This document shows, one piece after another, positions 1 to 64,000 of a DNA stretch of 64,000 nucleotides (its first letter is position 1; the number at the start of each line of letters is the position of its first letter). The notes beneath the pieces were generated by a model that was given only the letters and a program-made list of their open reading frames with translations, had not been told where the DNA came from and made no database searches. Where the stretch lies: assembly GCA_964035545.1 (NCBI GenBank), contig OZ037767.1, forward strand, positions 31,264,628-31,328,627, written 5' to 3'. Position numbers and translations under genes: made by a program. This DNA is from Bugula neritina. Taxonomy: Eukaryota; Animalia; Bryozoa.

Positions 1-695
1 AGCTGTTATCAAGTAGAGAGCAGGGCACATATTTAATTACCTCCCCAGTAAGAGAGTAGATTGTGAGTCTTTCACTTGGCCTATCAGGAACTACAACCTG
101 ATCATCAACAATAGCAAAGGTATTCAGATCTCTATGACCATCACCATGTGACCAGCTGGTCACCTGATTCCCACTGAGGTCATACACCTCCATTCTCCTA
201 CTATTATTACTGTACACCAAAACATACAGCTGATCTTCATATGCCCTAAGACTGTTGACGGAACCATCTATTTCAACAAATGACTGAGTAACATTATAGT
301 TCTCATCTACTCTGTCTACTTCACCACCATAGACCCCTACATAAGTGTTACCCTCATGACTACACACTGACCAACAATTTCTAGAAACATCAACAGACTG
401 CAAGAGTTTGAGAGAATTAGGAAGAGTTGAAGTTGTCACTCCTTGATCCAAACTAATAGATACGTCTGCAGCAGAAACTAAATTTACTTCTATGTCTCTC
501 TTCTCTCCTGTAAAGATAAGTTATAGAGTGAAGTGAATAATGATATTGTGTGTAATAATACAGTAAAGAAGTTATGATAGAGAAACTGTAGGGCTATCTA
601 TCTACCAACTAACCTTTGACCTCTAGAGTCATGACATCACACAGTTCTAGTTCAGGTATCTCAACAGCTACAAGTCTCTGTATTCTATCCTTAAT
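1..695 (-). pseudogene. Orphan 3' module of a TRIM-NHL-like paralog (copy 0): truncated exon 6 (614-695) plus open beta-propeller exon (507 to beyond window start)
   Basis: 1-507 translates without a stop (GEKRDIEVNLVSAADVSISLDQGVTTSTLPNSLKLLQSVDVSRNCWSVCSHEGNTYVG...), paralogous to 3411-4130 and 12108-12842, with an intact AG acceptor at 508-509. Exon-6 homology stops abruptly at ~695, and no RING/B-box exons lie between it and copy 1. Confidence 0.7.
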
Positions 696-2637
696 TAGTG
701 TTATATGACCCAAGCATAGTGTTCATTACCCAAGGGAAGACTCCAACCCAGGGAAACTTTTCCAGTTGACCTAGATATAGGTAAAAGGCTTATGCCTTTG
801 CACATATAATATGAGAGCATTTACAGACTTATATTGTTAGAAGCCTTCTTCTTCATGCCAAAGAGTATAAACAACACACTGTCAGTACTAAAGTTTAGTA
901 ACATAGACCTTTGCTGAAACTAATTGCAAACATATACAACACTCATTACATTACATGAAAACTAGTTGTGACAGAGACAAAGCAGCACTACAATTGAAAG
1001 GATATACAAAATTGAAGAAACTTACTGATTTGCTATACACCAATAACCCAGTTTACTAGCACATTTCATGAGGTAGCTGTACTGGCTATCAACCAAAGAA
1101 TGTGCTGTAGGTAAATGGGTTACCTGCAATTAGCTAAAGAAATAGCATATGCAATAGCAAAACATTTGTGCTGTTAGCCACAAGCCTTATATGTTTATTA
1201 AATATATAATATATGCTAGCTAAAGAGGATGCAAGCTAGATCATACCTGCTTGTAATTGCTCTACAATCAGCACCTGTATTTAATAGGAATAACTGCTAA
1301 GTGATCTCCACAATTATTACTCTTTTCTAATTTAAATAACAGTCATCTTGATTGGTTACATTTTTCAGTATTTTATATTTATATATATTTATTTTGGTTA
1401 TTTATGTATAGTGAATTAAATGGCTACTTCGCATGAAATGAATGTAATGTCTATATTTGTACAGGAATAAACAGCTCAACTCAGTGATAGCTTTACAAAT
1501 AAGTTGCATATGAAGGCTTATCCAATCAGGTTGCGAGATCAGTCAGCCACGCCCACAATTTACTATAGTTAAGTTTGCCTTCATAAACTTTGCAAATGTG
1601 AGCAAGAAGAGAAAATGAGCACATTTTTGGTGAAACATGCAAATCAACCAAATTGGGTACCAAATTCATCTAGGAAAGAGGATGCCTCCCTTCAAGATAG
1701 GATACATGTAGCTGTATATACATAGAGGGTGCTAAATTAACAAACTTGACTATAGAACTAAAAAAGCTAATAGGAATAAATAATGTGATATAAAATTTCA
1801 TATTTTATTGACATAAATGATGTACGTATATAAAATACACAACTCAATGACATTGCAAGTTAATGGTGTAATCTTGTATACAAATATGAAGATAAACTCA
1901 ACACATAGTTATATATAAAGTATAGATAGTTCTGTAGAATATACGTTATACTGATTGATACCAAAATATACTCAGTTTATAGAAATAAAGTCACAATTAG
2001 TAGATATTAACTATAAGAATCATATTTCAAGTGTATCTTCACAAGATTTAACAGAATATAATATGAAATAGTTACACAGTATACTGTATAGTAGTGTTAT
2101 CAGTATTAAGTCAGTTCTCTTGAGATCTTACATATTGAGAGGAGAGAAGCACGCCCCATACTAATCACTAGTAGATTCACTAGTAGAGACTCAGACTAAG
2201 TAAACTCCCCATCTATAACACAGAGATACAGAGAGTAGAATATATATATAGACTTTAGAGGTAACTCAAGGAATTTGGTTATTAAATTCAGTTCTATTAA
2301 ATATCTGAAATATCATGTTTCTTGTAATTTTATTGAATCATAAATATCTAGCCTTCAGTTAATAGAAATGTTGTTTTGAGTTGAATGTCACACTCCAGTA
2401 AATAAGAGTAAGCAGTGGGACTTGACGCCTTAGCACATCTTATAACCAAACTTAATAAAAGTTCAAGTCTTACTTTAAGCAACTCATCTCTAACTCAAGT
2501 GATAAATGTAAATATATAGTCTTGCTAATATATTAATGAAAAAGCACATAATAGTTAGTGATTGTAACGTGAATAATTAGCTTTATATCTTATTCTCAGA
2601 TCATTAGTTGCAAATAGAGAAGTAGAATACCTGCAGA

Positions 2638-5600
2638 TTATTTCAGCTGGTAGAACCGAACTTTTTTCCCATTATATCTGGGTACAATCAGAGTATCTCT
2701 ATACACATGGAGATCAAATACATGGCTATTCCCTTTAACAGTTGGATCTTCTATCTTAGCCAGCTGTGTGCCTGTAACAGGATATGATGTAATGACTCTA
2801 ATGGCATTCAAAATCTGTCTAACAACAAACTAGTAGTAATGATATTTTATTTAAACTGACAAATACCCAACCATGATATGAGACTATAACACAGGAGATC
2901 TATTTATAGCACTACAGATTTAGTATTTTATTCTTTATACTTTTAGTAGGTAGTTACTGGAAAGTTAGGTAAATTCAAGATGAAAAAGAAGTTTTATATA
3001 AAAAGCAATGAGATGTGAACCTTAATAATAACCATAAATTACAACACATATACAATTATATACGTAGTAAATGCTACAAGTGTTTATACATAAGCCATGT
3101 GTGAGAGCTTCAGCTTAACTCATTGTATATAGTGGTAGCTCTTTCTTAGAGCTAAGGCTACACACATGTTAAGAGAGGAGGTTATATTCTTCTATACTTC
3201 AGTGATTGTACAAGTGCAGCGTATTTATTAACTCATTTTTATTAAAACAATGAAATATAATACTGCTGACAGCTGTCATATTAGAAGCTGAGAATAGAGT
3301 CTGTCAGTATTCATGCTGAACTCTGAACCAAATATTAATCTACAGTATCACCAACTACACAATGATTTATAGTAGAGTAGCAGAAAATACCAGAAGAAAC
3401 ACCAACTAACCTGTCTTCACATCCAGTATCCAGATAGTAGTTTTACTGCTGTGGTTAGTCACAAGAATATATTTACTTCTATAGCAGGTCACACCTTGTG
3501 GGTTAGTCACATCCTTACATGTCCAGATGACTTTCTCTGTTGTCACGTCTAACTTAAATACTTGAGGGGAATAGTAATCAGAAACTACTACACAATCTCT
3601 GTCTGCTGCACATATAGCCGTATAACTGTTACTAAGTAGAGAGCAGGGCACGTGTTTAATTACCTCCCCAGTAAGAGAGTAGATGGTGAGTCTTTTACTT
3701 TGCCTATCAGGGACTACAACCTGATCATCAACTATAACAAGTTTATTACTATACCCACTATTATTATCACTATGGGTCCAGCTGGTCACCTGATTCCCAC
3801 TAAAGTCATACACTTCTACCTTCAAATTACTGCCATCACGCACTAAACTATACAGCTGATCTTTATATGCTGTAAGACCAAACACATAACCCTTGACTGT
3901 GACAAATGACTGAGTAACATTATAGTTCTCATCTACTCTGTCTACTCTACCAGGCAGTCCTACGTAAGTGTTACCCTCATATCTACAAACTGAGTAACAA
4001 TAATCAGAAACATCAACAGACTGCAAGAGTTGGAGAGAATTAGGAAGAGTAGAAGTTGTCACTCCTTGATCCAAACTAATAGATACGTCTGCTGTAGAAA
4101 CTATATCTACTTCTATGTCTCTCTTCTCTCCTGTAAAGTATATATAAATGTAGTAAAGTAAATAATAGTATTGCACAAGATAGTAAAGCATAAACAATAA
4201 TTGCGCTTAGTGAAGGTATGAAAGTGAAAGAACTACCTTTGACCTCTAGAGTCATGACATCACACAGTTCTAGTTCAGATATCTCAACAGATACAAGTCT
4301 CTGTATTCTATCCTTAATCTCCACATATCCTTCTACTAGATCCACCTGTGTAACGTATCAGAATGATGAGATAACATGAAAATTCACTGTGAGGGAGATT
4401 GTATTTTATTGTAGCACGACACACTAGTATAACCTGCTATCATCATAAAACATATCAACTTTGAACACAGTGATGTAGGCTATAGAACTGTATCCAAACC
4501 TTTGTAGTAACATTATGTGAGAAAACAACAAGTAATACAATGCCCTGAATATGTTAAGTAACTAGTTAATAAGACGACTCTTTCAGTTTAGTGTGCTCGA
4601 CTGTACAGACAAGGGCTGTGCATTGTTTAGTAAGCATAGTTGAGTTGAGTAGTAGAATATGTGACCAGTCGCAACAAAACCGGGGATGTGGCGGCGTTTA
4701 TAAAGTGTAGTAAATGAACGTTTAATTTGGAAATACTTAAATTTGAAATTGATTTCCAATTTTTAGATTTTGAACTTTTCTATTACAAAAAAAATCCAAG
4801 GATTTCAAAAATCATAGTTTCGTAAGCATTTAATGATTCCTTCAGCTCTAAAATTGCATTTAAAGTTGGTAACTAAGGCATTCAATTTTTTAAAAGATGA
4901 AAAAATTGCGAAGTTATCAAATAAAGAAAGAAGACAATTTTAGTCATTTTCATAGCGTGAGATCTTGCAAATTTATTTTTTATCAAATAAATTTAGCGTA
5001 CACCTCTTTCTTCGTATTCTCAGAAGTATCATATTTAAAATCGAAGGCTAGTTTTAGTTTTTCATCGTGCTCCATCTAAAGTTAGATTTTAAGTTACTGA
5101 GCTGTTTTGCCCTTTGGTGATAAATGCTGAACTTAATCTTTATCTTTAGCGTTCAAGCTTGAAAATCACAACAATACAGGTAATTATACTCAAAACAATC
5201 ATTTACGCTACTAACTTAGAATTGTTGCCAGGATTATTTGTCGTTATCAATTTATTAATATTTATACTATCACTAGGACTAGGAGTTGGTCTATTGACTC
5301 TATTCTATTCTATACTACTACTAGTAACTATTTAAATGACTATCACTATGACTCACAGTTTGAGGTACGGTTACTCATAATGATAATCATAATGAATATT
5401 ATTCATGATTTACTGATACTAGTATTTGGTAGTAAAACCAAATGTAGCTCATTAATATTAATAGTATAGGTAATTAATAACTATAAAATAAATTCACTAT
5501 TACTATTACTATTAGTATTTGAGTCTGACTCTGAGTTTCGCCTTCGGTCTTAAAACTTCATACTCATATTGATAGTATAATATTTATTGATTTATTCTAT

Positions 5601-8600
5601 AGTTGATATTTCAATTTACATTGGACTCACTCTTAGTAACTTTTAGCCTCTGTCTTAGATTTTGTCAATACAGTTACTGATAACTATTACTATTAGTATT
5701 ACCATTAGGCCTACTAGTCAAACTACAGTTTCCTTTTGTGATTTTTAAATTAGCTCACAGTTTGTTTTAAAATATAATGATAAAATCTTTATCACCTTAT
5801 GCAGGCTTACAGTTACTGTCAAAACTTAATTGATAATCATATTTATATTGATAAAAGCATCACCTATAACCAAATGAAATGGTAAATGTGATTAAATGTA
5901 AATGAGTATAATGATGAAATATTAATGAAAAGTCATGATGATTCTATAGTTGACTGACTTAGTTTTTCAGTAAGTTACTTTTAGTCTTATTTAGTGAGTA
6001 GTAACGCTAACTGAATGCATAAATAGTCTAAACTTTTTAATTTTATTATAAAAGATGAGCAAACATGTATTCATATTTTAAAGCAATTTATTGAATTCAA
6101 ATTGATTTTATAGTAAATGTCTTTAATAGATTCAGTTGCACGTAGCTAGCTTTTTTACTCAATTAAATGCCTGAGTAGTTAATAGTTATCAAAAGACATT
6201 GCTTCAAAATTGCCAATTGCAGATATGCTAGATATTCAAGTGCATAATGTGTAATTTTACTGATAATACTATGTTAATATAGAATAATCCGATATCCTGT
6301 ACATTTTAGAAAGTGGACTTGTAAGGGCATTGGAGTGAAGACTTATACCTACACAACTCTACTACCTATCAATCTAATACTCCTAATGTTGACACTCTGA
6401 ATTTTGGCTTGCAAGGTTATGGCTTCTGCTTATTTCATTCACAAAAATGTTTGCAGTCTTTTAATGATGTGCTTGAAAATTTTCAAGAATTTTTTTGATT
6501 TAAATTGTTCTGTTTAATTCAATAAATTTAAATGTTGATAAAATGCAGGATCACAGTTAACTGCTGCCATAATAGTACCACAAGAGTGTTTAGCCAACTA
6601 AATTTTTATAATATAACTGGGTATAATTTCTTATCAAGCTACCGTTTCCTTCTGTTATTTAAAAAAAGTCAACATGGTACTTCCAGCTCTGGAATAGACA
6701 ATAAGTGGGTAGATTGGCAGGATGGATGTCAAGTAGCAGCATCTATAATTTCTAGAAAATCAGCTGATGATAGTGATAAAGCTTTCGCCACATACATGAT
6801 GTTATGTGTCCATACTCCGTAAACTCATATTATGAAGACCAAGGAAGTAGAAAGATGAAAAGTGCCTTTTTTGCAAAAACCGTAGAAGCTACCTAATTTT
6901 CTTTTCTCGATAAGAGTCAATTCAAGCATAATGGTTGTATCCAGGCTGGATTTTATACTGCATTTAATTAATTTTTTAAAATAATGTATTTGATGTTTTA
7001 AATGTGAATATTAATGCCTAATAAAACTCAAAATTTTTAATAGCTAATTTTATGTTTATATTTTCAACGTCTCAGCTAAATCAATTGCTAAATTTAGTTG
7101 CCGTTAGAGATTATAGATATTTAGAAATTTATATATTAGAGATATTTATGAATGAATCTTGCATGATCGCATAATAGTCGAATAATTTTCTCATAAGTGT
7201 TCTACTCATTAAGCAATAATTATGAAACAGCACAGCTCAATATCGCTGCAGTTTGATATATTACACAATATATTAGAGGAGAGGAAGATATTCAATGTGT
7301 AAGGGGAAGCAGCTGCCATTTTGTTTTATGACTTCCTGCTGACTTGGATGCCTAATTTAAATATCTCAACACACAAACTTGCTGAAACATCCTCTTCTTT
7401 GCTGGAATTGTTAAACCTTTCAACCATTAAACAAAGTAAAAAGCGAATTAACAAATAAATTAGACAAAAAGTTTGGCGGCCATATTTACCTAATTTTATG
7501 TTGAGGCAGCATGAAAGCTAGTTTAACAGAAAGCCCAAGCTTTTACAATTATTTTGATACCAAATTTGTCACTTTTCCTATTATACGAAGACCCGTTGCT
7601 AAGGCTTGTAAATTGTAAACAAATAATTCTCAACTTATTCTAGAGTTGCCAACTTTGAACGCGATTTTCTCGGAACAGTAATTTAGGAATTTTAAAAACG
7701 TTAAAGTTTTTAAATACTGATATCTCGAATTCTATTTATGCTAGAGACTTCAAATAAAGTGCAAAATGTTTGAAAAAGTCTGCTCTATCACTCCATAGTA
7801 ATAACTAGGTTTTCAACATTTTATATACATCCCTTGTTTTGTGGTGCCAGGTCACATATGCTTATAGAGTATTAAAGTGTATCTATAGAGTAGGACTAGT
7901 ATTAGTGCTACTCTCTGCTCACGTATCACAACTGCTTCCCTTTTAGTAGTTTCTAAACATCAACTGCACAACAGTTAAACCAACAAATATTCTCTCCAGA
8001 AACACTCAACTCTACACACCTGATTGTTTTGTTTGAGTTGAGCTTCTATCTTCATTCTACTTTTACTCAGTTCAGACAAAACAGTTCCAACTTCTCTCTC
8101 CATGTATGCATCCAGTGCATCTTTAGTTTTCTTTCTACTAGCTAAGAACTCCTCTTCAAGTTTTTCATACTTTAGTCTCACCTCAACCAACTAAAACATA
8201 CGAGTAAACCATTAAAACCTTTACATGGTGTGACAGGAAACAAACACATTCTAGAAAATGTGATATCAATCACACCTGTTCATCACGCTGTGTATGGAGA
8301 ATGTCTAGTAACTCTCCTGTTTCAGTATCAAAGTCAGATATAGTTTTAGAAAGTTGTTTGAATAGAGAAGATACTTTGTTTCCTGTAGTAATCAGTTCTT
8401 CTGCATTCACCAGTTCCTTGATGAGGTCATCTAACCCAGCCATGTCATGCAGTGAACCTGAAAATGTTTTATTACTAAACTACAATTAATTTCACACAAC
8501 AAAGTCATCACGAAATCCACCAATCTATATATAAAAACCTCCCTTATATCTAGGTAGAGTCACAAACTTGTAACTGATTTAAGTCAACAGAAAAGATTGT

Positions 8601-9547
8601 TACAGCCATTTTATAGTGTAGTAAATGTTTTTCTGCTAAATTATCACATATGTTGATAACCATTGTGAACAAATAGCATTAGCATTATTTAAACAATATT
8701 TGTTTAACAAATTTTACCTCCAACACAAGAATCGGCCTGAGATAAACACTGCACACAAAACAGTTGAGCACAGAGTTTACATCCCTGAGATATTTGATAA
8801 TCTGTATGTTTAGAACAAACTCTTCTTTCCAGTCTCTTAGCTTGTATTCTATATTCAGATATGGTCATCTGCTGGTGGTCATCACTCACGTCATCGTGTG
8901 ACTACAAAATATATTGCGTGTCAGAAATCACTATGTTCTGTTTCCCTTCATTCATTTTTACACAGCTAAATTCTGCAGAAAGAATAATCAACATTAAAGT
9001 ACCTCTCGATGTTTCCCACAAAAGAGTTTACTGCACACAGTACAGTATATCACAGCTGGGATATTCTTTATCCCCTTCTTAGTACAGACAGTGCACGATG
9101 TAGAGTTGTCCTCTACATCAGCAGAAGGCAGAGTCTTTATACTCACATCAAACACTTCTCTGTAACATATAAAGATACAAACTCAATTGATAAAAACAGT
9201 ACAACTATTGAGTAAAACTTTTACCAGAAAAGCTAGCTCACGAGAAATTCATATATACAGGTTGATGTGCCACAAGTTGATTATTAATTAATTAACAAGC
9301 ATTTGTAGCTTTTCGCTCTATTTAACTACAAATTTGGCAGGTAAATATATTCAAATATATCTATATCAGTATTAAAGAATAAAACTTACCTGCACCAAGG
9401 ACATCTGATCAGATCATTCACATCAACATTTCTAGTTAGACAAAGTAAACAATGTATGTGACCACAGGGTAGAGACTTCGGGTTTTCAAGACCTTCCTTT
9501 AACAAACAAAACCCACACTCTTTCTCTCTGAGTTCTGCTTTTGCCAT
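2638..9547 (-). CDS. TRIM-like RING-Bbox-Bbox-coiled coil-NHL/beta-propeller protein, copy 1 (~604 aa)
   Basis: Exons 9547-9390 (MAKAELREKECGFC...LPCGHIHCLLC...CPWC, C3HC4 RING), 9159-9003 (B-box: CTVC...YCTVCSKLFCGKH), 8901-8718 (B-box: CSKH...CKLCAQLFCVQC), 8457-8276, 8190-8020, 4345-4237 (coiled coil), 4130-3411 and 2771-2638 (NHL-like blades, e.g. VVVSDY, PQGVT). All introns GT-AG; total 1815 nt in frame. Confidence 0.88.
4657..7859. mobile_element. Decayed DNA transposon with imperfect ~33-bp TIRs in intron 5 of TRIM copy 1
   Basis: Left end ATATGTGACCAGTCGCAACAAAACCGGGGATGT; reverse complement of right end ATATGTGACCTGGCACCACAAAACAAGGGATGT. The equivalent intron in copy 2 is 113 nt versus 3674 nt here. 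Superfamily not assigned. Confidence 0.75.
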
Positions 9548-9952
9548 TCCGAATTATATCTAGTTAAAACAAATTGAAATATCAAAATTGCAAAGATATA
9601 AAAACTTCAACTCATCAAAACATAAACTTAAAGTTTTACATTTGACTTCGTAATCGTCAATTGCAGCAGCAGCAGCAGTAGTAGTAGTAGTACACTTAGA
9701 GTTAGTACTACTAGTACTAGTACTACTAGTAGACGTAGTAGCAGTACTGGTACAGGTACGAGTACTAGTCTAACAGTAACTTTATGTTGAAACTTTTAAA
9801 AATAAAAGATTAGTTGTAAACTAATAAAGTTCTTAGGTTTTCATTTTCATTTACCACAGATTAGCTTACACAAGTTATGGTGTGTCGTAAAAGCTTCAAA
9901 TTTTCTTAAATTTTGTTGAAAAAATTGATAACTAACCACTTCACTTCCAACT

Positions 9953-9992
9953 GAAACGAAACTAGTAACTTGAAGGAAACATTTACCGGAAA
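9953..9992. promoter_or_regulatory. IRF-element/ISRE-like (GAAACGAAACT) plus ETS-like (CCGGAAA) motifs upstream of TRIM copy 1
   Basis: About 400 bp upstream of the ATG; the same pair is retained upstream of copy 2. Function is inferred from motif consensus only. Confidence 0.4.
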
Positions 9993-11332
9993 CGCAATCG
10001 AACAATCGTTACGAGAGTTGTTGCCAAGAGCATACAACTCCTAGCTGCACAGCTCTAGAGAATTGAAATATCACTGGCTTTCTGGATATATAAGATCATA
10101 GGAGTGTCAGATAAGTATATTTTGTAGCTATAAACTGGTTCACAATGGTAGGTGCTGTTAAACTGGCTATCATGCTATATATTATGTTTATGAAGCTATA
10201 TATCATTATGATAACTTAGTACAGAGAGTGTGTATGCAGTGTACACTGGCACTTGTTATTGAGAGAGAAAGGTGACTGGTATGGTAACACATGGTGAAAG
10301 AAATCTCAGTTGTGAATGCATATTATATATATAATATCTGTATCATGATGCACACACAACTATACCAGCTCTTCCTCCTTCAGGATAGAACATACTATGT
10401 TGTTTATTTATAAAATATGTAATAAACAAATAAGTTAGCTGCACATCTTACTATCAAAATCAAAATAATAAATAAACAACACAATATATTATATTGCCAT
10501 TAAATATTGTGCAAGAAATACAAAACTCGATGACATTGCAAGTTAATGGTGTAATATTGTATACAAATATGAAGATAAACTCAACACATAGTTATATATA
10601 AACTTTATAAAGTATAGATAGTTCTGTAGAATATACATTATACTGATTGATACCAAAATATACTCAGTTTATAGAAATAAAATAACAATTAGTAGATAAT
10701 AACTATAAGAATCATATTTCAAGTGTATCTTCACAAGATTTAACAGAATATAATATGAAATAGTTACACAGTATACTGTATAGTAGTGTTATCAGTATTA
10801 AGTCAGTTCTCTTGAGATCTTACATATTGAGAGGAGAGAAGCACGCCCCATACTAATCACTAGTAGATTCACTAGTAGAGACTCAGGCTAAGTAAACTCC
10901 CCATCTATAACACAGAGAAATACAGAGAGTAGAATATATATAGACTTTAGAGGTAACTCAAGGAATTTGGTTATTAAATTCAGTTCTATTAAATATCTGA
11001 AATATTATGTTTCATGTAATTTTATTGCATTATAAGTATATAGCCTTCAATTAATAGAATTGATGTTTTGAAATGAATGTCATATTTCCATACAATTATA
11101 GTCAATAGTGTGATTTGAAGCATTGGCACATCTTATAACTAAACTTAATAAACGTTCAAGTCTTACTTGGGGCAACACACCTCAACCTCAAGTCACAATT
11201 GCAAATATAGAGTCTTGCTAATATATTAATGAGAAAGCACTTAGTGGTTCGTAACGTGAATAATTAGCTTTATATTTCATTCTCAGACTATTAGGAGAAT
11301 AATTGTAAATAGAGAAGTAGAATACCTGCAGA

Positions 11333-14300
11333 CTATTTCAGCTGGTAGAACCGAACTTTCTTCTCACCACATCTGGGTATAATCAGAGTGTCTCTATACA
11401 CATGGAGATCAAATGTATTACTATCCTCTCTAACAGTTGGATCTTCTATCTTAGCCAGCTGTGTGCCTGTAACAGGATATGATGTAATGACTTCTAATGG
11501 CATTAAAATCTGTCTAACAACAAACTAGTAGTAATGATATTTTATTTAAACTGACAAATACCCAACCATGATATGAGACTATAACACAGGAGCTCTATTT
11601 ATAGCACTACAGATTTAGTATTTTATACTTTATACTCTTAGTACGTAGTCAATGGAAAGTTGGGTAAATTCAGGATGAAAAAGAAGTTTTATATAAAAAG
11701 CAATGAGATGTGAACCTTAATAATAACCATAAATTACAACACATATACAATTATATACGTAGTAAACGTTACAAGAGTGTTTATACATAAGCCATGTGTG
11801 AGAGCTTCAGCTTAACTCATTGTATATAGTGGTAGCTCTTTCTTAGAGCTAAGGCTACACACATGTTAAAAGAGGAGGTTACATTCTTCTATACTCCAGT
11901 GATTGTACAAATGCAGCATATTTATCAACTCATTTTTATTAAAGCAATGAAATATAATACTGCTGACAGCTGTCATATTAGAAGCTGAGAATAGAGTATT
12001 TTAGAATTCATGCTGAACTCTGAACTAAATATTAATCTACAGTATGACTAACTACACAATGAGTTATAGTAGAGTAGCAGAAAATACCAGAAGAAACACC
12101 AACTAACCTGTCTTCACATCCAGTATCCAGATAGTAATTTTACTGCTGCGGTTAGTCACAAGAATATATTTACTACTATAGCAGGTCACACCTTGTGGGT
12201 TAGTCACATCCTTACATGTCCAGATGACTTTCTCGGTTGTCAGGTCTAACTTAAATACTTGAGAGGAATTGTAATCAGTAACTACCACACAATCTCTGTC
12301 TGCTGCACATATAGCTACCCAATTGGTACTAAGTAGAGAGCAGGGCACGTGTTTAATTACCTCCCCAGTAAGAGAGTAGATTGTGAGTCTTTTACTTAGT
12401 CTATCAGGGACTACAATCTGACCATCAACTATAACAAGTTTATCAATATACCCACTATACCCAATACTAATATCACTGTGAGACCAGCCGGTCACCTGAT
12501 TCGCATGAAAGTCATACACTTTTACCTTCCAACTATTATTTCCATCACGCACTAAACTATACAGCTGATCTCTATATGCTGTAAGACCAAACACATAACC
12601 ACTGACTGTAACAAATGACTGAGTAACATTATAGTTCTCATCTACTCTGTCTACTCCATCACCATACAGTCCTACATAAGTGTTACCCTCATAGCTACAG
12701 ACTGAGTAACAACCTCTAGAAACATCAACAGACTGCAGGAGTTTGAGAGAATTAGGAAGAGTAGAAGTTGTCACTCCTTGATCCAAACTAATAGATACGT
12801 CTGCAGTAGGAACTATGTCTACCTCTATGTCTCTCTTCTCTTCTGTAAAGATAAGTTATACAGTAAAGTGAATAATGATATTGTGTGTAATAATACAGTA
12901 TAGAAGTTATGATAAAGAAACTGTAGAACCATCTATCTACCGACTAACCTTTGACCTCTAGAGTCATGATATCACACAGTATACTTATTGAAAGTATCAC
13001 GGGCTTTCCATGTTCCGATCTCAGATCGATCTCGCTGAGATCGATCTGAGAAATGTGCTCAGATCGATCGGTTTTCCATGAGAGTGTCAGATCGATCTCT
13101 CGGAGTTGCCTCCTCTTAAGTGAAGGATACTTTAAAAGTATAATTTGTTCACCTATTTGAGTGATTAAAGCTACTGCTGTTGAAAACAAGATGGTCGTAG
13201 TCTAAAATTTAATCCCAGCTATAAACTATACGCAGCAAAGCTTTCAGTGTATGGTAATTTGGCAAATTTAAAATAATTAATTTTAATTTTTTAGCTTGAC
13301 AGCTTATATAAAATTAATGGCTGTCTTGCAGATTATTAATAAACTTACAGGACTGTTAGGCTTAAAATTACAAAGAAAATAGCTAATAAAACTAAGTTTT
13401 AATCGTCATTTAAACTCAATGTAAATTCTCCCATTTTTTTACCTTCTACTGCATATAATTGAGTTTTCCTAATCATTGTACTGAAAGTCAAAGTTTTGGC
13501 ATCTGAAAAGGTGGCTATCATAATTATTTAATACTTTGCTTAGTAATTATCAACAAGTTATCATTTTTATTAGCAGACAACATTGTAGCGCGCAGTCTTT
13601 TTCTACTTCTCAGATCGATCTGGCGTCTTTCCATAGATCCATCGCGCTGAGATCGATCTGAGATCGGTACATGCACGGGCTTTCGCTGAGATCGATCTGA
13701 TTAATGTGCTCAGATCGATCGTTTTTCCATGAGAGTGTCAGATCGATCTCTCGGAGTTGCCTCCTCTTAGGTGAAGACTACTTTATTAATATAATTTTTT
13801 TACCCACCTGAGTGATAAAAGTTACTGCTGGTGAAAAACAAAATTTTCATAGTCTAAAATTTAACGTCAGCTATAAACTCTACGCAATAAAGCTTTTAAT
13901 ATGAAGTAATTTGGCCAATTTAAGATAATTGATTTTAATATTTTAGCTTGACAGCTTATATAAAATTAATAGCTGTTGTGCAGCTTATTCATAAACTTAC
14001 GGGACTATTAGGCTTAAAATTACGCAGCAAATAACTAATGACAGTGCGTTATACTAGTCGTTTAAATTCAATTTAAATGCTCTCACTTTTTGTATCTTCT
14101 ACCGTCTATAATTTTACATAATCAAGTTTTCTTAATCATTTTACTGAAAGTCAAAATGCTGTCACTTGAAAAAGTGGCTATCTTGATTATTAAGTACTTT
14201 GCTTAGTAATTAACAATAAGTTATCATTTTTATTAGCAGACGACATTTTAGCGAGCAGTCATTTTTCTACTTCTCAGATCGATCTTTCCTCTTTCCATGG

Positions 14301-16202
14301 TCTTATTGCCTTGAGATTGATCTGAGTTCGAGCTCTACAGACCGACCAGCTCAGAACGACTGAGATCGATCTTTGACGTCTTTCCATGGATCGATCTCGC
14401 TGAGATCGATCTGAGATCGGTACATGGAAAGCCGGTGATGGAAAGCCGGTGAATGAAAGTGAAAGAACTACCTTTGACCTCTAGAGTCATGACATCACAC
14501 AGTTCTAGTTCAGGTATCTCAACAGATACAAGTCTCTGTATTCTATCCTTAATCTCTGCATATCCTTCAACTAGATCCACCTGTAAATAGAGGTCAACTA
14601 TTATCAGAATAACAGGGTAGCTTCTTAACAGTATCAACTACACAACAATTAAACCAACAAATATTCTCTCTAGAAACACTCAACTCTACACACCTGATTG
14701 TTTTGTCTAAGTTGAGCTTCTATCTTCATTCTACTTTTACTCAGTTCAGACAAAACAGTTCCAACTTCTCTCTCCATGTATGCATCCAGTGCATCTTTAG
14801 TTTTCTTTCTACTAGCTAAGAACTCCTCTTCAACTTTCTCATACTTTAGTCTCACCTCAGCCAACTAAAAGATACCATTAAACCATTAAAACCTTTACAT
14901 GGTGTGACAGGAAACACGCATTCCAGAAAATGTGATATCAATCACACCTGTTCATCACGCTGTGTATGGAGAATGTCTAGTAACTCTCCTGTTTCAGTAT
15001 CAAAGTCAGATATAGTTTTAGAAAGTTGTTTGAAGAGAGAAGATACTTTGTCTTCTGTAGTAATCAGTTCTTCTACATTCACCAGTTCCTTGATGAGGTC
15101 ATCCAGACTAAGCATTTTATGATCTGAACCTGGAAAGTTATTACTAAACTACAGTTAATTTCACAAAACTGTCACAAAATCCACCAATTTGTTGTATAAA
15201 TAAAAATCTCCTTAAACTAGGTACGAGTCATCAACTAGTAACTAATTTAAGTCAACAGAGAATAATATTATAGTATAGTAAATATTCTTCTGCTAAATTA
15301 TCACACATGTTGATAGTTATTGTAAACAAATAGTATTAGGAGCAATATTTAAACAGTCTTTAGTTAACAAATTTTACCTCTGACACAAGAGTCGGTCTGT
15401 GATAAACACTGCACACAAAACAGTTGAGTACAAAGTTTACATCCCTGAGATATTTGGTAGTCTGTGTGTTTAGAACAAACTCTTCTTTCCAGTCGCTTAG
15501 CTTGTATTCTGTATTCTGAGATGGTCAACTGCTGGTGGTCATCACTCACGTCATCGTGTGACTACAAATCATATTGATTGTCAGAAATCACTATTTGGTT
15601 TTTTACTTTATTCATTTTTTACACAGCTAGATTCCGCAGAAAAAATAATCAACATTAAAGTACCTCTCTATGTTTCCCACAGAAGAGTTTACTGCACACA
15701 GTACAGTATATCACTGCTGGGATATTCTTCATCTCCTTCTTAGTACAGACAGTGCACGATGTAGAGTTGTCCTCTACATCAGCAGAAGGCAGAGTCTCTA
15801 TACTCACATCAAACACTGCTCTGTAACGTATAAAGATATAAGCTCAATTGATAAGAATAGTACAACTATTGAGTAAAACTTTTTTCAGCAGAGCTAGCTC
15901 CTGAGGTTGATGCGTCACAAGTTGATTATTAAGAAATCAACAAGTACTTTTATCTTTTAGTTCTATATTTAACAAAATGACAGGTAAATTTATTCAAATA
16001 AATTGATATCAGTAATCAGTATTAAAGAAAAAAAAACTTACCTGCACCAAGGGCACCTGATCAAGTCATTCACATCAACATTTTTAGTCAGACAAACTAC
16101 ACAATGTATGTGACCACATGGTAGAGATTTTGGGTTATTAAGACCTTCTTTCAGTAAACAAAACCCACACTCTATTGCTCTGGGCTGCTCTGCTTCTGCC
16201 AT
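11333..16202 (-). CDS. TRIM-like RING-Bbox-Bbox-coiled coil-NHL/beta-propeller protein, copy 2 (~610 aa)
   Basis: Exons 16202-16042, 15820-15664, 15561-15378, 15129-14948, 14864-14694, 14580-14472, 12842-12108, 11466-11333. Same phases as copy 1; 1833 nt in frame. Confidence 0.88.
12996..14452. mobile_element. Head-to-tail dimer of a MITE with GATCGATC-rich TIRs in intron 6 of TRIM copy 2
   Basis: Left ATCACGGGCTTTCCATGTTCCGATCTCAGATCGATCTC, right GAGATCGATCTGAGATCGGTACATGGAAAGCCGGTGAT (inverted). Two similar ~0.7-kb units (about 12996-13672 and 13673-14439); no coding capacity seen. Confidence 0.8.
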
Positions 16203-16680
16203 TTCGAATTATTTAGCTACAATAAATATCAAAACTGCAATAATAATGTAAAAATTTAACTTCATCAAAACATAAACTTTTAGTTTTACTTTTAGACTCA
16301 CAATAGATAAAGGAGTTATAGCTGATGTTATTCATGAAGAAAAAATGAAACTAGTAACACTACCTGCAAATTTAAACTTCGAGTTTGAATACATGTTAAA
16401 GTTGTGCTATACCTACTACTAGTACTACTACTACTAGTACTGGTTCTAGTACTACTCTACTAGTACCGTAGGCGTAGTAGTACTAGTAGTAGTAGTAGTT
16501 ATAAGATTAGGTGTAAACTGTAAACCAATAAAATTTTCAAGGTTCTCATTTTAATTTATCACGGGTTATCTCTAAAACACAAACTATAGCTTACACAAGT
16601 TATGGTGTGGTGCAAATGCTTCAAACGTTTTTAAATTCGGTGAAAAGTGATAACTAACCGCTCCACTTGCAACGCCAACT

Positions 16681-16721
16681 GAAACGAAACTGATGACTTG
16701 AAGGAACCGCCTACCGGAAAT
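16681..16721. promoter_or_regulatory. IRF-element/ISRE-like plus ETS-like motifs upstream of TRIM copy 2
   Basis: GAAACGAAACTG at 16681 and CCGGAAAT at ~16715, matching 9953-9992. Confidence 0.4.
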
Positions 16722-17214
16722 GTAGTTTAGCGGTTCCTTAAACGAATCTTTACGCGAGTTGTTGTCAAGAGCATACAACTCCCAGTTGCAAAGATGATTA
16801 TTACACTAGAGTTCAATAATTATTATGTTAGGTCACTTGAACTCTTCAGCCTCAGCTAGCAAAGGAATATTTTAAGGGTTGTTGGAATACTCGGAAATAA
16901 TGTCATGTTTTAGAATAACGTCCTCAGTTTTATATATATTTTCATGAAGAAAAAGATAGTGAGATAGTACAATGTATAAAAAAGTTAACAAAATAAAACA
17001 ATATGAAAAAGATAAAACACATATTATAAAACATATAAGTTTAAAGGAAAAACCAGCTGAAATAATTATACAATATATATTACATTTTCAACATGAATTA
17101 TATGCAAATTTTATTGCACTTGAAATAAATTCACAAATTAAAATAGCTCTAAACTAGAATGACTTTGCATTATGACTGAAACAATAAAAATATATAAACA
17201 GCATTTCCTAATTG

Positions 17215-20200
17215 TCATCTACAGAAAACTTTAATATGCTTGCTTTTTCTCTTATCGCCAGGAAAGTGAGAATAAAAATGCTTGGAACAGCTGCGATATT
17301 TCCCTTTGTTAAGGAACCTGTCAACCACCTGCTCTAGTGAGTCAAACATGACAACATGGCTGTAGACATGCCTACTTGGTCCTTTGACCACTTCATTCTT
17401 GAGCCATTTGATTGGCTCATTGTAGAATGCTTCGGCCTCGTCTGTATAGCCTTCAGTGTTGTTGAGGTTAGGTTCACAGGTGAGGAACCTCATAGCAATA
17501 CCCGAGTGTACGTGACTACAAAACAACAGAACTAGGGCTATCATAAGTACAGAACAAGGAGAAAGTATCTACCTTTACCTATATCAAGGGAGGAGTGACA
17601 GGGGAGAATACAGTAACCCCTACCTGTAGTAGCCCCTACCTGTAGTAAGGGGTGGAGTGACAGGGGAGAATACAGTAACCCCTACCTGTAGTAAGGGGCG
17701 GAGTGACAGGAGAGAATACAGTAACCCCTACCTGTAGTAAGGGGTGGAGTGACAGGGGAGAATACAGTAACCCCTACCTGTAGTAGCCCCTACCTGTAGT
17801 AAGGGGTGGAGTGACAAGGGAGAATACAGTAACCCCTACCTGTAGTAAGGGGTGGAGTGACAAGGGAGAATACAGTAACCCCTACCTGTAGTAAGGGGCG
17901 GAGTGACAGGAGAGAATACAGTAACCCCTACCTGTAGTAAGGGGTGGAGTGACAGGGGAGAATACAGTAACCCCTACCTGTAGTAAGGGGTGGAGTGACA
18001 GGGGAGAATACAGTAACCCCTACCTGTAGTAAGGGGTGGAGTGACAGGGCATAAGGAACAACACACTCATGTTTCCGTTAGTCCGACTCTCGGTATTCAG
18101 AAACTTCATCACGTCAACAGCTCCTCTCTGGTGCAGAAGGGAGAAATATAGCATCATTGGAATGTTGCCCAGAAGCAGTAGAATTAAAGCTCTTTGTGGA
18201 GTGAGGTAAGGAAAGAGGTGACGAGATTGTCTCTGTTTACCAGATAAACGAGATCTCACGCCCTCGATTATTTCTGTCTCGGAGAACGAGTCAGGAGTAT
18301 CAGATGCCGTGAGACCAGAGTCAGCGTCTTTACGATCAGCTCCAACCTTTTCATCTTCCTTCAGCTACAACAGAATGAGAACAGCTATGTAACTAGACAG
18401 TGTCTTAGATACCGTAACCATGGTAACTAGACAGTGTCTTAGATACCGTAACCATGGTAACTAGACAATATATTAGATACCATAGCCATAGCTAGAAAGA
18501 GATAAAATGAAAAATAGAACATTTAAAATACATGAATACTTCAGTGAAAAATTAATGTTCGCTGACAGCTCATAAAACGTGCTCATATTAGAAAGTTAGG
18601 AATTAAATATATTGAGCCGAGTTCACCATACAAATGTTTTACAAAGGTTCAGAATAAAACATATAATTTGTTTACTACTTATGGGTCATTTTACTTAATT
18701 AAGTGCACACTGGATATCTTCAGTTTTTAGCTATTTTTCCCAATTTAACTGCTAATTGACATGGCTTTTTTGGCCAAAACTAGTAAAACACCAATAAATA
18801 CACCTAAATAATCAAAGTTCTTTTTAATTTTGCTTCATTTCCCATGTTTTTTCCTAATTATTCAGCTACTTTTGGTTGCGATCCGCACTTCTAATAAGCT
18901 AAATATATAAGAAAAAACATGGGAAATCAAGCAAAATTAAGAAGAACCTTACTTGTTTTGGTGTATTTATTGGTGCTTTACTAGTTTTGGGCAAAAAGCC
19001 ATGTTCATTACCAGCTAAATTGTGAAAAATAGCTAAAAACTGAAGATATCCAGTGTGTACTAAATTAAGTAATATGATCCTTATATCATATATTTTTAAT
19101 AAATTAATTTATTTGACACTTTCCTACATAATAGAACCTAAAATAATACAAATTGATATTAAGTGATACTCAAGACATGTTTAAGTCCTCTGCCAAGTAG
19201 TACTCTACTATATCACTAGAGAATCTGAATTGCATTGCATAGTATATTAATGTACTTCTCCACGAAATGAGCAAATGTTTGTTACATTAAATAACGTATT
19301 TTATAGAATGTTTGTCTTTGTAAGTTTATAGACTGAGATCTACTGTATAGACTGAGATTTACTGTATAAACTGAGATCCACTGTATAGACTGAGATCTAC
19401 TGTATAGACTGAGATCTACTGTATAGACTGAGATCTACTGTATAGACTGAGATCTACTGTATAGACTGAGATCCACTGTATAGACTGAGATCTACTGTAT
19501 AGACTGAGATCTACTGTATAAACTGAGATTTACTGTATAGACTGAGATCCACTGTATAGACTGAGATCTACTGTATAGACTGAGATCTACTGTATAGACT
19601 GAGATCTACTGTAGGTATAGACTGAGATCTACTGTATAGACTGAGATCCACTGTATAGACTGAGATCTACTGTATAGACTGAGATCCACTGTATAGACTG
19701 AGATCCACTGTATAGACTGAGATCTACTGTATAAACTGAGATCTACTGTATAGATTGAGATCTACTGTATAGACTGAGACCTACTGTATAGACTGAGATC
19801 CACTGTATAGACTGAGATCCACTGTATAGACTGAGATCTACTGTATAGACTGAGATCTACTGTATAGACTGAGATCTACTGTATAGACTGAGATCTACTG
19901 TATAGACTGAGATTTACTGTATAGATTGAGATCTACTGTATAAACTGAGATCTACTGTATAAACTGAGATCTACTGTATAGACTGAGACCTACTGTATAG
20001 ACTGAGATCTACTGTATAAACTGAGATCTACTGTATAAACTGAGATCTACTGTATAGATTGAGATCTACTGTATAGACTGAGATCTACTGTATAGACTGA
20101 GACCTACTGTATAGACTGAGACCTACTGTATAGATTGAGATCTACTGTATAGACTGAGATCTACTGTATAGACTGAGATTCACGTATTTAACACAACACA

Positions 20201-23200
20201 GAGTCACTCCCATGAAAATATTAATTCCACCATCAAAGAGGACAGAATCAACCTTGACAAGTATTAGACTGATATTCCTCCCTAATACAGAATATGGGTT
20301 TACAGTTTACAGAACCGAATGCTGAGCAGACTAACCTTTCTGATGTGGCGGCGGACATCTTCATCGGAAATCGACTGCGAGACTTCCTTCCCCTGACTGT
20401 CAGACGTCACCCGATCTTGGTGAAGGACAGTGATGTAATATCCGCAGACGTGCATGCACAGTGGGAGGACAGGAAGCACAAATCGGAACTCTTTATGAGC
20501 GAGAGCACTGAAACACATATATCAGTACAAACTGACAGAGATTGTGTGCAGAGAGAGGATAACTTTAGTAAACATCATGTGAGAATAATATATTTAATAT
20601 CTACATGAGTATATCGAAACATGTGTAACTATATACATAATAGTTTATATTCAGTTCCGTCAGTTTATGGTTTACTACGCAAACACCGGGAAACCTTAGA
20701 AATAATCTGAGACAGGGGAAGTTTGGTTATTCATCAATTATGTTAGTGCAATCCTTCAACTGAGAAAAACTCAAAAATGACACATAAAGTTACAAACAGC
20801 AGCTTAGAAAAATTCATATGGAATAAACTAATAGCTGCAATATATTTTCAAATCCTCCCCATCAGCTTCAGGAGAAAGATAATTTCCCAATTTGTTGAGA
20901 GAAATACAAGCAGGTGGATATATCACTGATGTCTACATGTAGATTAGGAACTAGCTCACTGATGTCTACAAGTAGATTAGGAACTAGCTCACTGATGTCT
21001 ACCTGTAGATTAGGAAGTATATCACTGATGTCTACCTGTAGATTAGGACGGAGTAAACCAGTAATAGCTGTAGAGATCTGTTCTTGCATTTCTTCCAGCC
21101 AAGAAGAAGTAGGATGGAGTGAGTGGACAGGACAAAGGGTAGACCTTGAGTGAAGTACCAGTGCCAGGGGTGGGTACCTGATGAGTATAGCATGTATCTC
21201 TCAGTCTACTCAACTAGTACTGTGCTAGCTATACGCTTATGCTGCATAGCTTACATTGTGTGGCTTATACATTATATTACATATATTATAATGAATATAT
21301 TCATTACACTTAAACACATTAAAACAAGCCGACACACTGCATTATGTAAGAGTGTTCGAATCATGATAAACATTGCAATGGCAAAATGAACATTGGCATT
21401 TTCCAGGTTAGTTTTATTCCAACATTTGTTGAAGTACAAATTTCTGGTTATAGTAACACGTGGTCTTTCAATACTCACCGTAGATGTGTGAAATGTGGTC
21501 TTTCAATACTCACCGTAGATGTGTGAGATCTTCTTAGAAATGTTGAAAGTGAAGAAGTTTGAAGGCACTAAAGTCCATTCTCCGTAGAATGCTTTATCAA
21601 TGCGTACGGAGATCATGCCAAAGAGAAATCTAGAATACAGCAATATATAGGATATAACGTACATAGTAAATGTGTAGGGTATAACGTACATAGTAATTGT
21701 GTAGATATAACGTACATAGTAAATGTGCAGATATAACGTACATAGTAAATGTGTAGGATATAACGTACATAGTAAATGTGTAGGATATAACGTACATAGT
21801 AAATGTGTAGGATATAACGTACATAGTAAATGTGTAGGATATAACGTACATAGTAAATGTGTAGGATATAACGTACATAGTAAATGTGTAGATATAACGT
21901 ACATAGTAAATGTGCAGATATAACGTACATAGTAAATGTGTAGAGGATAAAGTTATTCCACATTCGTCTTCGGGCTGAGAAAACATGGCCGACACAAAGC
22001 GGGATCCAAATAATGGCAGCAGTTGGACGGATTATTACTGATATGGCAGCAATCCAGAGAAACTTCCAGTTTTCAAAAGATCTAACAAAAAGGTAAACAC
22101 AAACATGTTGTGTGTTGAACAAAAACACCACAGGGTAGAAATAAGTTGATATTAGTATTTTCATAATACTTTAGCATTAATAAAACAACATATATGCATA
22201 TACAAATATATAAGCCTAATAAGCTTCACAACACAAGGGCCAATCTTCGGCCCGAGAACTTGTCTACAGTTTGTATTACATTCGAGATAAAAAGACAGAC
22301 TTACAATAGTATATAGTAGGTACATGTAAGTTAAGACTATAAAGATGTACACAACGTATAAATTCTTTTAAAACTGTTGAAATACTAGGAATGCAAGAAG
22401 AGAAGATAGAAACTAGCTTGATGACTACAAAACATGGACAAACTTATTGGGTGGGCTACTGGACCCCCCTAGTACCTCTAGACAGTATCTAGAACCAGCA
22501 GGCTATGTATGTGCGAAGAGGCCAGACACACTTACAGCTTGGCGGACTTGGTCCAGGGGTAGTAGTAGAGGCCGATGACAACCAATGATGTCTCCGCAGT
22601 GTTGGTGAGGGTTCTGGTGGCGCAGTAGAAGGTGAACCAGGAGAGACAGCTGCAGAGGAGAGTCCACTGGCCAACCAGGGGACTGGAGAGTTTAGAGGAG
22701 AGTTTGTAGAGGTAGAGATCAGAGACAGCGTAGAGCAAACCTTGCAGCACCCGCGGCAGCGTCACCTGATACAGGATGTAATATGTGTATAAACTGCAGA
22801 ATATGAGACAGCAATCTACAACGCTATATCAGAGCTGGTTACTTAGCAAAAGTATATGAGTTGTCTATCCTTTAAGAACTATGAGAAAATACTAAATAAG
22901 CTATATTAGAGTTGTCTACCCCTTGAGAGCTATGAGAGAATACTAAATAAGCTATATTAGAGTTGTCTACCCACCAAAGCTGCATAGGAATCTATACTGA
23001 GCAGTTCCACAGCCTTGTAGAGGACAGTGAAGACAGCTGGGTACAGATAGCCTCGGATCTTAGCCGTCCACTCCCATGTGAGATACCCAGTTGTATTTTC
23101 ATATGTTAAGGATAATGTGAGTACATAATATAATAATCCCAAGCTACATGGTACATTATTCACTAAGCAACTCTTGTACAGCAGGAGCCACCTCCCTATA

Positions 23201-24108
23201 CACTGAAACTGCTCGGTGAATCCCACGAGCTGCAAGGAAAAGGATATCCAAACGCCTGATGGTGGGCCACTTCCAGGGACTGCCAATACTCGTCTGGTAC
23301 ATAGTACGTCTGCACTAACAAGCAGTTGAACAATCTGAACACCATCATCATTAGGAGGATGCTCTGATCATTTCGGAACATTTTACTCCATGCTGTGTTC
23401 TCTATAAGAATTTATATATACATATTATATTATATGATATATTATATACATATGATATATAATGCTATATACACATTACATCATATCATAAAAATGTATG
23501 TGAATAATGCAGTGAGTTCATGCCAAGAATTCATTAATGATAAAAGTTTTTATTTTCACACTAAAAATTTCAATTAAATTCCCTCAGATTAAAGCCTCAA
23601 ATTTTCACATGTTTCCATTACTTAAATTGTATGTAAACTTACCTAAATAGTATGTCCACTTACCTAAATAGTATGTCCACTTACCTAAATAGTATGTAAA
23701 CTACCTAAATAGTATGTACACTTACTTAAATAGTATGTAAACTACCTAAATAGTATGTACACTTACCTAAATAGTGTGTACACTTACCTAAATAGTATGT
23801 AAACTACCTAAATAGTATGTACACTTACCTAAATAGTGTGTACACTTACCTAAATAGTATGTACACTTACCTAGGCCATTACCGAGCTCTGATTTGATAC
23901 TAGTTGGTTCAACAAGCCAATAGTAGGCACCCATCAGTATCTGAGCGAATTCCTTAGCCCAAGGATCATGGTGACACTCCCGCCTTTTATACTTCCTGCG
24001 TGCCCTGCCCACTTTCTCGCTTTCATAGTCTGAGGTTCCTGAATGCTGCGCCCTTTCATTTTCTGCTCGTTTTTGCAGTTGTCTCCTCACTGATAGGGCA
24101 GCAATCAT
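17215..24108 (-). CDS. PIGB: GPI mannosyltransferase 3 (PIG-B), ~654 aa, 10 exons
   Basis: Motifs VQTYYVPDEYWQSLEVAH, GYLTWEW, RTLTNTAET, IRPTA, HPWHWYFTQG, HKEFRF, HQRG, LMPCHSTPYYSHVH, MRFLTCEP. Exons 24108-23871, 23401-23248, 23092-22975, 22765-22536, 22081-21929, 21629-21514, 21177-21036, 20507-20336, 18364-18024, 17515-17215 (1965 nt in frame). Confidence 0.95.
17570..18048 (-). repeat. 46-bp minisatellite (~9-10 copies) copying the PIGB exon 9 end and its donor
   Basis: Minus-strand unit GTAGGGGTTACTGTATTCTCCCCTGTCACTCCACCCCTTACTACAG; true donor at 18023. Confidence 0.95.
18388..18492. repeat. ~34-bp tandem repeat (x3) next to the PIGB exon 9 acceptor
   Basis: GTAACTAGACAGTGTCTTAGATACCGTAACCATG repeated. 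Confidence 0.8.
18680..19083. mobile_element. Foldback/palindromic MITE (~400 bp, ~190-bp arms) in PIGB intron 8
   Basis: CACTGGATATCTTCAGTTTTTAGCTATTTTT near 18708 is mirrored by AAAAATAGCTAAAAACTGAAGATATCCAGTG near 19025; inverted similarity continues inward to about 18860/18910. Confidence 0.85.
19327..20179. repeat. 19-bp minisatellite (~45 copies), TATAGACTGAGATCTACTG
   Basis: Direct tandem array without spacers, in PIGB intron 8. Confidence 0.97.
20915..21048 (-). repeat. 33-bp repeat (x4) copying the PIGB exon 7 end and donor
   Basis: Minus-strand unit GTAGACATCAGTGA(TATAC/GCTAG)TTCCTAATCTACAG; true donor at 21035. Confidence 0.9.
21460..21527 (-). repeat. 35-bp duplication of the PIGB exon 6 donor
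   Basis: TCACACATCTACG|GTGAGTATTGAAAGACCA occurs twice. Confidence 0.85.
21648..21945 (-). repeat. 26-27-bp minisatellite (~11 copies) copying the PIGB exon 5 end and donor
   Basis: Minus-strand unit CTACACATTTACTAT|GTACGTTATATC; true donor at 21928. Confidence 0.95.
22858..22972 (-). repeat. ~51-bp repeat (x2.3) starting at the PIGB exon 3 donor
   Basis: GAGTTGTCTA...TACTAAATAAGCTATATTA recurs at about 22858, 22909 and 22960. Confidence 0.8.
23093..23247 (-). other. U12-type (minor spliceosome) AT-AC intron, PIGB intron 2
   Basis: 5' site GG|ATATCCTTT, branch point TCCTTAAC (23112-23105), 3' end AC 12 nt later. Splicing gives AHHQAFG-TGYLTWEW, collinear with the PIG-B family motif. Confidence 0.92.
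23636..23873 (-). repeat. 19-21-bp minisatellite (~11 copies) copying the PIGB exon 1 donor
   Basis: Minus-strand unit GTAAGTGTACATACTATTTAG; true donor at 23870. Confidence 0.95.
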
Positions 24109-26668
24109 GTTATGGATCTACGTTGACTGAGCGCATATGATTCTGCTTTAATCAGAAATAAATATTTATACACAGCAAATATAATTGCATACAAACGATC
24201 AAAAATAACTTGAAATGACTTGTTATTTAATCTAAGTTCTAATTAGGTAAGTAGTAGATTGCCATTTTAGTGAGAACATTACAATATTTTAGTTACTCCT
24301 CAGGTAGACGGCTGTTGACTCATTACCACTGTAATTATTATAAAAATAGTCTCTACTAGTCTACTAGCATCTGAAGTTGACAAGTTGAGTCACTTTCACC
24401 CTGTGCTTGCAGTTTTGGATGTCAGAATGTGTTTTGGTTTCAAATACTGTTATTCATTAACAATTATTATAAAGCTAACCACTAATACTGTTGAACTCAA
24501 TTAATATTCAATGCATTTTAATTTTGAATTTGCAGTTATAATCAATTATTTTATTATTCTTCCTCACAGGAGCACCGACTCGTACTCATACTGTTAGTAT
24601 GTTATTGTAATACTAATTGTTATTGACTTATACTTATATTTCTATCAGCAAAGGTAATGTAAAAGTGTTGATGTTAGCTTTATATCAACTATTACTATAA
24701 ATATTACTCAATATTAGCGTAAAGGATATGATCATCTTCAAGTGATTATCTTTAACTCGAAGTTACAATATTGATAATGAGTATTTAACCAAAATATAAT
24801 GACTAACTTTAGGATCAACTTTACTTTTAGCCAACACGGACATCTTTACACTGACAGTTTCAACTGACATTCACTTCAAGTTTATCATTAAAATTGTTAT
24901 TCACTTATTGTAATTGCATTACTGTTACAGTAAATGTAATACTATTAGTATTACTATAGTATAAGTATTAGTATTTGTATAACTACAAGTATGAGTATGA
25001 AATTAAATTTCAAGTTGAAAGTGAAATTGAATCAATTAATCTATCATTCAATATACAAGCCTAATTATTATTAAAACTGTATAACATCAATTATAAGACT
25101 AAGAGTGTAAGATTTACTGATAAACTTTAAGTATTGTCATTGTGATTGTCAAACTCAAAGTCAAACTGACACTGAAACTCATAGTCATTCTCAATGTAAA
25201 ATTAAAAATGCAGTTCAATTGATATAATCCTGATTACCTAAATAACATTGATGCTATTCTATACTCTATAATGATGTATGATTAGTAACAATTATTGTTA
25301 TTACCATAAACATAGGCACTAATTAATTTATTGAAATTGAAAAGAAGTTGGGTTCACCTCCATTGAAGGCGATATTAGAGGTTGTAGTAGATGTTCTAAC
25401 AATAAATAGCAGTTTACGATAGCCAATAGTTTTGTAACGTAAATTGTGACTTTATTTAAAGATTGCAGTCTAGTTGCGGCTGTTGCGTAGCAGTTATTGG
25501 CTTTAGAACAATTATCAAAAAAGTTCTGATTGGCTGAGGTTTTACTGTAGCAATTAATTCCCAAGCTGCCTATAAACGGATTTCAAAGTTTATGCAAGGT
25601 CATCTAGCGAGCAAACATCTGCGCATTCTCAAATGTTCCGTTATGCAAGCGTGAACCAAGATCAAGATGCTTGCATATGCTTGCATAGTGATATTCATGT
25701 TCATATTGATTAATACTAATAGTTACACATGCAAGTTAAAAATGTATTGCTAACCTTAGGTTTAGAAATTATAGCAAAGCCAATATTCAGCTTTAGCTTG
25801 CTTTTTTGTAGTTTTAGGGGTAAAAGTAGCTAAAGTAAATTATACTTATACTTATACTTATAGTAATAGTTATAGTTAATAAGTTATACTTAGTCTTATA
25901 GTTATAGTTTAAGTTATACTAACTTATAGTAATGTTATAGTTATCGCTCATAACTTAGTCTGAGTCCCATAGTGATAGTCATAGTTATACTTATACTTAT
26001 AGTGATGGTCATTAAATTAAGTCTAAGATAAAATTAACTCATGATTATGTACTACTACTAGTACTACTAGTAGTAATACTAAGTAATACTAATAGTAATT
26101 TAGTGTAGTACAATAAATGAATAAATCAATAATCAATAATACTAGTAGTAGTAGTAGTAGTAGTAATTATAGCAAAGTGTCATACTTATAATATATCTGT
26201 TATAGTTAGGTATAGTTATACTTATACTTATAGTAATAGTTATATTTCTACTAAGAGTAAGTCTAATTGGTAGTTGTACTAATGCATAAACTTGGTGGTA
26301 AACGTTTAGTCTAATCTAAATTATTAAAAAAGAAAAATTGCGTAATTTTAATTTGCTCATTTATTTATTTAATGTTGTAACAATAAATATAATAATGTTT
26401 ATAATATTTGCTGTTAAACTCTCAGTTCTAGCAGAGATCTAAGACTAATAGTAATACTTATAGTAGTAGCTATGAATAATAGTTATAATCATCTGATTAT
26501 TTGTATTACTATTATAATTATGATTTGTATTTTAAATTTATGGCTGCTGTTTTTGGAAGCCCTTGAGTCTTGATATTTGATATGTTAAATTTAATATTAA
26601 TACTGTTGATATAGCATAGCATTGTATTGAGGTTTATATTGTCAGCTACACATTGCAGGTAAGAGACG

Positions 26669-27400
26669 ATGAGTCACATCATGAACAGAATGTTTAAAGG
26701 GTTGTCCATATCTGGAAAGATGTTGCAGGTAAAACTGATCTGTACATCTATATCCAATTATGTATTGTAATTACACAGGTGGTAACCTCAGTCTAAATGA
26801 AATTTATTTCACTGTTTTGCATTAATTTTGATTGGAAAAGCTGGTTATCAAAAATCCTTTCAACATTTTTTAAATAATTAGATTTGAGTGTAGATTTATT
26901 TTTGTGATTATAGTGAGTCAAACTTAAATTTAATTTCAAAGTTTATTGCGTGGAAATAATATATTTAATTTTTGTTTCAGCTTTTAGTTTTGTCACTTAT
27001 TTGCTGTTGATTTATCAAACTCCTTTCAGTTTAAGCATATGTTTAATTTCTAATTGTAGTCTGTGCGAAATGAAATCATAAGAGGGAGATCTGATTTCAG
27101 TAAGTGAAATAGCCATAGCTCTTCACATATTTTGTCTCAACTGTGTAACTAAGACTAACATTGCTGCTCAGCAATCTTGTGTACCGTCAACATTGCATTC
27201 TTTTGCTGTAACTGGTATACTATATGCACTACTTACCAGCAAATAGTTGTGTACTTTCCCAAAAATGCTTTTTATGGCTGTTGTTGCTTTTCAAATTTTA
27301 GTAATTGAAAGTTTATATTTAAACCAGTCGCGAGTATCTTATATATATATATATATACATATATATATACATATATATATACACATATATATATATACAC

Positions 27401-27480
<80 letters not shown>

Positions 27481-29267
27481 TACAGGTTTTAACATGCAGC
27501 TGTCAGTTAGATGGTTTTTATATATAGTTTACATAACATTTTACGTTTACTTCAGACAGTGTTAATGAAGTTAGGTTGTTGGGACGACTGGGGAAGGATC
27601 CACAGCTGAGGGAGAAAGTGATTCAGTTCCCTTTAGCAACAACACGGGTTTATAAAACCTCTGAAGATCAGGAAAGGCGTAAGTTTCTATAAGTGATTAC
27701 CTGTGTCCCGATTTACTTCTTGGTTGTTGACTGACGAAAGCAGGTTGTTGCGTTTGATGTCAGTGTGCAGCGATAATTTGTTGTAACTTGTCCAACTTGG
27801 CAGGTGGCTGCAGGTTGTTGCAGATGATAGGTGACAGTAGACAGTGCCAGAAATGGTGTTGACATGCACTCCTTGAATTCACTAATTTTAAACTGAATAA
27901 TTATGAAGACAATAATTATTTTTCTTAAAGGCTTTTATACAATGTTGATAAATGTTGAGTATGTTGGAGATTCCTTACACTGGATGTTGGGAATTTCCTA
28001 AACTGTATGTTACAGGTACAGTAACCACATGGCACAATATCATCGTGTCAAGATACAATGAAAACAGAGCCAAATATATAATGAACTTTCTACGAAAAGG
28101 CAGCAAAGTTTACGTTTCTGGCAGCGCAGACAACTCTTCGTATACCACCCCAGATGGCAATACAAGTTACTTTCATTTTGTTAGGACAGGTGGGTGAAGT
28201 GCTTTCATTGCCTGCTCTACTTCGCTTGGCCCGGCTATGTTATTACATGGCCCGTCTATGTTATTACCTGGCCCGGCCATGCTGTTGAAGGTGATCTGCA
28301 TTGGAAACCTGGCATTTCTAGAATCTATTCTACCTAAACATGTGTCAAAGTGAATTATCTGATCATTAGAAGTCCGTCGGGTTGACGATGGCCAAAAGTT
28401 TTATATTAAGGCATCGAGTAGAATTTGATGATGCTCCTTGCACTTCATCTTCCTATACCATGCGATGGCTACAGTATACTCAGTATTATATTGATTAGTA
28501 ATAGCTACAGTATACTCAGTATTATATTGATTAGTAATAGCTACAGTATACTCAGTATTATATTGATTGGTAATAGCTACAGTATACTCAGTATTATATT
28601 GATTAGTAATAGCTACAGTATACTCAGTATTATATTGGTTAGTAATAGCTACAGTATACTCAGTATTATATTGGTTAGTAATAGTTACAGTATACTCAGT
28701 ATTATATTGATTAGTAATAGCTACAGTATACTCAGTATTATATTGGTTAGTAATAGTTACAGTATACTCAGTATTATATTGATTAGTAATATCTACAGTA
28801 TACTCAGTATTATATTGGTTAGTAATAGCTACAGTATACTCAGTATTATATTGGTTAGTAATAGCTACAGTATACTCAGTATTATATTGATTAGTAATAG
28901 TTACAGTATACTCAGTATTATATTGGTTAGTAATAGCTACAGTATACTCAGTATTATATTGATTAGCAGTAGGGAGTCTCCAGAGTGGTGGTTGGGGTTG
29001 GTAGAGGTGCTCTTGCTGCCGTCACTCAATGACTCATGCGATGTTGCTGCCGTCACTCAATGACTCATGCGCTGTTGCTATCTTGCTGCTGTCACTCAAT
29101 GACTCATGCGCTGTTGCTATCTTGCTACAGAGAAAATTGTCAATCTGGAAACTGGTGGTCAGATGGTGCAAGAGTCTTCTCTGCCAGTGGAGGAGGCGGA
29201 AGAGTTTGATACGATCGACGAGCCAGAACACCTGCAGGCAGAAAACAGGGGACCCGACTCCCAATAA
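26669..29267 (+). CDS. SSBP1: Mitochondrial single-stranded DNA-binding protein-like (SSB OB-fold), ~177 aa
   Basis: Exons 26669-26728, 27060-27099, 27556-27678, 28016-28189, 29131-29267 (534 nt in frame). Motifs [38 protein letters not shown]; basic presequence-like N-terminus; acidic tail. The two N-terminal exons are less certain. Confidence 0.8.
27340..27478. repeat. (TA)n/(CA)n microsatellite
   Basis: Directly visible. Confidence 0.95.
28468..28966. repeat. 36-bp minisatellite (~14 copies) in SSB intron 4
   Basis: Unit GCTACAGTATACTCAGTATTATATTG(A/G)TTAGTAATA; source of the spurious 212-aa ORF. Confidence 0.97.
29013..29127. repeat. Tandem repeat (x3) abutting the acceptor of the last SSB exon
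   Basis: TTGCTGC(C/T)GTCACTCAATGACTCATGCG repeated up to the CTACAG| acceptor at 29130. Confidence 0.85.
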
Positions 29268-32200
29268 GTGTAGTTCCACCTCTGTATTATATTATAGCTG
29301 CGTTAGTGACACTCTTTGAGGCGTAGGAACTGTAGGCTATAGACTCAGATCGCACCGTAAATCTCTTCAGTTCCAACTTCCTCTCTGTAATATATATTAT
29401 GCTACATGTAATATACATTCTACGTGTAATATATATTCTACATGTGATATATATTCTACATGTAATATATACTGTTGTGGACATTGCACATGTGTGCAGT
29501 TAGTTTCTATTGTGTGCAGACGGTTTCTATTTTGCATTTTCCTATCAGTTGGATTAAATGTATGTTGTATTATTTTCTTGTCTATTACTGTATGGAATGT
29601 AATAACTTTGTATTTGTTAGCCAATTTTGTATTATAATAAACATGGATAGCTTCAACTGCAAACAAATAAACTTATAGTAATTGTTTTCTCTTGACAGTT
29701 TCACTATAAACCACCCATGAGAGTTGTTCTCTCTTGAAATTTTCACTATACATGATAAACACATAGAACGATTTCTGTCATAAAGTTTATTTTCTTCAAA
29801 TAGGCCTGTCATAGATCATCTAGTCAGCATGTTCTAGTTCATATAATGCTGCCGGCTGTGTATAGTGAGGAGAGTTGAGGCTGTCTACTAGCGCCTTTGC
29901 CATTAGCTAAGTCCTCAGTCTCTTATAAAATATACTATTTCTCTAAATTGTTGAGCCCGATATTGTAAATAAATCTTCATAGAATTCATATTTTGATATC
30001 TACATTTAGTACAAAAGCAATTGCGAAAATTTACCCAAGTTGCATAAAACTATGCAAATTTACTGACAGGAAATAAAATCTTGCGAAATGTAAATGCTGC
30101 GAGGCTATTCATAAGATATTCAATATAGCATCTATAATATAATAGTACTAGTATAGACACAACACAAAGTGTAATACACACAACATGCAGGGCATGGTTC
30201 GTCCAAGAGTTTAGAAGTGTATGCCATAGGTAATTCTTATGTTTGCTTTTGTTATAAAATAGTTTCACTTACATTAAATGGTTCTAGATTAAATTATTCT
30301 AGATTATATTATGGTTCTGAGGCTACATAATCATGTAAATTACATGCTGTATTGAAACAAAATTGGCACCCAGAGGCTATAAAAATCTGATATCTAACAG
30401 AGCTGTGAACCATGTGGTAGGTACTTAACTTATAGCTCTTAGAATAATTTAAATTATAATTTATATTTCCTTTGAGCAAGGATGTCAAGACAATTGGCAT
30501 ATCTTCGAACTTTACATAGAGATTGATCAGTTAATTAATAATAGCCTTAGAGTTTATGGTGTGATGGGGGGGGGGCAAGTATTCAATGTTGGTAGTGCTT
30601 ATTTCCCCACCAAAAGCGGTGAGGGCACTGAAATCAGGTGCATTTATTTATCAGGATAGACATATTTGAAGAGCAATGTCAAGTAATTTAGTATAATGGC
30701 ACATATTCTATCAAATCAGGAACTTGATGAGCTGCTTTTATCCGTCATTCATTAGTAAACTTGCTCTGGTTTGTTTACCACTCAAGAACTTTGTCCTTTG
30801 GTGAACCTGGAAATTGTAGCAATCAAACTCACATCCCTTTAGAGAGCAAAATAGATAAAACTGTTCACTATATGTATATACTCTTTGCTAGATTACTTGA
30901 CTATTGCTACACCTACGATAAGTACTCTTTGGTATAGATCACAATGAGTCATAATAAATTATCTTCCAAGTGCTCCAGCACCCAATTAAATGAATGTCAA
31001 ACATATATAAACTTTGCTAACATAATTTTGTTTTTGATGACCTGCACCCTGCAAATAGCATTTATAAGAAATATATGCATCTTCACTAAAGAGGCTTTGA
31101 GTTATTTGGTAATGCAATTTTACTTCTTTTGGCATCTGTTAAAAGAAAAGTTATAAATGTAAGTTGATCTTATGCTATTTTAAAGTTAAAGATAGTATTT
31201 TTTGTTACTACGCCAACGAAAAGCTACACATATACAAGGAATTAATTAGCTTGAACTGGATTTTGATCTCCAATTTCACCTATGACTGAATATAATTCTT
31301 TCTTCTTTGGATGTTTAGTAAGCCACTTCTTTCTGCTCACTTGACCTTAAAAGCTGCATAAATCACATTGAAAGCCAATTGGCAGCCTCCAAACATAAGG
31401 AAATAATATAATTATATTATTGCTAAACATAGCATCTTGTAACAAGTTTTGATATGAGTTATGAATTTAGGTTACCTCTTATACTCATCAGTCTAGACTA
31501 AACTGCTTTACTACTCAGAGGTAAGAATAAGTAAATCCTAATAACTGAATTTGAATTGTAGATATTTTTGTTAATAAACACTTTTTCAACCATTTTAATG
31601 TAAATTATAGATGTAGAAAATTTGAAAACTGTTTTTTACGTTTATTTCAGATTACAAATTATAACCATAATATTTTGAAGACAAATAGAAAATTAATTTG
31701 ATGCAAATTAACCTACATGCTACTGTAGCAGCTACAATCGCTAGTCGAAAAGACATTAGTGTATTCAAAAGTTATTTGCATAGATTCTTTAATTAATTTT
31801 AACAAAAATAGAGTGTTTAACTTTTCATAACGGCTTTTAAAAGTTTCTCACGACTTTATTAGCTAAATTACAATTTTTTTTCAATTATTTTATTGTTTTT
31901 TCTAAATATATTTAACATATAGATATTTATTTTTTTTGCAAGTTTTAGCTTATTTGAAATTTATGCGAGTTATCTTTCATCGTTTATTCAAAAGGCAGAT
32001 TTCACATCATATTTTTAGATTTTGACTTTTGCTCTTATATAAAAATATGCATTTTAATTTAAAAAAAAACATTATCATGAGCATTTGAGTTTTCAAAATC
32101 AATATTTGTAATGGTTTCACTATAATTTGAGTTTTTAGAATGATTTATTTTTTATAAGAACCAACTCTATATGGCAATCGTGCATTTAGTATTACTCTTA

Positions 32201-32402
32201 AGGCCTTGCTTACATTTTTGTAATAAAACGTAGTTTATTTAACTTTTTTGTAGATCACACTATGGTGTATAAATCATGCCCCAGCTAATGTTTGTTAAAA
32301 ATATGAAACGCTTGTGCAAGTATTTTTGTATATCAATAAAACATAAGCATTATATTTAACTTATTAGCAGAGCTATACTAATCTTTATTAAAGATACTCA
32401 AG

Positions 32403-35400
32403 ATGAGGCTGTACTGGCCTAAACCAAGCTGCTCCCTGATACTGCTGACTCTCATGGTCTGCTGCTCAGCTCACTTCAACAGAGTGGAGTATAAGAAATT
32501 ACAGAGACAATTCGTCTCTGACTTTAGACAGCATGTATGTATACACAGCAGCTTTGAGTAGCCAATCAAATTAAGTTATTTATTCCTCCTACAATACAAT
32601 AGCTGCCACACTACGCTATGTTTATTTATATCTGTATTTATGTTTACATAGTTATCCATCAAATCTATGAAGATATTCTTCTCTTTTTATATAAACAGCG
32701 GTTTAATGCTTTTTTTCGAATTCTCATACTTCAAGCAATATTATAATTTTTCACTGTAAAATTATGGAAAATTATCAGTTGTAATATGAAATAAGAATAC
32801 CTTTACAGCATCCATGTGCTTTTGGTTCAAGACTGCAAACAATTAGACGTTCTCTGCAATGAAGGCTAAAAGCTGTAGGCAGTGAGATCTCTGTACAGAA
32901 TGTTATTTTGTTTATTTGTTTGGTGTGAAGATTTTCTAACTTCTTCAATCCTCAATTTTAATTGCTTTTTTAGTACAGAAGATATAGAATATAGAAGATA
33001 ATACAATATAATACAATATAATACAATATAACACAATATCATACAATATAATACAATATAATACAATATAATACATTATAATGCAATATAATACAATCTA
33101 ATACAATATAATGCAATACAATACAATATAATACAATATTTATACTTGTAGATGAATTTAATACCAGAGATAATGCAGATGATCTTCCATGATTGTATTG
33201 GTGGGTGTGATGGATGTATTGACTTGTCTGTTCACAATAATATCAGTAAGTTAAGTCAACTTATATAATACCCAGTATAATATTATTGTAACATAGCAAT
33301 GTAATACTAAGTATAATACTATTATAACATAGCAATGTAATACTAACTGCAATATAACACAGCAACATAATACCTAGTATAATATAACATAGCAATGTAA
33401 TACTTAATATAATATAACATAGCAATGTAATACTGAATATAATATAGCATAGCACTATAATACTGAATATATAATATAACATAGCAATGTAATACTGAAT
33501 ATAATGTAGCATATATATAGCAAAGTTTTAAAATTAGGAGACATGTTGATGAAAACTGTCACGCCTTACAAAATTCGAACCACCTAAGTAAGTATAGTGA
33601 CTGCATAAATAATTCAACAGCTTTCTACTCTTAAAGTCATAGTTTTAGATTATCTTGATAGTAGCATGAAATACTTTTTTTTTATAAAAGGTAAGTTACT
33701 ATAAATTTTAGATTTGGGGCCAGCGATGCAGTTTGCTAAAGCCTTCAGGGCCAGAAGAGTTCCTTTCTTAGCCCAGGCAGACGTCAACGTGTTTATAGCC
33801 ACTCAGGTGCTGCAGATAGCTGTGCACAGAGCACAAGGGAGCATAAAGTTGCCGTACTATATAGGCAGACAAGATTGTCATCACTCACACGGCTACCCTG
33901 CGAGAGTGTTTGCTGATGGGGCAGCTACAGACAGCATTTCTTATCTCAAACAAAACTTTGAGTTAACTAATAAACAAGCTGTAGCCTTAATGGGTAATTA
34001 CACTTTAAGTTGTGGAACATTCTAGAAGTTGTGGTATATTTACAACCTGAACAAATGTTTATATAATTATGCAGATATTTATTTAACACCAGTCACAACA
34101 GCTCCCATCAATGTGCCTTCAAATGTTGACAGGATGCCACTCTCTAGGGAGAGCACACAGCCAGGTGTCAGGATTTGATGGGCCATGGGATGACACTGAG
34201 CTGGCACTAGATAACAGGTACTACCAGAATTTGATGCAGTCTGGGTGGGCCATCAGCAACCATATCCACAGGACTTCAAGGTAAAGAGTCATAAAGTTAT
34301 ATTAGCATGGTGATATATTAGCATTAGTAGCAATCATCCTGAAGGACTACCAGTTGTTTTATTACAAATATATTTTCAACAAAAGCATTCTTCTTAGATT
34401 TGGTACAGAATTGAAAGCATGGAGCACCTCAATTGTTTCCTGTATAAAGCAATCAAAATCTAAAATTGATTTTTATGTTGGCTTAAATTTACAGCAAGAA
34501 CTTGTACATGTTTTGGCATTCAGTGCTCTATAAATAATGCATCAACTGGGGGAAATAATTTAAACTTATAAAAATGAACTGCATGCAAAATAAAAATCTA
34601 ATTATATTAGCATTATAGCTGATTTGATAATATAAAGAACAACATTATATATGCTAAGCGATTGATAATTGGTCAACTTTTAATTCCAGGTCATCTCATT
34701 GGCTGAAAGAGGGACCAGGTCAAGAGAAGACAATTATGCTCCACGCTGATATGATTCTCCTGAAACAGTTTTCAACCTCCAGATTCCGTGACAGACCAAG
34801 CTGTCTCTACAGCCGCTGCCGTTCCTCTTCTACATCGGCAGCAGTTAGTAAAGAATAAATTGTATTATTATGATATCAAAATGATTAAAGTAGAAGTATA
34901 ATATTGTTAATCATGTTGACCATTATAATATTATAGGTGATCGAAAGGTTGAGATAAATAGCTGACAAAGATGAAATACTGTATATTTGCTTTAAAAATG
35001 AATTATCACATTACATGAGTTACGAAAACATGATATTTTGATTTGCTAATTAACCCAGTGAAAGCTGTTCTTTTCAAAAATCCTAACCAGTATACTAAAG
35101 AGTAATACTTTATGCTAATGGAGTTAGCAGAGCTGAGGTTTGCTGCAATCATGGGTAAACTTTTACTTAAAGCATTGCCAAACTTTTTAACAGAAAACTA
35201 CTTTAATAATTTATTTGAGCTTGAAGTTCAACTTGACCACATATACATCAAGTACATTGCATTGTTTGCATACCACAACTTTTCATTGCTTTACAAACAT
35301 AGAAAGAAATTTTTGATCAATTTAAACTAAAATGTCTATATAAAAGTATGGATATGTGTTATTTATTTGTTTACAATAGTTCTTTGATTACTACTAGTTA

Positions 35401-35533
35401 TATGATTAGGCATTATGCCTGATTTTAGGTTAGAAGGTTTGCAAACAACCAGGCAAGGTTTCACCGCTCCCTGAAGAAAGCATTTATCAAGATGGTGAAC
35501 TTTGGCTACGGAAATCTTGTTAGAGTTGTATAA
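32403..35533 (+). CDS. Secreted non-animal heme peroxidase (peroxidase-catalase superfamily; APX/class II-III-like), ~304 aa
   Basis: Exons 32403-32534 (signal-peptide-like MRLYWPKPSCSLILLTLMVCCSA), 33152-33245 (IMQMIFHDCIGGCDGC, distal His), 33712-33993 (IGRQDC, VALMG), 34133-34280 (CHSLGRAH proximal His, SGFDGPW, LDNRYY), 34690-34843 (MLHAD), 35429-35533 (FANNQARF...AFIKM). 915 nt in frame. Confidence 0.9.
32980..33515. repeat. (ATACA/ATATA)n and ~25-30-bp AT-rich repeats flanking peroxidase exon 2
   Basis: Pentamer arrays at 32980-33140 and TAACATAGCAATGTAATACT repeats at 33262-33515. Confidence 0.85.
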
Positions 35534-36894
35534 GTTGAAATCAGCTTCAATTTAAGATATTACTTGTTATAAAACTGAATTAAGTATAAAATCTATGATG
35601 GCTCTTTGGATGTTTAGTATTAGAGATCAAAAAATGATGAACTTAATGTGACTTACCTCTTGATAGTTGGTTTATCTTAATTAAACGCTATTTTCTACAA
35701 TTTGCTAACACTGAGATTCTTTGTGAAGGAGGATCATGTACATCTTATGCTCTATATTATATGACAACTTCTGTTATTAATAGAGTTATTTAATAATTTC
35801 TGTTGATTGTTTTTGAATTTCTGTTTTGCTTTTTGCTGTTGAGTTTTGTTTTAGTTCGATAATTACCATACTTATATGAAACATATATAATAGAATTTAA
35901 TGTAATAATATGATATATAATAACATATATTGCAACATGATGTATGTAATGATATAATAACATATATAATAACACATATTATTATAATAAAATTATACAA
36001 GTGTTGTGTTCTTGTAATTTTATTCCAAGGGTTAAACTAGTTGAACCCAATAAAATGGCACCTTACTTATTTATACATCTTTTATAATAATATATAGCTA
36101 CTGTATGTGAGCTATATAATATTAGCTGTATATAGCCTAATGTACTTTTGTATCATTGAAATGAAAAAGCATTCAATCTGCAATCAGTTACATATACTAT
36201 CATGTGGCAAGAAATGTATATATAGAAAATATTGGTGATACTAGAAAATGTCTTTACTGCATGAGTGCTGCACTTGAAAATATTACTAAATGTTGGGTGC
36301 AATTAATTTGGAAACTGATTTATTTTTGTATTTGATCTAAAAACATTAAGTATAATAGGCACATAAAATAATACTTGAACTATATCAAAAATTAGTATAA
36401 AATTACTTTAGTAGAATGTGTTTTAAAAGTGATAATTTCAACTTGAAAGTATTTTACACCCAAAATACTCAAACAGGAATTAAAGTGCCATTTTAGTGCT
36501 CCACCCAAATGTAGCTTTAGTCTTTACTATTCACTCAAATGGTATTTTCAGTGAGTCTTTTTACTTTAAAGTTACTTGTATTATCTCAAACACACTTCTG
36601 TTGCTATTATTTTAGTTTGATGATAACAAAATTTATTGTGTTTTGTGAAAGTTAGAGAAGTTTGCTCATGTTCAAATATAATAAACAAAATTAAAAAAAA
36701 AACATAAAAAAGGAAATAAATCTAAAATCAACTTACATATTTGAGTCAGAAGAATAAATCGTAGTCGTATACCTGTCAATCATTAATAGGAAATGTGCTA
36801 TATAGGTATTTAAGTATTTCATTTAGAAAAAAAACTAAAAATTAAGTTCAAGAAATTATGAAAACATTAAGCTGTAAAAGATTAAAGTGCCATG

Positions 36895-54099
<17,205 letters not shown>

Positions 54100-56869
54100 G
54101 ATCAGGCTGGTTGGTTTTCCTTCAAGCTCTACTTTTCTTTATGCTGCGATATGTAGCATCCAGCAAATCTAGATTCCTGATTCCTTCAAACTAATTACCT
54201 TCCTTCTTTGAAGTTTCACTGCGTACAAACAAGTTTTCCAAAATCAATATTATAATATGTACGGCTCATTACCAAAACTTAAATAAATCGTTGTTTATTA
54301 CTCCAGTTAGAATATAGCAAATCAATAACATGTCATTTGATCTATTGAACAGATATTGTCATAAGATTCCAAGGAATTTTAAATCAATACAGTAATTGTT
54401 GTTCCAAGAAGAGCTCGGAAATATCCAAGACAGAAGATGATGCAAGACTGTTGACAATTAACTGTGTGGGCAGGGTTATAAAAGTTTGTCATTCAGTTTG
54501 GGTAGTTCTGAATGATGACTCACATAATTTGCTGTTTTTGATCATAAAAATCTTTTGCTAGCTAGAGATATTTTAAACATCAGGGATTGTGTTGTATATT
54601 GAATGCCACAAGAACCATTAGTAATTTAAAAAAGAAAATAATTCAAGATTGAGTTTGCTTATATTTTCATAAATTTAAATCAACATTTATTTACATGATT
54701 TTTGACTGAAAATGCTTATTCTCACTATAAATGAAGCAAAAGTTTTACTTTTGGTAGACTTTTAGGTATATATTACACAAACAATTTAAGTGAAAAGTAC
54801 ACAATACATATTAAATGTTGTTAGCTAAAGAAAATAATTTTCACTATACTATAAGTAAAAACTACTAAGCTAATTTTACAGTTGTTTTGTTTGTGTCTAA
54901 TAAACATTTGCAATTGGCATATTTTTTTAATTTATAAAACAAGTCATTTCAAGTGTAGCTTAGTAAGTCACGGCTCTACGACAGTGAGCAAAAAGATGAC
55001 AATCATGTGCACATGCTGCATGGATCTCACTTTTCTTTGAAATGTTTTTTCATAGCTGTTATAGCTATCTGTGCTAATATATTATTAGAAACATTTTGTT
55101 TAATTTATCTTGATGGGCTGTTTGTTTAGAATTTTCCTATAGTTTCCAGCACCCAAAATCTATTTTTACTTCTATATACACTTGCAACAACTTTGCTTAG
55201 TACTTAGCAATAATTATAACTTTTTATTTTTTATAAATCAAACTTTAGTGCATACAGAATAAATAAAAAAACAAAGAAATGTAAAATGGCTGCCGATACC
55301 TATTTAAAATAATACTTGTTAAATTTACAGTTTATGACACTATTTTAGCAAAATATGCATTGGATGACTCAAATCTAATAACAGCTTCAAATGTATAATT
55401 ATTATTGGTAAATATATAATATACATAATTATGCTTTACTTTAGCAAATTTGTTTTTACTTATAGAGCTACTGTGGCTAAAACATATTACTGCAGCTTCT
55501 GATATTAGTTGTAAAATAATTGAAGAAAACGTATTACTGTACTGTACTTCCTATAAGAGCTTTAGTTGTTAAATTTCGTGACTTTTTCTCGTGTTTATAA
55601 CTAAATTATATTGTAGTATGGGACAGCCTCATGCACCTCTTCTTGGTAAGATATTGAAATAATGCAAATGAATGGAGTGTAAATTAGTCAACATTTGAAC
55701 AGCATGTACACGTGTTGCATACCTAACAGAATCATTCCTTGTTCATCTTTATGTCCTGTTCTTGATTATATCATGAAACAAATATAATATTATAATTATA
55801 CACTTTATACTATACCTACCTACGATATCACAAGATAATTATATTCATATACAACAATTATTGCTCAGTGTAGTTATGAACACTGACTCTTTCAATGGCA
55901 CTGAAGCAAATAGCAAACAACATGCAATCACTCACTGATTTATTCAAATGCAACATAATGCGTATTTGGGAACACAATATTTTCTGAGAAAAACAGCTAT
56001 AATGTTTGCTAATTGAAAATATTTCTTTGCTAAACTAGAAATCATCATGGGTTTTATGTCAATGCAATCAAGTTAAATGAAATAAATTGAAAAAATAGCT
56101 GCTCGTGAGTATAAATGATAAATATCAATAAAGATAGATCAAGTTAAATGCCTTATAGACTAAATGAGTTGCTTTTGTGCAACATAGCCCATAGTCCTAT
56201 CGTGTTCACAACCAAGTGTCTATATATGCTACATTTTATAATATCATAATCTTATAAACCTGAAAATCCAAGTTTTAAATGAAAAATTCTATATAAGAAA
56301 TCACCAGCAATCAAATTAATATTAAGTTGTGCTTTGGAAATGATTCAGCACTCAGGGATGTGGCAAGTTTGATTTGACATGAGGAAAAAGCTAAGCTGGG
56401 AATAAAATGACAAGAAGTTATCACTTTAAGCGCCCTAGTTTTATACACTTTTTAATTATACTATTGTACTTGCTCATTAAAATTTTTGTCGAAAGAGAAA
56501 TTCTCAATAGCAGCCACAATGATTGTTACAGCAATGAACCACACACACATACCTCACAGCTGTTTATTATCCTTAGTATACTATTTTTTTGTACAAAAAA
56601 ATTCCAGTAGACAGAATAAATTTTCTTTTGCATTGCTGTTTTTACATGAGTTACTGTGATGAAATTAAAAAAAAAATTAAAAAGTATTGTAAAGAGAATG
56701 TATCTTAAGTTAGTAAAAGTTAAATCCCACACATGAATGATTACTGTATCTGCAGGGGGTTGGTGGTTGGTAGAAAATATGATTGCACTATACATTTAAT
56801 TTGGAAAGATTAAAAACAATTATTTAGAGCAAATAAAAACATAATATAATATAATAATTCAAAGGTATT

Positions 56870-59800
56870 CTATGGAAGAGAATCATACTGATAGAACAAG
56901 GCAATGCAGCGCATGGCTGTTGTGAAATGATAAAATATAATAAAAGGGTACGTAACCCTTGCAATGACTGCGAATGTTGAAGCTCCAAAATACAGTTCCT
57001 CCACAAAGTAAAACTGATCTAAATTTGGGGCATAAATAAAACTAGTAACAATCCACAAAAAAAAGTGAGTTATTCCCAAAAACTGTATAATTTCATTTAG
57101 TTTCTTATTTTTAGAAACATTTCCGTGGGGTAACATCTGCCCAGCCTGCACGACAAAAGCACTGCACACAAAGATTTGAACTATATCAGTGGTTATGTAG
57201 AAAATGTTGGCCCAAGATGTCCCTGTCGCCACAGAAGTAGCGCATCTCGTATCCAAATCTAAAACCCTTACAGTGCTGTTGAACATCTGTCTGTTCACTT
57301 CCCAGTTGTAGAACCTGGCGTCTGGTACAATCACCGCGATGGCAGACACAATTGAAAAAGAAAGCAGAATAATGGAACCGATACAGGATAGACAATAAAA
57401 TATATCAGTAAACCGAAATTTCTGGTAGTTTGATTTTAGGCCAAGCAATGCTTTAAAGCCGTAGAAAGTCAGAAGCAAGTGTACAAGATTCACAAACACC
57501 ATAAAGAGGCTAATGAGCAGCGAGTATTTAAATAGTTCTGTCCTTTCAGAGTTGTCCTCTCCGCTGCAGTCGTAGCTGGTGAAATTAGTGCCATTCTGGT
57601 GCTGGGAAATGACCAACACCATGCCGATGGAAAACAAGAAGATGCCCAGTAGAAGTCCTCCACTACATCCTAGTCCACAGTTCCTGCCTGTTCTGTAGGG
57701 CTGAGCCAGATTAGACTTCTCTTGCTGCAAAGTCTGGAAAGTGAAAATACAATGTGATGTCATATGAGTGATAGTTTCTGTCCAAATCAAGGTTATATAT
57801 AAAATAATTAATGTTATTTAAATAACAGTTTAATCCTACTGCTTATATAGCAAACACAATGCAATGTGTGTGCATTCTAGTTCAATAAATTTAATGAATA
57901 ACTGAAAGTGCTCTTTTATGCTCTATAATATAATACTAAGAGCTATTTTCATGGTATCTACTGTAAGCAAACTTTCTCTAAGTATTACAGAATATGTTTT
58001 TAGAATAGTTAGTTGTTAGAATTTAGGCAGCAAAACACATGTTGACAAAAACAAATTGCATTAGAGACTAAAACAGTAAGAGGACTGCTTCCATACTCTA
58101 CATTCAGTATTTTACTTCTCTCTTCAGCTGTAGGTATAGCAGCTATAAAAACTAAATCATAAAAATAAAGTTAGAAACTAGGCTATACTTGATGTCTAAA
58201 GTAAGATACTGGGCTATACTTGATGTCTAAAGTTAGATAATGGACTATACTTGATGTCTAAACTAACGTCTTTGTGTTGCATGAGATCTGCCTCATCGCC
58301 GTTGATACTAGCCACTGCCGTTTTTAGATTTGCTCTCAGGGTTTCTCTGAAACAGAAAATCTCAAGTCATTAAAATAATATCTGTAAACATGTGTGAACT
58401 TGGGAAGTAAACATGTAGATGACTAATAAGAATATAAACAATGCTTGCCACGCCTTGTATTGAGAAGGTTTATATTCAGACAGTCAAGTTGAAGTCCTTG
58501 AATAATATTTCTCTCTAAAGATATAATAATTGTGTAACGCAACACAATCCTGCCAACCTTTTGCGCTCAACATTGATCCTGTGACTGGCTACGATAGTCT
58601 GCAGCATTTCGTTGCCTTCTCTTTGAAACGGCTGCATTTTCTCTGCACAGTCATTTAGTTTCTGCAATTCTTGGACATCCTGCAACGCCGCCCCTTCTTT
58701 CTTCATTGTTGAGTCCAAAGTTTCAATAGCTTTCTGCAGGGATGCATGGTAACTGCAAAATGTAAGGTATACCTATTTTGGATTATATGTGCGTGCATGC
58801 GTGTGTGTGACATAGAAGCATGACACTACCAATTGCTCTGTTTAAAACAACTTTTCTGCTGTTATACTTTCATTTTTACACCCTCCATTATCACCACTAT
58901 CAACTCTATTACCACTAGCACAGTCACTGTCATTACTACCATACCATTGCTACTACTACTACTACTACATACTACTACTACTACTACATACTACTACTAC
59001 TACTACTACTACTACTACATACTACCACTACTACTACATACTACTACTACTACTACTACATACTACTACTACTACTACTACTACTACTACATACTACCAC
59101 TACTACTACATACTACTACTACTACTACTACATACTACTACTACTACTACTACTACATACTACTCCTACTGCTACTGCTACTACTTATAATACTGCTGCT
59201 CCTGCTGCTTCCAATATTACTACTACTACTACTACTAGTACTGCTACTACTACTACTACTACTGCTACTACTACTACTACTGCTACTACTACTACTACTG
59301 CTACTACTACTGCTACCGCTGCCGCTGCTGCTACTACTGCTGCTGCTACTACTGCTGCTGCTACTACTACTGCTGCTACTGCTACTACTACTGCTGCTAC
59401 TCCTACTACTACACATCTGGAAACTGACACAACATAATAACACACTTGTAGCACTGGTCTACGGTACCACGGGACTCCGGGTCAACCCCCGTAGCCATCT
59501 TCTTGTACAGCTGTTCAATCCATAGCCAAATTCTTCTTTGGGAGGTAGAAAGTTTAGTTCTGAGTCGTCTGTGTGAGTTATTCCTGCCCTCAATCTCATA
59601 CTGGACTCGGTTCAGCTGGATGTTGTTCAAGATGGCGTCATCTGGGATGTTGTCCACGTGATCGAGATGAGTCATCTGACTCCATATTCCAATGATATGT
59701 TCAAACACTACAAACATATCAAAGAGCATACACTATACACACTGTTAGGAGTTGTCAGCTGCTGCAACTGCTATGTGTTGTATTATGACACTCATATTGT

Positions 59801-60187
59801 ATTGATAAAGCCTAACCAAGGAGGGAAAACTCCAGAGTGAAAGGAGAGAAGTAAGAGAGGAGAATGTCGTGGAGACTCTGTAGGTTTGGATCAGAGCAGC
59901 TCGGCTGGCTGGAGGCAATCCAGGGGTCGGTGCTGTTGTCGTAGATGTGACCAAAGAAGTCTAACGAGTGCTCCTCTGTAGTATTTGCCATCAAAATATA
60001 CCCAAAGCAAGTTTTTCAGCAAACAAAAATGATTAACGGTATTGACCAGTTTCTATTGTAAGATGGCTAAAAATTAATAAAAAGGTTGTTTTTACAAGTA
60101 CCGGTATTAATTTAATAGATAAAAGTCTACAGCAAAGCACAATATAACATTTCAATGTTCTAGAAACATATCCTTCTAGTACCTGCA

Positions 60188-60234
<47 letters not shown>

Positions 60235-61242
60235 AAATACTTACCGATAGTTGTGTACATCCAGATAGCCATGTTGGCAGCAATTATGCTGACTAATGAA
60301 ACTTGCAGAAAGGGTTTAGAGTCGAAGCAAGACTTGAGGAACTTCCTGATGAACAAACACTGAAGTAGCGTAAACATAGCCTTAGAGATATAAAATATGA
60401 TGTCAACCACTCCGTCAGCTATGTTGCTATGCAAACAGTTGAACTCACAGATGACAGAGAAGAGATCAAAGGCTATAGCACAGGAAGCGAATATGTACAA
60501 GCCGGCCATGTTGATGATTTCAGGGTAGGACATGGTGTGAGGATGGTGTACGACTGTCCTGATGTAACCCCGGTACTTGAAGGCGTACGCGATGGTGGCC
60601 ACACCCGGTATCAGCAGCAGGATGAGGAATAGCTGAGTTACAAATGGCTGAACTTGATGCCCTGTGACTACACGCTCACTGCTGAGAAACTGAGAGATAA
60701 TGACAGACACGCTGAGTCCAACCAGATACACCAGAATGAGAATAGAGGATATCAGGCCATCTTGTTCAACTGGCCCGTCTCTTCCAGTACGCTTATGACG
60801 GCCGACCTTCAAAGGTGACACCAGCAGCTTGAATGCTGGAATAATAAAGGGAAACCACATACATCTTAATTATAAGCGGACAATGTTTTCTTGTGCGTGA
60901 CTAAATAAATATATACATATTTATAAGTTGAAAACTGTTTGTTGTCATTATATAAGTTACTGACAAATAAATTTAACCGTTTACTTTAATTGTGGATGAA
61001 TTGAGAACAAATTGCGATTACTACTAAGGATAGTTGTATTGACATGAAGAAAGTCAGTGTTGAACATTATAGTCTTTTATATCTTATTCTGATATTCTAC
61101 TATTTGTAGTGTTGGCTACTTTTACTAACTGCACTTTCAACCTAATACATTATTGTGCAAAACTAATTATGGTTTGTTTGAACAAAAATTCTAATTGTAT
61201 AATTAATATGAATTTACCTGTAGAAACATAGCCTTCACCCAT
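56870..61242 (-). CDS. Otopetrin-like multi-pass channel, copy B (~724 aa, 7 exons)
   Basis: Exons 61242-61218, 60835-60245, 59975-59817, 59707-59446, 58752-58558, 58346-58268, 57733-56870 (2175 nt in frame). Same phases and near-identical exon sizes as copy A. Confidence 0.75.
58905..59412. repeat. (TAC/TGC)n trinucleotide satellite
   Basis: Directly visible in otopetrin B intron 4; source of poly-L/S/Y ORFs. Confidence 0.97.
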
Positions 61243-62321
61243 GATGGTGATATAGATATATCGGCTTTACCCTTAGCTTGACGCTTTCTCTCCACACAGT
61301 ATACTTTCGAGCATGCTCTCTAATATGATGCCAAGTCCAGCTCTGCCACAGCAATGAACAGATTCATACCAGTAACTAGGAAATAGGACTCTCTGAGCTA
61401 ATTTTAATAGCATTGTTCAAGCACTTTTATCAACTTAACAATTAAGAATTAAAATTTTATATGAAAATTAGATAAATGTATGAGTTATGTTTTATCTTAT
61501 CACGAAGCGTAACATTGTACCTGGATTCTAGTGACTAAGGTAAAGAACTTTTCACTTCATGCCTAATTATTTATATGTATACACATGTGGTGTTTGATCA
61601 CTTGAAATATTCTTCTTGGGTTTCTCAGAGAAACCTTCTCCTTAGCATCTTGGTGTCGATGCACTATACTGAACGTGGCCAACTTTATCAGATGTAGGTA
61701 GTGACTATGACTCAGCATTTCCCATTTATATAGAGATATCTGCAGGCTACACAATGTACAATACAACCATCTTATCTCTTACAGGCAGGTTAAAAAATAT
61801 AGCAGGATAAGCTGTCCGCAATTATTTTCATTCAACATCTGCAAACGACAATTCTATCCACAGATCATGTTTCCTTGTGCTTCCAGGTATTTGAGAAAGT
61901 GAAAGAAAAATTCCAAGTCAACTTCAAGTTAAATATTATGTATTTATTGTTTTGAAAAGTCCTCAAATTCTGTACAAATTCATGTAAAGCTGTACACCGA
62001 CATATAGTTGGAATATAAAACCTACTGCAATTTACAAATAGCTGCAATGCCATAAAAATAGCAACATAATATATCCAACCTGTACAAGTCATTGCATAGC
62101 AGAAAATAGGTAAAACTGTGACATTAAATGTGGGTGAATAATTCACTGTACGTGTTCTATTCGTAGGAGTTATGGTTCACAGTTAAGAAATGTGACTAAC
62201 ACTAAACTCACTTAACAGACAGACGGTAGTGAGTGTCCAGTCCTACACTTAAGGAGTTGATGGTTTCATGTCTACACACAGCGACACAAACACAATTTAA
62301 TTACAAAAACTAGAAAATTGT

Positions 62322-62748
62322 CTAAAAGCCGGAAGCCCCTCCCCCTTCCTGTTGTAACCTGTTGATGTACGTCTTCTCCACGACCTGCACGGCATCTAAA
62401 TACCTGTCCATACACTGTCCCAGACACTTCTACAATAGACAACAACTTTTTAGGCATACTTCAGCTTTCTCCCATACTCCACACATTAAATTACTTCGTA
62501 CTAATAATACCACAATATTAATTTTAATATATTAATCACTACTTACTATATAGTTTTTATATAAAAACCACAAATTAAATCAATTGTATTATAATGTATT
62601 GTTATTTTTAAACACAAACTCAGCACAAGACATCATTGTTCATGCTAATAACGAGTAAACAGGTGGACATAACTCTTACTTGTTCTGAGCTGGCCAGTGA
62701 TGAGCCCGGCTTTGACACACACATCTTGAAACACTTATCTTGTACACC
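62322..62748 (-). CDS. TIMM13: Small TIM chaperone Tim13, last two exons (first exon not found in window)
   Basis: 62748-62680 GVQDKCFKMCVSKPGSSLASSEQ and 62429-62322 KCLGQCMDRYLDAVQVVEKTYINRLQQEGGGASGF*. Twin CX3C motif and Tim13-type KPG..L..SEQ / CMDRY. Not in the supplied ORF track. Confidence 0.9.
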
Positions 62749-64000
62749 CTACAGAAAGAACGGTCATGATAACACAGCACGACTAACCATGTCCTGAACA
62801 GCAGTGACACACCTCTACTGCTTGTCTAATCTAGATCTACTCACACCTGGCTACCGTGAAGGAACTGAGTAGAGATAATATAGAGTTCCCTTTAAACTTA
62901 TTCTAAACACAAAGAAAGTAACTCTGCAATTGAGTTTTGCAAGTGAAATCTAAACTTTAGCATGCCTTTGCTCTATAAAGGTTATTTGTTTTAGTGAGTT
63001 GAGCATGAAACTGGTCTTTTATTATCTGTAAAGATTCACGGCCAAAATGACTTCATTAATTATTAGAGGGTGATTCTATCTATTAGAAGGCTTAAGTTTA
63101 AAAGCAAATTTTCAATAGTGACTTGTTTAATAAACATGTAACAAAAAATAAGGTAATTAGGACAGATTTTTACTCCAATTTTATGATATATGTCGCGCCA
63201 TTAAAAATATTGATAGTTTCTTGTTAAGCTAAAAGATAATTGGTTACAGAAAACACGTCAAAAGAGAATCAGTTATATTGTCGCTTATAGTTATACATTG
63301 AAGCACCTGTATTTCAAACTCAAACTCCAGACTGACAAAAAATAACCTATTTGCATGCTGAGGTTCGAAATGAAAGAGAGAAATGAGAGCAATATCATTT
63401 GCATTACTATTAGCACTATTTGTTGTTAGGAATCCCGTAGTCCTAGCGGTGTAATGGCTAGTACCTCTAGTGGGGGCAAAAGTTTTACAAGCTATTTCGA
63501 CTCTGTGTTGGGAGAGTGCACTTAGGGAGTTGACTGGCGAGTAGAGCCTATGAGCTGACAGAGTGCAAGGGGGCCAATGCATTACTTAAGAGAACTGGGT
63601 AGGATGTTGTTAGTAATAAATTGTTACTAGGCGTACTGATTGAGTGATACTAGTAATAATAATATTTACATTGAAAGCCTAGAAGAGGCACGTAACTTGC
63701 CACCAGTTTAATGGTTAATACTAATAGTAATACTAATAGCTACTGTCTTATTTTCAGTGTCTACACCATTCATTCATCAATCCAAACTGAAACCTCTCAC
63801 GGCTTTCAGTCTGAGTCTCGACAAATCATTGTCATTGTGATTGAGTTCGACTCGGTTGCTCTAAGTTTAATTATAATTTATCATAAGTATATTATAATAA
63901 TTTAATTATAATTCTAAGTTAAATTAGTGTTTCAATAAAAAAAATTGCTATTTCAAACTTGCTTTAAATTTAGGATTAAGCTTGTGCTGTGATGGTTATT

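Follow-up and report, generated by a model that had tools for sequence, protein, structure and literature searches.

Tandem, lineage-specific expansions of RING/B-box/coiled-coil ligases are known from primates (TRIM5alpha/TRIM22) and from teleost fish (finTRIM/btr). In genes of the TRIM5alpha/finTRIM kind, the tripartite half is under purifying selection and positive selection falls mainly on surface loops of the C-terminal recognition domain. TRIM5alpha and the fish finTRIMs combine recognition, exerted by B30.2 loops, with ubiquitination, and antiviral activity or interferon induction has been demonstrated. In plants, the S-locus F-box (SLF) genes form tandem arrays of E3 substrate-recognition genes that diversify, exchange sequence and jointly provide a non-self repertoire.

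A different group, the canonical TRIM-NHL proteins (Brat, Mei-P26, Thin/TRIM32, TRIM2, TRIM3, LIN-41/TRIM71 and NHL-2), carries a C-terminal six-bladed NHL propeller behind the RING, B-boxes and coiled coil, as do the genes described here. Flies have three such proteins, worms four and mammals five, and their top face is electropositive and binds RNA (PMC4015489).

Here we analyse a 64,000-nucleotide stretch of DNA from the bryozoan Bugula neritina (the window), for which a first-pass annotation had proposed a ligand-diversified ubiquitin-ligase sensor family under positive selection, a reading that our results partly support. Whereas the canonical TRIM-NHL proteins are few, conserved and developmental, the bryozoan family has at least 150 lineage-specific copies, is only 11-18% identical to them, is without the filamin domain, and has a hypervariable top face of no uniform positive charge. 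With the TRIM5/finTRIM kind it shares a lineage-specific tandem expansion and loop-focused positive selection next to a tripartite half under purifying selection, recombination being a caveat. However, its variable domain is an NHL propeller rather than the B30.2/PRY-SPRY domain of the vertebrate genes. The SLF genes differ from this RING-TRIM family in being F-box/SCF ligases, at a single polymorphic mating locus, in another kingdom.

Organization of the locus

The region holds two complete RING/B-box/coiled-coil and NHL-propeller genes, both on the minus strand (gene 1, 2644-9547; gene 2, 11339-16202). Three propeller exons lie on this strand, at 3410-4130 (gene 1, copy 1), 12106-12840 (gene 2, copy 2) and 1-507 (copy 3). 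Gene 1 is composed of the following parts:

9390-9547, minus strand: exon 1, with the start codon (9545-9547) and a C3HC4 RING
9003-9161, minus strand: B-box 1 exon; approximate boundaries, set by homology (tblastn to Watersipora proteins)
8716-8901, minus strand: B-box 2 exon; approximate boundaries; Pfam zf-B_box 18.5 bits (cut-off 24.1)
8273-8461, minus strand: coiled-coil exon 1; approximate boundaries (tblastn to Watersipora proteins)
8020-8181, minus strand: coiled-coil exon 2 (tblastn); 3' end at 8020 from reading frame and donor
4237-4345, minus strand: linker exon; AG acceptor and GT donor in the sequence, RNA joint 4129/4236
3410-4130, minus strand: propeller exon, blades 1-5 as far as strand c of blade 5; open frame and RNA joints
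2641-2772, minus strand: last coding exon, strand d of blade 5 and blade 6, with the stop codon at 2641-2643
1800-2640, minus strand: 3' UTR with an optional intron (2213-2630), from RNA-like contigs

Exon 1 translates from its Met through the whole set of zinc ligands to a GT donor. By tblastn its RING matches the N-termini, and the last exon the C-termini, of Watersipora TRIM proteins. The acceptor of the last exon was set by the RNA joint 2770/3410, found in four runs, together with the reading phase.

Gene 2 has the same order of parts:

16042-16202, minus strand: exon 1, with the start codon (16200-16202) and RING, read directly from the sequence
15376-15822, minus strand: two exons, for B-box 1 and B-box 2, separated by an intron (tblastn, Pfam)
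14691-15130, minus strand: coiled-coil exons at 14945-15130 and about 14694-14855 (tblastn)
14472-14580, minus strand: full linker exon, 97% identical to that of gene 1
12947-12991, minus strand: duplicate remnant of the linker exon 3' end, just upstream of the propeller exon (alignment)
12106-12840, minus strand: propeller exon, mosaic (open frame, sliding identity, AF2 model)
11339-11467, minus strand: last coding exon, by homology to gene 1 and Watersipora proteins

Some 1.5 kb of inserted DNA separates the linker remnant from the full linker exon. The third copy is reduced to two pieces:

613-695, minus strand: 3'-terminal 83 nt from a linker exon, without acceptor (alignments)
1-507, minus strand: propeller exon, with about 213 nt more beyond the window start, in L014

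Copy 3 had been counted among three propeller exons. It is indeed a propeller cassette, open over 245 codons once completed with L014 and followed there by an open last exon, but it is not a full gene: it is 5'-truncated, its homology begins 28 nt into the linker exon, and a search upstream for RING, B-box and coiled-coil exons found none. From the alignments, the duplication breakpoint is placed inside the linker exon. The non-coding DNA of copy 3 is not alignable to that of copies 1 and 2 (∼50% identity).

Domain architecture and fold

Both genes show the order of RING, two putative B-boxes, putative coiled coil and six-bladed NHL-type propeller. The RINGs carry eight of eight zinc ligands and score 21.1 (gene 1) and 21.5 bits (gene 2) against Pfam zf-C3HC4 (gathering cut-off 21.0). 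Two Cys/His-rich exons follow in B-box order, with matches below the Pfam cut-offs throughout (zf-B_box 18.0-18.5 bits, ANCHR-like 21 bits), B-box 1 of gene 1 matching both models at this sub-threshold level; the B-boxes of the Watersipora homologues are equally sub-threshold, and both the B-box and the coiled-coil exons match Watersipora TRIM proteins by tblastn. The putative coiled coil consists of two exons of ∼60 amino acids, rich in Glu, Lys and Leu, positioned between the B-boxes and the C-terminal domain. The RING is presumably an E2-recruiting ubiquitin-ligase module and the coiled coil presumably the dimerisation part. The proteins begin with the RING, and neither a signal peptide nor a membrane segment occurs in the exons read.

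The Pfam NHL model did not match single propeller sequences, and domain searches of the genes and their homologues gave no SPRY match. A profile of the family's propellers, however, matches the NHL domains of Thin (E 1e-11), TRIM3, Brat and TRIM2 at E 1e-11 to 1e-9, and canonical TRIM-NHL proteins, TRIM71 among them, over the range 1e-11 to 1e-6, with other propellers ranking behind those of TRIM-NHL proteins. The AF2 model of the gene 2 propeller exon has a pLDDT of 91.8 and a pTM of 0.86, and the full six-blade model is that of a full-length homologue with 43% identity. When this homologue model was compared with the PDB, the best 16 matches were all NHL domains of TRIM-NHL proteins (Z 26-29, rmsd 2.0-3.2 over 236-257 residues). 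These profile and model-based matches identify the propeller as a six-bladed NHL domain of divergent sequence.

Expression of the genes

The joints 2770/3410 and 4129/4236 are present in RNA-like contigs from four runs, each belonging to a different study, and in three of these four runs the introns are empty of RNA. Downstream, contigs cover 1801-2212 and none lies over 801-1800; the joint 2212/2631 (GT..AG, minus strand) occurs in one run. Contigs that run off at 4348 continue into the end of coiled-coil exon 2 in the Arg version carried by gene 2, so that their source is gene 2, another paralogue or an allele. The gene 1 exon shows few variants over the four studies; one of them, Asn to Lys at 3502, is a non-synonymous change at a selected site and is found in all four RNA data sets. 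Both complete genes are taken as expressed members of the family, with the reservation that the evidence consists of assembled contigs from unchallenged samples at 95% identity or above, which do not separate close paralogues or alleles.

A large bryozoan family

The family is not confined to two or three copies. At least 150 propeller exons are found genome-wide, ∼125 of them full-length and open, and at least 150 homologous B-box 2 exons adjoin propeller exons; in a neighbouring cluster, B-box and propeller exons are paired 11:11. Tandem clusters occur on C3, C4, C5, C6, C7, C8 and other chromosomes, at least eight chromosomes overall. Among 1.84 billion representative proteins, HMMER returned only 402 relatives, and every named relative belongs to the bryozoan Watersipora subatra. 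By sequence, the genes appear to form a large branch of the TRIM-NHL family that is specific to bryozoans. By language-model features, its nearest neighbours are NHL-annotated, multi-member ESM Atlas clusters from molluscs, of ∼270 amino acids (0.93-0.94). This similarity suggests related lophotrochozoan expansions, although orthology between the mollusc clusters and the bryozoan family has no alignment-level support.

Divergence of the loops

The scaffold motifs and loop strings cited in the first-pass annotation were all recovered in the three propeller-exon translations; the scaffold is conserved and the differences, in-frame indels included, are confined to short patches. The DNA flanking copies 1 and 2 had been called nearly identical. 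Its identity, at ∼95% (intron 2773-3409, 94.7%; 3' region 1800-2299, 94.8%), is lower than that wording implies. The 3' part at 2300-2640 is 84.8% identical. The propeller exon as a whole is 92.0% identical. Within it, top-loop codons differ at 28 of 162 nt (17.3%) and the intron next to it at 34 of 637 (5.3%; p=3.7e-6 by Fisher's test), so the loops are, as proposed, more diverged than neighbouring non-coding DNA. Outside the top-loop codons the exon differs by 5.6%, which is the level of the intron. Between the same two genes, the RING-to-linker half has a pN/pS of 0.25 (0.25-0.89 in the aligned coiled-coil exons).

In NHL domains the top surface is made up of the b-c and d-a loops, and Brat uses this surface as its binding platform (PMC4015489). 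In gene 2 these loops are as follows, with residue numbers giving positions within the propeller exon:

12706-12726, minus strand: loop on the top face, leading into strand a of blade 1 (residues 39-45); sites 42, 43 and 45 with posterior > 0.99 for omega > 1
12655-12666, minus strand: b-c loop of blade 1 (59-62); site 59 with posterior 1.0 in both clades; indels
12589-12609, minus strand: d-a loop, blade 1 to 2 (78-84); sites 81, 82 and 84 selected
12526-12549, minus strand: b-c loop of blade 2 (98-105); sites 98, 101, 102, 104 and 105 selected in one or both clades; indels
12436-12477, minus strand: long d-a loop, blade 2 to 3 (122-135); sites 124, 129-132 and 134 selected
12391-12402, minus strand: b-c loop of blade 3 (147-150); site 148 with posterior > 0.99 in both clades
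12316-12342, minus strand: d-a loop, blade 3 to 4 (167-175); sites 172, 174 and 175 selected
12262-12273, minus strand: b-c loop of blade 4 (190-193); site 190 with posterior >= 0.999 in both clades
12193-12213, minus strand: d-a loop, blade 4 to 5 (210-216); site 214 selected in both clades, 216 in one
12133-12150, minus strand: b-c loop of blade 5 (231-236); site 231 with posterior 1.0 in both clades

The most variable patch is the d-a loop between blades 2 and 3, whose in-frame indels make its length differ among paralogues and its internal alignment uncertain.

Selection and recombination

Positive selection at loop sites had been predicted, and substitution there is above both the synonymous and the intron rates. 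In two independent paralogue clades, M2a was preferred over M1a (2dlnL 145 and 151), rejecting near-neutrality, with omega of 5.9 and 6.7 at 12-13% of sites. By structure-defined class, dN/dS is 1.9 and 1.3 in top loops and 0.38 and 0.56 in strands. The fast sites cluster in the b-c and d-a loops, placing the variable residues on one propeller face as expected, the face being assigned from DSSP strand topology rather than from inspected coordinates: selected sites are over-represented among top-loop positions (odds ratio 6.8, p=3e-5, and 4.5, p=1e-3), none were called in bottom loops by the site models in either clade, and 13 are common to the two clades (p=2e-9).

Selection acts on a subset of the loop positions and not on every loop residue. 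A single-omega likelihood model over all top-loop codons of 28 paralogues gave an omega of 0.93, not above 1, and when the sites called on C6 were examined in C3 pairs, pN/pS was 1.09 against local synonymous change, reaching significance only against synonymous change of the whole exon.

Recombination inflates the likelihood-ratio tests of site models, and it is frequent here. PHI tests gave p=0.03 and <0.0002, and by sliding identity the gene 2 propeller exon is a mosaic, its 5' ∼150 nt resembling copy 3 and the remainder gene 1. The selection signal is therefore entangled with frequent gene conversion among paralogues and the tree-based tests are weakened; nevertheless, tree-free tests agree, with pN/pS at top loops of 1.64 (p=0.011) and 1.91 (p=0.004) in disjoint pairs.

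This recombination, the one-ratio omega and the equal divergence of scaffold and intron between genes 1 and 2 (5.6% vs 5.3%) might also be taken to mean that there is no adaptive diversification, with unconstrained loops standing out misleadingly because gene conversion homogenises the scaffold and introns. We regard this as very improbable. Top-loop codons diverge at three times the intron level (p=4e-6), and loops above the intron rate argue against neutrality because neutral loops cannot exceed the neutral rate. Independent pairs give a tree-free pN/pS of 1.6-1.9, two separate clades call the identical 13 sites, and ∼125 exons remain open with a scaffold pN/pS of ∼0.4. Adaptive diversification of the top face is thus the reading we retain. 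Of the observations that would speak against the sensor-family proposal and could be examined (dN/dS not above 1 at the loop sites, variable residues scattered over the faces, only two or three copies), none was made, because architecture, family size, loop rates and top-face location are all supported.

Possible functions of the family

What might the diversified face bind? The nearest structural and profile relatives, Brat, Mei-P26, TRIM71 and NHL-2, bind RNA on the same face (PMC4015489), and the bottom loops of the bryozoan propellers are electronegative, as in Brat. The family might accordingly consist of RNA-binding regulators of the canonical style, its top faces diversified to read many RNA motifs (mRNA, transposon or viral) rather than proteins. 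We consider this unlikely, since Lys and Arg are not enriched at selected sites (9.5% vs 9.7%) and the net charge of the top loops in the 28 paralogues, by a crude sequence count over five blades out of six, spans -3 to +5 (mean +1.5) and is not positive throughout the family. The residues favoured at the selected sites are Tyr/Trp, Asn and His, a composition more like that of a protein-binding paratope.

The interpretation we favour, and hold to be probable, is that the array encodes in the germline a repertoire of cytosolic recognition modules mounted on diversified TRIM-NHL ligases. In this model, purifying selection keeps the ligase half constant while some 25-35 b-c and d-a loop positions on the NHL binding face far outpace silent sites and introns, and recombination or gene conversion shuffles variants between tandem paralogues. 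The modules would differ in the fast-evolving target that they bind, most plausibly a viral, intracellular-parasite or mobile-element protein or RNA, and the bound target would be marked, or a signal sent, by ubiquitination. The analysis itself demonstrates architecture, family size, transcription and splicing, the selection regime, where the selected sites lie, and mosaicism; E3 activity, cytosolic location, ligand class and immune role are what we infer.

In a colonial animal, tandem arrays of E3 scaffolds that present a diversified recognition surface, shuffled between neighbours, could alternatively serve allorecognition, the receptors jointly recognising polymorphic partner proteins in colony fusion or in gamete or larval compatibility, much as the SLF arrays do in plants. 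The Asn to Lys change at 3502 would fit such a role. This seems to us somewhat less likely even than RNA reading: the proteins begin with a RING and lack a signal peptide and a membrane segment in the exons read, members of the family lie on at least eight chromosomes and not in a single haplotype block, the gene 1 exon has few variants over four studies, and there is no known partner locus.

Returning to the recognition repertoire, one may speculate further, and only tentatively, that more than 100 intracellular E3 ligases carry antibody-like paratopes on their NHL top faces, continually reassorted by germline gene conversion, while headless open cassettes, copy 3 for example, would be retained either to donate sequence or to act as alternative 3' cassettes. 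Such a cassette-exchange repertoire might then be the main intracellular non-self recognition system of the phylum.

Significance

The TRIM5, finTRIM, VLR, FREP and NLR expansions are germline-diversified recognition families, and families of this type are central to self/non-self discrimination in animals without antibodies. Bryozoan immunity is, to our knowledge, essentially undescribed, and we know of no immune receptors described for the phylum; B. neritina itself is the host of a bryostatin-producing symbiont. The family presented here has as its variable module the NHL propeller, which has otherwise been described from a few conserved RNA regulators of development. The mosaic gene 2 and the orphan cassette offer a concrete locus for studying the exchange of recognition cassettes between tandem genes. 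The propeller is also a compact, well-folded scaffold of ∼285 amino acids that tolerates, in nature, some 30 hypervariable positions on a single face, which makes ligand discovery tractable and may be of interest for binder engineering.

A tandem array of RING, B-box and propeller genes

Within positions 1-16202 of the window, an open exon of about 720 nt occurs three times on the minus strand (12106-12840, 3410-4130 and 1-507), the last of these, copy 3, extending past the window start. The whole unit is a tandem duplication, with 90.8% identity between 1800-4173 and 10486-12883, and a second duplicated block pairs 7946-9000 with 14617-15661 at 88% identity. As exon guides we used full-length Watersipora subatra proteins (33-44% identity), whose annotations read 'uncharacterized' or 'tripartite motif-containing protein 2-like'. 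By homology to these proteins, both complete units resolve into eight coding exons each:

Gene 1: 2641-9547, minus strand, complete, eight coding exons
Gene 2: 11339-16202, minus strand, complete, eight coding exons
Exon order in each complete gene: RING with the start codon, B-box 1, B-box 2, two coiled-coil exons, a short linker, the large propeller exon, and a final exon some 43 codons long

The RING exons of both genes have Met at the start, keep 8 of 8 zinc ligands and score narrowly above the threshold of Pfam zf-C3HC4 (21.1 and 21.5 bits; threshold 21), while the B-boxes have Pfam scores under threshold. An Rfam search of the window gave no matches. Gene 1 contains about 3.6 kb of extra DNA (4350-7946) in the intron between the second coiled-coil and linker exons, the equivalent in gene 2 being about 100 nt. 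The stretch at about 5394-5708 is probably a dispersed repeat, because many conflicting joints and loose ends fall there in RNA-like contigs.

Elsewhere in the window, a GC-rich island on the minus strand (42400-50100) has a GC content of 50-53%, compared with 30-35% in the genome, and its reading frames are broken. Aspartic-protease, reverse-transcriptase/RNase H and integrase-like motifs were found in it, and neither tandem repeats nor an Rfam match. We examined the island as possible foreign DNA; it appears to be a decayed retroelement of the Ty3/gypsy type and has no connection with the TRIM-NHL array.

The propeller belongs to the NHL class

Searches with a single sequence were uninformative: in Pfam no NHL model was matched, only a sub-threshold PQQ_2, and the PDB search returned nothing useful, its top match being a YVTN propeller (E 0.008). 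A profile of 140 family members found the NHL domain of Thin as its top match (E 1.1e-11), followed by the NHL domains of TRIM3, Brat, TRIM2, NHL-2, TRIM71 and Mei-P26, with YncE, PQQ and WD40 propellers ranking behind. AlphaFold2, given the gene 2 propeller exon and the family alignment, produced a model (pLDDT 91.8, pTM 0.86) with 19 propeller strands, that is, four and three-quarter blades; with this model Foldseek retrieved generic propellers at a TM of about 0.6, NHL domains being near the top. The window propeller was folded as the large exon only, and closure of six blades was examined on the C-terminal region of a natural Watersipora homologue, P0153. Its model (pLDDT 85.6) has five four-stranded blades and a sixth made of three C-terminal strands and a closing N-terminal strand. 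All of the best 16 PDB matches to this model are NHL domains of TRIM-NHL proteins (Z 26.3-29.4; rmsd 2.0-4.0 over 236-267 residues), and the ESM-Atlas neighbours are NHL-annotated clusters, mostly molluscan. The profile, structure and ESM-Atlas matches therefore bear out the label 'TRIM-NHL-like' proposed in the first-pass annotation, and within TRIM-NHL the family forms a branch that is very divergent and has no filamin domain.

A large family in the genome

The genome searched comprises 216,009,554 bases; the published B. neritina assembly is of 216.00 Mb in 9 chromosomes (PMC11480708). The large family that had been suggested is indeed present, with at least 150 scored matches to the propeller exon, out of 212 candidates, and at least 150 matches to the B-box 2 exon, located in the same clusters. 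About 125 of the scored propeller matches cover nearly the full exon with no stop, and stops occur in only 5 matches. Tandem clusters lie on chromosomes C3, C4, C5, C6, C7 and C8, and C1, C2 and C9 also have matches. In a neighbouring C3 cluster, 11 B-box exons are paired with 11 propeller exons, compared with two B-box exons and three propeller exons in the window cluster.

About 400 kb from the window (G000:C3:30789000-30875000), 11 closely related genes lie 6-12 kb apart on the opposite strand. Compared with gene 2, they have propeller exons of 67-84% identity; a TGA stop interrupts one of the B-box exons (at 30819989), and one propeller exon (L013) is truncated.

Among 1.84 billion representative proteins only 402 relatives were found at E <= 0.001, and the named relatives among the entries looked up were all from Watersipora. 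No account of such a bryozoan family came up in a full-text literature search, and TRIM, NHL and immune genes go unmentioned in the B. neritina draft-genome paper.

Positive selection at sites on one face of the propeller

In an alignment of 30 paralogous exons, short variable patches with in-frame indels break up a frame that is otherwise nearly invariant, which confirms the initial observation of an almost invariant scaffold with variable loops. To avoid circularity, codons were classed from the DSSP strands of the model, and not from variability. Besides the strands there are three classes: b-c and d-a loops make up the top, a-b and c-d loops the bottom, and the N-terminal lead stands apart. 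The same definition of top and bottom applies in Brat, where the top face is the RNA-binding platform (PMC4015489). Values of dN/dS (Nei-Gojobori) were obtained for two paralogue sets, the C3 clade (13 members) and the C6 clade (12 members).

Variability and dN/dS of structural codon classes
Class; mean entropy (bits); dN/dS, C3 clade; dN/dS, C6 clade
Top loops; 1.24; 1.92; 1.31
Bottom loops; 0.60; 0.90; 0.52
Strands; 0.51; 0.38; 0.56

For the three window copies only, the top-loop dN/dS is 2.56. Gene 1 and gene 2 differ at 17.3% of nucleotides in top-loop codons and at 5.3% in the adjacent intron (p=3.7e-6), so that the loops are, as had been noted, more diverged than neighbouring non-coding DNA; the remainder of the propeller exon is 5.6% different. 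The codon models M0, M1a and M2a were fitted by marginal likelihood, summed over ancestors, on a nucleotide tree with scaled branch lengths.

Site models of the propeller exon
Quantity; C3 clade; C6 clade
M0 omega; 0.81; 0.92
M2a over M1a, 2dlnL; 145.4; 150.7
M2a omega; 5.9; 6.7
Share of sites at M2a omega; 12.6%; 12.0%

Sites with a posterior above 0.9 number 23 in the C3 clade and 25 in the C6 clade. They are concentrated on one face, as anticipated: 15 of the 23 (odds ratio 6.8, p=3e-5) and 14 of the 25 (odds ratio 4.5, p=1e-3) lie in top loops, no bottom-loop site passes this posterior in either clade, and the selected 'strand' sites are mostly residues adjoining a top loop. Thirteen selected sites are common to both clades (p=2e-9). 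The claim of positive selection at the loops thus stands for a subset of sites but not for the class as a whole: in a one-ratio GY+F3X4 likelihood model, all 64 top-loop codons together have an omega of 0.93, by which an omega above 1 across the entire loop class was rejected, and selection therefore acts on a subset of loop positions. In the RING-to-linker exons of genes 1 and 2, pN/pS is 0.25, and the ligase half is conserved; in the last exon pN/pS is 1.06, the changes again lying in the d-a and b-c loops of blade 6.

Recombination among the paralogues is strong. Four gametes are found in more than half of the informative-site pairs, and a PHI-type permutation test gives p=0.03 in the C3 clade and p<0.0002 in the C6 clade. 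Since recombination inflates the likelihood ratios of site models, we also ran tests that require no tree. In six disjoint pairs per clade, the structure-defined top loops have a pN/pS of 1.64 (Fisher p=0.011) and 1.91 (p=0.004). Sites called in the C3 clade give a pN/pS of 2.79 on C6 pairs (p=0.001); sites called in the C6 clade give only 1.09 on C3 pairs when set against local synonymous change, and 2.3 against whole-exon synonymous change (p=2e-9).

A mosaic gene and an orphan cassette

By sliding comparison, gene 2 is a chimera. Over its small intron and roughly the first 150 nt of its propeller exon, it matches copy 3 at 91% identity but gene 1 at only 65-76%. From about 3940 on, in the coordinates of gene 1, the remaining propeller exon, the intron that follows it and the 3' region have 88-100% identity with gene 1 and are unalignable to copy 3. 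An insertion of about 1.5 kb separates the full linker exon of gene 2 from its propeller exon, making this intron (12841-14471) about 1.6 kb long, compared with 106 nt for its counterparts in gene 1 and in copy 3. The intron holds GATC-rich short repeats and, adjoining the propeller exon at about 12947-12991, a 45-nt duplicate of the 3' end of the linker. Synonymous divergence between genes 1 and 2 ranges from 0.06 to 0.45, depending on the exon.

The start of copy 3 lies 28 nt into the linker exon; the acceptor is absent, and no RING, B-box or coiled-coil exons were found upstream of it. Its propeller exon (245 codons) and last exon are both open, and its pN/pS (0.41 in the scaffold, 1.59 in the top loops) resembles that of the complete genes. 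Copy 3 may be a relic of recent origin, serve as a conversion donor, or act as an alternative 3' cassette.

Transcription and splicing

Assembled contigs with at least 95% identity, which are informative on neither level nor strand, show that gene 1, or a very close paralogue, is transcribed and spliced. The joints 2770/3410 and 4129/4236 occur in contigs of four presumed RNA runs from four studies, with GT..AG borders on the minus strand, and in three of these runs the introns and the spacer 801-1800 are empty. These joints fix the small intron before the gene 1 propeller exon at 106 nt and the intron after it at 639 nt; the reading phase is correct only with the last-exon acceptor given by joint 2770/3410, which is thereby fixed. 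Contigs leaving at 4348 continue into coding sequence for the last part of coiled-coil exon 2, in the Arg version present in gene 2, and their source is therefore gene 2, another paralogue or an allele. Contigs of this identity also span 1-700, over copy 3, in all four runs, where they may originate from a paralogue; no joint at the small intron of copy 3 is listed in them.

Two joints, each seen in a single and different run, point to possible minor forms of the gene 1 transcript: with 2212/2631 a 418-nt intron is spliced out of the 3' UTR, and with 2770/4236 the whole propeller exon is skipped. In all four RNA-like runs, contigs have G>T at 3502, which changes Asn to Lys at the positively selected position of gene 1 in the d-a loop joining blades 4 and 5. 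This variant may be an allele, or may reflect reads from a close paralogue with Lys.

Possible ligands and function

Selected sites are enriched in Tyr/Trp (13% versus 5.5%), Asn (12% versus 3.5%) and His (5.3% versus 1.3%), with no enrichment of Lys/Arg, and the net charge of the top loops varies from -3 to +5 across paralogues, bottom loops being negative. Because of this composition and variable charge, we lean to a variety of protein-like ligands over a shared mode of RNA binding, although this is only a hint from sequence. We infer that the family may have an immune function, with a ligand bound by the propeller and E3 activity. The pattern known from TRIM5alpha and finTRIM recurs here, on an NHL propeller in a bryozoan.
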